The translations under genes were made by a program, and so were the position numbers. Below the pieces are notes generated by a model. It had not been told where the DNA came from. It made no database searches and worked only from the letters and a program-made list of their open reading frames with translations. DNA of 26,024 nt from a phage, in NCBI GenBank assembly GCA_012702815.1, contig GCA_012702815.1_3927.1, one strand, 5' to 3'. This document shows, one piece after another, positions 1 to 26,024 of this stretch. Positions within the stretch are counted from its first letter, which is position 1. The number at the start of each line of letters is the position of its first letter.

Positions 1-108
1 AGCTTTTTAAAAGCTATTAAATAATCTTTTAAGAGTTTTAAAGTATCTGTATAGTTAAACTGTTAAGTAACCTTTTAAGTAAAAACCCACTTCGCAAAGA
101 TTAACACC

Positions 109-142
109 TTGTCAAGTACATTGTCAACTTGCTTTTTATAAT
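109..142 (+). promoter_or_regulatory. candidate promoter upstream of DNA polymerase (TTGTCAAG box - 22 nt - TATAAT)
   Basis: TTGTCAAG at 109-116, TATAAT at 137-142; a second TTGTCAA at 121-127. Spacing is non-canonical for sigma70. Confidence 0.3.
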
Positions 143-187
143 TTTTTGCAGTAATGTATGAGGTTAATGATTTTAGAGGGAGTAAAA

Positions 188-2887
188 ATGGAAAACGTAG
201 ATTTTAAAAACTTACATTTAGTTGGTGATACAGAAACTGATGGTTTACTCCTTGAGTTCACTAAAGTGCACGTAATGGCTTTCGCAGACTATAAATCTGA
301 CGATGAAGAGCCACCTGTATGGGTCTTTACAGATGAGCCTATCCTCGGTCACAAGTACACTAAGTACATTAAGGGTGGTTTACGTGAAGGTGTTGAGTTT
401 GCGTTAAAGGCAAAACGACTTTGTATCCATAATGGTCTCGGTTATGACTGGTGGGTTTTCAATCACATTGCACCTGATTTATGGAACTTTGATAATCCAA
501 AGTGTAAGCCGTGGAGTAATTTCTTTCAGGATTCTCTTATCCAGTCTCGTGTTCAGTGGATGGATAGACCAACTCCAAAGGGTTATAAAGGTGCTCATGG
601 CTTGGCTGCATGGGGTGCTCGTGTTGGTGTTCGTAAACCAGAGATTGAACATTGGGGTGTATGGAATGCAGAAATCTTCACTCGTGTTGTGGAAGATATC
701 CGTATTAACGCCAAAACTAAACGCGCACTGGATAATGAGTATCTCAAGCTTAAGAAGTGTGGTATAGACACTTATGAAACCTACATGCGAGCTAAAGAGA
801 CATCTTTCTGGATGAGTCAACAAGCTATCAATGGTTGGAAAGCTGATAAAGAGCTTATGGAGTTCCATGTAAAGGAACTTGACAAGTTGACTAATGAGCT
901 TGCTTCAGAAGTTGAACCACATCTTCCTCCAACTATTAAGACCAAAGGTAAAGTCACTGGAGAAGAGTTTGCAAAAGCTTGGAATGAGTATGTTGAAGCA
1001 TTTGGTCACGCAGATGGACTGAAGAGAATTACCAAGTACCCTAAGACGAAGTATCGTCAGCAGGTACGTAACGGTGAGATGCAGACATATGAAATCAAGC
1101 CATTTGGTAAGCCAACTACAAAGATTTTTAACATTGAAAAGAGAAATTGCTATACACCAACCAACTCTGTAACTGGTGAAGAGTACAAGGAGGGTTTTGT
1201 AGCAATGAAGGATGCTCGTGCAATTTGCAATGAGTTGAATGCAAAGATTGGTAAGAAATGCAAAGACTGGAAGCCAGTAAAAACAGTTAAAACTGTGAAG
1301 TACTATAACAGTCATGTTGTTAACCACTTTGAGCTTGAGTCAAGTCGCTACACAGGATTGATTGATGCACCATATACACCAATTGAGTTTGAAGTTTCTC
1401 GTATGACTCAGGTAGCAGTTGTTAAAGACTACTTGAAATCAGTTGGTTGGATTCCAGATGACTGGAACTACAAGAAAGATTCAGACGGTCGCCCTGTCAA
1501 AGTTTGTCGTTTCAAAGACAACAAAAAGATGATTACAAAGCATCCTAAGTGGCAGGAGATGGTTGAACGGTGTGGGTTGAGTTATGTTGAACACGAAGGT
1601 GTCCAGTACATCGAACATAACTGGTCTGTGAAGAAGTACACGGATTTGCTTGAACCTTGCTTAATCCGTACTTCACCAAAACTTACTGAATCTTCTTATG
1701 ATACGATTGAAGGTGAGCTTGGACAGAAGATTGCTAAATACTATACTTTGATGCACCGACGCAGAACCATTGAGAACTCAAAGGATGATGAAAAAGGTTG
1801 GCTAAACCAGATTCGTCCAGATGGTCGCCTTAGTGCTGGTGCAATGGTATTTGGTACTTCAACTGGACGTATGACACAATATGGTATTGTAAACGTACCG
1901 TCTGGTGCTGCTGTCTATGGGGAACCAATGAGGGCAGTGTGGATTTGTGAAGAAGGTACTAACGTTGTCTCTGTAGACATGAACTCAGCCCAGCTAGTTC
2001 TCCTTTGTAACTTTATGGGTGACAAAGACTTCACCAAAGCGGTAACGCAAGGTAAAGAAGAGATTGAGTTTATTCGTCAAGAAGATGGACGCTATTACTG
2101 CAAACACTTTGATGAGTACCTCAACCCAGAGATTGATAAGTACCTTCGTTATGACTCTGAGAATGACCTGTACGTTGTCTATTCAGGGACTGATGCACAT
2201 ACACTGAATAGTATTTACTTTAGCTTGAATGATGAGCAGGACATCTTGACTTGTCGTGCTACTCAGGATGAGAACCTTCTTCATGAGATTAGTAAGGGTC
2301 GTAAGAAAGCTAAGAATGGTATCTATGCACTGCTGTTCGGTGCAGGTGATGAGAAGTTTGCTAAGACGATTAAGGCTGCAACTACTCAGGAAGGTGCGCT
2401 GACTAAACAGACTTACTTTATCCGTTTGCCTAAAATTAAGAAGTTGCTAGATGACTTGGAAGCTGACTACAAAGCGACTAAAAAGGCACTTGAAGAGGTT
2501 TTTGGTAAGACCGCTGCAATCTCTAAAGGGGGATTTGTAAAGGTTGCTGGAGCTTGGTTGTGGTGTAAATCTCCACACAAACTGTTGAACTATCTTTTGA
2601 TGGGTTCAGAGGCTCAGATTCAAAATGAGGCAATTAACCTTGCTTGTCGTCGTATGATTGACGAAGGTTTGATGAAGTTAAATGGTCGTAAACCAGCTAT
2701 TGGTGCTCGTTTGCTCTGCGCATATCACGATGAAACAAGCTGGGAATGTCCAGAAAGTATGACGGCAGAAGTGAAAGCAGTTACTGACTGGTATTATGGA
2801 CAAGCTTCTAAGAATTTAGGTCTTAAGAAAGAAACACTTGTAACAGGTACTGGTAAGGTTGGTAAAAGCTGGCTTGAAGTGCACTAA
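188..2887 (+). CDS. DNA polymerase, family A (Pol I / T7 gp5-like) with N-terminal 3'-5' exonuclease domain
   Basis: ORF 158..2887; start placed at ATG 188, 5 nt after GAGGGAG (176-182). Exo motifs DTETDG and HNGLGYDWW near the N-terminus; polymerase motif A (VSVDMNSAQL), motif B (KAKNGIYALLFGAGDEKFA) and motif C (YHDE) in the C-terminal half. Confidence 0.9.
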   Translation: MENVDFKNLHLVGDTETDGLLLEFTKVHVMAFADYKSDDEEPPVWVFTDEPILGHKYTKYIKGGLREGVEFALKAKRLCIHNGLGYDWWVFNHIAPDLWNFDNPKCKPWSNFFQDSLIQSRVQWMDRPTPKGYKGAHGLAAWGARVGVRKPEIEHWGVWNAEIFTRVVEDIRINAKTKRALDNEYLKLKKCGIDTYETYMRAKETSFWMSQQAINGWKADKELMEFHVKELDKLTNELASEVEPHLPPTIKTKGKVTGEEFAKAWNEYVEAFGHADGLKRITKYPKTKYRQQVRNGEMQTYEIKPFGKPTTKIFNIEKRNCYTPTNSVTGEEYKEGFVAMKDARAICNELNAKIGKKCKDWKPVKTVKTVKYYNSHVVNHFELESSRYTGLIDAPYTPIEFEVSRMTQVAVVKDYLKSVGWIPDDWNYKKDSDGRPVKVCRFKDNKKMITKHPKWQEMVERCGLSYVEHEGVQYIEHNWSVKKYTDLLEPCLIRTSPKLTESSYDTIEGELGQKIAKYYTLMHRRRTIENSKDDEKGWLNQIRPDGRLSAGAMVFGTSTGRMTQYGIVNVPSGAAVYGEPMRAVWICEEGTNVVSVDMNSAQLVLLCNFMGDKDFTKAVTQGKEEIEFIRQEDGRYYCKHFDEYLNPEIDKYLRYDSENDLYVVYSGTDAHTLNSIYFSLNDEQDILTCRATQDENLLHEISKGRKKAKNGIYALLFGAGDEKFAKTIKAATTQEGALTKQTYFIRLPKIKKLLDDLEADYKATKKALEEVFGKTAAISKGGFVKVAGAWLWCKSPHKLLNYLLMGSEAQIQNEAINLACRRMIDEGLMKLNGRKPAIGARLLCAYHDETSWECPESMTAEVKAVTDWYYGQASKNLGLKKETLVTGTGKVGKSWLEVH

Positions 2888-2893
2888 TTAGTA

Positions 2894-2929
2894 TTGACAA
2901 GGTACTCATGGAAGAGTACCTTGTACAAT
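2894..2929 (+). promoter_or_regulatory. candidate promoter/operator (TTGACAAG box, perfect 11-bp inverted repeat, TACAAT)
   Basis: TTGACAAG at 2894-2901; inverted repeat ACAAGGTACTC (2897-2907) / GAGTACCTTGT (2914-2924); TACAAT at 2924-2929; RBS and ATG 2949 follow. Confidence 0.35.
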
Positions 2930-2948
2930 ATCTTATATAGGAGGGCTT

Positions 2949-3158
2949 ATGAGCCACCGTGGAAGAACCCATGCAGCAATGATGAAAGGTGCTTCAAAGG
3001 AAACTATCAAGAATCGTAAGCAGAAGTTGTTTGAGAGAATAAACAGGTTGATTGACAATTCATCTCTTTCAGGTTCTGAGAAGGTTTTCTTGAAAGGTAA
3101 TCTGAAAAGCATTGCACAAGAACTTGTAGATATTGAATATTGGAGACATCAAAAATGA
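2949..3158 (+). CDS. hypothetical small basic protein
   Basis: ORF with strong RBS AGGAGG (2938-2943) about 5 nt upstream of the ATG; sits in a tightly packed same-strand gene series. Confidence 0.6.
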   Translation: MSHRGRTHAAMMKGASKETIKNRKQKLFERINRLIDNSSLSGSEKVFLKGNLKSIAQELVDIEYWRHQK

Positions 3159-3373
3159 CACTTGCAGACGTTATTCAGCAACTTCATGATAACTGCTACA
3201 CTCCAGAGTTAATTCAGGAGATGTCCATTATAGTCATGCCTAGCAAGTTCGTAAAAACCTTTAACAACGACGCTTTAAGGTCTACACACATCCTTATCGT
3301 TGACGGTAAGATTGCAAAAGACCGTACTGGAGTACTTAAAGGTGAACGTATTGATATTCTGGAGTTGCTATGA
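3155..3373 (+). CDS. hypothetical protein
   Basis: ORF 3140..3373; start preferred at ATG 3155, which forms an ATGA overlap with the upstream stop; GGAGA lies upstream. Confidence 0.5.
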   Translation: MTLADVIQQLHDNCYTPELIQEMSIIVMPSKFVKTFNNDALRSTHILIVDGKIAKDRTGVLKGERIDILELL

Positions 3374-3516
3374 AGAAAATGTACAGTCTCTGGGGAAGGG
3401 TTGGTAAAGGTTTTGACTGGACACTTCTTCGTTCAAACGTTAAACGTAGTGAATTACCAGAACTCATTACCCACTATTTAAAAACATACAGAGAGGTAGA
3501 CTATCGTGAACAATAA
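3370..3516 (+). CDS. hypothetical small protein (48 aa), absent from the supplied ORF track
   Basis: Uninterrupted frame ATG 3370 to TAA 3514-3516 (MKKMYSLWGRVGKGFDW...DYREQ). GGAG at 3361-3364; ATGA overlap with the upstream stop; fills an otherwise empty ~130 nt gap. Confidence 0.35.
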   Translation: MKKMYSLWGRVGKGFDWTLLRSNVKRSELPELITHYLKTYREVDYREQ

Positions 3517-3763
3517 GGTTAAGAGTTGTGTGAAAGCAATGGTTGCACTTGGAGTAATTTTTCTATCTGGCTGCAACCCCTCTTACGAGGACAAAAACGC
3601 TTCTTATAGCCTCCCACCAGAGATGCAAGATTGCAAAGTCTATAAGTTACATGGTGATGCCATAAGCAGAGATATTGTTGTTGTCAGATGTCCAAACTCT
3701 CAAACAACAACATCTTATAGTTATGGGAAAAATGGTCAATCACACACTACGGTTATTGAGTGA
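3506..3763 (+). CDS. putative lipoprotein (signal peptide with lipobox L-S-G-C)
   Basis: GTG start. N-terminus MNNKVKSCVKAMVALGVIFLSG-C has a basic n-region, hydrophobic core and lipobox LSGC with Cys at position 23. GAGAGG upstream. Confidence 0.6.
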   Translation: MNNKVKSCVKAMVALGVIFLSGCNPSYEDKNASYSLPPEMQDCKVYKLHGDAISRDIVVVRCPNSQTTTSYSYGKNGQSHTTVIE

Positions 3764-3773
3764 GGTTTTCACG

Positions 3774-3980
3774 ATGGAAGTCCTAGTAAACTATATCTAT
3801 TGTTATGATGTTGTTCACTCCACTACAACCGTAGCTCAACGTAACCCAATCGTCCCACGAGAAGGTGAGTTGGTTCGCATCGAGGGTTGGACTTACACTG
3901 TGGAAAGCATCATCCATAAGTTTGATGTTGCTGGTGATGTTCAGGTTATCGACGTAGAGATTGGTGGTAAGAGAAAATGA
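3774..3980 (+). CDS. hypothetical protein
   Basis: ORF 3675..3980 overlaps the lipoprotein gene; internal ATG 3774 preferred (GTGAGGT 8 nt upstream, no overlap). Stop overlaps the next ATG (ATGA). Confidence 0.5.
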   Translation: MEVLVNYIYCYDVVHSTTTVAQRNPIVPREGELVRIEGWTYTVESIIHKFDVAGDVQVIDVEIGGKRK

Positions 3981-4195
3981 CTGTAGAAGATAAATTTAAG
4001 AACGCAGTTCTTACAGAAGATGGTGAGCTTGAAACATTCATTCTTCGTGTTGATGGTAAGTTATTCCGGTGTCGTTGTGGGTCAAACTGTTTCCATAAAC
4101 CGGATAAAAATGACTTAGAGCTTTACGCATGTAATGCCTGCAATACTTGGTATCACTCAGAGGTGAAAAATGACAACACTGTACAAACAAAATAA
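3977..4195 (+). CDS. small zinc-ribbon-like protein (CxC...CxxC)
   Basis: Four cysteines arranged C-R-C ... C-N-A-C; translationally coupled to neighbours. Confidence 0.55.
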   Translation: MTVEDKFKNAVLTEDGELETFILRVDGKLFRCRCGSNCFHKPDKNDLELYACNACNTWYHSEVKNDNTVQTK

Positions 4196-5273
4196 AGACG
4201 GCTCTTTTAACGTCTGGTCATGCGTTGCTGTAGGTGACAAAGTTATTACAACCTACGGTAAAGAAAATGGCAAGATGATGTTTGAAGAGTATACAGCAGA
4301 ACCTAAAAACATCGGTAAAAAGAATGAGCGTAACGCTGAACAGCAAGCTCTCTTTGAAGTTGCTGCAAAGTATAAAAAGCAGGTTGACCGCAAAGGTTAT
4401 GCTTACACAAAAGAGTCTGCACAGAATACCGAGAAGGTAGGTGTACAGCTTGCTCATGATGCTGCAAAGGTTAGCCATGCAAAGTATCTGAAGTTCCCTG
4501 CTGATGCTCAACCGAAACTTGATGGTGTCCGTTGTAGGATTTCAAGGCACTTGAGTATTGGCAGTGTATTTACAGCATATTCTCGTGAGAATACTGTTTA
4601 CAAAATCCCTACTGAACTAATACCTGACATTATGGCAATGTTAAGGCTCCACAAAGATGTTGATGAATTTGATGGAGAGATTTATGCTCATGGGTGGGAC
4701 TTAGAAGATATCGTCTCCATGATTAAAAATGAAGACAATCCTGACAGACACCTACTCAAGTTTTACTGGTATGATATCTGTGACAGTACTAAGACGTGGC
4801 CTGAGCGTAGAGATATTATTGAGACTTCACCATTGAATGACTTCAGAGACGGCTGTAAAGTTGTCCCTGTTAAGTCTCGTCGTGTTAACTCTTGGGAAGA
4901 GTTTGATGAAGCTCATGATAAGTGGGTTGAAGCTAAGTTTGAAGGTGCAATGTACCGTTCAATCTCTGAAGACTCCTTCTATGAGTGTTGTCACCGTTCG
5001 TACTTCTTGATTAAGCACAAGAAGATGCACACTGAAGAGTTTAAAGTGACTGGTGTCAAGACTGATAAACGTGGTCATGGCAAGTTCGTTGTAGAGACTC
5101 TTCCTAATGTCTTTGTAGATGTCTCATGGAAGACTACTCATGAGAAGAAACAGTATCTTGCTGAGCATCCTGAAGAGTTTATCGGGAAACCTTTAACGGT
5201 ACAGTTCCAGAAGATGACTCGCAAGGGGTCTTTGCAGTTCCCTGTTGGACTAGTTATTCGAGACTACGAATAA
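4170..5273 (+). CDS. ATP-dependent DNA ligase
   Basis: Adenylation motif I KLDGVR (Lys about residue 116) and downstream FDGEIY motif. RBS AGAGGTG before ATG 4170. About 100 aa of extra N-terminal sequence relative to the minimal T7-type ligase. Confidence 0.85.
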   Translation: MTTLYKQNKDGSFNVWSCVAVGDKVITTYGKENGKMMFEEYTAEPKNIGKKNERNAEQQALFEVAAKYKKQVDRKGYAYTKESAQNTEKVGVQLAHDAAKVSHAKYLKFPADAQPKLDGVRCRISRHLSIGSVFTAYSRENTVYKIPTELIPDIMAMLRLHKDVDEFDGEIYAHGWDLEDIVSMIKNEDNPDRHLLKFYWYDICDSTKTWPERRDIIETSPLNDFRDGCKVVPVKSRRVNSWEEFDEAHDKWVEAKFEGAMYRSISEDSFYECCHRSYFLIKHKKMHTEEFKVTGVKTDKRGHGKFVVETLPNVFVDVSWKTTHEKKQYLAEHPEEFIGKPLTVQFQKMTRKGSLQFPVGLVIRDYE

Positions 5274-5280
5274 AAAGTTG

Positions 5281-5308
5281 TTGACATAGAAAATTTGGTG
5301 AGTATACT
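5281..5308 (+). promoter_or_regulatory. sigma70-like promoter candidate (TTGACA - 16 nt - TATACT)
   Basis: TTGACA at 5281-5286 and TATACT at 5303-5308, in the intergenic region after the ligase gene; a 9-bp inverted repeat (5296-5304 / 5329-5337) flanks the -10 and predicted start site. Confidence 0.5.
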
Positions 5309-5341
5309 GAGCAGCATAAACCAACGGGTACTCACCAGCAT

Positions 5342-5500
5342 CACTTAAGAGTCTTTCTAAGAGGGTTTTTAAGTAATGTGATGTTTGGTTTGGTGTGGTC
5401 AGGTAATGTGATGTCTGGTTTAGTGCGGTGATGTGCGGTCCGGTAAGGTCCGGTGCGGTAAAGTGCGGGTAGTTAGTCTCAGCTACATTAAAATGAGACT
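5342..5500 (+). repeat. composite repeat module A1 (type-1 header + 19 phased pentamers + hairpin)
   Basis: Header CACTTAAGAGTCTTTCTAAGAGGGTTTTTAAGT (5342-5374); NGTNN pentamers in unbroken 5-nt phase 5377-5471; hairpin AGTCTCA / TGAGACT with loop GCTACATTAAAA (5475-5500), followed by TACC TTTTT. Confidence 0.8.
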
Positions 5501-5504
5501 TACC

Positions 5505-5633
5505 TTTTTAAAAGGTCTTTAAGAGGGTCTTTTAATAAGGTGCTGTATGGTAAGGTGATGTCTGGTGTGGTAGGGTGAGGTTAAGTGAGGTGAGGTATGG
5601 GTGGATGGTAGTAGCCACGTTAAAAATCTACCA
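5505..5633 (+). repeat. composite repeat module A2 (type-2 header + 12 phased pentamers + hairpin)
   Basis: Header TTTTTAAAAGGTCTTTAAGAGGGTCTTTTAATAAGGT (5505-5541); phased pentamers 5539-5598; hairpin TGGTAG / CTACCA with 16-nt loop TAGCCACGTTAAAAAT (5606-5633). A degenerate third header copy follows at about 5642-5668. Confidence 0.8.
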
Positions 5634-5690
5634 AGTTTCTAAAGAGTCTTCTGTTGAGGGTTCTTTACAAACAACTTAACAATCAACTAA

Positions 5691-6296
<606 letters not shown>

Positions 6297-6298
6297 TT

Positions 6299-6739
6299 AT
6301 GAATACAAAAGCATTAGCAGCAAAGTTTAGTTACGGTGACACTGTATCACACTCTGAGATGGACACCTTCTTAGGTATTGTGAAGCCAACTTATCAAGGT
6401 GACATTGTTAAGTACGAAGATGAAATGAAGGCTTATGCGCTTACACGTCTAAACCGACTTGAAAAGTTTATTGAAAAACTTCTTAAAGAAGAGAAGATTT
6501 ATCTGGTTGCTTCAATGGGTGTTGGTTATCGTGTGGTTGAACCTAAGCATCAAGCAACTATTGCAAAACGCAAAATGTCTGGTAAGATTGGTCGTGCTTT
6601 AAAGCAAGCCACTCAAGCGATTGAGAATGTGAACACTATGGCACTTAGTCATCAAGAACGTTCACGACTGATTGAACAGCAAAATCACTTAGCTGCTATG
6701 AAAGCTAATATTAACAAGCAACGCAGAAAACCTTTCTAA
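6299..6739 (+). CDS. hypothetical protein (second gene of repeat-bracketed cassette)
   Basis: Starts 2 nt after the upstream stop; followed by an intrinsic terminator at 6751-6773. Lys/Arg-rich C-terminus. Confidence 0.6.
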   Translation: MNTKALAAKFSYGDTVSHSEMDTFLGIVKPTYQGDIVKYEDEMKAYALTRLNRLEKFIEKLLKEEKIYLVASMGVGYRVVEPKHQATIAKRKMSGKIGRALKQATQAIENVNTMALSHQERSRLIEQQNHLAAMKANINKQRRKPF

Positions 6740-6750
6740 GTTGACTAGGT

Positions 6751-6773
6751 AGCCTCTTCGGAGGCTCCTTTTT
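6751..6773 (+). terminator. intrinsic terminator after the two-gene cassette
   Basis: Stem AGCCTC / GAGGCT with TTCG tetraloop (6751-6766), then CC and TTTTT (6769-6773). Confidence 0.6.
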
Positions 6774-6902
6774 AAAAGGTCTTTAAAGAGGGTCTTTTAA
6801 TAAGGTAAGGCACGGTTATGTCAGGTATGGTACGGTACGGTTAGGTAAGGTGAGGCGGAGTAAGGTATGGGTAGTTAATCGGAGCTACATTAAAATTCGA
6901 TT
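6769..6902 (+). repeat. composite repeat module B1 (type-2 header + phased pentamers + hairpin)
   Basis: Header matches A2 apart from a single 1-nt indel (6769-6806); pentamers 6804-6868; hairpin AATCGGA / TTCGATT with the same loop as A1, GCTACATTAAAA (6877-6902). Confidence 0.8.
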
Positions 6903-7040
6903 ACATCACTTAAGAGTCTTTTAAGAGGGTTTTTAAGTGAGGTGTGGCACGGTAATGTTAGGTAGGGTCAGGTCAGGTCAGGTGAGGTAAGGTAAGGTGA
7001 TGTATGGAAGGATGGCAGTAGCCTTATAAAAAATCTGCCA
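6903..7040 (+). repeat. composite repeat module B2 (type-1 header + phased pentamers + hairpin)
   Basis: Header matches A1 apart from a single 1-nt indel (6906-6938); pentamers about 6936-7005 including GGTCA x3; hairpin TGGCAG / CTGCCA with loop TAGCCTTATAAAAAAT (7013-7040). Confidence 0.8.
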
Positions 7041-7058
7041 AATAAGCTATAAAATCTG

Positions 7059-7093
7059 TTGACAAGTCAGGTGTTATAGCTTATTTTTATACT
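7059..7093 (+). promoter_or_regulatory. candidate promoter (TTGACAAG box - 23 nt - TATACT) inside a 9-bp inverted repeat
   Basis: TTGACAAG at 7059-7066, TATACT at 7088-7093; inverted repeat AAGCTATAA (7044-7052) / TTATAGCTT (7074-7082) brackets the TTGACA box. Confidence 0.35.
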
Positions 7094-7131
7094 CAATGTA
7101 ATACAAAATTTAATATAACTTTGAGGTCATT

Positions 7132-7515
7132 ATGAAAAAGATTTTATTAGCTGCTGCAATGGTTATGGCAATGAATTTACCAGTCAATGCAACAGAACTT
7201 CCAAATGTGGACTTATCAGGTGTTCCAGAAGACACTTGTCAGATTGTTAAAGGTGTTGCTTTGACTAATGGTGAGTTACTTAAACCAATCTCTGAAGAGT
7301 CTTTAACAGAGATGACTGATAAGGTAACTGACTATCAGTATCGTGTTCTTGCAGAGTATTTCCTGCAATCTGCAAATATTAAAGAGAAGCACCATGATGA
7401 TATTGATGTACAGGCCATGATTAACCATCGTATTCAGTTTAAAGAAGATTTGATGCAAAAAGCTATGTATGGTGTTGAGTATTTCTTAGAAAACAGAAGC
7501 TGCACAGGTATTTAA
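7132..7515 (+). CDS. putative secreted/periplasmic protein with Sec signal peptide
   Basis: N-terminus MKKILLAAAMVMAMNLPVNA-TE: basic n-region, hydrophobic core, AXA-like cleavage site VNA. RBS GAGGT upstream. Confidence 0.6.
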   Translation: MKKILLAAAMVMAMNLPVNATELPNVDLSGVPEDTCQIVKGVALTNGELLKPISEESLTEMTDKVTDYQYRVLAEYFLQSANIKEKHHDDIDVQAMINHRIQFKEDLMQKAMYGVEYFLENRSCTGI

Positions 7516-7516
7516 T

Positions 7517-7729
7517 ATGGCTCTTAAAAAGTTACATCCCAGAAGCGGTTATGGTAAGATAATTGATGATACAGACGGTTTTACAGTCTTTACAGTTATC
7601 TGTCAAGATGATTCACAGATTGAGAAGGCTCTTGATGATTATCTTAACGATGAACGTGAAAAGGTTAGGGCTACAAACATAGATTCATTGATTGACACTT
7701 CACGAAAACGGAAGAAGAAAGATGAATGA
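7517..7729 (+). CDS. hypothetical small protein
   Basis: ORF starting 1 nt after the upstream stop; charged Lys-rich C-terminus. Confidence 0.45.
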   Translation: MALKKLHPRSGYGKIIDDTDGFTVFTVICQDDSQIEKALDDYLNDEREKVRATNIDSLIDTSRKRKKKDE

Positions 7730-8021
7730 GGTTTTTGACCCTTATGCTCCACAAGATGATTGGGAGGCTGACAGAGAGGCTGAAATGGAGAGTTATATTT
7801 GTCCAATGGATGTAGACGAAATGAGAGATTTCGTTGCACATCGTTTTAAGAGAGAGATTAAATCCAGAGGTCTTTCTCAAGAGCAAGTTGCTAAAATTTG
7901 TGGTATCTCTCAGGCTCGTGTATCCAACATAATCAATCTCACTGGTAATGTCTCGCTTGAGTTTATGTTGGGAGTATGCGAAAAATTTGGTGTTAATTTT
8001 AACTTAAGGTTGGCAGATTAA
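7722..8021 (+). CDS. XRE/Cro-type helix-turn-helix transcriptional regulator
   Basis: HTH signature LSQEQVAKICGISQARVSNI. ORF 7692..8021; start preferred at ATG 7722 (MNEVFD), which overlaps the upstream stop. Confidence 0.7.
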   Translation: MNEVFDPYAPQDDWEADREAEMESYICPMDVDEMRDFVAHRFKREIKSRGLSQEQVAKICGISQARVSNIINLTGNVSLEFMLGVCEKFGVNFNLRLAD

Positions 8022-8022
8022 T

Positions 8023-8382
8023 ATGAAACGTGAAAACATTATCCACTCTGAAAACTTCGCATTAGGTTTTTATGGTGTACCGACTCACCTTGAAAAGTAT
8101 TATGGTGTGAAGATTCTTTCCAATCTCATTATGGCTTACAAAGATGGTAAGATTAAGCATACTGAGAAGAAACGTGTCATGGGTTATATGGCTGTAGGTT
8201 CAGCAATCTCTAACATTAAGCTGGAAACAACTAGCAGCCAGATTGTGAAAGACCACTTCATCAAAGAGCTTTACCACAACCTTGATGGTGTAGATGTTCA
8301 GGCTGTTTGGCTGGATGTTGACGGTCACAATTACACAAGTTTCGTCTTCAAAAACGACGACATTAAGTGTCTGTTTCCATAA
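8023..8382 (+). CDS. hypothetical protein
   Basis: ORF immediately following the regulator gene (TAATATG junction); no recognisable motif. Confidence 0.5.
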   Translation: MKRENIIHSENFALGFYGVPTHLEKYYGVKILSNLIMAYKDGKIKHTEKKRVMGYMAVGSAISNIKLETTSSQIVKDHFIKELYHNLDGVDVQAVWLDVDGHNYTSFVFKNDDIKCLFP

Positions 8383-8395
8383 TAGGTGATTAGTT

Positions 8396-8911
8396 ATGAT
8401 TGATATCTACTTACAAGATGCTCATGCAGACTTCCTTAAAGTGATGCTTAAAAAGTTTATGGCTTCACAGGGTGAGAATGAAGCATCTTTTAAAATAGTT
8501 ACATGTGGCGACGAAGCTGGTTTTGTTGAGATTGAACATGAAGGTACTGGAAAGACTGTTTGTAAGTTACCTGATAGTATGTTCTCTAGCACATTCTTAA
8601 CAAAGACTAGCATAAATGTTAAGCTTGTACCTCAGATTGAAACATACTCTGGTACAGATTACCCTAAAGGTTTTAAGTCACTGATGAAGTATTTCTTAGA
8701 TGACTTTGTGAGTAATCTTCTGCGAGAGGTAAAAGAAAGTCGTACAGTGTTGACTGTAGAGAACATCGGAGGAACTATCAGGGTTACTTCTGACTGCTTT
8801 GTGATGAGCCTCTTCGACTTCGTTCCTAAGAACTTTGATGGTATTCTGGATGAAGAAGATGACTGTGTAGACTTTATATTGGTTCTTGAACCAGTTTTTG
8901 AGGTTAAATAA
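8396..8911 (+). CDS. hypothetical protein
   Basis: ORF with RBS AGGTGA upstream; acidic C-terminal region. Confidence 0.55.
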   Translation: MIDIYLQDAHADFLKVMLKKFMASQGENEASFKIVTCGDEAGFVEIEHEGTGKTVCKLPDSMFSSTFLTKTSINVKLVPQIETYSGTDYPKGFKSLMKYFLDDFVSNLLREVKESRTVLTVENIGGTIRVTSDCFVMSLFDFVPKNFDGILDEEDDCVDFILVLEPVFEVK

Positions 8912-9172
8912 ATGAAAATTGAACACTGCTATGAGCCTGACGGAACACCTATCCGATGTCCACATTGTGGGTGTACAGACTTACAAGGTGAAGTTCATGT
9001 GATTGTTAATGGCCATATAGCTGAAGAAAGTACTACATGTGTTGGTTGTGGTGAGCATCTATCATTCTGGGCCTATGGTTCATACCAACCTACACCACAC
9101 TTAATCTACCACAGCAATAAAGCTGTGAAGAATGTTATCAACTGGTTCATTAAGAAAGGGTTTACAAAATGA
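8912..9172 (+). CDS. small zinc-ribbon protein (CPHCGC ... CVGCGE)
   Basis: Two CxxC pairs; tightly coupled to flanking genes (ATGA overlap with the DHFR start). Confidence 0.55.
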   Translation: MKIEHCYEPDGTPIRCPHCGCTDLQGEVHVIVNGHIAEESTTCVGCGEHLSFWAYGSYQPTPHLIYHSNKAVKNVINWFIKKGFTK

Positions 9173-9714
9173 TTAAGCTAATATTTGCAAGTGGTGAAAA
9201 CGGTGAATTTGGTACACCGACTGGTATGCCGTGGCCTCGACATAAACAGGACATGCAAGAGTTTAAGAGACTCACTAAAAATAACTTAGTAGTCATGGGC
9301 AATGAGACTTTTAAGACTCTGGGTAGTAAACCTTTACCAGAACGTGCAAACCTCATCTTAACAAATTCTGTACCATACTTAGGCATAGACTTTGGCAAAG
9401 ATGATGTAATGTATGCTAAAGCCAGTAAAGAGTCATTTGGAGCATTTTTGAAGTATCTTGATAGCTCTATTGATGAAGATGTCTTTGTAATTGGTGGTGC
9501 AGGTATCCTTGTCAATGCTTTACCGTATGCTAGTGTGGTGTTCCATACTGTTTTCCATAAAGTTACTGAAGAGGCCACTGTGCATTTACCTTTTGAAAAC
9601 TTCTTTGAGAAGCTGTATGATAACCGTGTGTTTACAAAGGTACAGTCAAAACCATCAGAGGATGGTAAAGCAACTTTTGAAATTTATGTTCCACAAGTAA
9701 AAGGACACTTTTGA
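9169..9714 (+). CDS. frd: dihydrofolate reductase
   Basis: N-terminal signature MIKLIFASGENGEFG..MPW followed by VVMGNETFKTLG and PERANLILT, matching the DHFR fold; sits next to thymidylate synthase. Confidence 0.8.
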   Translation: MIKLIFASGENGEFGTPTGMPWPRHKQDMQEFKRLTKNNLVVMGNETFKTLGSKPLPERANLILTNSVPYLGIDFGKDDVMYAKASKESFGAFLKYLDSSIDEDVFVIGGAGILVNALPYASVVFHTVFHKVTEEATVHLPFENFFEKLYDNRVFTKVQSKPSEDGKATFEIYVPQVKGHF

Positions 9715-9715
9715 T

Positions 9716-10615
9716 ATGTCACAAGCAGATACAAGTTACAAAAATATCCTGAACCATGTTTTATCCGTTGGTGAACTACGTACTACACGAACTGGAGATG
9801 TTATCTCTGCTTTTGCTCCACCTCAGTTTCGTTTTGATATGCGAACTGGTTTCCCGCTCTTAACATCTAAACAGGTGTTTACACGGCAAGTTATTGGGGA
9901 AGCTTTATGGTTCCTGAATGGTGAGAATAAACTGGGTGAACTCCGTTACCGCACTTGGGATGAAAATGATGGAGAACGCTGGACTATCTGGTCAGATGAT
10001 TTTAAACGCTGGTTAAGCTCTAATTATTCTTCTGAACAAGACTGGTTAGATGACGCAGGTGGGAGAATCTACGGGGTTCAGTGGAGAAACTTTGAAGGTC
10101 ATAATGGTTGTGTTGTAGACCAGTTAGAGACCTTAGTAACGAAGATGAAGGGTGATATTACAGACCGCTACATGCTTGTTAATGCTTGGAATGCAGCAGA
10201 TATCGCAGCAAACTCAATGGCTTTAGCACCTTGTCATGTTCTGTTTCAGATTTATATCACTAACGAAGGTGAAGTTGACTTACAGTGGTATCAACGTTCA
10301 GTAGACACCTTTTTAGGACTTCCGTTTAATATTGCGTCTTATGGTTTCATCTTAGAAGTTCTTTGTAAGATGACTGGATACACTCCACGGTACTTGATAG
10401 GTGTCTTTGGGGATACCCAGATTTATCAGAACCATATGAAGCAGGTTTATGAGCTTATGAACAATGAAGAGTTTCATGCACCAACTTTTGAGATTGGCAT
10501 ACCACTTAATACTTTAAGTGACTTGAAGCATCTTACTGCAAGTGATTTTATTGGTGGTATTTACAACTACCAACATGCAGGGAAGATTGAAGCGCCTCTG
10601 TCAGTAGGTAAGTAA
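9716..10615 (+). CDS. thyA: thymidylate synthase (ThyA family)
   Basis: Catalytic-site signature ALAPCH, then QRSVDTFLGLPFNIASY and FGDTQIYQNH. Carries an insertion relative to bacterial ThyA (about DENDGERW...DDAGG). Confidence 0.85.
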   Translation: MSQADTSYKNILNHVLSVGELRTTRTGDVISAFAPPQFRFDMRTGFPLLTSKQVFTRQVIGEALWFLNGENKLGELRYRTWDENDGERWTIWSDDFKRWLSSNYSSEQDWLDDAGGRIYGVQWRNFEGHNGCVVDQLETLVTKMKGDITDRYMLVNAWNAADIAANSMALAPCHVLFQIYITNEGEVDLQWYQRSVDTFLGLPFNIASYGFILEVLCKMTGYTPRYLIGVFGDTQIYQNHMKQVYELMNNEEFHAPTFEIGIPLNTLSDLKHLTASDFIGGIYNYQHAGKIEAPLSVGK

Positions 10616-10625
10616 AAACAAAAAA

Positions 10626-10661
10626 GGCTCCTTTTTACGGGAGCCTTAAAATTTTATTTTT
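10626..10661. terminator. bidirectional intrinsic terminator at the convergence of + and - strand gene blocks
   Basis: Stem GGCTCC (10626-10631) / GGAGCC (10640-10645), flanked by an A-run on the left and a T-rich run on the right. Confidence 0.6.
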
Positions 10662-11025
10662 CAGTATTCTTTGTGTTCTTTTCAGTAATAGCTTGCAAGG
10701 CTGATACTGATTGGGCCAGATTGTTCACACTGTCAGAGAATTTATCAAGAGTTTTGGTAAGTTTCGCATTCTCACCCTTAACATTCTCTAACTGGACTTT
10801 CTGGTTCTCCATCCCTATCTGAATCAGTCTCATGTCAGACTGTAAATCACGAATAGCTGAATAGTTACTTTTGGAATAATTATCTAGCTGCTGTAACTTT
10901 GTTGTGACAGACACTTCTTGCTTACCACTTGAAACTTGCATAGTGGTATACATCCCAATAACACTAAAAATACCAACTACAATTGCACCAATATTATTTT
11001 TAAAAGCTTCCTCTAGCCACTTCAT
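10654..11025 (-). CDS. membrane protein with N-terminal transmembrane helix and coiled-coil (spanin-like or holin-associated)
   Basis: Hydrophobic segment NIGAIVVGIFSVIGMYTTM followed by a heptad-rich, Q/L/K-rich domain. RBS GGGGGAGA; start abuts the stop of the upstream gene. Confidence 0.5.
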   Translation of the reverse strand: MKWLEEAFKNNIGAIVVGIFSVIGMYTTMQVSSGKQEVSVTTKLQQLDNYSKSNYSAIRDLQSDMRLIQIGMENQKVQLENVKGENAKLTKTLDKFSDSVNNLAQSVSALQAITEKNTKNTEK

Positions 11026-11220
11026 TTATTTCTCCCCCTTAAAAGCTTTTTCTAAGTTATCTACGAACTCATCATCAATAGGTGTGTCTGTTTTACTCGC
11101 AAGGTATCTTGCAAGCTTAAAGAACACTTTCTCAATCATGTATTCACTCAGAAGGGATAAAATGAGTTTCCAGAAGAAGCTACCTAGATTTTTTAGAAGA
11201 ATTGCTAGGATTGTAGGCAT
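11026..11220 (-). CDS. small membrane protein (holin-like candidate)
   Basis: 64 aa with one hydrophobic helix (TILAILLKNLGSFFWKLILSLL) and a charged C-terminus. Strong RBS GAGGTGA; candidate promoter just upstream at 11264-11292. Confidence 0.5.
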   Translation of the reverse strand: MPTILAILLKNLGSFFWKLILSLLSEYMIEKVFFKLARYLASKTDTPIDDEFVDNLEKAFKGEK

Positions 11221-11263
11221 TTAATCACCTCATCAGCCAAGATGGTGAGAATACCCATAAAGA

Positions 11264-11292
11264 ATATTAACACCATCTTAACAATCAGTCAA
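11264..11292 (-). promoter_or_regulatory. sigma70-like promoter candidate on - strand (TTGACT - 17 nt - TAATAT)
   Basis: Reverse complement of 11287-11292 is TTGACT and of 11264-11269 is TAATAT; 9-bp inverted repeat AAGATGGTG/CACCATCTT (11239-11247 / 11271-11279) overlaps it. Confidence 0.45.
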
Positions 11293-11299
11293 CAAGGGA

Positions 11300-13666
11300 T
11301 TAAGCAGTTCTTACCCAAGCCATTAACTTATAGAACTGGTTAGTAACACTAAATGCTGAACCAGAACCAGTACCACCTGTGTTACCGCTAACTGTGTGGC
11401 TGTGAGCACCAATACCAACAGTGTGGCTGTGGTTACCTGTTGTATTCGTTACACCAGACCAGTTTCTTGATGCGTTGAAGTTGACAGGGATACCATTAGT
11501 AAAGTTGTTACCAGTATACCCTTTAGAACCTGCCTGACTACCGAGGTAGAATGCACCACTTGCTGTGTAGAAGCTACTAGCGTCACTTCTGAAGTAACCA
11601 AATGAACCAGTAATCTCCATAGTACCTCTGTTGTGGTTGTGGTTACCAGTTGTGCTAGAAGTCTTAGTACCATAGTCAAATGATGAAGTAGTAGCAGAGA
11701 AGCTGTGCGTGTGTGAAGGTAAGTTACCAACAGACAACGTTACAGAGTCTGAACCACCAGTTGTAGCAACATCTGAACCGTTTGCTGCTGCAATTCTAAT
11801 AGTTCTACCAACACCATTATTCAGGTACGTCCAAGTTAACCCAGGAAGTGCTGTGTTTGGGTTGACATTACTGTTAAACCACGTCACAATACCTACTGGA
11901 TAGATTTTATTCAGGTCTGTAGAGTCACTAATCGCCTCTGCAATCTTCTGGTCAGTCTCTGCTTTAGTGTATGCACCAATTTCTGAAGGTGTTGGTTTCT
12001 GAGCTTCAGTGTAAACCTTAGACCATTCAGCCTCAAAACCATACCTATCTCTGGCTGTTCTATACCATAAACCACCATTCCTGTAATCAAATCTTAATTG
12101 TGCGGTTGGTGTTGATGCTAACATATTAGCGAACAGGTGTAAGACTAAACGGCTTGAACCACCACCATTGATAGTCTCTGCATAAATGCCTGAAGGTTGG
12201 TTCCAAGCAACACCACCATCAGACTCATTCACCAAAGCTCTGGCTGATGACCATAAGTACTTCGCATCGGTTGCCGATTTAACGTAGTATCTAGCATCTA
12301 AGTTAGAGAAATCTGAAGGTTGAACTTGTCCAGCAATAGTCAATGTTTTGTTAATGTATGATGTTGTATTCCCGAGAACCAATTGGGTTCCAGAATAACT
12401 GTTATTTAGGGTAACATCATTCGTGTCAGCACCACCAACACCTACCCACCACCTTGACACATTAGCAGTGTCCACACCACGGATATACAATGGTCTGTTC
12501 TGAGTAGAGTTTTTCACAATTAGGGCTTCATTATCCGTAACAACTTTCTGTACACCATTAAAAGTATTTTGTGCATTAGTTCTTGCAATTGTACTTAATG
12601 TTGCTGCCGGAATATATCTAGAGTCAATGTTAGCCCAATCTGAAGGTTGAACTTGACCAGTGATTTGCACAGTTTTATTGATACCAATAGTAGTACCTAG
12701 TGAAACCTGTGAACCTGTAAGGTAGTTATAAATGTTTAGACGTGTCTCGTCAGAATCTGTACCAACATACCATTTATTTGTTCCATCAGACTTCTTACCG
12801 AGAATGTAAAGTGCTGTATTTGCATCAGTATTCTGCAAAGTAATGGCATTAGCATTCTTCTTAGCAACAAGGTTAGTGAAAGTGTTAGCACCTGTAAAAG
12901 TATTATTGCCAGCTAACTGTGCAAATCTCTGATTAGCTGCCGTCTGAGTAAAGTATCTAGCATCTAAGTTAGAGAAATCAGAGGGTTGAACTTGACCAGT
13001 GATTGCTAAAGACTTATTAACAGAGACATTACTTGCAACAGTCAAGGCTGAGTTGTATTTGTTATTGTACAGCTTTACTTCGTCAGAGCCATTACTACCA
13101 ATACCAACCCACCATCTAGCCGAACCATCTAGGTTTACACCTTCGATATATTGTGCATTATTTGCATTTTGGTTTCTAAGGCGAAGTAAGTTAGCATCAC
13201 CTTGAATATTTTGAGTTCCAGAGAATGTGTTTGTGATAGCAAGTCTTGCGTATCTTGCATCATTCTCTTCATTAGTCCTCATACCAAGCTCATTAGGACT
13301 TGGCTTATTCAGAGTATGATAAACAGTTGCTGACCTTGAAGCATCTGCAATAGTTAGTTTAAGACCATTTGCGTTAATTTTAAAAGTCTTTAAAATATCC
13401 CCAATAGTAATCTCAGAAGAGCCTGTAGGGTCAAATACAGACTTTCCACCGTAAAGTAACTTGACAATACCTAAATCCCCAGTCATAGTGCTTCCAGCAA
13501 TCTGAACAAACCTTTCTAGTTTGAAGGAAGCTAAGAAGTCTTGATAGGTCATTCTACGGTCTTCATCACCCAACATTTCAGGTCTTTTCTTAACTCTGAT
13601 GTGCAATAGGTCTTCTGAACGAATTGTGTCGATTGAGTTTAATTGACTCAATTTGTAATCTGCCAT
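11300..13666 (-). CDS. tail fibre protein (long), three internal ~110 aa repeats and C-terminal HxH-rich tip
   Basis: 788 aa. Three repeats each containing ITGQVQPSD(F/W)(S/A)N(L/I)D(A/S)RY; collar-like segment IYPVGIVTWF; four HxH motifs (SHTHS, NHNHN, NHSHT, AHSHT); C-terminus shared with the adjacent fibre. Confidence 0.85.
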   Translation of the reverse strand: MADYKLSQLNSIDTIRSEDLLHIRVKKRPEMLGDEDRRMTYQDFLASFKLERFVQIAGSTMTGDLGIVKLLYGGKSVFDPTGSSEITIGDILKTFKINANGLKLTIADASRSATVYHTLNKPSPNELGMRTNEENDARYARLAITNTFSGTQNIQGDANLLRLRNQNANNAQYIEGVNLDGSARWWVGIGSNGSDEVKLYNNKYNSALTVASNVSVNKSLAITGQVQPSDFSNLDARYFTQTAANQRFAQLAGNNTFTGANTFTNLVAKKNANAITLQNTDANTALYILGKKSDGTNKWYVGTDSDETRLNIYNYLTGSQVSLGTTIGINKTVQITGQVQPSDWANIDSRYIPAATLSTIARTNAQNTFNGVQKVVTDNEALIVKNSTQNRPLYIRGVDTANVSRWWVGVGGADTNDVTLNNSYSGTQLVLGNTTSYINKTLTIAGQVQPSDFSNLDARYYVKSATDAKYLWSSARALVNESDGGVAWNQPSGIYAETINGGGSSRLVLHLFANMLASTPTAQLRFDYRNGGLWYRTARDRYGFEAEWSKVYTEAQKPTPSEIGAYTKAETDQKIAEAISDSTDLNKIYPVGIVTWFNSNVNPNTALPGLTWTYLNNGVGRTIRIAAANGSDVATTGGSDSVTLSVGNLPSHTHSFSATTSSFDYGTKTSSTTGNHNHNRGTMEITGSFGYFRSDASSFYTASGAFYLGSQAGSKGYTGNNFTNGIPVNFNASRNWSGVTNTTGNHSHTVGIGAHSHTVSGNTGGTGSGSAFSVTNQFYKLMAWVRTA
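12259..13219 (-). repeat. three tandem ~330 bp intragenic repeats within the long tail fibre gene
   Basis: Near-identical ~48 nt cores at about 12291-12340 and 12953-13005 and a related core at about 12641-12667, encoding repeated QVQPSDFSNLDARY segments. Confidence 0.7.
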
Positions 13667-13681
13667 TATAAGTTTTCCTCT

Positions 13682-13701
13682 TAAAAGGGGCTATAAAGCC
13701 C
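13682..13701 (-). terminator. hairpin plus T-run between the two tail fibre genes (possible attenuator)
   Basis: GGGGCT (13686-13691) / AGCCCC (13696-13701) with a 4-nt loop; on the - strand it is followed by TTTT, then the RBS and ATG of the distal fibre gene. Confidence 0.4.
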
Positions 13702-13712
13702 CTGTAAAGAAA

Positions 13713-14888
13713 TTAAGCTGTTCTCTGCCACACATACACTACAAAAGATGGCTGCTCAACACTGAATGCTTGACCACCACCAACAGAACCAGTTGTCCCT
13801 GAGTGTGTATGCTCAGAGCTAGAAACAGTAACAGTGCCTGTATGACTGTGCGAACCAATATTAACAGTGTGGCTGTGAGCACCAATTGCGACAGTATGAC
13901 TATGAGCACCAGATGATGCAGTTGTACCTGAGAAGCTATGGGTGTGAGCACCAGCTAAATCAGTATACATAGCATTACCAACACCAGCATCAGCAGATGC
14001 AGTAATAGCATTTGTGCCACCCCTATCATTACCCCTCATAGGAACTCTATGGTTGTGGTTACCAGCATTACTTGTTGTGCCACTAAACGTGTGAGTGTGA
14101 GCACCAGCACTATTAGTCGTTTTTGTACCGTAATCAAAAGTTGATGTGCTTTTTGAACCATAATCAAAACTAGAGATAGATACACTTGCAGAGTGTGTAT
14201 GACCACCACCTGTTAGGTAGATAGAGTGAGTATGTGCTGGTAAATTATTATTTGTTAATGCTACAGTCTGAGAACCAAACATTGAACCAACAGGTCTAGA
14301 ATCTGTATCATAACCAACTAGTGCCCTACCTTTAGAAACTAACTCCCAAGTGCCACCACAAAGCAAGTAAGTGGATGGGTTAGCAGAGTTAACAGACAGA
14401 TGAATAGTCCCCACTGGATATGATGCTTGGATAGCTTTGTATAAGTTATTCACTGCTCTCGCTGTAGCATACTTATCAGCATCTTCATTGTACAGATTAG
14501 ATGTTGTCCAGTTCTGAACATTACTTAAACCAACCTGTGCTTTCGTTGTATTGTGTGGGTTACTTTTGTCGTCAATATGTTGCTGAATTAAGTTATTCAC
14601 TTCCTCTGACGACATAATTTGTAGATTTGCTCTTGCCTCAGCAACATTCACAATGTCTGACAAGTTATTAGCTGCAACTAATTGAAGAGAGTTAATAACA
14701 TTATCAAGACCCACTTGTGATTTAGTTACACCATGAGGATTATTCCTCAGAGATGCGTGAGGTGCTAACAACTGCTCAAGCGTACATCTTTTATCCTCAA
14801 CACCTTGCTTAAGGTGGAAGATATCACTCAAATCAATTGGTAAGGCCGCTTGTGGCAAGGCACTAATTTGAATTTCACCTACTGCCAT
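13713..14888 (-). CDS. tail fibre protein with collar-like domain and nine HxH motifs
   Basis: 391 aa. Repeats NPHGVTKSQVGLDNV and NPHNTTKAQVGLSNV; collar-like YPVGTIHLSV...LLCGGTWEL; nine HxH motifs; C-terminus AFSVEQPSFVVYVWQRTA. Confidence 0.85.
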   Translation of the reverse strand: MAVGEIQISALPQAALPIDLSDIFHLKQGVEDKRCTLEQLLAPHASLRNNPHGVTKSQVGLDNVINSLQLVAANNLSDIVNVAEARANLQIMSSEEVNNLIQQHIDDKSNPHNTTKAQVGLSNVQNWTTSNLYNEDADKYATARAVNNLYKAIQASYPVGTIHLSVNSANPSTYLLCGGTWELVSKGRALVGYDTDSRPVGSMFGSQTVALTNNNLPAHTHSIYLTGGGHTHSASVSISSFDYGSKSTSTFDYGTKTTNSAGAHTHTFSGTTSNAGNHNHRVPMRGNDRGGTNAITASADAGVGNAMYTDLAGAHTHSFSGTTASSGAHSHTVAIGAHSHTVNIGSHSHTGTVTVSSSEHTHSGTTGSVGGGQAFSVEQPSFVVYVWQRTA

Positions 14889-14890
14889 TA

Positions 14891-15193
14891 TTAAGCTCCT
14901 ACATATTCATATGTGTAAAGGTTTCTTGTACTTGTTGATGCAGTCCCTGTCTCAGACTTAATGAGGTTCCAGCCATTAGCCACTAAATCTGGTTGCTCAG
15001 TTGCATATGAACGAACTTCACCAACAGTGCCATTTACTTTATTCAGCAGGTAGTTGATAATATAGTTGAACCACTGTCTACCCATAGGCTCACCCTTTAA
15101 AAGACCTGTCTCTTGAACTTCCGGTGGTGGTAAAACTTTTAACTGATTACCATCAGTATCTACTTCGTTTGTAGACCAATTTAGAACTGCCAT
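14891..15193 (-). CDS. hypothetical tail/baseplate-associated protein
   Basis: 100 aa ORF coupled on both sides; the downstream fibre RBS AGGAGC lies in its 3' end. Confidence 0.55.
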
Positions 15194-16047
15194 TAAGAAT
15201 TTCCTTCTTGTTGTGATTTATCTTTTCTGCCTTTGACAATTTGTGCAACCTCAGCCATGATTCCGTATGCACCACCTGCAATAGCTTCTTTACCAACGAT
15301 GAAATAACCACTCTTATTAGACCTATCTACAGTCATATAATCATCGCTCTGTGAGTTTGCTGTTCTGTCAACCTTAAAGTAACCATCAATAACACCAGCA
15401 TCTGCAAGACTCCCTACTAGGTTGGACTCCAGAGAGCCACCAGTGTTATTTGTGACCAGACCTCTGTTAGCATCAGTTACAAACCAGTTCTCTTTATCAT
15501 CAACAATAGCAAGTGATGAATCAGCAACCTCTACAGGTGTCCAAGCGGTCCCATTTAAAGTAACATCTCTTAAGATAACAGCGGAACCAGTGGTTGTTGC
15601 AGAAATCTTTGACAGTGTATATGCAGCATCAAGAACGCTTTTTCTAGTATTAATACGGATAACGATACCACCAGTCTTAGGAGTAATATGCTCAAAAATC
15701 TGAGAGAAAGTTGCACCATACAATGTCATAATTGCTTTTTGCAAGAATGTTGGAGTAGTATCAGAACGTCTTAGGAAGATTTGGATATAAAGCATAGCTC
15801 TGTATGTTTCATCATCAGCACCTAAAGGTCTAGGAACTTTAATCAGTGAGCCAATATTATCAAGTTGTTGACCTACTGACGTCCTGATATTTCTCTCTGT
15901 GTGCATCTGCCAGCAAACATCCTCTAGTGTTTGTAGCTCATCAGTGATTGCTTTCAAGATACTTGTATAGATAAATTTATCTTTAAACTGTGTTACAGTC
16001 CTTTCATCAAGTGTTTTATAATAAACACTATCAATCTTTTCAAACAT
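15193..16047 (-). CDS. baseplate protein (P2 gpI-like position)
   Basis: Sits directly downstream of the baseplate J-like gene; TAATG overlap; RBS AAGGAG. Assignment by gene order, not by motif. Confidence 0.5.
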
Positions 16048-16049
16048 TA

Positions 16050-17518
16050 TTACTCCTTAGTGATGGTATACTGGCTACTTTCCCAAACAGTATATTGGTC
16101 ACCGTCAACAGTAATTCTTGCTGTAGTATATTGTCCGTCACTAGGTGGAACTGATTGGCTGTTTGATAATGCTACTTTCACCTCATTAATCTCAATACCT
16201 TTGATTACGTCATAGATGTACCCATAAATTCTGTTAGGGATAACATCATTACCAACCTTAAGAGTTCTTCCGTAGGCGTTAATACCTTGCACAATACTAT
16301 CTCTGATATCTTCTTCAGGGATTGTCAAACTTTCTTCGTCATATAATGAGTAAGACACCTTAACAAATGCGTATTTTGGTGTTGGTCTGCTAAAATAAAT
16401 ATTATGTGCTAAACCACCTAAATCATAGGCTGTGCCAAAAATCGAGCCATAAGCCCTAATACCAGCAGGTTTTGTATCCCAGATTGCTTGAGCAACATTA
16501 TCATTTTGACCACCAACTACAACAATCTTAAAAGATTTTGGTGGAAGACCTTCTGAGTTTGTCTCTTCAGTATCATTTTCAACACCTGAAGCATCTGAGA
16601 CACCTTGAACTCTTTTAACAGCAGCTACAATTGCATCCAAAGTCCCTACACCAGTAACTGCTAAGGATTCTAAATATCTCTGTCTAAGTTCTGTGTCAGT
16701 TTCTTCGTTTCTACCAGTTGTTAAGTCATACCTGTTATAGATGCTGTCAAGACCATCAACAGTTGTCTCAATCTCAATAAGAGTCCCAGCTAAAGCAGGA
16801 ATAGCACCAACCTCTTCAGCCACTACATCTGAGATAGTTGTAATCTTTGTAAAGGTCAGAAACGTTGTCGCAGTAACAACCATAGGGTTTGTTCTTGCAA
16901 TGATATCACCCTCATCTTTATAGATTCTTAATGAGGCTCCATCATTGATAACTTCTGCTTTTGCTACAATACCACCATTAATAGTCTCTGATAATTTAGT
17001 TAGTAGTGTGGTAATTGTGTCTGATGAGGTTGGTTTATATGAGAAAATAACGTTATCAATAATAATAACATAATCTGCATCAGTTCGTAAAGAGTTAACT
17101 TCAAGAACAGCTTCAACACAATATGATGGGGTAAGGGTAATATTGTTAACTGGATAAAAGATATTTCCAGCAGTACTTCTCAATCTTGTTGTTGAAGAGA
17201 TGGTAGCACTAGTTGTTCCAGTGAACTCAACCTGACCCCTTGTTGCCTGAGCAACATATCTGTATACAGCATTCAAAGCTGTGATATCATCAAGGTTAAA
17301 TCCTTCAGCCTTGTCAATTGTCCCGCCGTCATAGATTTCTGATAGAATCTCATGTGTATCTGCTAAAGACCTTGCAATTGAAGCTAGGAAGAGACCTAAT
17401 TGGCTATCTTCAGAAACGTCAAGGTTTGGTGAAATATCTCTAAGAAGTCTTGATTTGATATTATCAAAAATTTCCTGATATCTTAGAGTTTGTAATCCTG
17501 TTGTAGTTAATCCTGCCA

Positions 17519-17519
<1 letters not shown>
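16050..17519 (-). CDS. baseplate J-like protein (gp6/gpJ family)
   Basis: 489 aa at the expected position; contains an [10 protein letters not shown] segment of the kind found in baseplate J proteins. Confidence 0.7.
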
Positions 17520-22906
<5,387 letters not shown>

Positions 22907-22907
<1 letters not shown>

Positions 22908-23146
22908 TACATTTTTCCTGCTCTTCTAAGTTCGTTGTAAGCAATTTCCTCTTTATACGACCTCTGAATCTCAAGAAATTGTCTCAATGATAATAAATCA
23001 GAGAATGTCATAGCAAAGAGTTGGTCAAGTGTTTCTTTACACCCTTCCATACCATAAATAGCAAGCACAAATTTCATCTCGTCTGCTTCTTCATAGGTTG
23101 CCTCTACAGCAGCATCAGTCAGTGGTGTCTGTAGAGTGTTACCCAT
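22907..23146 (-). CDS. tail assembly chaperone, downstream (frameshift-extension) ORF
   Basis: 79 aa ORF in the -1 frame relative to the upstream chaperone ORF; that frame stays open back to a TTTTTTC slippery heptamer. Confidence 0.6.
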
Positions 23147-23148
23147 GT

Positions 23149-23547
23149 TTACTGAGAAGTTAGGCTTTTGAAAATGCTTGCTTCGAAAAAACTTCCGAAG
23201 TTTGCCTCCAGCGCAAATGCTAAGTAATCAATAAATTCACCATAGTTTGCTTGGAAGTATGTATCAATATTAAGTGGGAAGTCATCAACAGTTGCCCCTT
23301 GAAATAGTAAGGTAGCCATTTCTTCAAGGTTGATTTCTTCAATTCTGTCAAAACAAGCTTCAACAAGTTCTTTAAATGGAACCATTGGAGCTTCTTTCTT
23401 ATCTTTATCAGTCAGGCTTGACAGCATCTGTGCAAATGTTGGAACAACAATTTTACCCAACTTCATAGACATCTTAATACCATCTCTTGCCCCAAGCAGA
23501 ACGATATTTACTTTCTTACCATTAATTACTCTAGATTCTGTTTTCAT
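23149..23547 (-). CDS. tail assembly chaperone (gpG-like)
   Basis: 132 aa acidic protein between the tube and tape measure genes; contains slippery heptamer U UUU UUC near its 3' end; RBS AAGGAA. Confidence 0.65.
   Translation of the reverse strand: MKTESRVINGKKVNIVLLGARDGIKMSMKLGKIVVPTFAQMLSSLTDKDKKEAPMVPFKELVEACFDRIEEINLEEMATLLFQGATVDDFPLNIDTYFQANYGEFIDYLAFALEANFGSFFEASIFKSLTSQ
23185..23191 (-). other. candidate -1 programmed ribosomal frameshift site (U UUU UUC)
   Basis: On the - strand mRNA the 0-frame codons AGU UUU UUC form an X XXY YYZ heptamer; the -1 frame then reads FFRSKHFQKPNFSVNM without a stop into ORF 22907..23146. Confidence 0.55.
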
Positions 23548-23570
23548 TGTGATTCCTTAATACTTTAAAA

Positions 23571-23607
23571 GAAACAAAAAAGGGGAAGACCTTTTAAAGT
23601 CTCCCCC
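23571..23607 (-). terminator. intrinsic terminator downstream of the tail tube gene
   Basis: 9-bp stem with one mismatch (23582-23590 / 23599-23607); on the - strand it is followed by TTTTTTGTTT (complement of 23571-23580). Confidence 0.5.
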
Positions 23608-23619
23608 TTATAGGATTTA

Positions 23620-24066
23620 TTAAACACTTGACGCTGGAATTGTAGAAGTGTAGTCTAACTTCTCACAACCAAAAATCCAAGTTTTAGAGTTCTGGTCACG
23701 ACCAAGTTCAATCTGTGGTAATTCCTGCAACCAAGCATTAATACCAGTTGCCAGAACAGAGCCTGATGGGTCGTAGATTACGAAGTTAGAAGAGATATCT
23801 TCTTCAAGTTCCATATTGTCTTGTTTAGCTTGAATTGCAGAAAGCATCTGATTAGAGAGAGAAGTCTGCATTAGCTCAATCTCAATAGTACCTGTCTTGT
23901 CTGCATTTCTTGTCAGAGCAACCTGACCACCTGCACCTACAACTGGTGTCACAAGTGGTGATGTTCTCTGTAGACGTAAGAATGAGTCTGGGGCAAAGCC
24001 TTCAATGGCAATACCATTCCAGCTACACACAACGTCTTTAGGGGAATATTGCTGATACATAGCCAT
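23620..24066 (-). CDS. tail tube protein
   Basis: 148 aa ORF immediately downstream of the sheath gene; RBS AGAGGTAA; followed by a terminator hairpin. Confidence 0.7.
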   Translation of the reverse strand: MAMYQQYSPKDVVCSWNGIAIEGFAPDSFLRLQRTSPLVTPVVGAGGQVALTRNADKTGTIEIELMQTSLSNQMLSAIQAKQDNMELEEDISSNFVIYDPSGSVLATGINAWLQELPQIELGRDQNSKTWIFGCEKLDYTSTIPASSV

Positions 24067-24081
24067 TCCAATTTACCTCTA

Positions 24082-25434
24082 TTATTCGTAAGCCACTGTA
24101 CCTTTCAAGTCAACATCCAAGATAGCCCCTGCCAAGATACCTGCGAAGGTAACATCTTTCAGGATACGAGCTTTCTTGTCTGCCAAAGCAACTTGAGAGG
24201 CTTTAGGAACATTAACTGTGTAAGATGACAGGAAGTTTCTGTTGACTGCTCTTTGCAGAGAGGTTTCAATGACTTGACGAATACGGGTAATACCAGTATC
24301 ATCATAAGTAATCTTACCACCCTTCTGGTTAATTAGCAAGTCTCTCAGAGAAGTTTTCAGGTCTGATTCTAACCAGTCAACACCACGGACGATATCAATC
24401 CATTCCCCACCAGAAGTAATCCCTCTACGAACCACTGGAACACCACCATCAAGGTCAATAAAGTTACAGTGACGTGCATCTAAAGCTGACTTCTGAATAC
24501 TTGTCAGAGGTCTCTGATTAGATGGCTGTAGAGAAGCAGCTACGCCAGTTAACTGTGCGTTACCCCAAGCAATTGAACCTGCATCATACGGAGCGCCATA
24601 AGCAATGTATGCCATTTCTGGATAGTCTTCTGCTGCTGTGTGATGCCACAAGCAAACGGTACGAGTGTACTGACTCTTAGCAAGCTGTGCTGGAACATCA
24701 TTTGCACTGGCTAATTCTGTACCTTGTAGGGCTGTTACATCAGAGTTAGCTGTAAAGAAAATCTTCTTACGAGCTTGAATCTCAGAAGCCATTGCTAAGA
24801 CAAACTGTTGAGTTCTATCTTCTGCTGCAATGAAATACCAGTCAGTTGAATAAGCCTCAATAGCTGCCAGAGCAGTCGATGCTGTGTCAGCAGTTGTACT
24901 TGCAATTGACACTGTTTGTGCTGTAGTGGTAACCTTCACGAAGTCATTGTCACCCGCTTTGGTGATTACCATTGTTGCTGAACCACCAGCACCAGTTACA
25001 TTGACGGTAACAAGGTCTTTTACAGAAGGCTCTGCTTCAATCTGAGTTTTAAGCTGCTGTAGCACCTTCTCAGCAGTATCTTCTGACTGTGAAGTGTACT
25101 GGAATGGCTGAGAAACTCCACCGCTCACAGCTACAGTTAAAGAATAGTCGGTGCTCTCAGTAACCTCATCAGGAATTGATACAGTGTACTGCATAGCACG
25201 TCTACCAATATAAAGCTGAGTTACTTTAGGAGTCTGACTCCAAAGTTGTTTAGCAGCCTTATATGCAGCAGAGTTTTCATCGAAATCTTCAGCAACTTCA
25301 GTTAAGGAAGTGTAACCACGGACTCTTTCTTCAAAGTTATCTGTTGAAGCTAAAAATAGTGGTAGCCCAAAACCTTCTCTTGTAGTTCCTGCGGTGTTCA
25401 ATGTAATATCTACATTAACAATTGGATTCCACAT
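24082..25434 (-). CDS. contractile tail sheath protein
   Basis: 450 aa ORF at the head of the sheath-tube-chaperone-tape measure order; RBS AAGGGG. Confidence 0.75.
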   Translation of the reverse strand: MWNPIVNVDITLNTAGTTREGFGLPLFLASTDNFEERVRGYTSLTEVAEDFDENSAAYKAAKQLWSQTPKVTQLYIGRRAMQYTVSIPDEVTESTDYSLTVAVSGGVSQPFQYTSQSEDTAEKVLQQLKTQIEAEPSVKDLVTVNVTGAGGSATMVITKAGDNDFVKVTTTAQTVSIASTTADTASTALAAIEAYSTDWYFIAAEDRTQQFVLAMASEIQARKKIFFTANSDVTALQGTELASANDVPAQLAKSQYTRTVCLWHHTAAEDYPEMAYIAYGAPYDAGSIAWGNAQLTGVAASLQPSNQRPLTSIQKSALDARHCNFIDLDGGVPVVRRGITSGGEWIDIVRGVDWLESDLKTSLRDLLINQKGGKITYDDTGITRIRQVIETSLQRAVNRNFLSSYTVNVPKASQVALADKKARILKDVTFAGILAGAILDVDLKGTVAYE

Positions 25435-26024
25435 TTATTTTACCCCTTTGGAGTCTACATCTAGATGGATAGTATATTCTGGTGGCTCTTGTCCTTCTTC
25501 GTAAACTAATTCACCATCAACAATGACACGCTCAATAATACTTCCACGTTCATCTTTCAGGACTGAATTTTTTACAAGAGTTACAACAAGAGGTGCAGAA
25601 TTTTCGAAATCTGTATTAAGATAAGTGTAGTCATTTGGGATGGCTCCAGTGTCTAAAACTGTAGCTCCTGTCTCTTCAAGAATTAAATCTCTGACTGAAC
25701 TCATCTCTAATCGTTGTTTAAGCTCAAGCATAATACTGTGAGCACCTTTACCATTTACCGTAATTAATACTGGAATTTGAAAAGCAATTCTGTAGCAAAC
25801 TACATCATCCTCAACAAACTTATCAAGAACCCAACCATAAGGTGTTGCAGCATCTTGACAATATACGGTAATAAATGGCTGGTCAGGTTTTAAACCTTTG
25901 TCATTTGAGTTATCAGAAGGGTAAGCTCTAATTACATTTGGTCTATTATTTTTATCACGAGCTAGTCTGTGACCAATAACATCCACTAAGGTTCTAACTA
26001 GACCTTTTTCAAGTTCTGCTGTTT
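25435..26024 (-). CDS. virion structural protein upstream of sheath, 5'-partial (start beyond window)
   Basis: ORF track starts at GTG 25986, but the frame stays open to the window edge with no convincing RBS, so the gene probably begins outside the window. Confidence 0.55.
   Translation of the reverse strand, partial: TAELEKGLVRTLVDVIGHRLARDKNNRPNVIRAYPSDNSNDKGLKPDQPFITVYCQDAATPYGWVLDKFVEDDVVCYRIAFQIPVLITVNGKGAHSIMLELKQRLEMSSVRDLILEETGATVLDTGAIPNDYTYLNTDFENSAPLVVTLVKNSVLKDERGSIIERVIVDGELVYEEGQEPPEYTIHLDVDSKGVK

Follow-up and report, generated by a model that had tools for sequence, protein, structure and literature searches.

A DUF4884 (PHROG 902) lipoprotein encoded among the replication genes of Felix O1-like phages: a possible receptor-independent effector in the envelope of the infected cell

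Small lipoproteins of phages that infect Gram-negative bacteria have been described in two settings, superinfection exclusion and lysis. The mature Llp of phage T5 has 62 residues that form one helix and four strands, is held by a C11-C58 disulfide, and plugs the periplasmic face of FhuA; its gene, llp, adjoins the receptor-binding gene oad/pb5. Cor of phages T1, phi80 and HK022 is a further exclusion factor of this kind. Rtp45, a periplasmic lipoprotein of ~6-7 kDa found in small LptD-binding siphophages, blocks the receptor of its own phage, LptDE, in a manner equivalent to that of Llp on FhuA. The Rtp exclusion factor was described as an accessory protein adjacent to the receptor-binding protein (RBP), and it provides a precedent for a small lipoprotein that targets an essential, conserved outer-membrane machine.

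Two other kinds of envelope protein are relevant for comparison. Spackle (Sp) of phage T4 is produced early, is exported to the periplasm, acts alone and works independently of the receptor, with exclusion taking effect at or after the step of wall penetration. The o-spanins, such as Rz1 of lambda and p015 of Felix O1, are likewise small outer-membrane lipoproteins of Gram-negative phages, and serve in lysis. Spanin genes can lie apart from the holin and endolysin genes, as in the T4-type arrangement.

The stretch of phage DNA analyzed here (the window; 26,024 nucleotides, contig GCA_012702815.1_3927.1) contains a gene for a small lipoprotein. Positions 3000-4300 of the window share 93-97% identity with over 150 genomes of Felix O1-like phages (Felixounavirus), and the closest relatives of this region are the Escherichia phages SP22 and KEP3. 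The first 10.6 kb carry genes for DNA polymerase, DNA ligase, dihydrofolate reductase and thymidylate synthase on the + strand. Beyond 10.6 kb, the - strand carries genes for tail fibres, baseplate and tail. Neither tRNA genes nor Rfam features were detected in the window. The genes that define the position of the lipoprotein ORF are the following:

158..2887, + strand: DNA polymerase, upstream of the lipoprotein ORF and on the same strand
3506..3763, + strand: lipoprotein precursor CDS, 85 aa, GTG start, stop codon included (from the ORF list, PHROG 902 and dN/dS)
4170..5273, + strand: DNA ligase, downstream of the lipoprotein ORF and on the same strand
11300..14888, - strand: tail-fibre genes, ~7.5 kb from the lipoprotein gene

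The ORF lies between the polymerase and ligase genes and is flanked by ORFs of 48 aa (upstream) and 68 aa (downstream). Its stop and start codons overlap those of both neighbours, and the overlap with the upstream ORF is 11 nt. It is the counterpart of ORF91 of Felix O1 (Felix01p170), which is labelled 'hypothetical protein' in all inspected records. The initial annotation had placed the gene among the early genes. The location stands, on the same strand as the polymerase and ligase genes and between them, while the early timing itself is read from this context. Since the ORF shares its strand with these two genes, overlaps the stop and start codons of its neighbours, and has no strong promoter directly upstream, we infer from gene order and the replication-module setting that it is expressed in the early or middle phase. 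It probably shares a transcript with the replication genes, to which its translation would be coupled.

Reading the ORF at the level of single codons, together with alignments and structural models of its product, gave the following features:

3491..3496, + strand: Shine-Dalgarno sequence GAGAGG, 9 nt 5' of the GTG start (read from the sequence)
3506..3571, + strand: signal peptide, residues 1-22 (read from the sequence; predicted cleavage)
3530..3532, + strand: alternative in-frame GTG start, product MKAMVALGVIFLSGC... (from the annotated starts of relatives)
3563..3574, + strand: lipobox L20-S21-G22-C23, with the codon of Cys23, the predicted lipid site, at 3572-3574 (family conservation)
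3575..3604, + strand: tether, residues 24-33 (NPSYEDKNAS), poorly conserved (column conservation)
3605..3760, + strand: conserved domain, predicted to be periplasmic, residues 34-85 (alignments and two AlphaFold2 models)
3632..3634, + strand: codon TGC of Cys43, first half of a predicted disulfide (invariant in 150 of 150 sequences)
3689..3691, + strand: codon TGT of Cys62 in the R-C-P-N-S motif, predicted disulfide partner of Cys43 (invariant in all 150 sequences)

The precursor begins with MNNKVKSCVKAMVALGVIFLSG, followed by C23NPSYE... The signal peptide consists of an n-region with three lysines (MNNKVKSCVK), an h-region of 10 hydrophobic residues (AMVALGVIFL), and S-G in front of the cysteine. 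Signal peptidase II is expected to cut the precursor before Cys23. The Shine-Dalgarno sequence and the GTG start are the same in Felix O1, SP22 and Mushroom, in all of which the ORF is annotated as a CDS. In the Mushroom record, the CPT annotators marked a ribosome-binding site at the position of GAGAGG. Many relatives are annotated as proteins of 78 aa that start near the alternative GTG at 3530. The choice of start leaves the final product unaltered, as the mature protein is identical from GTG 3506 or GTG 3530.

To see how unusual such a signal is in the window, we ran a stringent lipoprotein-signal pattern over every start-resolved ORF of 40 aa or more in the six frames of the whole window, 512 in total. 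The only match, on either strand, was the ORF described here, and it matched from either start. The initial annotation had described an 85-aa protein with a lipoprotein signal and the lipobox LSGC, and this description is confirmed both by the pattern scan and by strong conservation. The further view that the product acts in the envelope agrees with the lipoprotein signal, which supports a protein that should do so. According to the +2 rule established for Lol sorting in E. coli, the asparagine that follows Cys23 predicts transfer to the outer membrane.

In order to judge whether the ORF is a genuine gene, we compared it with its counterpart in Felix O1. The two differ by 19 synonymous and 6 non-synonymous changes, which corresponds to a dN/dS of 0.065, a value that indicates strong purifying selection. 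The protein of the window is identical to SP22 BBU53696.1, and it is 92.9% identical to that of Felix O1. Neighbouring genes are 87-100% identical to those of Felix O1, and the tail fibres 73-77%. Judged by these values, the divergence of the lipoprotein is ordinary, unlike that of the fast-evolving tail fibres. A short ORF that has a GTG start and an 11-nt overlap with the ORF upstream could in principle owe its lipobox to chance. This reading is refuted by the conservation data, and its probability is negligible: besides the low dN/dS and the conserved Shine-Dalgarno sequence, there are more than 200 phage records in which the ORF is annotated, and the product belongs to a family of 1173 clusters with invariant cysteines.

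This family is PHROG 902. Residues 2-83 of the protein matched the PHROG 902 profile with E=1.7e-17, and a precomputed DUF4884 (PF16225) tag is attached to almost every homolog, among them the cluster representative, which has 91% identity to the protein of the window. A local hmmscan against Pfam-A, unlike the precomputed tags, did not report PF16225 for any of 13 different proteins, and scans with Pfam, NCBIfam and PADLOC revealed no domain besides the lipoprotein signal. The profile library gives no annotated function for PHROG 902. A family profile search against 1.84 billion representatives (E<=0.001) returned the 1173 clusters, defined at 50% identity. On this basis, the protein is a member of DUF4884 / PHROG 902 as judged by sequence. 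Within this large and already catalogued lipoprotein family it is unexceptional, with no surprising feature. Literature searches yielded no experimental study of any family member. We also searched 185,579 bacterial and archaeal species genomes for the motif P-x-[EGD]-[LM]-[QK]-D-C-[KQR]-[VI]-Y and found no relative, although this motif is narrow and Bacteroides proteins within Pfam DUF4884 would escape it.

Members of the family are ~75-110 aa long and share a common layout: a lipobox, then a tether whose length varies from 11 to 19 residues, and the motifs Y-x-L-P-x-[EG]-L-x-D-C-K-[IV]-Y and V-V-R-C-P-N-S-x-T-[ST]-T-x-Y-x-x-G-K. In an alignment of 150 sequences, the lipid-bearing cysteine (C23), C43 and C62 were invariant in 150 of 150 members, and the protein of the window has all three. 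The lipobox carries Gly or Ala at position -1 in 97% of the sequences and Leu at -3 in 80%. P37, P63, G74 and K75 are kept in at least 90% of the members, and all four are present here. The residue at +2, in contrast, varies across the family. Homologs from rV5-like coliphages have Asp-Gln at +2/+3, and Asp-Gln after the lipid-bearing cysteine is a classical signal for retention in the inner membrane of E. coli. Asp-Ala is commoner in the family than Asp-Gln, and its meaning for sorting is ambiguous. The varied +2 residue and the Asp-Gln of the rV5-like homologs together suggest that the target of these proteins can be reached from either membrane.

The two further invariant cysteines, together with the conserved polar and aromatic motifs, suggest that the periplasmic domain is folded and held by a disulfide. 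For residues 34-85, the conserved motifs can be written as Y-x-L-P-x-E-[LM]-x-D-C-K-[IV]-Y and V-V-R-C-P-N-S-x-T-[ST]-T-x-Y-x-x-G-K. AlphaFold2, run once on 50 and once on 150 sequences, gave in both cases a small five-strand beta meander of medium confidence (mean pLDDT ~65, ~80 for residues 31-60). Its predicted strands comprise residues ~44-49, 57-62, 65-73 and 76-82 of the domain, plus a short extra strand, 26-29, in the tether. In the models, Cys43 faces Cys62 across the base of the beta2-beta3 hairpin, and the two cysteines are 17-19 residues apart in 120 of 129 members that allowed both motifs to be located. The models are consistent with an intramolecular Cys43-Cys62 disulfide, which would fit the periplasm. 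A fold search in BFVD, the power of which is limited by a model pLDDT of ~65, matched family members only, and sequence and profile searches of the PDB gave matches to signal peptides only. Taken together, we regard it as very probable that the molecular nature of the product, a lipoprotein precursor with a DUF4884 domain, is as described here.

Homologs with 30-56% identity are encoded by a broad range of phages. They include Vibrio T5-like siphophages, rV5-like myophages of E. coli, Klebsiella, Pectobacterium and Enterobacter, Asteriusvirus and the jumbo phages of Erwinia, Serratia and Yersinia, Acinetobacter Saclayvirus, 45-kb myophages of Acinetobacter, an Aeromonas Plateaulakevirus, and T4-like phages of Acinetobacter and Aeromonas. 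We inspected the gene settings in nine lineages, among them Felixounavirus, Vibrio T5-like phages, rV5-like phages, Asteriusvirus, Saclayvirus, Plateaulakevirus and T4-like phages. The homologs were found among small early genes or replication genes and never adjoined tail or lysis genes. No conserved partner gene was present within 2.5 kb across the nine lineages. The DUF4884 / PHROG 902 gene thus travels alone and is common to many unrelated virulent phages of Gammaproteobacteria. In Saclayvirus, a PspA/IM30 gene is located two genes upstream of the homolog.

The settings in T4-like phages deserve a closer description. In Acj61, the homolog lies directly upstream of a gene annotated as spackle; a phmmer search found no similarity between the product of this gene and T4 Sp, so that the annotation is weak and the case a single one. 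In PX29, the homolog lies among genes for small membrane proteins, and these neighbours show no similarity to T4 Sp. In T4 itself, the corresponding position lacks a DUF4884 gene, and gp61.4 is unrelated.

It had been proposed that the protein masks the phage receptor as Llp of T5 does, which would mean that the lipoprotein binds the periplasmic face of the phage's own outer-membrane receptor and switches it into a state to which phage no longer binds. In outline, the protein resembles Llp and Cor. The sizes are similar (63 aa for the predicted mature protein versus 62 aa for Llp), and both are lipoproteins, predicted to be in the outer membrane, beta-rich, with one disulfide and pre-late expression, where disulfide and timing are predictions for the protein described here. 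Homology was not supported by the comparison of profiles. A full-length hhalign comparison with Llp gave a probability of 88%, with the match covering the signal peptide and a short stretch. When the mature domain alone (150-sequence profile) was compared with the Llp family, the probability fell to 0.7% over 10 columns; this comparison has low power, as Llp and Cor are only 18-25% identical to each other and the Llp profile is thin, the homolog search having given only 4 close sequences. Since the probability dropped to 0.7% once signal peptides were removed, the value of 88% is an effect of the signal peptide. Likewise, a profile search of the PDB touched 8a60_B (Llp) only in its signal peptide (E=6.7), and fold searches with the AlphaFold2 models found no match to the Llp fold, within the limited power that medium model confidence allows. 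The cysteines also differ in position. The pair of the window protein corresponds to mature positions 21 and 40 (C21-C40), in contrast to C11-C58 in Llp.

The genetic setting differs as well. Unlike llp and the gene of the Rtp exclusion factor, the DUF4884 gene is not RBP-adjacent: no linkage to receptor-binding genes was found in the window, and the homologs in eight other lineages do not adjoin tail genes. The lipoprotein does not co-diverge with the tail fibres either (92.9% versus 73-77% identity to Felix O1). Rtp45, moreover, acts on the receptor of its own phage, and the PDB searches showed no similarity to it. Felix O1 and its relatives are reported to target LPS and no protein receptor (PMC8594841), and genome-wide screens assigned no protein receptor to Felixounavirus (bioRxiv 10.64898/2026.04.02.716166). 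The family as a whole is not tied to one receptor class but is common to phages with unrelated receptors. Finally, the Asp-Gln at +2/+3 of the rV5-like coliphage homologs predicts retention in the inner membrane, and a domain able to work from either membrane fits poorly with the plugging of an outer-membrane barrel. Several points speak for masking nevertheless: the product is a ~7 kDa lipoprotein, predicted to reside in the outer membrane and apparently early like Llp, two jumbo-phage records label homologs in this sense, and Llp, Cor and Rtp45 are mutually too divergent for sequence search, so that missing homology is not decisive. Weighing these points, we consider receptor masking of the Llp, Cor or Rtp45 type improbable, and membership of the Llp/Cor family is not supported. 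Exclusion of another, non-masking kind is possible.

The product could also take part in lysis, as an o-spanin or as a further lysis lipoprotein of the outer membrane. Its small size, lipoprotein signal and predicted outer-membrane location would agree with this, spanin genes may sit apart from other lysis genes, and the holin of Felix O1 has yet to be assigned. The initial annotation had argued against an o-spanin because the gene is far from any lysis cassette. The distance was confirmed, as no lysis gene lies nearby and the spanin pair of relatives is ~55 kb away, but as an argument it is weak because T4-type spanin genes are also separate from the holin and endolysin genes. The decisive evidence is that the relatives already have a spanin pair elsewhere. 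The spanin census of Kongari lists an overlapping i-/o-spanin pair in each of Felix O1, Mushroom and wV8; in Felix O1 it occupies 5330-5678 and 5571-5841 (Kongari 2018, supplement). In SP22, we located the pair at 5407-5917, ~55 kb from the ORF91 homolog, with a 115-aa i-spanin and an 89-aa o-spanin that has the lipobox MSGC. Furthermore, the flanking 48-aa and 68-aa ORFs of the window contain no transmembrane segment, so that no i-spanin gene adjoins the lipoprotein gene, and the lipoprotein has no match to a PHROG spanin. In contrast to o-spanins, it is predicted to have a folded beta domain, and its gene belongs to the replication module, on the strand opposite to that of the late genes. 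The conclusion that the protein is not an o-spanin was thus borne out. Identity as an o-spanin was rejected on account of the overlapping pairs in Felix O1 and SP22, and a role as a lysis component in the wider sense is very improbable.

What, then, might the protein do? The explanation that we prefer as a whole is that of an envelope lipoprotein which protects the infected cell in a receptor-independent way, and we assign it a probability of roughly 0.35. According to this proposal, the precursor would be exported by Sec, lipidated at Cys23 and cleaved by signal peptidase II, and then sorted by Lol to the outer membrane. The ~10-residue tether would hold the ~50-residue beta domain, stapled by the Cys43-Cys62 disulfide, in the periplasm. 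The domain's partner there would be a conserved component of the periplasm or envelope, belonging either to the host or to incoming phages, and not the phage's own receptor. Binding to a conserved envelope component is the most likely mode of action in view of the solitary inheritance of the gene and its presence in many unrelated virulent phages. As a consequence, the infected cell might be protected from secondary attack, with exclusion taking place at or after penetration of the cell wall.

Among the possible roles, we rank receptor-independent exclusion first, although only tentatively. It is favoured because the described non-spanin phage lipoproteins, namely Llp, Cor and Rtp45, are exclusion factors, because the timing fits, and because the Acj61 homolog adjoins the annotated spackle gene, a single and weak case. 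By analogy, the logic of such exclusion would most likely be closer to that of T4 Spackle than to that of T5 Llp. The likeness to Spackle lies in the family member that adjoins a gene annotated sp in Acj61. The differences are clear: Sp is soluble, has a signal for signal peptidase I without a lipobox, and adopts a different fold. No homology to Sp was found, and the PDB sequence matches were confined to signal peptides, so that the comparison is one of functional analogy only. In its boldest form, the proposal would make DUF4884 a new class of receptor-independent effector, in which a solitary mini-domain, tethered by lipid and stapled by a disulfide, would bind either one conserved machine in the gammaproteobacterial envelope or the apparatus with which incoming phages penetrate. 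We hold this extension to be doubtful, though worth stating.

Two alternatives fit the data almost as well as exclusion. The domain might bind a conserved periplasmic machine or a defence sensor and thereby serve takeover of the host envelope or anti-defence, with superinfection unaffected; Tol-Pal, TonB, Lpt, BAM, Rcs or an envelope-sensing defence system may be named as examples of such targets. That the gene is solitary, early and widespread, and that its product keeps a polar surface motif, implies a host target that is conserved as well; the PspA/IM30 gene of Saclayvirus points in the same direction, and the motif scan without bacterial relatives marks the family as a phage-side factor. 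On the other hand, no relation emerged from PADLOC or NCBIfam, no candidate target came to light, and the reading draws on the same circumstantial evidence as exclusion does. We regard takeover or anti-defence as a possibility of limited weight, and the same applies to any of the targets named. The protein might instead regulate the timing of lysis from the periplasm, either as a sensor for lysis inhibition or by holding a peptidoglycan hydrolase in check so that lysis does not come too early. The periplasmic topology and early expression, both predicted, would suit this task, Felixounaviruses carry rIIA/rIIB and their lysis system is incompletely known, and the spackle annotation next to the Acj61 homolog could be read in this way, too. 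In nine lineages, however, the gene never adjoined holin, endolysin or spanin genes, and no similarity to known antiholins or lysozyme inhibitors was found in the PDB. Control of lysis timing is therefore rather unlikely. Compared with these alternatives, receptor-independent exclusion retains the first rank.

Felix O1-like, rV5-like and jumbo phages are common candidates for therapy and biocontrol, and all of them carry a DUF4884 lipoprotein. If the lipoprotein excludes phages or alters the envelope, it would affect interference between the components of a cocktail and the response of the infected cell. If exclusion holds true, a receptor-independent mechanism would be added to the short list of phage exclusion proteins. 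Should the reading as an effector class apply, Felix O1-, rV5-, T5- and T4-like as well as jumbo phages would use such a domain to shut out competitors or to silence envelope defence. The interest is modest and stems from the wide occurrence of the family in virulent therapy phages.

For annotation, the gene is best described as encoding a DUF4884-family lipoprotein of unknown function, and neither as an Llp-like receptor blocker nor as a spanin. Two jumbo-phage records label homologs as 'lytic conversion lipoprotein' and 'superinfection exclusion protein'. These are the only functional labels given to family members in databases, and they appear to be analogies.

The Pfam tag for DUF4884 (PF16225) is carried, as a precomputed assignment, by nearly all members of the lipoprotein family. 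However, when family members were scanned with hmmscan against the local copy of Pfam-A, PF16225 was never reported, even at E<=10.

Functional labels for the family were found in records of jumbo phages of the genus Asteriusvirus, which carry two divergent paralogs separated by 360 bp. The members concerned are:

5007-5258 and 5620-5895 of locus L004, family paralogs in Escherichia phage fEgEco12
310413-310613, family homolog in record OQ718158.1

In one Asteriusvirus record the paralogs are labelled 'lytic conversion lipoprotein', and in another record the family homolog is labelled 'superinfection exclusion protein'. No experiment behind either label was found, and both look like names given by analogy.

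The neighbours of family members were also inspected in two Acinetobacter phages:

3956-4546 of locus L014, region of the family member Acj61p058 in phage Acj61
2742-3440 of locus L008, PspA/IM30 region in phage vB_AbaM_B09_Aci02-2

In the T4-like phage Acj61, Acj61p058 lies directly upstream of a gene annotated 'spackle periplasmic', and the pair is located close to gene 61 (primase); at the corresponding position T4 carries the unrelated gp61.4. The Saclayvirus vB_AbaM_B09_Aci02-2 encodes a PspA/IM30-family (membrane-stress) protein two genes upstream of its family member.

Comparison of the window with Felix O1, SP22, and Mushroom revealed differences in gene content at two positions:

2887..2949, interval where just 61 nt separate the DNA polymerase gene from the ORF that follows
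5694..6739, plus strand, ORFs of 200 aa (PHROG 4652) and 146 aa (PHROG 5926), both families uncharacterised

At the first position, Felix O1, SP22, and Mushroom all have an HNH homing endonuclease gene, and the DNA polymerase annotation of Mushroom is split in two pieces. The site is a presence/absence polymorphism of a homing endonuclease between the window and these three phages. The second position follows the ligase gene. Mushroom has both ORFs; Felix O1 and SP22 are without them, and in both the ORF87 homolog comes immediately after the ligase gene. This two-gene indel is flanked by a strong promoter-like site (5281-5308, 11/12 matches) and a terminator-like hairpin (6751-6766).

Besides the DUF4884 lipoprotein, the early region encodes a second exported protein:

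7132..7515, plus strand, 127-aa ORF carrying a Sec-type signal peptide (MKKILLAAAMVMAMNLPVNA|TELP)

This protein is the counterpart of Felix O1 ORF87 and matches the uncharacterised family PHROG 4332. Shortly 5' of it lie the hairpin at 6751-6766 and a further promoter-like site (7059-7087).

The tail-fibre operon ends with two small membrane-type ORFs:

10654..11025, minus strand, 123 aa, N-terminal transmembrane segment and coiled coil
11026..11220, minus strand, 64 aa, hydrophobic N-terminus, PHROG 402

The 123-aa product showed a weak match to the Rz-like PHROG 739 (E=0.006) and a DivIC-like match as well.

What the first reader, a model, noticed from the sequence alone, without database searches (positions are those of the whole stretch)
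5342..5670. Intergenic island A: two composite header-array-hairpin modules in a ~420 nt non-coding stretch
The 420 nt between the ligase gene and the next gene has no ORF. It holds two modules, each with a highly conserved ~33 nt header, a strictly 5-nt-phased G/T-rich array and a hairpin, plus a degenerate third header just before the gene start. I do not recognise this architecture from any described phage element; it is not a CRISPR array, tRNA, terminator cluster or simple tandem repeat. It lies downstream of a good sigma70-like promoter (5281-5308), so it is probably transcribed as a long leader or as separate small RNAs.
Basis: seen in the sequence. Interest (0 to 1): 0.85.

Follow-up and report, generated by a model that had tools for sequence, protein, structure and literature searches.

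The report
VIPR guide-RNA genes of a phage
The odd non-coding island encodes two guide RNAs of a VIPR system, a phage-borne relative of CRISPR first described in 2026 preprints, and here the guides are aimed at a parasitic satellite element found in E. coli genomes.

Summary
Window 5343-5672 holds two header / 5-nt-phased G-T array / structured-tail modules plus a third header. Two more modules lie at 6767-7040. The window is a Felixounavirus.

The element is not undescribed. The next gene (5709-6296) encodes a minimal Cas7-like RAMP protein that is 97.9% identical to Vipr of phage SUSP1, the experimental model of the VIPR system (bioRxiv 10.64898/2026.04.26.720920 and .720927). The arrays are vrRNA genes: tandem YNNGG pentamers with a fixed GGY scaffold and hypervariable NN, capped by a 3' pseudoknot.

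I reproduced the defining features here:
- the pentamer logo;
- NN hypervariability next to nearly invariant flanks;
- covariation in the pseudoknot;
- conservation of every published GGY-contact residue;
- the published "NN, skip 1" targeting rule.

All four window guides match a roughly 10-12 kb satellite element integrated in E. coli chromosomes. In the finding, vr1 matches its tape-measure gene and vr2 an unknown gene annotated as a transposase. None matches a near-identical relative's genome.

Verdict: already known in kind, a further instance of a characterised clade. What remains open is the conserved header, which I find to be a stem-loop and could not find discussed in the preprint text available to me, and how vrRNAs are made.

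The parts
5281..5308 (+). Sigma-70-like promoter TTGACA-16-TATACT, upstream of the first vrRNA gene.
   Evidence: Consensus scan gives 11 of 12 matches. Identical in 17 of 19 related loci, one change in one more, and always about 35 nt upstream of the first header. Activity not tested.
5343..5374 (+). Header a, an A/U-rich stem-loop: ACUUAAGAG / UUUUUAAGU around a 14-nt apical part.
   Evidence: Covariation over 25 distinct headers: 92% of cells paired, 5 of 9 pairs with changes on both sides, 0 of 500 shuffles reach the covariation score. RNAfold gives -10.1 kcal/mol, z = -2.9. Its role is unknown.
5369..5468 (+). vrRNA-1 repeat tract of 20 pentamers. Strict YNNGG units begin at 5384. Contains an internal 30-nt duplication at 5373-5429.
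   Evidence: Units 11-19 (9 consecutive NN pairs) match the satellite tape-measure gene under the 1-nt-skip rule, at L029 8613-8671.
5469..5509 (+). vrRNA-1 3' tail (type x1). H-type pseudoknot with S1 GUAG/CUAC and S2 AGUCUCA/UGAGACU. The alternative extended hairpin followed by U5 looks like an intrinsic terminator.
   Evidence: Pseudoknot pair counts. Minimum-free-energy fold is hairpin plus U-run, -12.1 kcal/mol. ASO1B annotates a terminator at this position.
5503..5540 (+). Header b stem-loop: UUAAAAGG / UCUUUUAA core, extended by UCUU / AGGG.
   Evidence: -10.8 kcal/mol, z = -2.1.
5536..5600 (+). vrRNA-2 repeat tract of 13 YNNGG pentamers.
   Evidence: Units 2-11 (20 of 20 bases) match a satellite CDS annotated 'transposase', at L029 10352-10389, in frame with the skipped base at the wobble position.
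5601..5633 (+). vrRNA-2 3' tail (type y1). Pseudoknot with S1 GUGG/CCAC and S2 GGUAG/CUACC.
   Evidence: The same tail type follows the satellite-borne vrRNAs.
5634..5672 (+). Header c, a stem-loop with no array after it, just upstream of the vipr ribosome-binding site.
   Evidence: -12.3 kcal/mol, z = -2.8.
5709..6296 (+). vipr gene: a 195-aa minimal RAMP (Cas7-like) protein that polymerises on the repeats.
6299..6739 (+). vap1-like accessory gene, 146 aa.
   Evidence: 99.3% identical to the SUSP1 gene at the same position. No Pfam family. AlphaFold2 model has pLDDT 76, is helical, and has no significant PDB match.
6751..6774 (+). Intrinsic-terminator-like hairpin plus T-run after vap.
6767..6805 (+). 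Header b, second copy.
6801..6870 (+). vrRNA-3 repeat tract of 14 pentamers.
   Evidence: Matches 25 of 28 NN bases in a non-coding stretch of the satellite, L029 14588-14628.
6871..6903 (+). vrRNA-3 tail (type x2). S2 AAUCGGA/UUCGAUU compensates relative to x1.
6908..6938 (+). Header a, second copy.
6933..7007 (+). vrRNA-4 repeat tract of 15 pentamers.
   Evidence: Matches 24 of 30 NN bases (9 consecutive units perfect) in a hypothetical satellite CDS, L029 11646-11689. The same guide occurs, with small changes, in several relatives.
7008..7040 (+). vrRNA-4 tail (type y2). S1 AAGG/CCUU and S2 GGCAG/CUGCC.

Best explanation
The island is the upstream guide-RNA array of a type II VIPR (Viral Interference Programmable Repeat) system in a Felixounavirus. 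It is orthologous to the system characterised in phage SUSP1.

What the island encodes (shown here and in the preprints):
- Transcription probably starts at the conserved promoter 5281-5308. This is inferred.
- It yields two vrRNAs. Each is a tract of YNNGG pentamers followed by an invariant 3' pseudoknot tail.

How the RNAs work (shown for SUSP1 in the preprints, inferred here from 98% protein identity and conserved contact residues):
- One Vipr protomer, product of 5709-6296, binds each pentamer and locks away the GGY bases.
- The two variable NN bases of each unit are presented for pairing.
- Double-stranded DNA that reads NN-x-NN-x..., with one base skipped per unit, is bound as a gapped R-loop triplex, and transcription there is silenced.

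What the guides target (shown here by computation):
- vr1 matches the tape-measure gene and vr2 an unknown gene of a roughly 10-12 kb satellite element integrated in E. coli chromosomes.
- That satellite carries Felixounavirus-like tail genes.
- The island is therefore most likely a programmable weapon of the phage against its own parasite.

The header stem-loops before each tract and before vipr most likely mark processing or boundary sites in a polycistronic precursor. This last step is inference only.
For: Protein next door:
- It carries a RAMP G-loop motif.
- It is 97.9% identical to SUSP1 Vipr, and the accessory protein is 99.3% identical.
- Residues H17, K33, R39, E71, M72, K82, G87, K88, R138, C173, D177, W178 and R179, named in the cryo-EM preprint, are invariant in 19 of 19 loci.

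RNA genes:
- 80 modules (64 distinct arrays) from 19 phages give the logo Y(T 90%)-N-N-G(76%)-G(98%), with 0.08 and 0.15 bits at the NN positions.
- At the same slot in different phages, NN identity is 0.34 and scaffold identity 0.83. The adjacent 108 nt are 99% identical and vipr is 96% identical.
- Tail pseudoknot: S1 is 100% paired with 3 of 4 pairs compensatory. S2 is 84% paired with 6 of 8 compensatory. No shuffle in 500 reaches the observed values.

Targets:
- 32 of 63 guides have runs of at least 7 units, against 2 of 315 shuffled guides. 37 of 38 runs of at least 6 units fall inside the satellite.
- Skips of 0, 2 or 3 give no run of 7 or more.
- No guide matches the ASO1B genome above the shuffled level.
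- The satellite's baseplate protein is 75% identical and its tape-measure protein 30% identical to the phage's.

Distant relatives:
- Loci L023 and L028, whose Vipr homologues are 37-40% identical, also carry NNGGT arrays next to the gene.

Literature.
Against: - No RNA or binding data exist for this phage. Expression, RNA ends and activity are carried over from SUSP1.
- The two supporting papers are preprints from one laboratory.
- vr1 has 20 pentamers, more than the published 9-16, and its 5' half matches nothing I searched. Part of it may be a non-functional duplication.
- Matches to the two satellite variants I fetched are 80-89% of NN bases, not 100%. The first unit or units and the last unit usually do not match.
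- The vr1 tail plus U5 looks like a terminator. If it is efficient, vr2 and vipr would need read-through or a promoter I did not find.
- The pseudoknot and header structures were derived from the same sequences on which they were counted, and they rest on few independent paralogue types.
Confidence: 0.93

Rival explanations
1. The island is a transcription-attenuation leader. An oligomeric RNA-binding protein (by analogy with TRAP, which reads triplets spaced about 5 nt apart) wraps the G/U array and decides whether the downstream hairpin plus U-run terminates transcription into the two-gene cassette.
For: The order is promoter, phased array, then a hairpin with U5 ahead of the genes. The 5-nt period resembles TRAP sites (my own knowledge). 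The x1 hairpin and pseudoknot stem S1 are mutually exclusive folds.
Against: - The NN positions are hypervariable between phages with near-identical flanks. A fixed protein-binding leader has no use for that.
- The guides match satellite DNA under a specific skip rule.
- The same modules sit downstream of the cassette as well.
- SUSP1 has no x1 tail upstream.
- Satellites carry a stand-alone module with its own promoter and terminator.
- A regulatory side effect of Vipr binding on read-through is not excluded.
Confidence: 0.03
2. The island is a DNA-level element. It could be a replication origin using a G-rich R-loop, a set of iterons, or a partition or regulator binding site, as one GenBank record suggests ('possible binding site of StbAB').
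For: The non-template strand shows strong G-over-C skew downstream of a promoter, inside a replication-gene neighbourhood of polymerase, ligase and primase. KhF3 carries the StbAB annotation.
Against: - The arrays are strictly on one strand.
- Compensatory changes in two stems of the tail, and GNRA-tetraloop hairpins in the distant relative L023, argue for RNA structure.
- Iterons are conserved sequences, whereas here the informative positions are hypervariable.
- The StbAB note covers 11 nt and cites no evidence.
- No StbA/StbB-like protein was found among the neighbours I scanned.
Confidence: 0.02
3. The vrRNA genes are real, but in this phage they are decayed or serve another purpose, for example as decoys or against host defence, and the satellite matches are relics.
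For: vr1 carries a duplication and a 5' half without a match. Matches are imperfect. Only two satellite variants were examined.
Against: - All four guides have long perfect runs in the satellite.
- Half of 63 guides from 19 phages converge on it.
- Vipr, Vap, the tails and the promoter are under strong conservation.
Confidence: 0.02

Closest known systems
VIPR system of Escherichia phage SUSP1 (type II VIPR; bioRxiv 10.64898/2026.04.26.720920 and 10.64898/2026.04.26.720927)
   Same: - Vipr is 97.9% and Vap 99.3% identical.
- The gene order matches: vrRNA(s), vipr, vap, vrRNAs.
- The YNNGG repeats are the same kind.
- The same pseudoknot tail types occur (SUSP1 itself is locus L020 in my set).
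- The promoter is the same.
- The same 1-nt-skip rule applies, and the guides hit the same kind of target, an E. coli satellite with Felixounavirus-like tail genes.
   Different: - The guide (NN) sequences differ.
- There are two vrRNAs upstream and two downstream, against one and three in SUSP1.
- vr1 is over-long (20 pentamers) and carries an internal duplication.
- An x1 tail with a U-run lies upstream of vipr.
- I also describe a conserved header stem-loop that I could not find discussed in the preprint text available to me.
Class 1 CRISPR-Cas effector backbone (Cas7 / Csm3 / Cmr4 on crRNA)
   Same: - The protein has a RAMP fold with a G-loop and a thumb.
- It polymerises along a guide RNA at a fixed period, with flipped bases.
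- The variable guide is capped by a conserved structured handle.
- Guides vary between otherwise identical genomes.
   Different: - The period is 5 nt with three bases sequestered and two read, not 6 nt with five read.
- The guide is non-contiguous.
- There are no direct repeat-spacer units, no cas1/cas2 and no other cas genes.
- The system is encoded by a lytic phage.
- The reported outcome is silencing, not cleavage.
TRAP-trp leader attenuation (Bacillus)
   Same: A short RNA motif recurs about every 5 nt upstream of a terminator-like hairpin and is read by a protein oligomer.
   Different: - The motif is GGY, not (G/U)AG.
- The protein is a RAMP filament, not an 11-mer ring.
- The variable bases carry target information.
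- This was a lead recalled from my own knowledge and is not supported as membership.
Type III toxin-antitoxin RNA arrays (ToxI/ToxN)
   Same: Tandem non-coding RNA modules sit beside the gene for the protein that binds them, separated by a terminator.
   Different: - The modules are about 100-160 nt with an inner 5-nt repeat, not 36-nt repeats.
- The protein has a RAMP fold, not a ToxN endoribonuclease fold.

Membership tests
VIPR system (type II, SUSP1 clade) | Vipr protein: a small (~20 kDa) single-RRM RAMP with a glycine-rich loop and a thumb. | tested here: met
VIPR system (type II, SUSP1 clade) | More than 90% protein identity to SUSP1 Vipr (the preprint's definition of the clade), with the GGY- and DNA-contact residues retained. 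| tested here: met
   97.9% identity, four substitutions (N18A, P119Q, V189I, I190M). H17, K33, R39, E71, M72, K82, G87, K88, R138, C173, D177, W178 and R179 are conserved in 19 of 19 loci (residue list).
VIPR system (type II, SUSP1 clade) | A two-gene locus with a vap accessory gene, and no CRISPR array or cas genes. | tested here: met
   vap at 6299-6739 is 99.3% identical to the SUSP1 gene. Neighbours are ligase, small unknown genes, an HTH regulator, DHFR and thymidylate synthase.
VIPR system (type II, SUSP1 clade) | vrRNA genes: tandem YNNGG repeats (9-16) with conserved GGY and hypervariable NN, in the intergenic regions flanking vipr. | tested here: met
   Tracts of 13, 14, 15 and 20 units. 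Logo information is 1.5 / 0.08 / 0.15 / 0.96 / 1.81 bits. NN identity between phages is 0.34, scaffold 0.83, flanks 0.99. vr1 exceeds the published range.
VIPR system (type II, SUSP1 clade) | An invariant 3' tail folding into a pseudoknot. | tested here: met
   H-type pseudoknot counted on 22 distinct tails: 89% of cells paired, 9 of 12 pairs with changes on both sides, 0 of 500 shuffles reach the observed values, and slid controls give 26-44% paired. Caveat: the structure was derived from these same sequences.
VIPR system (type II, SUSP1 clade) | Guides specify DNA targets by NN-x-NN (1-nt skip), typically in competing mobile elements, with no self-targeting. | tested here: met
   Window guides give 9-10 consecutive perfect units in the satellite. 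Runs of at least 7 units occur in 32 of 63 guides at skip 1, and in none at skips 0, 2 or 3; shuffled guides give 2 of 315. The best match in the ASO1B genome is at the shuffled-control level.
VIPR system (type II, SUSP1 clade) | vrRNAs accumulate as RNAs of about 100 nt, co-purify with Vipr, and silence targets. | not testable with these tools
   Shown for SUSP1 by small-RNA sequencing, pull-down, GFP repression and phage assays (preprint). Here it is only inferred by orthology.
CRISPR-Cas | An array of near-identical direct repeats (about 23-50 nt) separated by contiguous unique spacers, with adaptation genes (cas1/cas2) and effector cas genes. | tested here: not met
   The repeat unit is 5 nt. 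The modules have no repeat-spacer organisation. No cas genes appear in the window neighbourhood or in the ASO1B genome annotation.
Rfam-curated RNA families | A match to any covariance model at or near its gathering score. | tested here: not met
   Only chance-level snoRNA/sRNA hits appear (E = 0.8-3.7, far below gathering scores). The distant loci give none.
TRAP-type attenuator | (G/U)AG triplets at about 5-nt spacing overlapping an antiterminator, together with a TRAP (MtrB) protein. | tested here: not met
   The conserved triplet is GGY. The adjacent protein has a RAMP fold. No antiterminator was looked for beyond the hairpin/pseudoknot alternative.

The most novel reading that the evidence does not exclude
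The conserved header stem-loop is the still-undescribed biogenesis signal of vrRNA arrays. It sits before every repeat tract and once more before vipr, and it is found nowhere else in the phage genome. It could be a cleavage or boundary site, read by a host RNase or by Vap, that cuts a polycistronic precursor into vrRNAs and the vipr mRNA. In addition, the x1 tail may toggle between a terminator hairpin and the Vipr-capped pseudoknot, so that Vipr occupancy would control read-through into vr2 and vipr. The satellite's orphan vrRNA lacks the header and has its own promoter and terminator. That fits the header being an array-processing device rather than part of the guide.
Probability: 0.3. Interest if true: 0.55.

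Novelty: already known. Interest (0 to 1): 0.45.

Why it matters
VIPR is a newly reported way to recognise DNA with RNA. The guide is a scaffold of 5-nt repeats in which only two bases per unit carry information, and it is read by a protein proposed to predate the CRISPR RAMPs.

This window gives an independent, purely computational confirmation in another phage:
- The same anatomy is present.
- The same skip rule emerges from unrelated guides.
- The guides converge on a satellite that parasitises this phage group.

For annotation, the "empty" intergenic islands flanking this two-gene cassette in the more than one hundred Felixounavirus-type phage records that carry it should be labelled as vrRNA genes. 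The neighbouring "hypothetical proteins" should be labelled Vipr and Vap.

The header stem-loop and the terminator/pseudoknot alternative are concrete handles on the open question of how vrRNAs are made.

Tried and rejected
- **Rfam.** A permissive scan of the island gave only chance hits. Scans of the distant loci gave none.
- **Pfam and PHROGs.** The cassette proteins fall in no Pfam family and only in unknown-function PHROGs.
- **Early ideas dropped.** Before the protein fold was known I considered a TRAP-like attenuator, an R-loop origin or iterons, a two-quartet G-quadruplex, a ribosome standby or Shine-Dalgarno-like sponge, and a pentanucleotide microsatellite. I dropped all of them once three things were clear: the NN positions are hypervariable, the neighbouring protein is a RAMP, and the guides match satellite DNA.
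- **StbAB annotation.** The KhF3 note covers 11 nt and has no support.
- **Header as a general phage promoter.** Rejected, because the motif occurs only at this locus in the 89-kb ASO1B genome, and no sigma-70-like site was found in it.
- **Exact-pattern scan of IMG/VR.** An 11-unit vr4 pattern found nothing. The satellite copies I later found differ from the guide at 2 of the 22 specified bases, so an exact scan would have missed them.
- **Vap.** Sequence homologues are close relatives only. Similarity to the partner genes in L023 and L028 is marginal. The AlphaFold2 model has pLDDT 76 and no significant PDB match.
- **Targeted satellite proteins.** None falls in a Pfam family.
- **Literature.** Searches on Felixounavirus repeats and on Cas7-like phage proteins found nothing relevant. 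The search combining RAMP, Cas7 and tandem repeats found the preprint.

Full report
**1. What is in the sequence**

The window is a Felixounavirus. The region is 98% identical to Escherichia phage vB_EcoM_ASO1B and matches 259 phage records.

The ligase ORF ends at 5273 and the next gene starts at 5709. Nothing credible is coded between them. On the + strand only, GT recurs every 5 nt. It scores 10 of 10 consecutive phases at 5358-5482 and at 5525-5614, whereas the best of 50 shuffles reached 7.

| Element | Coordinates |
|---|---|
| header a | 5343-5374 |
| array 1 | 5369-5468 |
| hairpin/tail, then T5 | 5469-5504 |
| header b | 5503-5540 |
| array 2 | 5536-5600 |
| hairpin/tail | 5601-5633 |
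| header c (no array follows) | 5634-5672 |

A second island at 6767-7040 holds two more modules. The complete ASO1B genome contains only these four. The two islands bracket a two-gene cassette, 5709-6296 and 6299-6739, which has no Pfam family and falls in unknown-function PHROGs.

**2. The lead that identified it**

I fetched loci encoding relatives of the 195-aa protein. The 18 close relatives all carry the modules at the same two places, but the number per island varies from one to three.

Two distant relatives, with proteins 37-40% identical, also carry NNGGT arrays beside the gene:
- L028 has arrays filling three intergenic gaps.
- L023 has 11-12 tandem modules. Each is a G/T-phased stretch plus a 54-nt unit containing a GCAA-tetraloop hairpin whose stem shows compensatory changes.

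**3. It is a described system**

[quoted passage not shown] They define VIPR systems as follows:
- a minimal RAMP protein, Vipr;
- an accessory gene, vap;
- vrRNAs of about 100 nt made of 9-16 YNNGG repeats (GGY conserved, NN hypervariable), followed by an invariant 3' tail that forms a pseudoknot in the SUSP1 clade.

According to these preprints, one Vipr protomer binds each repeat. The NN bases pair with double-stranded DNA that reads NN-x-NN-x, forming a gapped R-loop triplex, and transcription is silenced. Guides of the SUSP1 clade mostly target a satellite phage in E. coli genomes. The model phage, SUSP1, belongs to the same subfamily (Ounavirinae) as this window.

**4. Membership tests run here**

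*Proteins.*
- The window protein is 97.9% identical to SUSP1 Vipr, and the accessory protein is 99.3% identical.
- Locus L020 is SUSP1 itself. It shows one array upstream and three downstream, as published.
- Every residue the structure paper names for GGY, target or non-target contacts is invariant in 19 of 19 loci.

*Repeats.*
- 80 modules (64 distinct arrays) give the logo Y(T 90%, C 10%)-N-N-G(76%)-G(98%), with only 0.08 and 0.15 bits at the NN positions.
- At the slot just upstream of vipr, different phages share 34% of NN bases and 83% of scaffold bases. The following 108 nt are 99% identical and vipr is 96% identical.
- This is spacer-like turnover inside a frozen frame.

*Tail.* The four tail types (x1, x2, y1, y2) fit one H-type pseudoknot.
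- S1 is GUAG/CUAC, GUGG/CCAC or AAGG/CCUU.
- S2 is AGUCUCA/UGAGACU, AAUCGGA/UUCGAUU, GGUAG/CUACC or GGCAG/CUGCC.
- On 22 distinct tails, S1 is 100% paired with 3 of 4 pairs compensatory, and S2 is 84% paired with 6 of 8 compensatory.
- No shuffle in 500 reaches these values, and slid controls give 26-44% paired.
- Caveat: I derived the structure from these sequences, and the independent events are few.

**5. Targets**

A BLAST search of the locus against complete E. coli genomes found a vrRNA-like stretch of about 84 nt in 150 of 5,426 genomes, always in unannotated DNA. Two examples were fetched:
- L029, strain EC12, inserted in a DUF72 gene;
- L030, strain 2013C-3492, between wrbA and ymdF.

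Both are roughly 10-12 kb elements carrying a serine recombinase, a baseplate protein, a tape-measure protein, small unknown genes and a 2-2.6 kb non-coding stretch. The baseplate protein is 75% and the tape-measure protein 30% identical to the phage's own.

I decoded the window guides with the published rule:

| Guide | Match | Location in the satellite (L029) |
|---|---|---|
| vr1 | units 11-19 perfect | tape-measure gene, 8613-8671 |
| vr2 | units 2-11 perfect (20 of 20 bases) | CDS annotated "transposase", 10352-10389 |
| vr3 | 25 of 28 bases | non-coding DNA, 14588-14628 |
| vr4 | 24 of 30 bases | hypothetical CDS, 11646-11689 |

In vr2 the skipped base falls at the codon wobble position.

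Across 63 guides from 19 phages:
- 32 have runs of at least 7 perfect units, against 2 of 315 shuffled guides.
- 37 of 38 runs of at least 6 units lie inside the satellite rather than in the flanking chromosome.
- With skips of 0, 2 or 3 bases, no guide reaches 7.
- No window guide matches the ASO1B genome above the shuffled level.

The satellite's own vrRNA has a sigma-70 promoter, a y1 tail and a terminator, but no header and no vipr nearby. It presumably relies on the helper phage's Vipr.

**6. How the island most likely works**

*Shown here:* the anatomy, the protein fold, the conservation pattern and the target matches.

*Shown for SUSP1 and inferred here:* accumulation of RNAs of about 100 nt, formation of the Vipr filament, and silencing.

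*Inferred only:* transcription from 5281-5308, a promoter that is identical in 17 of 19 loci, and maturation from a longer precursor.

The first one or two pentamers (UUAAG, UGAUG or UAAGG) and the last one (UAUGG) are semi-conserved and usually do not match the target. The structure paper counts 12 repeats in SUSP1 vrRNA1, which equals the strict YNNGG units in L020. The header and its trailing non-GG units are therefore probably outside the Vipr-bound guide.

vr1 is atypical. It has 20 pentamers and a 30-nt internal duplication, and only its 3' half has a match.

**7. What is not in the preprint text I could read**

The header is a stem-loop.
- On 25 distinct headers of three paralogue types, 92% of cells pair and 5 of 9 pairs show changes on both sides. 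No shuffle in 500 reaches the covariation score.
- RNAfold gives -10 to -12 kcal/mol, with z between -2.1 and -2.9.
- It precedes every tract, occurs once more before vipr, and is found nowhere else in the genome.
- Neither preprint's accessible text mentions a 5' element, processing or a leader.

The x1 tail's lowest-energy fold is an extended hairpin followed by U5. That looks like a terminator and is incompatible with pseudoknot stem S1. These two observations are leads on how vrRNAs are made and regulated, not results.

**8. Verdict**

The element belongs to a system that is now described, and to the very clade that was characterised experimentally.
- Novelty: already known. This is a further instance with its own guides.
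- Interest: moderate. The biology is remarkable, but a specialist who has read the 2026 preprints would not be surprised.
- Added value: an independent in-silico confirmation of the skip rule and of satellite targeting, a correction for annotation, and the header and terminator leads.

Noticed in passing
window 6767-7040: A second island carries two more vrRNA genes (vr3 with an x2 tail, vr4 with a y2 tail), downstream of vap and a terminator. It is followed by a sigma-70-like promoter at 7059-7087 for the next operon.
   Followed up: yes
window 5343-5374, 5503-5540, 5634-5672, 6767-6805, 6908-6938: The 'header' is a conserved A/U-rich stem-loop with compensatory changes between its three paralogue types. 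It is confined to the VIPR locus and absent from the satellite's vrRNA. I could not find it discussed in the accessible preprint text.
   Followed up: partly
window 5373-5429: A 30-nt internal duplication (1.9 copies, 88% match) lies inside vr1 and re-creates the header-proximal units UAAUG UGAUG mid-tract. It makes vr1 20 pentamers long. The 5' half has no target match in what I searched.
   Followed up: partly
window 5469-5509: The x1 tail can fold either as the pseudoknot or as an extended hairpin followed by U5, which looks like an intrinsic terminator. The two folds exclude each other.
   Followed up: partly
L029 4869-16938 and L030 about 3304-14100 (E. coli chromosomes): A satellite element of about 10-12 kb carries a serine recombinase, Felixounavirus-like baseplate and tape-measure genes, an orphan vrRNA with its own promoter and terminator, and no vipr. 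A vrRNA-like match is present in 150 of 5,426 complete E. coli genomes. RefSeq leaves its 2-2.6 kb vrRNA-bearing stretch unannotated and labels one targeted gene 'transposase', although that gene has no Pfam support.
   Followed up: partly
L023 3690-4880 (146-kb IMG/VR contig): A distant VIPR locus has 11-12 tandem vrRNA modules. Each ends in a 54-nt unit with a GCAA-tetraloop hairpin that shows compensatory stem changes. It has no Rfam match, including to hammerhead models.
   Followed up: partly
L028 2376-2455, 3053-3285, 3754-3820: In another distant locus NNGGT arrays fill the spacers between consecutive genes. The arrays end in a short UUUUUAAC-like tail just before each ribosome-binding site, a different array architecture.
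   Followed up: no
GenBank GU169904.1 ('Staphylococcus phage SA1', 147 kb), 91679-92263: This record holds a vipr gene 99.5% identical to the Felixounavirus one. It is probably a mixed or mis-assigned assembly.
   Followed up: no
L001 4165-4175 (KhF3, KT184315.1): An 11-nt piece of the region corresponding to the header is annotated 'direct repeat sequence4 possible binding site of StbAB'. I found nothing to support this.
   Followed up: partly
window 7722-8021: A small Cro/C1-type HTH regulator (Pfam HTH_3, E = 2e-10) lies three genes downstream of island B. Any link to the VIPR locus is unknown.
   Followed up: no
window 11360-14120 and 12286-13020: Several families of 40-70 nt direct repeats lie inside what are probably tail-fibre coding regions on the minus strand. 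They are unrelated to the finding.
   Followed up: no

Follow-up and report, generated by a model that had tools for sequence, protein, structure and literature searches.

The four arrays of phased pentamers described here are almost certainly the vrRNA genes of a VIPR system, of type II and the SUSP1 clade, flanking two protein genes in a Felix O1-like phage. VIPR was first described in 2026 as a CRISPR-like, RNA-guided DNA silencer composed of Vipr, a small phage-encoded RAMP (Cas7-like) protein, an accessory protein (Vap), and vrRNAs of 9–16 YNNGG repeats in which a conserved GGY alternates with a hypervariable NN and the tract ends in an invariable 3' tail, a pseudoknot in the SUSP1 clade (bioRxiv 10.64898/2026.04.26.720920, 10.64898/2026.04.26.720927). 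Vipr forms a helical filament, one protomer per repeat, that sequesters GGY, and NN pairs with double-stranded DNA with one target base skipped per two, resulting in transcriptional repression (bioRxiv 10.64898/2026.04.26.720920, 10.64898/2026.04.26.720927). The feature is real, functionally important and already known since these preprints. Our identification draws on the periodic anatomy of the arrays, the RAMP fold of the neighboring protein, orthology with SUSP1, covariation in the 3' tails, and complementarity to satellite DNA with one base skipped. Potentially new are a chimeric 19-unit guide, a motif confined in its five copies to the locus, and vrRNA genes carried by satellites in which no vipr was detected; that all three jointly reach beyond the main text of the preprints is possible, if rather doubtful.

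The window, the whole stretch of 26,024 nucleotides that was analyzed, belongs to a Felix O1-like myovirus (Felixounavirus), and its locus is 99% identical to that of Escherichia phage vB_EcoM_ASO1B. Two pairs of arrays surround a two-gene cassette downstream of DNA ligase (Table 1). The plus-strand arrays hold GT at a strict 5-nt phase for 19, 12, 13 and 14 units. Exact GT-phase runs on this strand extend over 5373–5464 (19 units), 5540–5596 (12), 6815–6851 (8) and 6952–7003 (11), and admitting GC at the GT position renders arrays 3 and 4 unbroken at 13 and 14 units; the rare exceptions mentioned in the initial annotation correspond to three GGC units. The same annotation had reported strict phasing over about 58 units in four arrays, and this was borne out: phasing is far above that of 2000 dinucleotide-preserving shuffles per array, in which the longest run was 7 or fewer (mean 2.0–2.6). 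Autocorrelation of the GT indicator reached 0.56–0.72 at lags 5, 10 and 15 and was negative at every other lag, and the strongest Fourier period was 4.9 nt, with power 52–74 times the median. The first array had been counted as 18 in-phase pentamers from 5377; its phasing is as stated, and a 19th unit starts at 5372. The description of the strand as almost entirely G and T was too strong, with G+T at 67–79% and A at 16–25%. Phased GT runs were absent from the minus strand of the window, and a search of other dinucleotides and periods (2–8) across the window gave no run longer than 9. In the whole 89.5-kb ASO1B genome, the only phased arrays are these same four, all on the sense strand of neighboring genes.

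Table 1. Features of the VIPR locus in the window.
Feature	Position	Strand	Basis or remark
Sigma-70-type promoter, TTGACA-16-TATACT, upstream of first guide pair	5281..5308	+	11/12 consensus positions
Motif copy 1, upstream of vrRNA1	5351..5366	+	GTCTT-N(3-5)-GAGGGT
vrRNA1 repeat tract, 19 units	5372..5466	+	Phasing; composite guide
vrRNA1 tail, type A (S1 GTAG/CTAC, S2 AGTCTCA/TGAGACT, A-rich loop 3), then TACCTTTTT	5467..5500	+	Same as SUSP1 vrRNA tails
Motif copy 2, upstream of vrRNA2	5515..5528	+	GTCTT-N(3-5)-GAGGGT
vrRNA2 repeat tract, 12 units	5539..5598	+	Phasing; satellite match
vrRNA2 tail, type B (S1 GTGG/CCAC, S2 GGTAG/CTACC)	5599..5632	+	Identical to SUSP1 vrRNA1 tail
Motif copy 3, upstream of vipr coding sequence, no repeat tract after it	5646..5661	+	GTCTT-N(3-5)-GAGGGT
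vipr, 195-aa minimal RAMP protein, predicted to bind repeats	5709..6296	+	SUSP1 homology
vap1, 146-aa accessory protein	6299..6739	+	145/146 identical to SUSP1 YP_009199428
Intrinsic-terminator-like hairpin and T run, after vap1	6751..6775	+	Sequence pattern
Motif copy 4, upstream of vrRNA3	6779..6793	+	GTCTT-N(3-5)-GAGGGT
vrRNA3 repeat tract, 13 units (two GGC)	6804..6868	+	Phasing; satellite match
vrRNA3 tail, type A variant (S2 AATCGGA/TTCGATT)	6869..6902	+	Three S2 pairs changed in compensatory fashion relative to vrRNA1 tail
Motif copy 5, upstream of vrRNA4	6916..6930	+	GTCTT-N(3-5)-GAGGGT
vrRNA4 repeat tract, 14 units (one GGC)	6936..7005	+	Phasing; satellite match
vrRNA4 tail, type B variant (S1 AAGG/CCTT, S2 GGCAG/CTGCC)	7006..7039	+	Identical to SUSP1 vrRNA4 tail

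Within the repeat, conservation and variability are sharply partitioned. Of the 58 units, 42 have G at position 1, 10 have T and 6 have A; position 2 is invariably G (58/58); position 3 is always a pyrimidine (T in 55 units, C in 3); and positions 4 and 5, the NN of the published repeat, are near-random at 1.85 and 1.64 bits. This is the GGY/NN organization of the 9–16-unit vrRNAs with two deviations. The first base (G1) is U or A in 16/58 units, while the cryo-EM work describes specific G1 contacts, and vrRNA1 has 19 units, more than the published 9–16, relatives having 17–18. Across ten related Felix/SUSP-like genomes we collected 34 distinct guides, which fall into four tail types and differ in NN, as expected of hypervariable NN on a fixed scaffold and tail among close relatives; the number of guides on either side of the cassette also varies among relatives. 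In these clade guides the last unit is usually GGTAT and the first often AGTGA, both conserved and without pairing to the target. When the vrRNA2 region was folded, its repeat tract was no more structured than shuffles (z +1.0), which is expected of a guide yet uninformative by itself.

Every array is followed by a conserved 34-nt tail that we read as an H-type pseudoknot. For the type A tail, 11/11 pairs form across 10 variants, with compensatory changes at 3 pairs; for type B, comparison of vrRNA2 with vrRNA4 showed three compensatory changes and 100% pairing. Overall, pseudoknot pairs formed in 100% of cells compared with 24–44% in slid-partner controls. The 6 compensatory pair changes over both tail types represent few independent events and are of modest statistical weight.

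The 195-aa ORF of the cassette is 97.9% identical to the SUSP1 gene lying directly after SUSP1 vrRNA1 and has the attributes of Vipr: a mass of ~20 kDa, a single-RRM RAMP fold, a glycine-rich loop and a thumb. Nine of 10 contact residues named in the cryo-EM study are retained at the same numbers (H17, K33, E71, M72, R138, C173, D177, W178 and R179); the cryo-EM text names T175, and this position is V both here and in SUSP1. The preprints give no accession for Vipr or Vap1 (bioRxiv 10.64898/2026.04.26.720920, 10.64898/2026.04.26.720927), and from gene order, protein size and residue numbering we infer Vipr to be agp039 and Vap1 to be agp038. The second ORF, 99% identical to its SUSP1 counterpart, follows the candidate vipr at the position of vap1. 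In VIPR systems of this clade, the adjacent vap1 is predicted to encode a DNA-binding protein; a single-sequence model of the candidate Vap1 here had a pLDDT of 68, and its best Foldseek matches were winged-helix regulators at a non-significant E of 0.24 or worse, too weak for a fold assignment. PHROGs and Pfam searches with both ORFs returned only 'unknown function'. By sequence identity, the locus falls within the SUSP1 VIPR clade under the 90% criterion used in the preprints themselves.

The parallel with SUSP1 extends to the entire locus. Gene order is the same (ligase, promoter, vrRNA or vrRNAs, vipr, vap1, vrRNAs), the promoter, leader and four 3' pseudoknot tails are identical, the GGY/NN scaffold is shared, and in both cases the target class is an E. 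coli satellite with tape-measure and baseplate homologues, addressed under a 1-nt skip rule. The two loci differ in that SUSP1 is a Suspvirus whereas this phage is a Felixounavirus; in the arrangement of guides, one upstream and three downstream in SUSP1 versus two and two here; and in every NN guide sequence. One array here is a 19-unit apparent chimera of two guides. SUSP1 has been studied by sRNA-seq, co-purification, EMSA, GFP repression, phage defense assays and cryo-EM (bioRxiv 10.64898/2026.04.26.720920, 10.64898/2026.04.26.720927). Those experiments revealed SUSP1 vrRNAs as discrete ~100-nt RNAs that co-purify with Vipr and repress target transcription (bioRxiv 10.64898/2026.04.26.720920, 10.64898/2026.04.26.720927).

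Because the locus is near-identical to that of SUSP1, the steps set out in the preprints would be expected to operate in this phage. Each array would yield an RNA of ~100 nt comprising the repeat tract and 3' pseudoknot tail, on which the 195-aa Vipr, a minimal Cas7-like RAMP, would polymerize with one protomer per 5-nt repeat. Vipr would sequester and flip out G-G-Y and present two variable bases per repeat. The presented dinucleotides would pair with double-stranded DNA, the target skipping one base after every two (NNxNNx...), and the predicted gapped R-loop or triplex would block transcription.

The targets predicted for the guides lie in a chromosomal satellite of E. coli. A baseplate gene of the phage (19879–20679 in the window, after the tape-measure gene) has a counterpart of ~92% nucleotide identity in E. 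coli chromosomes, within an element of ~12 kb that encodes a serine recombinase, a tape-measure gene, a baseplate gene and small genes of unknown function. The satellite is present in 474–480 of 5426 complete E. coli genomes (~9%), with O157:H7 strain Rafaela_II and strain 20 among its carriers; it occupies either the interval separating yciI from tonB or a DUF72 gene adjacent to yecN, and IS elements frequently interrupt it. Homology between satellite (copies L127–L135) and phage concerns 19879–20679 and 20679–22907 (minus strand) of the window. We scanned nine satellite copies with their flanks (190 kb) with the NN strings of the window under the 1-nt skip rule, and the guides matched 83–95% of NN bases in satellite copies. 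The best site for vrRNA2 (20/24 NN, the first 10 units being perfect) was found at L132 +9913 and L134 +9769 in a ~710-nt gene, where the skipped base falls on codon position 3; its predicted target sequence is GCTATGAAAGAACTTGTTAGTGAATATGAATCACA. A first scan of four copies had yielded no target for vrRNA3; after five more copies were added, this guide matched a non-coding satellite stretch with 23/26 NN at L134 +5800 and 22/26 at L135 +5827 (predicted target AACTCTTAACAGATAACTACCTAGAAAGAAGGGAACGA). The site predicted for vrRNA4 (GATGCTACCAATTAAAGACAGCAACATGAAAAGATTGATTA) lies within a 110-aa gene (24/28 NN at L130 +7974, and 23/28 in four other copies).

The first array behaved differently, its two halves addressing separate sites. 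Units 1–10 of vrRNA1 matched 19/20 bases at L128 +9097, in the same ~710-nt gene family as the vrRNA2 target, and units 10–18 matched 18/18 bases on the minus strand of the satellite tape-measure gene in 4/9 satellite copies. Since the halves address two genes of the satellite, one on each strand, guide segments may be shuffled by recombination that stays in register with the GGY scaffold, and 9–10 matched units could suffice for guide function. In relatives, guides of 17–18 units are single and contiguous, that of KhF3 matching 32/36 bases and that of an IMG/VR Felix-like contig 30/34. An 18-unit array in locus L076 also looks bipartite.

The matches depend strongly on the skip rule. At a local score of at least 15, 29/34 clade guides found a target with a skip of 1, compared with 0, 0 and 1 of 34 with skips of 0, 2 and 3, respectively; order-shuffled guides reached this score in 1/204 cases. 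The 1-nt skip rule was thereby recovered independently from sequence alone, and putative targets were assigned to the guides of the window. We consider it very improbable that the vrRNAs, although bound by Vipr, serve mainly against host or phage genes, in self-regulation or host takeover, rather than against the satellite. Such a role is accommodated by a scan that covered the nine satellite loci and their flanks, by the match of vrRNA3 to a non-coding site, and by the skipped base, which falls at codon wobble in 2/4 coding targets and at positions 1 and 2 in the other two. Set against this, the satellite accounts for 57% of the scanned bases and holds all 102 clade-wide matches; the other 43%, ordinary E. 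coli chromosome, holds none. The phage's own genome gave local scores of 13 or less, the background level, and hence no sign of self-targeting. In addition, 18/20 SUSP1-clade guides were reported to target the same E. coli satellite (bioRxiv 10.64898/2026.04.26.720920, 10.64898/2026.04.26.720927). Most likely, then, the phage uses VIPR to shut down a parasite that, left unsilenced, would exploit it, because all four arrays specify satellite sites and the satellite carries homologues of the phage tape-measure and baseplate genes.

The satellite matches also bear on an earlier reading of the arrays as a decoy or sponge RNA, in which triplets at 2-nt spacing would soak up a TRAP-like, ring-shaped protein. 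The resemblance to the TRAP sites of the Bacillus trp leader is genuine, with one subunit per conserved triplet, 2-nt spacers and about a dozen repeats, and the tract has little structure of its own (z +1.0). The expectation of an oligomeric binder with one repeat per subunit has held, and the ring and the (G/U)AG triplet have not. TRAP is a closed 11-mer ring that recognizes (G/U)AG and controls an attenuator, whereas the VIPR effector is, in the preprints, an open helical RAMP filament on GGY; in the arrays, A never occurs at position 2 nor G at position 3. Moreover, the adjacent protein is a RAMP, 0/8 neighboring ORFs match TRAP or another RNA-binding Pfam family, and a sponge offers no reason for hypervariable NN that match satellite DNA under one skip rule. 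Information resides here in the spacers, not the triplets, and the preprints describe the RNA as a guide whose NN bases pair with DNA. We accordingly give the sponge hardly any credence, and a literature search on GU-rich repeats and sponges returned nothing relevant.

Equally negligible is a structural role as two-tetrad G-quadruplexes, a T7-type primase start cluster or origin, or an antisense Rho-loading site, as the initial annotation had also proposed: the arrays are 40–47% G, include some units with GTC and lie among replication genes, yet a G-quadruplex is not a conserved feature because GG is missing from 16/58 units and VIPR-linked relatives of the arrays elsewhere read TGTNN or AGTNN, GTC occurs in 9/58 units (C at position 4), nothing spoke for Rho loading, and pseudoknot covariation and skip-1 target matches are left unexplained by all of these. 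Candidate functions that were dropped, the adjacent ORF being a RAMP and NN matching satellite DNA, comprised an R-loop-forming origin, iterons for terminase or a partition protein, an autoregulatory operator in the style of gp32, an attenuator of TRAP type preceding a terminator, and template sites for primase (pppAC being templated by T4 GTT and T7 GTC alike).

A CRISPR array was likewise rejected, the unit here being 5 nt without long identical repeats, as opposed to repeats of ~24–40 nt with spacers of similar length. The closest mechanistic relatives among CRISPR systems are the effector backbones of Class 1 CRISPR-Cas, in which Cas7, Csm3 or Cmr4 assembles on crRNA with a 6-nt period and 5 pairing bases; the period here is 5 nt, with 2 pairing bases per protomer and one target base skipped. 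In further contrast to Class 1 systems, the locus is without a repeat-spacer array, adaptation genes, Cas5, Cas6 or a large subunit, is encoded by a phage, and has guides that are hard-wired genes. A search of the locus with all 4227 Rfam families (E up to 1) gave nothing above threshold and no CRISPR direct-repeat family, and a tRNA/tmRNA scan found none.

Expression signals of the locus are partly recognizable. The promoter upstream of the first guide pair is present with identical sequence at the same place upstream of SUSP1 vrRNA1. No recognizable sigma-70 promoter was found for vrRNA3 or vrRNA4, both of which lie after the terminator-like hairpin. The motif GTCTT-N(3-5)-GAGGGT occurs in 5 copies in the window versus 0.04 expected, and the whole ASO1B genome likewise contains 5 copies, all within the VIPR locus. 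One copy precedes each vrRNA tract at a distance of 6–11 nt. The motif, which is undiscussed in the main text of the VIPR preprints (bioRxiv 10.64898/2026.04.26.720920, 10.64898/2026.04.26.720927), may serve the system as a promoter of its own, mark a processing site or be an operator for Vap1.

Sequence searches recovered 259 phage records that match the 2-kb region (5200–7200 of the window), of which 109 cover at least 80% of it. A Vipr homologue is encoded in 132 phage records and is at least 90% identical in 118, making VIPR common in Felix O1-like therapeutic and typing phages. As judged from these comparisons, the cassette is accessory, with many Felix O1-like phages having no system or a reshaped one. 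The arrays go unmentioned in the Felix O1 genome paper, and GenBank labels them at most as terminators, 'repeat_region' or 'possible binding site of StbAB'. VIPR represents a newly reported mode of RNA-guided DNA recognition, with a gapped code built from 5-nt repeats, and has been proposed to be older than CRISPR. The window adds no new principle to it; what it supplies are concrete guide–target pairs for a phage–satellite conflict that involves ~9% of complete E. coli genomes. These are relevant to the annotation of such phages, whose arrays are now unannotated or called terminators, and to predicting phage performance on satellite-carrying hosts.

Beyond these phages, a scan of IMG/VR for ten phased GTs returned at least 120 loci. 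Among the loci listed, array flavors follow lineage (GGTNN, NGTTN, NGTCN, NGTGN, TGTNN and AGTNN), and many loci have several arrays. We built an HMM from single-clade homologues of the 195-aa ORF, and it matched at 54/86 of the listed degenerate-array loci and 1/34 of the microsatellite-like ones. Phased-GT arrays and the Vipr protein family travel together. In 19/54 of the listed loci with a Vipr, GT phasing runs on the strand that does not encode vipr (L016, L017, L021, L023, L034, L046, L050, L060, L067, L069, L072, L080, L092, L100, L104, L105, L117, L118 and L125). These loci have TGTNN, NGTGN and NGTCN flavors and are often tightly tandem with short conserved spacers, as in L100 with its 69-nt periods; they reflect either divergent transcription of guides or a different RNA repeat consensus in those VIPR types. 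The remaining 32/86 listed degenerate-array loci gave no Vipr-HMM match in the DNA scanned. Examples are L018, L078 and L120 (AGTNN, 17–18 units) and L051–L053 (GGTNN, on a contig of 190 kb over which at least 7 arrays are scattered). Such loci may have divergent Viprs, a vipr gene outside the flank, or orphan arrays.

Satellites themselves carry vrRNA-like arrays of 10–13 units, located on the minus strand at ~6873 in L127, ~5373 in L131 and ~5377 in L134. Their tails (GGGTGGATTGTCGTAGCCACGTTAAAAATCGAC) are akin to type B, and S2 GTCG/CGAC constitutes a further compensatory variant. A search of satellite ORFs with the Vipr HMM (E up to 1) gave no match. Because they have vrRNA genes of their own and no recognizable vipr, the satellites would have to depend on the Vipr of a helper phage for any function of these putative vrRNAs.

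A further observation concerns the record of Staphylococcus phage SA1 (GU169904.1, 147 kb), in which a vipr at 91679–92263 shares 99.5% identity with its E. coli phage counterpart. Annotations of ASO1B cite SA1 homologues for several Felix-like genes, and GU169904.1 gives the impression of a chimera or of contamination by a Felix O1-like phage.

Follow-up and report, generated by a model that had tools for sequence, protein, structure and literature searches.

The region described here lies on a phage contig (GCA_012702815.1_3927.1, assembly GCA_012702815.1), of which a stretch of 26,024 nucleotides, hereafter the window, was analysed. The source phage is a Felixounavirus, and its region 5200-7200 is 99% identical to that of Escherichia phage vB_EcoM_ASO1B and 90-94% identical to that of about 160 Felix O1-like phages. 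Two repeat islands bracket a two-gene cassette. Each island comprises two modules, and each module consists of a header, an array of 5-nt repeats and a structured 3' end. The first-pass annotation had described island B as a second module pair on the other side of the cassette, and these boundaries were confirmed in the sequence. The main features are as follows.

5281-5308, + strand: sigma-70-type promoter (TTGACA-16-TATACT, 11/12), predicted to drive island A and vipr-vap
5337-5640: island A, with two matching modules across the cassette, A1 (5337-5506) and A2 (5507-5640)
5375-5469, + strand: guide-RNA (vrRNA) array A1, 19 NNGGY pentamers (18-19 units)
5537-5601, + strand: vrRNA array A2, 13 pentamers, 11 variable units
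5635-5672, + strand: header-like hairpin without an array (a fifth copy), 3' of the A2 tail and 5' of the ribosome-binding site of vipr
5709-6296, + strand: vipr, encoding a 195-aa RAMP-fold protein that polymerises on GGY repeats
6299-6739, + strand: vap1, accessory gene of 146 aa, downstream of vipr
6751-6775, + strand: terminator-like hairpin and T-run 3' of vap1, the T-run being common to the B1 header hairpin
6769-7040, + strand: island B, with two modules, B1 (6769-6898) and B2 (6899-7040)
6802-6871, + strand: vrRNA array B1, 14 pentamers, 12 variable units
6939-7008, + strand: vrRNA array B2, 13 variable units and a constant last pentamer (14-15 pentamers)
7040-7086, + strand: inverted repeat with Ts after it; overlaps the promoter that comes next (7059-7087)

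The promoter at 5281-5308 is also found upstream of vrRNA1 of Escherichia phage SUSP1. Island B sits past the terminator-like hairpin, and the promoter scan found no recognisable promoter for it. The last nucleotide of island B, 7040, is exactly the final paired base of the B2 3' pseudoknot described below. The inverted repeat of 19 nt that directly adjoins this pseudoknot is 89% complementary, and with the Ts that follow it may, judging from the sequence, form the end of the island B transcript.

A scan of the 26-kb window for GT at a period of 5 returned only four stretches, at 5349-5487, 5511-5619, 6786-6884 and 6918-7026. All four are on the + strand, with NN-G-G-T as the in-register reading, and the signal is absent from the opposite strand of the window. 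The header core motif, searched with up to two mismatches, likewise occurs four times, only at the four module sites. The 89.5-kb genome of ASO1B, the closest relative (99% identical), contains no other arrays of at least 13 repeats. Array A1 is over-long because it holds a diverged tandem duplication of 30 nt (six pentamers) at 5373-5429.

The conservation of the modules was assessed among relatives, where 23 clade loci yielded 99 modules with 67 unique arrays and 76 unique modules. Over the 67 unique arrays, positions 3, 4 and 5 of the pentamer are G (0.77), G (0.98) and T (0.82), and positions 1-2 (NN) are close to unconstrained. Among the 76 unique modules of these 23 related phages, same-class mean pairwise identity is 0.93 for the tail, 0.88 for the header, 0.83 for GGY and 0.34 for NN; header, frame and tail are thus kept, and the content of the arrays is not. 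The type-2 headers (A2 and B1) and the type-1 headers (A1 and B2) each differ by a single 1-nt indel once flanking bases are trimmed from the alignment, as had been reported. The reported divergence of the arrays holds for NN (identity 0.20-0.38 between paired modules of islands A and B) but not for GGY (0.80-0.82), so only two of the five positions have diverged. Similarly, the proposal that selection acts on header and periodicity rather than on array sequence agrees with the conservation of headers (0.88) and GGY (0.83), but it misreads NN, which are the specificity code and not a product of drift.

The header order, type 1-type 2 in island A and type 2-type 1 in island B, is reversed between the islands, as the first-pass annotation had pointed out. 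However, relatives show 3-6 modules per phage in several layouts (2P-2Q, 2P-1Q, 2P-1P-2Q, 2P-2P-1Q and others, where P and Q denote tail types), and since module number and order vary in this way, the reversed order in island B is no feature in itself. Header type tracks position: type 1 follows the promoter leader or an AATCGGA-type tail, and type 2 follows a terminator or an AGTCTCA-type tail. Q-type tails are found on the last module of each island and P-type tails on internal modules.

Every tail fits an H-type pseudoknot with two stems, S1 and S2:

5469-5500, + strand: A1 pseudoknot, P type; S1 5469-5472/5483-5486, S2 5475-5481/5494-5500
5601-5633, + strand: A2 pseudoknot, Q type; S1 5601-5604/5615-5618, S2 5606-5611/5628-5633
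6871-6902, + strand: B1 pseudoknot, P type, AATCGGA/TTCGATT variant; S1 6871-6874/6885-6888, S2 6877-6883/6896-6902
7008-7040, + strand: B2 pseudoknot, Q' type; S1 7008-7011/7022-7025, S2 7013-7018/7035-7040

In the 15 distinct P-type tails, the 11 proposed pairs are 100% paired and three pairs are changed on both sides (AGUCUCA/UGAGACU versus AAUCGGA/UUCGAUU), the variant present in B1 being the source of the compensatory changes relative to A1. The six distinct Q-type tails are 98% paired, with three compensatory pairs (GUGG/CCAC versus AAGG/CCUU, and GGUAG/CUACC versus GGCAG/CUGCC); in B2, AAGG/CCTT and GGCAG/CTGCC covary with GTGG/CCAC and GGTAG/CTACC. Slid controls were 24-35% paired for the P type and 24-52% overall. 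These covariation counts come from about two haplotypes per tail type and so represent few independent events. The Q-type tail of A2 is identical to the tail of SUSP1 vrRNA1. [quoted passage not shown] In Rfam 15, searched at permissive E-values, the only matches were snoRNA-like ones attributable to chance, and no family fits the modules.

The headers, of about 35-40 nt, all fold as G·U-rich hairpins of 12-16 bp with an outer 3-6 bp, and fold z-scores range from -2.3 to -4.0:

5338-5379, + strand: type 1 header hairpin before A1, MFE -12.6 kcal/mol, z -3.4
5501-5542, + strand: type 2 header hairpin before A2, MFE -13.7 kcal/mol, z -3.1
6767-6805, + strand: type 2 header hairpin before B1, MFE -12.3 kcal/mol, z -2.3
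6902-6944, + strand: type 1 header hairpin before B2, MFE -14.4 kcal/mol, z -4.0

The G·U content argues for a structure formed by the + strand at the RNA level. RNAalifold, applied to three header families, gave a consensus of 11 pairs, five with compensatory changes, for an imperfect cross-family alignment and with a weak consensus energy. The type-2 headers do start at T-runs (6769 and 5505), as had been noted, and the suggestion that a hairpin plus T-run belongs to the unit is correct with respect to the 3' element, which takes the form of a pseudoknot and not of a plain hairpin. The T-run, on the other hand, is not the terminator tail of the preceding unit, since folding places both T-runs in the 5' strand of the next header hairpin. 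The header-like hairpin at 5635-5672 has the same sequence in 21 of the 23 related loci and looks like a boundary or processing element that parts the guides from the mRNA, as far as its sequence and place tell. A possible role of the header as a sigma-70 promoter was discarded: the best candidate, TTAAAA-17-TTTAAT, does not have the A at position 2 of the -10 element, and the scan made no call.

The nature of the cassette had escaped the first-pass annotation; it encodes Vipr, the protein that reads these RNAs. The product of vipr is identical at 191 of 195 positions to PDB entry 36pp ('SUSP1 Vipr protein') and 97.9% identical to the product of the phiSUSP1 gene, which places it in the SUSP1 Vipr clade, defined by >90% identity to SUSP1 Vipr. 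The protein has the RAMP fold, and the residues of its G-loop and thumb by which GGY is recognised are in place. The residues contacting GGY, as listed in the companion cryo-EM preprint (10.64898/2026.04.26.720927), are H17, E71, M72, R138, C173, D177, W178 and R179, and all are kept. Vap1 is identical at 145 of 146 positions to the SUSP1 vap1 product and occupies the same position downstream of vipr. It belongs to phrog_5926, a PHROGs family of unassigned function. A single-sequence model of Vap1 reached a pLDDT of 68 and gave no fold match below an E-value of 0.2, the weak top matches being winged-helix regulators. A Pfam search with Vipr and Vap found no domain, including no cas domain, and the PHROGs search returned only families of unknown function for the two proteins.

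Outside the clade, distant Vipr homologues (37-40% identity; IMG/VR contigs L024-L029) likewise have GGY/NN arrays at their flanks, with 9-20 units each. These arrays are mostly GGC-rich, have other tails and are without the Felixounavirus-type header, and some directly adjoin the ribosome-binding site of the next gene. In addition, GU169904.1 (Staphylococcus phage SA1) contains at 91679-92263 a Vipr gene that shares 99.5% identity with that of Felixounavirus, which suggests that this record is chimeric or contaminated.

VIPR (Viral Interference Programmable Repeat) systems consist of the stand-alone RAMP protein Vipr, a vap accessory gene in the operon and vrRNAs, in which a run of 9-16 YNNGG repeats leads into a structured 3' tail, although the search in the describing preprint used a minimum of 4 repeats (10.64898/2026.04.26.720920). 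The model system is that of SUSP1, which also belongs to the Ounavirinae; its vrRNAs are RNAs of ~100 nt that co-purify with Vipr and repress transcription, and its vap1 product is predicted to bind DNA (10.64898/2026.04.26.720920). One Vipr protomer is present per repeat, with the GGY bases sequestered and the NN presented, and the NN then pair with double-stranded DNA in a register that leaves out each third base of the target, whereby transcription is silenced (10.64898/2026.04.26.720920, 10.64898/2026.04.26.720927). The locus described here shows the tandem YNNGG arrays, the conserved GGY with hypervariable NN, and the invariable pseudoknot 3' tail of such systems. Arrays B1, B2 and A2 fall within the published range of 9-16 repeats and A1, with 18-19 units, exceeds it. 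We therefore consider it highly probable that this Felixounavirus carries a type II VIPR system and that 6769-7040 is its downstream array of guide RNAs. Each module would be the precursor of one vrRNA, comprising a GGY/NN run, the H-type pseudoknot as its 3' cap and the preceding header hairpin, and vipr (5709-6296) encodes the small Cas7-like RAMP protein that reads the adjacent guides.

The possible targets of the guides were found in Escherichia coli. When complete E. coli genomes were searched by BLAST with the locus as query, vrRNA-like tails came up in 149 of them, situated in an element of ~12 kb that is integrated in yecE and at other sites. This satellite carries serine recombinase, tape-measure and baseplate genes, and relatives of it are present in 568 of 5,426 E. 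coli genomes (about 10%). Eleven satellites were scanned with the NN of each guide kept and each GGY replaced by one free base (skip 1), and the best targets were the following.

B1 target: 25/26 NN, in a noncoding region of the satellite (L005 14591-14628, E. coli EC12, NZ_CP070229)
B2 target: 23/26 NN, in a 109-aa gene, found in six satellites (L005 11649-11686)
A2 target: 21/24 NN, 10 consecutive NN being perfect, in a 236-aa gene (L005 10355-10389)
A1 target: 21/24 NN, for the 3' 12 units only, in the tape-measure gene (L005 8634-8668)

All four guides thus match the satellite at 88-96% of their NN positions with a skip of 1 alone; skips of 0, 2 or 3 gave at most 19 matches and shuffled NN order at most 21. 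By sequence match, the guides follow the one-base-skip rule of VIPR targeting. The same holds across the clade, where a score of 80% or more is attained by 53 of the 67 guides with a skip of 1 and by 5-7 of 67 with the other rules. Matches are concentrated in the satellites, with 223 inside them and 2 in the 75 kb of flanking chromosome. The 5' six NN of A1 are without a match to its satellite target; the restriction of the match to the 3' 12 NN fits growth of the R-loop in the 3'-to-5' direction (10.64898/2026.04.26.720927). Within the annotated gene matched by B2, the base that is skipped is the second of the codon instead of the wobble base. A target perfect over the full length of a guide was not found, and scans of IMG/VR for the exact B1 and B2 patterns gave 0 matches each. 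A Pfam search with five satellite proteins, including the products of both targeted genes, found no domain. Four apparent matches of at least 80% between guides of other phages and the phage window were discarded, as they came from mis-parsed or very short arrays (13/16 to 17/18).

The satellite shares tail genes with the phage. Its baseplate protein is homologous to the product of the window ORF at 19879-20679 (- strand, 266 aa), with 64-97% amino acid identity, and its tape-measure protein to that of the ORF at 20679-22907 (- strand, 742 aa), with 30-38%. Such homologues are unusual cargo for an integrated element of ~12 kb. On the basis of these sequences, the shared tail genes fit a satellite that would be a parasite of this phage group, and the phage would use its four guides to repress the satellite during infection.

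A different use of the guides, namely temporal regulation of the phage's own genes rather than of a competitor, would be in line with the silencing of transcription by VIPR and with the location of the locus among early genes. However, the best self-target of any of the four guides reaches at most 75% of NN in the 89.5-kb ASO1B genome, which is background, and at most 71% in the window, against 88-96% in the satellite, and we regard self-regulation as very unlikely. The arrays could also be conceived as a protein sponge or decoy RNA of the CsrB/RsmZ or TRAP type, which would titrate a host RNA-binding protein and in which NN would be irrelevant spacers. The many evenly spaced GG motifs, the untranslated nature of the RNA, the strong promoter upstream and the lack of an Rfam family match are all compatible with such a role. 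Nevertheless, it is extremely unlikely: the NN are informative and match satellite DNA in the 1-nt-skip register only, the motif, which recurs strictly every 5 nt, is GGY rather than the GGA that CsrA recognises in hairpin loops or the (G/U)AG of TRAP, and the adjacent gene encodes the solved Vipr protein, a binder of these repeats.

Equally improbable in our view is an element acting as DNA, such as iterons, a partition-protein site or a G-rich R-loop replication origin. GenBank labels ('DR_4', 'StbAB binding site') and the G-rich non-template strand downstream of a strong promoter speak for it, but the G·U pairs and the strand-specific compensatory changes make sense only for a + strand RNA, the other strand has no period-5 signal, and in SUSP1 the corresponding elements give rise to RNAs of ~100 nt, which are recovered together with Vipr (10.64898/2026.04.26.720920). 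An origin as neutral repeats of the microsatellite kind, or as the decaying remains of a coding gene that was once duplicated, which the length variation and the internal 30-nt duplication of A1 might recall, has a negligible probability, because coding does not go together with a period of 5, the GGY frame stays at 0.77-0.98 over 67 unique arrays while NN vary, and the flanking structures covary; the coding remnant, which the first-pass annotation had named as a refuting outcome, is thereby ruled out. Several further candidates were dropped given the VIPR preprints and the target matches: an RNA with TRAP-like binding at a period of 5, boxA-like antitermination within the header, a sponge of the Shine-Dalgarno or tRNA-CCA kind, two-tier G-quadruplexes, and an origin based on an R-loop, as with the immunoglobulin switch pentamers.

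With the VIPR assignment retained, the locus can be compared with that of SUSP1. The two share Vipr (98% identical) and Vap1 (99%), the DNA ligase gene upstream, the promoter, the terminator, both header types, the P, Q and Q' tails, the GGY/NN code and the class of target, an E. coli satellite sharing phage tail genes. They differ in genus, SUSP1 being a Suspvirus, in the arrangement of the guides (one upstream and three downstream in SUSP1, two and two here), and in all four guide sequences, A1 being longer here (18-19 units). The element is probably functional, yet it belongs to a published, structurally solved system, and the locus lies inside the model clade.

Comparison with better-known systems reveals both likenesses and differences. 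As in the backbones of Class 1 CRISPR-Cas effectors (Cas7/Csm3/Cmr4), one protomer is placed per fixed RNA step with thumb-induced base flipping, and as in CRISPR arrays, a variable guide stands beside constant structured RNA and tandem guides are parted by constant sequence. In contrast, CRISPR has a 6-nt periodicity and a contiguous spacer, whereas VIPR has a 5-nt periodicity and dispersed NN dinucleotides. Unlike CRISPR, VIPR skips one base in three of the target, requires no PAM, is carried by a virulent phage and, by the preprint's description of VIPR loci, comes without Cas1/Cas2 or other cas genes. Scans for tandem and direct repeats found no repeat-spacer array with contiguous spacers. 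The trp leader RNA bound by TRAP in Bacillus resembles the vrRNA in having a triplet motif every ~5 nt and one protein subunit per repeat. It differs in its (G/U)AG motif, in the protein ring, in the fold and host clade, in spacers that hold no information, and in its function, which is attenuation of one operon and not recognition of DNA.

Existing annotation of these elements is heterogeneous. In the ASO1B record, a segment of array A1 and the header hairpin of B2 are called rho-independent terminators (L003 1731-1764 and 3203-3247, corresponding to 5434-5467 and 6906-6950 of the window), the wV8 record labels the elements DR_4, and the KhF3 record gives 'possible binding site of StbAB'. Besides the ASO1B positions, the labels lie at L001 1665-1722 and 3058-3115, and at L002 1665-1675. 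The labels 'DR_4', 'StbAB binding site' and 'rho-independent terminator' on these elements are misleading and are corrected here. The genome papers of Felix O1 and UAB_Phi87 do not mention the repeats.

The header hairpins and the hairpin preceding vipr are also present in SUSP1 and are discussed in neither VIPR preprint. The header would lie outside the mature vrRNA, because the preprints give the latter as at most ~100 nt, made of repeats and tail. The hairpin, of 12-18 bp, occurs at each junction, be it of leader with guide, guide with guide or guide with vipr mRNA. From the folding models and the limited covariation we infer that the header may act as a processing and boundary signal that releases single guides: the hairpin would be removed in maturation, plausibly by an RNase III-type cleavage, and would mark the boundaries between guides and between guide and vipr mRNA.

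Four of the 11 satellites carry one vrRNA of their own, with the phage Q-type pseudoknot and without a phage-type header (L005 14910-15115, in E. coli EC12, NZ_CP070229; L036, L037 and L039, near 10480-10590). It has its own promoter (TTGACG-17-TATAAT) and terminator, and its guide is nearly identical in all four. A vrRNA with its own promoter and terminator and no header would fit a header that is required only where several guides share a transcript. No Vipr or Vap gene was found in the 11 satellites, so the orphan guide would need the protein of the helper phage, which suggests that the satellite loads its own guide onto the helper's Vipr. No target of the satellite vrRNA was found in the phage genome (best 16/24). 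Its best skip-1 match, 22/26, is to a REP-like sequence of the chromosome in the cmoB-torZ interval (L005 19570-19607); it is near the ceiling of shuffled guides and may therefore have no significance. The B1 target lies ~360 nt upstream of the satellite's own vrRNA. As this target occurs only in satellites carrying that vrRNA, the phage guide may aim at the satellite guide locus.

Taken jointly, the proposal that the header hairpin is a maturation element and that the satellite orphan vrRNA loads onto the Vipr of the helper phage is a tentative one, which we regard as less likely than not. If it is true, the junction of tail and header would work like a CRISPR repeat, setting the processing sites, perhaps for RNase III, and would also give recombination homology that shuffles guide cassettes between phages.

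VIPR, which was published in April-June 2026 and is proposed by its discoverers to be ancestral to CRISPR, represents a second, non-CRISPR route by which RNA guides a protein to DNA. The present analysis adds an independent derivation of the one-nucleotide-skip code from another phage genus and, for all four guides studied here, predicted targets. Moreover, the header hairpins and the orphan guides of the satellites raise questions regarding the maturation of vrRNAs and the arms race between phage and satellite.

Follow-up and report, generated by a model that had tools for sequence, protein, structure and literature searches.

Short and long tail fibres of a wV8-type Felixounavirus: T4-type collar-needle-head tips, probably old paralogues with an exchangeable head cassette

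Introduction

Two adjacent genes in a 26,024-nucleotide stretch of phage DNA (contig GCA_012702815.1_3927.1; hereafter the window) encode tail fibres of 391 and 788 aa whose C-termini are both rich in HxH motifs. A preliminary description of this locus, made from the letters alone, took the two proteins to share a tip on different shafts, and thereby raised the question of what this tip is, whether it has been duplicated or exchanged between the two genes, and whether it bears on host range. The answer that we hold with high confidence is that the proteins are the short and long tail fibres of a Felixounavirus, both ending in T4-type collar-needle-head tips, which would be old paralogues that combine a conserved scaffold with an exchangeable head cassette. 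This reading is built on homology, on the register of the motifs, on the pattern of scaffold and cassette and on the paralogy of the two tips.

The fibre gene pair and its known relatives

Megablast of the window gives a nucleotide identity of 97.6% with E. coli O157 typing phages 1 and 12 and of 97.2% with wV8, and by sequence the phage belongs to Felixounavirus, within the wV8 / O157-typing-phage-1 group. On the same grounds the two ORFs are the short (STF, 391 aa) and long (LTF, 788 aa) tail fibres of this genus (Table 1). The STF matches phrog_2097 tail fiber (E=2e-139), the LTF matches phrog_4277 tail fiber from end to end, and the STF gene is 97.6% identical in nucleotides to the genes of typing phage 1 (TP1) and wV8 that are annotated 'tail fiber protein', with synteny kept. 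The locus runs on one strand from wedge 2 (489 aa) through wedge 1 (284 aa) and a 100-aa LTF-platform protein to STF and LTF, with dfr and thyA adjoining. This order from wedge to LTF is identical in TP1 and wV8, the STF/LTF pair occurs likewise in 28 Felixounavirus loci of IMG/VR, and the protein sizes of the fibre locus agree with those given in the Bas63 paper (PMC12609058). The two ORFs downstream of the LTF gene (64 and 123 aa) have PHROG matches only to families of unknown function, and no tRNA genes were found in the window. The consensus terminator scan did not report the hairpin that lies between the two fibre genes; at the equivalent site, a Rho-independent terminator is annotated in wV8.

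Table 1. Positions of the two fibre genes, of the hairpin between them and of their domains in the window (all on the minus strand)
Feature	Position	Strand	Basis
STF gene, 391 aa	13713..14888	(-)	orthologue of Bas63 gp26, Felix O1 gp76, wV8 gp82
STF collar domain, aa 157-215	14244..14420	(-)	Pfam PF21939 Gp10_C; aligns to 2XGF collar and T4 gp10
STF descending needle strand, aa 216-280, HxH 1-4	14049..14243	(-)	motif positions; alignment to T4 gp37
STF head (tip) segment, aa 281-314, 34 aa, between needle strands	13947..14048	(-)	aligns to T4 gp37 tip subdomain
STF ascending needle strand, aa 315-391, HxH 5-9, conserved C-terminal AFSVEQPSFVVYVWQRTA	13716..13946	(-)	
Terminator-like hairpin GGGGCT-TTAT-AGCCCC then TTTT, between STF and LTF genes	13683..13702	(-)	sequence reading
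LTF gene, 788 aa	11300..13666	(-)	orthologue of Bas63 gp27, Felix O1 gp77, wV8 gp83
LTF shaft, ~aa 141-460, three gp37_trimer beta-helix repeats	12287..13246	(-)	Pfam PF20744, E=9e-75, 3 stretches
LTF internal swapped cassette, ~aa 461-562, Mu S / P2 H-like gp37_C domain	11981..12286	(-)	Pfam PF12604
LTF collar domain, aa 589-648	11723..11902	(-)	BLASTP and hhalign to STF collar
LTF descending needle strand, aa 649-678, HxH 1-2	11633..11722	(-)	
LTF head segment, aa 679-745, 67-aa His-free insert	11432..11632	(-)	genus alignment
LTF ascending needle strand, aa 746-788, HxH 3-4, genus-conserved C-terminus AFSVTNQFYKLMAWVRTA	11303..11431	(-)	

A gp37-like HxH tip on both Felixounavirus fibres has been known since 2010, when the Felix O1 genome paper described the C-termini of Gp76 and Gp77 as both resembling T4 gp37 (PMC3185647). 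It was demonstrated structurally in 2025 by cryo-EM of Bas63 (Escherichia phage JohannRWettstein), in which both STF gp26 and LTF gp27 have a collar, an HxH needle and a head, the tips being hypervariable within the genus (PMC12609058). Since this shared design is already published for the genus, its presence in the window is a correct but ordinary observation, of little weight as a discovery and of practical value for annotation and engineering.

The window has in common with Bas63 the gene pair and its order, the N-terminal baseplate-binding region, helix-turn or beta-helix repeats and the C-terminal collar, HxH needle and head; the internal PF12604 cassettes of the two LTFs are 78% identical in nucleotides. 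On the other hand, Bas63 has seven HxH motifs in the STF and six in the LTF, against nine and four here, and the LTF of the window has a 67-aa His-free head in place of the innermost HxH pair and short head of Bas63. The Bas63 paper also gives five beta-helix repeats, where Pfam finds three gp37_trimer stretches in the window. The baseplate-binding domains of the Bas63 STF and LTF have been reported to be alike in structure and not in sequence (PMC12609058), and the weak profile-profile signal between the N-terminal 70 residues of the two fibres studied here (E=0.005, 27 columns, 7% probability) is consistent with that report.

With respect to wV8 (gp82 and gp83) and TP1, the STF is 97-99% identical and the LTF is identical or nearly so over aa 1-460, shaft included, and over aa ~563-788, which comprises the whole tip. 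Between these two parts, the LTF of the window carries a ~100-aa PF12604 cassette of SP22 type, whereas the LTFs of wV8 and TP1 have in this place a domain of ~150 aa that is not related to it and for which Pfam gives no match, and it is because of this difference that the LTF measures 788 aa in the window and 848 aa in wV8 and TP1. The closest nucleotide match to the cassette is phage SP22 (96.8%), and in the PDB the cassette matches 8JU3, the Mu tail fibre S (E=3e-24).

Organization of the two tips

The motif counts of the preliminary description are exact, with nine HxH in the STF (aa 219, 230, 264, 278, 315, 329, 338, 347 and 360) and four in the LTF (aa 652, 676, 746 and 755), and so are the C-terminal strings that it quoted as the similar ends of both ORFs. 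Across 28 relatives, the STF has seven or nine HxH motifs and the LTF four, six or seven.

The collar is recognized in the STF by Pfam Gp10_C (PF21939) at E=3e-18, scoring 67.4 bits against a cut-off of 27. As a single sequence, the LTF collar gives a weak match to the same family, 23.2 bits and thus just under the cut-off, and it is through the STF collar (hhalign, 99.9%) that it is tied to the T4-type tip. Both collars have a mean identity of 82% in the genus (pairwise for the STF), and the ascending strands are similarly preserved, at 75% in the STF and 87% in the LTF. The two heads belong to hypervariable blocks, with mean genus identities of 35% for the STF and 34% for the LTF. The 67-aa LTF head is specific to the wV8/TP1 group, with more distant sharing with loci L012 and L019, and a sequence search of the PDB with this head alone found no relative.

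Homology to the T4 gp37 needle tip

It had been suggested that the HxH modules are of the T4 gp37 kind, and homology searches bear this out for both fibres. Residues 145-362 of the STF match the T4 gp37 tip structure 2XGF (domains D10 and D11) at E=8e-27, and residues 646-767 of the LTF do so at E=5e-7, a value that becomes 3.5e-22 with the LTF genus profile. All seven HxH motifs of T4 align to STF motifs 2-8, three of them in the descending strand (T4 1-3 with STF 2-4) and four in the ascending strand (T4 4-7 with STF 5-8). The spacings are 34, 14, 37, 14, 9 and 9 in the STF against 32, 14, 37, 14, 9 and 9 in T4, so that the head, spanned by the 37-residue interval, has the same length in both. 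The likeness extends to the collar fold family and to a similar hydrophobic C-terminal tail, and the chain would likewise reverse at the distal head. STF motifs 1 (aa 219) and 9 (aa 360), one at each collar-proximal end, have no counterpart in T4 gp37, nor does LTF motif 1 (aa 652), and the LTF has only four motifs in total. The two systems also differ in their setting, the tip being carried here by a single-gene fibre directly at the baseplate and in T4 by a kinked fibre of four proteins. Folding in T4 depends on the dedicated chaperones gp38 and gp57A, no counterpart of which was identified here.

An enrichment in HxH could also arise as a coincidence of composition, from low-complexity repeats rich in Gly, Ser, Thr and His that have no homology to metal-binding needles. 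The composition of the region is indeed biased, and the bias term of the phmmer alignments is large, but the order and spacing of the motifs agree with T4, the collar and C-terminal tail, which are not of low complexity, align as well, and shuffled sequences contain far fewer motifs (n=5000 for each fibre; mean 1.4 and maximum 7 for the STF, mean 0.14 and maximum 2 for the LTF). We consider such a coincidence extremely improbable.

AlphaFold2 monomer models, each made with 80 database homologues, reached a pLDDT of 59.4 for the LTF tip and 59.7 for the STF tip. Foldseek searches of the PDB with both models returned no significant match, the top non-significant ones being T4 gp10 and the C24 tip protein 6OV6. 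Low confidence is what would be anticipated for monomers if the tip is an obligately intertwined trimer; the models are uninformative and have been counted neither for nor against the needle fold.

Proposed architecture and metal sites

By analogy with T4, the chain would leave the globular collar and run outward as one strand of a six-stranded beta needle, form a small distal head and then return along the needle to end at the collar in the conserved ...AFSV...W.RTA tail. An intertwined trimer with such a reversal at the head is supported for the genus by the cryo-EM structure of Bas63 (PMC12609058). In T4, every HxH triplet coordinates one Fe ion (PMC6957217, PMC12609058), and the gp37 needle holds seven iron atoms, with H929 and H931 being essential (PMC6957217). 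If the homology extends to metal binding, each HxH contributed by three chains would supply six histidines to one octahedrally coordinated ion, Fe as in T4, and the resulting stack, predicted to hold nine ions in the STF and four in the LTF, would stabilize the thin intertwined trimer. These numbers assume that the one-ion-per-HxH rule of T4 applies to the two extra motifs of the STF and to all motifs of the LTF.

A variant of this scheme keeps the fold but places another metal, e.g., Zn, in the stack, or leaves it partly occupied, so that the number of motifs would not equal the number of ions and the extra motifs might have another role. In gp12, the short tail fibre of T4, an HxH site binds Zn, and the motifs that lack a T4 gp37 counterpart (STF 1 and 9, LTF 1) lend themselves to this view. 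Against it, the register of seven of the nine STF motifs agrees exactly with that of the iron sites of T4, and no HxH histidine varies in the genus alignments, an invariance that speaks for selection on each motif. We therefore regard the variant as rather unlikely, and prefer a stack with one ion, probably Fe, at each motif.

Relationship and age of the two tips

The similar segments of the two fibres are homologous on alignment: BLASTP aligns LTF aa 589-788 with STF aa 157-391 at 32% identity (E=5e-16), and the STF and LTF genus profiles match at 99.9% probability (hhalign, E=2e-33). The homologous part comprises the last ~200-235 residues of the two fibres, in which the reduced 2+2 HxH set of the LTF is aligned by hhalign to STF motifs 1, 3, 6 and 7. 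The idea that the fibres share a tip thus holds for the collar and proximal needle, a common and paralogous scaffold, but not for the heads, as the distal needle and head are unrelated in length (34 aa in the STF versus 67 aa in the LTF) and in sequence.

It had also been proposed that the tip was duplicated or exchanged in this genome, with the nucleotide identity around IGAHSHTV as a trace of the event. That identity is real but small, amounting to a perfect core of 20 nt within 43 nt at 84% (LTF 11390-11413, STF 13863-13886). Events of this type do happen in the genus, since the STF and LTF of L016, L020 and L022 share a head cassette of ~200 nt at 80-91% nucleotide identity. It is nevertheless very improbable that the two genes of the window have recently undergone duplication, gene conversion or a tip swap. 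The tips are only 32-39% identical in protein, their head segments are unrelated, and the same codon is used at 39 of 75 aligned identical residues against 35.3 expected from codon usage, which means that the IGAHSHTV match is no closer than codon usage predicts; synonymous sites between the two tips are saturated. Moreover, the STF and LTF tips of 28 relatives form separate clades, and an STF tip is as similar to the LTF tip of its own phage (42.4%) as to those of different phages (42.5%). Recent gene conversion between the tips was accordingly rejected on the codon-identity test and the tree, and no tract of more than 100 nt of high nucleotide identity was found between the two fibre genes of this genome. 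These comparisons point to two tips that are old paralogues.

Head cassettes, receptor contact and host range

Within the genus, identity is 71-87% in the collar and proximal needle and 34-35% in the distal needle and head, a pattern which suggests that the former constitute a conserved scaffold and the latter a hypervariable, exchangeable cassette. By analogy, the head, which is encoded between the descending and ascending HxH blocks, would provide the surface that contacts the receptor. In T4, tip residues bind LPS and OmpC (PMC6957217). The receptor here is likely LPS, as for the genus, and probably LPS only (PMC8594841). Given that the head cassettes of the STF and LTF differ in the window, the two fibres probably recognize different ligands.

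Comparison of relatives for tip swapping shows that head cassettes do move, although no swap is seen in the window itself. In addition to the STF-LTF cases of L016, L020 and L022, a stretch of 287 nt with 88% identity is common to the Felixounavirus AYO145A and to T4 gene 37. Furthermore, the same collar-needle-head module, with four to seven HxH motifs, is present in prophage fibres of Enterobacterales ('phage baseplate protein / Gp10 C-terminal domain'; Erwinia, Providencia, Serratia, Xenorhabdus and others), which are 41-50% identical over the whole LTF tip and retain the FDYGTK and IGAHxHTV flanks and the ...LMGWYRSA tail. These fibres are short (~180-370 aa), have different N-terminal shafts and differ in head sequence from lineage to lineage. 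Through such swapping in relatives, the relevance of the tips to host range that had been put forward appears plausible.

An alternative places the receptor specificity of the LTF mainly in the internal Mu S / P2 H-like domain (aa 461-562) or in the shaft, and would make the HxH needle chiefly a structural end-cap. This LTF departs from those of TP1 and wV8 to any large extent only in the internal cassette, homologous domains occur in tail fibres of Mu, P2-like and P1-like phages, and the authors of the Sf14 study suggest that receptor interaction may be more proximal in such fibres (PMC11821841). However, the receptor contacts mapped in T4 are tip residues (PMC6957217), variability within the genus peaks, for both fibres, in the head block, and head cassettes have been exchanged between fibres and between phage families, as is to be expected of a specificity determinant. 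An internal seat of specificity is therefore unlikely, and the head continues to be our candidate for the receptor-binding surface.

How these cassettes move is a matter on which only a tentative proposal can be offered, one that we consider quite possible while not expecting it to prove right in all its parts. The HxH-coding flanks (FDYGTK...GxHxH on the outward strand, GxHxHxVxIGAHxHTV on the return) may act as recombination landing sites that move the distal needle and head between paralogous fibres, phage families and prophages, and the 67-aa LTF head may at the same time be a structurally new receptor-binding head on a needle cut to four predicted metal sites. The notion of landing sites is drawn from the level of nucleotide identity of the exchanged cassettes in L016, L020 and L022 and in the AYO145A-T4 gene 37 pair. 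Recombination at such flanks was long ago proposed for T-even adhesins, as 'His boxes', a term for which our literature search found no paper. If the proposal is true, its novelty would lie only in its reach across paralogues and across phage families and in the fold of the new head.

For annotation, the analysis provides collar, needle and head boundaries at residue level for both fibres of an O157:H7-infecting phage, together with 9 + 4 predicted metal sites. With the scaffold conserved, the head block would be the natural unit of exchange, and hence an obvious cut point for re-targeting the host range of wV8-type biocontrol phages.

Identity and Neighbourhood of the Two Fibre Genes

The two adjacent open reading frames (ORFs) reported in the preliminary description are present exactly as described, and their positions are listed in the table. 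E. coli O157 typing phages 1 and 12 match the region at 97.6% identity, and wV8 matches it at 97.2%. The matches comprise 235 phage records, nearly all of which are Escherichia or Salmonella phages of the Felix O1-like type. Both genes carry the annotation "tail fibre protein" in typing phage 1 (TP1) and wV8. The gene neighbourhood is also common to the window and these two phages, comprising dfr and thyA on the opposite strand, two small ORFs, the long tail fibre (LTF), the short tail fibre (STF), a 100-aa protein and the baseplate wedge proteins of 284 and 489 aa. On the basis of this annotation and synteny, the two genes are therefore the STF and LTF of a Felixounavirus, the counterparts of Bas63 gp26/gp27 and Felix O1 gp76/gp77.

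Coordinates of the fibre genes and associated features in the window
Feature	Position (nt)	Strand	Description
Terminator-like hairpin	10624-10647	both	bidirectional
Small ORF	10654-11025	-	123 aa
Small ORF	11026-11220	-	64 aa
LTF ORF	11300..13666	-	788 aa
LTF internal cassette	11981-12286	-	aa ~461-562; Mu S / P2 H-like PF12604 domain
GC hairpin	13683-13702	-	GGGGCT-TTAT-AGCCCC, then TTTT
STF ORF	13713..14888	-	391 aa
STF shaft repeats	about 14517-14744	-	aa 49-63 and 110-124

The 46-nt gap between STF and LTF contains a GC hairpin just before the LTF ribosome-binding site, and the equivalent site in wV8 is annotated as a Rho-independent terminator. This hairpin could lower LTF transcription relative to that of STF. 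A second hairpin, terminator-like and bidirectional, separates the thymidylate synthase gene (+) from the converging 123-aa ORF (-), which is the last gene of the fibre operon. The only matches of the two small ORFs directly downstream of LTF are to PHROGs without a known function (phrog_4038 and phrog_402); the 123-aa product is hydrophobic in a segment at its N terminus and has a tail resembling a coiled coil. Their position might be that expected for a fibre chaperone or lysis gene; a product nearby has been listed as 'holin or lysozyme' in Sf14 (PMC11821841). In addition, the tail-fibre repeat NPHxxTK(S/A)QVGLxNV occurs twice in the STF shaft.

A Homologous C-Terminal Module with HxH Motifs

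The similar end strings quoted for the two proteins are correct, and the homology proposed for their C-terminal segments is borne out by alignment. In BLASTP, LTF aa 589-788 and STF aa 157-391 align at 32% identity (E=5e-16), and profiles of the STF and LTF tips, built from the fibre pairs of 28 IMG/VR Felixounavirus loci, align to each other with 99.9% probability (E=2e-33). In PDB searches, STF aa 145-362 match the crystal structure of the T4 gp37 tip (2XGF) with E=8e-27, T4 gp10 being matched at about 3e-6, while LTF aa 646-767 match 2XGF with E=5e-7 and the LTF profile does so with 3.5e-22. The Pfam Gp10_C collar scores 67 bits in STF and 23 bits in LTF, just under the cut-off of 27, and LTF also contains three gp37_trimer repeats and one gp37_C domain. 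AlphaFold2 monomer modelling of both tips reached only low confidence, with a pLDDT of about 59-60, and a Foldseek search with the models gave no clear match.

The HxH counts in the preliminary description likewise hold. STF, with 24 histidines, has nine motifs (aa 219, 230, 264, 278, 315, 329, 338, 347 and 360), and LTF, with 11 histidines, has four (aa 652, 676, 746 and 755), against means of 1.4 and 0.14 after shuffling the residues. STF motifs 2-8 align with all seven motifs of T4 gp37, with spacings of 34, 14, 37, 14, 9 and 9 versus 32, 14, 37, 14, 9 and 9 in T4. Compared with T4 gp37, STF has one extra motif at each collar-proximal end, whereas LTF retains only two descending and two ascending motifs. 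Among the 28 loci, STF has 7 or 9 motifs and LTF 4, 6 or 7; in more distant homologues from prophages the number is 4-7, and the head differs from one homologue to the next.

Predicted Architecture of the Tips

In T4 gp37, the D10 domain forms the collar, and D11, inserted in D10, forms the stem plus the tip. The needle contains seven iron atoms in line, each bound by HxH histidines that the three chains contribute. Two histidines, H929 and H931, are essential, and LPS and OmpC are bound by residues of the tip subdomain (PMC6957217). Cryo-EM of Bas63 has revealed that STF and LTF both carry a collar, a six-stranded HxH needle and a head where the chain doubles back (PMC12609058). By homology, the tips described here would contain nine stacked metal sites in STF and four in LTF, and both would be expected to form trimers, bind metal and contact the receptor. 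The predicted STF head (aa 281-314) is equal in length to that of T4. The predicted LTF head is a His-free insert of 67 aa (aa 679-745), for which a PDB sequence search returned no solved relative.

An Old Paralogy with a Shared Scaffold

It had been proposed that the two fibres share a tip through duplication or exchange. Across the genus, identity is 71-87% in the collar and proximal needle strands but only 34-35% in the distal needle plus head, which is wholly different in the window's two fibres. What the two fibres share is the scaffold (collar and proximal needle strands) and not the tip as such.

The nucleotide identity noticed around IGAHSHTV is real, consisting of a perfect 20-nt core within 43 nt at 84% (window 11390-11413 versus 13863-13886), but it is no trace of recent exchange. 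Identical codons occur at 39 of the 75 identical aligned residues, close to the 35.3 expected from codon usage, and synonymous sites are saturated. STF and LTF tips also fall into separate clades across the 28 loci, and an STF and an LTF tip share no more identity when they come from one phage (42.4%) than when they come from different phages (42.5%). Together with the codon test, these results argue against a recent duplication or tip exchange in this genome, and the paralogy of the two tips is therefore old. Of the overall reading first proposed, the paralogy and a probable T4-like metal-binding needle thus stand, but the shared tip and the recent exchange do not.

It was reported in 2010 that the C-termini of Felix O1 Gp76 and Gp77 are both T4 gp37-like (PMC3185647). 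The 2025 Bas63 work described the shared collar-needle-head tip, the HxH counts and the hypervariability of the tip in the genus (PMC12609058), and the Sf14 study two fibre types, possibly for different receptors (PMC11821841). The HxH tip common to both fibres is therefore correct and already known. The present analysis adds residue-level boundaries and motif counts (9 and 4) for this phage, the exact register of the STF motifs with those of T4 and the atypical His-free LTF head. It also demonstrates that this genome has undergone no recent tip exchange.

Cassette Exchange in Relatives and inside the Window LTF

Comparison with relatives does uncover tip swapping, but outside this window. In three Felixounavirus relatives (loci L016, L020 and L022), STF (about 5748-5950) and LTF (about 8197-8410, locus coordinates) share a head cassette (GGRYGGDSIGGKQRVQ...) of ~200 nt with 80-91% nucleotide identity, which is a head exchange across paralogues of the kind first envisaged. 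In another Felixounavirus, Escherichia phage vB_EcoM_AYO145A (KR014248), the LTF tip includes a stretch of 287 nt (L010:8206-8492) that shares 87.8% identity with the distal tip of gene 37 in T4 and RB55. Two unrelated myovirus lineages thus have a head plus distal-needle cassette in common, and the match suggests that AYO145A uses receptors in a T4-like manner (OmpC/LPS).

The window LTF is itself a mosaic, at a site other than the tip. Its internal cassette matches 8JU3 (E=3e-24) and is closest to phage SP22 (96.8% nucleotide identity), whereas TP1 and wV8 carry at this position, between near-identical flanks, an unrelated domain of ~150 aa without a Pfam match. Outside the cassette the three proteins are identical or nearly so, and this difference accounts for the LTF length of 788 aa here versus 848 aa in TP1 and wV8.

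A further apparent mosaic is the head region of P0007, the tail fibre of Shigella phage vB_SflM_004, where a T4/AYO145A-like segment (NGTGAGGSKMSS) sits between the beginning and the end of a His-free head of the window type, suggesting that recombination inside heads is also possible.

Follow-up and report, generated by a model that had tools for sequence, protein, structure and literature searches.

The tail assembly chaperone gene of this phage very probably contains a programmed -1 frameshift site, the heptamer U_UUU_UUC, through which a 213-aa long form of the tail assembly chaperone would be made. The heptamer lies in slippery register close to the end of the shorter chaperone frame and leads into a -1 frame that stays open as far as the tape measure gene, and this arrangement is kept in every relative examined, down to 23% protein identity. 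The analysis was carried out on a 26,024-nt stretch of phage DNA, referred to here as the window, together with its relatives in the sequence databases.

The chaperone locus and its reading frames

By its sequence, the source of the window is a Felixounavirus, a Felix O1-like myophage of the Ounavirinae (Andersonviridae). Over positions 22800..23700, identity is 99% with Salmonella phage PK6 and 97-99% with more than 200 Felixounavirus genomes, Felix O1 among them. On the minus strand the genes follow the order sheath (25434..24082), tube (24066..23620), G (23547..23149), T (ending at 22907) and tape measure (22907..20679), with the chaperone pair flanked by the tail tube and tape measure genes, the placement expected of a G/GT pair. 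The neighboring genes could be identified by Pfam and phrog matches and include, besides these, a tail terminator and a Dit-like protein. The 450-aa sheath matches phrog_205 ('tail sheath') and Pfam DUF3383, the 148-aa tube protein encoded directly upstream of the chaperone gene matches Pfam KPP10_Orf10 and phrog_280, and the 742-aa tape measure protein matches phrog_4036 (E = 0) and Pfam TMP_3. The position of the pair agrees with the tail module to which the original prediction had assigned this region, and the frameshift pair in turn confirms that assignment.

The 132-aa ORF at 23149..23547 (minus strand), which ends under standard decoding at a TAA at 23151..23149, is the short form of the chaperone (G, or TAC-N). 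It matches Pfam PF21822 (Phage_TAC_15) with 71.5 bits against a cut-off of 22 (E = 1.2e-19), as well as phrog_1613 and phrog_3840, both described as 'tail assembly chaperone'. The original prediction had placed U UUU UUC at 23185-23191, near the 3' end of this ORF, with the -1 frame open through the whole of the downstream ORF and a fusion of about 210 aa, and all of these statements hold. The heptamer (23185..23191, minus strand) lies 11 codons ahead of the G stop and is made up of the last base of the Ser119 codon (AGT), Phe120 (UUU) and Phe121 (UUC); as its first T is a third codon position, it has the X_XXY_YYZ register of the 132-aa ORF. The -1 frame is open from 23227 to a TAA at 22909..22907 and overlaps the G ORF by 76 nt (25 codons). 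The part that would be translated after a slip (T, or TAC-C) occupies 22907..23185 on the minus strand and amounts to 92 codons before the stop. With a slip at the heptamer, C23185 would be decoded once more, now opening the codon CGA (Arg122), and the resulting GT product has a computed length of 213 aa, with the sequence ...GSFF-RSKHFQKPNFSVN-MGNTLQ...AGKM.

Most database records present a 79-aa ORF (22907..23146, minus strand), which matches phrog_4963 'tail assembly chaperone' with E = 2.8e-55, as a separate gene. From the sequence comparisons we read it as the C-terminal part of the T segment and not as an independent gene. The modeled fusion aligns to phrog_3840 from residue 1 to residue 151, an alignment that takes in the -1 linker, and it scores above G alone; searching the PDB with the fusion sequence brought up nothing meaningful.

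At its 3' end the T frame runs into the tape measure gene, the ATG of which overlaps the T-frame stop as TAATG (22907..22911, minus strand), with AGGA 9 nt upstream. Given this overlap, translation of the tape measure gene could be coupled to ribosomes in the T frame, and not to those in the G frame. On the other side of the pair, between the tube and chaperone genes, lies a strong hairpin resembling an intrinsic terminator, with 13 pairs at 23609..23580 followed by a T run (to 23571, minus strand), and the Michonne and Meda records carry a terminator annotation at the equivalent gap. Such a hairpin may leave the chaperone and tape measure genes less transcribed than those for sheath and tube. 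In one database relative, Shigella phage vB_SflM_004 (MK295205.1), the sheath gene is broken into several short CDSs, and the chaperone/tape measure region aligned over the first 158 nt of the query and no further, which suggests poor sequencing or assembly, or else a rearrangement.

Conservation of the heptamer and weighing of other explanations

The relatives examined comprise five Ounavirinae lineages, one Yersinia phage, Vequintavirinae and environmental contigs, and all of them keep the heptamer, its register and a long -1 extension. TTTTTTC is present in the same register in Felix O1, ekra, Michonne, Silverhawkium (Mooglevirus), SUSP2 (Suspvirus), Panisse and Hena2 (Kolesnikvirus) and Pectobacterium phage Wc4-1, and in these phages the -1 ORF has 97-107 codons and ends at the tape measure start. 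The same three features recur in Yersinia phage P778 and in the Vequintavirinae phages A5-4 and Av-05, at 27-30% protein identity. The G stop of P778 is found 27 nt past the heptamer and a stop in the -1 frame 3 nt ahead of it; across the genomes, the stretch in which a shift could occur is thereby narrowed to ~37 nt, starting 3 nt before the heptamer. Taken with the Phage_TAC_15 and phrog_4963 matches, and with the joined CDS annotated in the same genus, the conservation of the heptamer in all relatives bears out the original reading of the two ORFs as a G/G-T chaperone pair.

To sample more widely, IMG/VR was scanned with a degenerate peptide pattern ending in FF, in which codon choice was left free; the sample thus covers family members with FF, and those that lack it, and hence lack this heptamer, fall outside. 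We analyzed 57 of the loci returned, namely the divergent ones and a few Felix-like representatives, and each of them has either T_TTT_TTC (49 loci) or T_TTT_TTT (8 loci). Their -1 extensions are 69-116 codons long, and the +1 extensions are erratic, at 0-69 codons. When the sequences of the relatives were grouped into 28 clusters below 60% protein identity, with GC contents of 34 to 66%, the Ser or Cys codon before FF was found to end in T in all 28, against a background of 35%, and the first Phe codon to be TTT in all 28, against a background of 41%, including in genomes of up to 66% GC. With TTY as the second Phe codon, NNT TTT TTY is fixed throughout the clusters, although P values for this codon choice are nominal because the sequences are phylogenetically related. 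A further mark of dual coding comes from synonymous codon identity, which in 10 divergent sequences is ~0.35-0.65 along the G gene and reaches 0.94 in the 9 codons after the heptamer, a peak that is expected where two frames are both translated.

Two other tetramers in the overlap, A_AAC (GCA AAC) and U_UUC (AUU UUC), were considered as shift sites; they are in register, yet they are not conserved in distant relatives. The +1 frame was likewise dismissed as an extension, being open for just 7 codons in the examined Felixounavirus loci and erratic in relatives.

The downstream part of the long form is also maintained where it lacks an initiation codon of its own. The head of the downstream part is without a nearby start codon in Kolesnikvirus, the relative locus L042 and many others, yet in these phages, environmental ones included, the -1 frame is still open and the T peptide is conserved, so that in Kolesnikvirus the T part can be made only by a change of frame. 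The -1-frame linker FFRSKHFQKP is kept between Felixounavirus and Kolesnikvirus. For the Erwinia phages Panisse and Hena2 and for Wc4-1, the records treat the ~236 nt from the chaperone gene to the tape measure gene as non-coding, and we find that this stretch is an open -1-frame continuation homologous to T (1557..1792 in locus L004, 1570..1805 in L009 and 2115..2349 in L005).

These comparisons bear on three other accounts of the locus. For a single sequence, coincidence of a heptamer with an open -1 frame that has no function is not negligible, because ORFs of at least 100 aa carry in-register XXXYYYZ heptamers at a rate of 0.0028 per codon, and a 25-codon overlap in this AT-rich genome would be expected to hold ~0.07. 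TTTTTTC itself occurs once on the minus strand of the 26-kb window, and among the 21 in-register heptamers of the window this is the sole one with a -1 extension (92 codons) that is longer than the zero-frame remainder (11 codons); at the other 20 the extension ends within 22 codons. Two of these 20, A_AAA_AAG and A_AAA_AAT at 22614..22620 and 22719..22725 (minus strand), lie in the early part of the tape measure gene and have -1 extensions of just 5 and 9 codons, so that a slip there would merely truncate the protein. Within one sequence, the heptamer and the open frame together are thus suggestive of something other than chance, but they are not decisive, and it is conservation across relatives that decides the matter. 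Recurrence in 28 divergent clusters over the whole range of GC content, together with the peak of synonymous identity, effectively refutes coincidence, to which we give next to no weight. We also consider it very unlikely that the two ORFs are independent genes, with the 79-aa ORF translated only from ATG 23146, perhaps by termination-reinitiation, and the heptamer merely a set of Ser-Phe-Phe codons. This ATG does lie 2 nt after the G stop, and most GenBank and RefSeq records, including that of Felix O1 (NC_005282), list two separate CDSs. However, the 18 nt upstream of the ATG contain no SD-like motif, the relatives devoid of a start codon have kept the frame and its peptide, and the linker between heptamer and ATG, RSKHFQKP, is conserved as a -1-frame protein sequence. 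The fixed choice of codons for Ser-Phe-Phe, moreover, is not explained by a protein motif by itself. In Felixounavirus some independent translation of the 79-aa ORF by termination-reinitiation may nevertheless occur as a minor route.

The same GT fusion would arise if RNA polymerase stuttered on the T6 run, giving mRNAs that lack one U and are then translated in the standard way. For bacterial RNA polymerase to slip efficiently, a run of about 8-9 or more bases is usually required, and the window, like 49 of the 57 relatives, has T6. The site is nonetheless homopolymeric, the run is T7 or T8 in the other 8 relatives, and long A or T runs are used for slippage by phage and bacterial genes (Atkins et al. 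2016, PMC5009743). What makes transcriptional slippage an improbable origin for the fusion is, besides run length, the placement of the run, which always has the exact X_XXY_YYZ register; the arrangement V-TTT-TTT-V, with a run of equal length, is found in none of the 28 clusters. A conserved SD-like element upstream, at a spacing like that in dnaX, also suits a ribosomal mechanism.

Proposed slip and sequences flanking the heptamer

For the programmed -1 frameshift, we infer a ribosomal event of low efficiency. Most ribosomes would make the 132-aa G (TAC-N) and terminate at 23149, and a minority would slip while U_UUU_UUC has tRNA-Phe on UUU in the P site and on UUC in the A site. The two tRNA-Phe would re-pair one base back, from UUU_UUC to UUU_UUU, in a tandem -1 slip, after which decoding would resume in the -1 frame at CGA (Arg) and proceed through the 79-aa ORF to yield the 213-aa GT (TAC-NC). 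The GT frame would close at 22907, where its stop overlaps the tape measure start codon. Such a site is in keeping with the finding that UUY A-site codons and all-pyrimidine heptamers are prone to frameshifting in E. coli (PMC4066793). On the model of lambda gpG/gpGT and P2 E/E+E', the N-terminal G domain that both products share would cover the tape measure protein, T, as the less abundant extension, would bring in the tube protein, and a fixed slip frequency would set the G:GT ratio for tail assembly. Our literature search for Felix O1-like phages found no experiment demonstrating the fusion protein or measuring the shift.

A downstream stem-loop or pseudoknot, which had been suggested as a feature to look for, was not borne out as a conserved element. 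In 11 phages, the sequence 3' of the heptamer was folded in lengths of 50, 70 and 100 nt and compared with shuffles; the 50-70-nt stretches gave z-scores of ~0 and fold no better than the shuffles, and RNAalifold on 8 Ounavirinae-related sequences returned zero consensus pairs. In these sets, then, there is no conserved 3' structure within 5-9 nt of the heptamer, which is where a dnaX-type stem-loop or pseudoknot would lie. Phage G/GT sites commonly lack such a structure, and the frameshift reading is none the weaker for it.

Three local structures were rejected as candidates. The nearest downstream hairpin (23136..23101, minus strand) starts 48 nt past the heptamer and 10 nt past ATG 23146, inside the coding part of T, and was dismissed as a stimulator because it is too distant and is absent from Kolesnikvirus. 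It has a perfect 8-bp outer stem, CUCUACAG/CUGUAGAG, and its equivalent in Mooglevirus and Suspvirus has a stronger inner stem (CCCCG/CGGGG). A second hairpin, CUUCGGAA/UUUCGAAG, contains the heptamer, so that a ribosome positioned there would have melted it, and it was set aside for this reason; the whole 121-nt region has a z-score of -0.79. A terminator-like match at 23211..23195 followed by a T run has a weak 6-bp stem, and the count of such matches is within shuffle expectation.

On the 5' side, an SD-like GGAGG (23205..23209, minus strand) lies 13 nt upstream of the heptamer, within the ~10-14 nt at which a dnaX-type element would be placed, and is a candidate stimulator. Most relatives have GAGG or GGAGG 12-13 nt upstream of the heptamer, and the Glu codon that forms the motif is GAG and not GAA in 21 of 25 clusters, compared with 39% in the rest of the same genes. 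Since the SD-like stretch lies upstream of the shift it is not dual-coding, and this makes a role at the RNA level, such as a dnaX-like pairing with the anti-SD, plausible. The conservation pattern suggests that GGAGG may act as a 5' stimulator of the -1 shift, and interference by a ribosome-binding sequence ('RBS interference') is a recognized stimulator of backward shifts (PMC10274946). Extended to the PF21822 family as a whole, the idea would be of a bipartite signal in which T_TTT_TTY is combined with an SD-like GAGG or GGAGG 12-13 nt upstream, dnaX-like, in place of a 3' structure. We advance this only tentatively, judging its chances to be somewhat short of even. The literature cited here on this chaperone frameshift mentions the GTTTTT motif and not the SD-like element.

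Relation to known frameshifts and significance

The closest counterpart is the frameshift already annotated in the Ounavirinae, in Salmonella phages Mushroom and Meda and in Citrobacter phages Moogle, Michonne and Mijalis, which has the same heptamer and the same 213-aa product. The Felixounaviruses Mushroom (RefSeq YP_009600435.1) and Meda (AXY86324.1) carry a two-piece CDS of 641 nt encoding 213 aa, named 'Tape measure chaperone frameshift product' in the Meda record (AXY86324.1), and the overlap DNA of both is identical to that of the window. Michonne has a 641-nt joined CDS as well, and its 'ribosomal slippage (47149)' falls inside the equivalent heptamer. There is no substantial difference between these annotated frameshifts and the one described here, except that the nearest relatives of the window (PK6, ekra and the Felix O1 RefSeq record) are without the joined annotation. 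A chaperone frameshift is mentioned in the genome announcement of Moogle (PMC4319497), the announcement of Michonne refers to a shift of the chaperone to the -1 frame (PMC4591319), and a GTTTTT motif is conserved in the chaperone genes of 231 Andersonviridae phages (PMC12846349). With the annotation in Mushroom, Meda and Michonne and these published statements, the finding is one that was already known.

The slippery site of phage lambda is G_GGA_AAG. As in the window, the lambda gpG/gpGT pair consists of two overlapping ORFs between a major tail gene and the tape measure gene, and a strong 3' structure is not required, according to the passage on lambda in PMC5009743, which summarizes Levin et al. 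1993 and Xu, Hendrix & Duda 2004, 2013 and 2014. In the lambda model given in that passage, G binds the tape measure protein and T binds the tube protein (PMC5009743). Lambda differs in being a siphophage, and in that its shift has been shown experimentally, whereas that of the window is predicted from sequence comparison; its chaperones belong to another sequence family, and we claim no similarity to them. A contractile tail is shared with P2, in which, by the description of Christie et al. 2002 in the P2 passage of PMC3091744, E/E+E' are likewise related by a -1 shift, at a T-rich heptamer (TTTTTTG) close to where the short ORF ends. The same passage reports for P2, too, no predicted downstream hairpin and a site that is kept among relatives despite low protein identity (PMC3091744). 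The P2 heptamer, as described there, ends in G, in contrast to the C or T found here, the chaperones are of a different family, and the products, at 91 and 142 aa, are shorter.

The dnaX gene of E. coli resembles the window in having an SD-like element upstream of its slippery heptamer, about 10 nt 5' of it in dnaX and 13 nt for the GGAGG of the window. It differs in having a strong 3' stem-loop and the heptamer A_AAA_AAG, whereas the window is without a conserved 3' structure.

The frameshift is thus very probably real; it is ordinary and already known for the genus and the family, and as a G/GT frameshift is a textbook feature of long-tailed phages, the scientific gain is small. For annotation, it means that the 79-aa 'gene' of this phage and of most of about 300 database relatives should be entered as the C-terminal part of the 213-aa product, and that the apparent 236-nt intergenic gap of Kolesnikvirus and Wc4-1 is coding. 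The sole mildly new element of the locus is the SD-like motif that is conserved at a synonymous site. If the bipartite signal were true, it would represent a widespread and easily testable natural -1 frameshift that is stimulated only from the 5' side.
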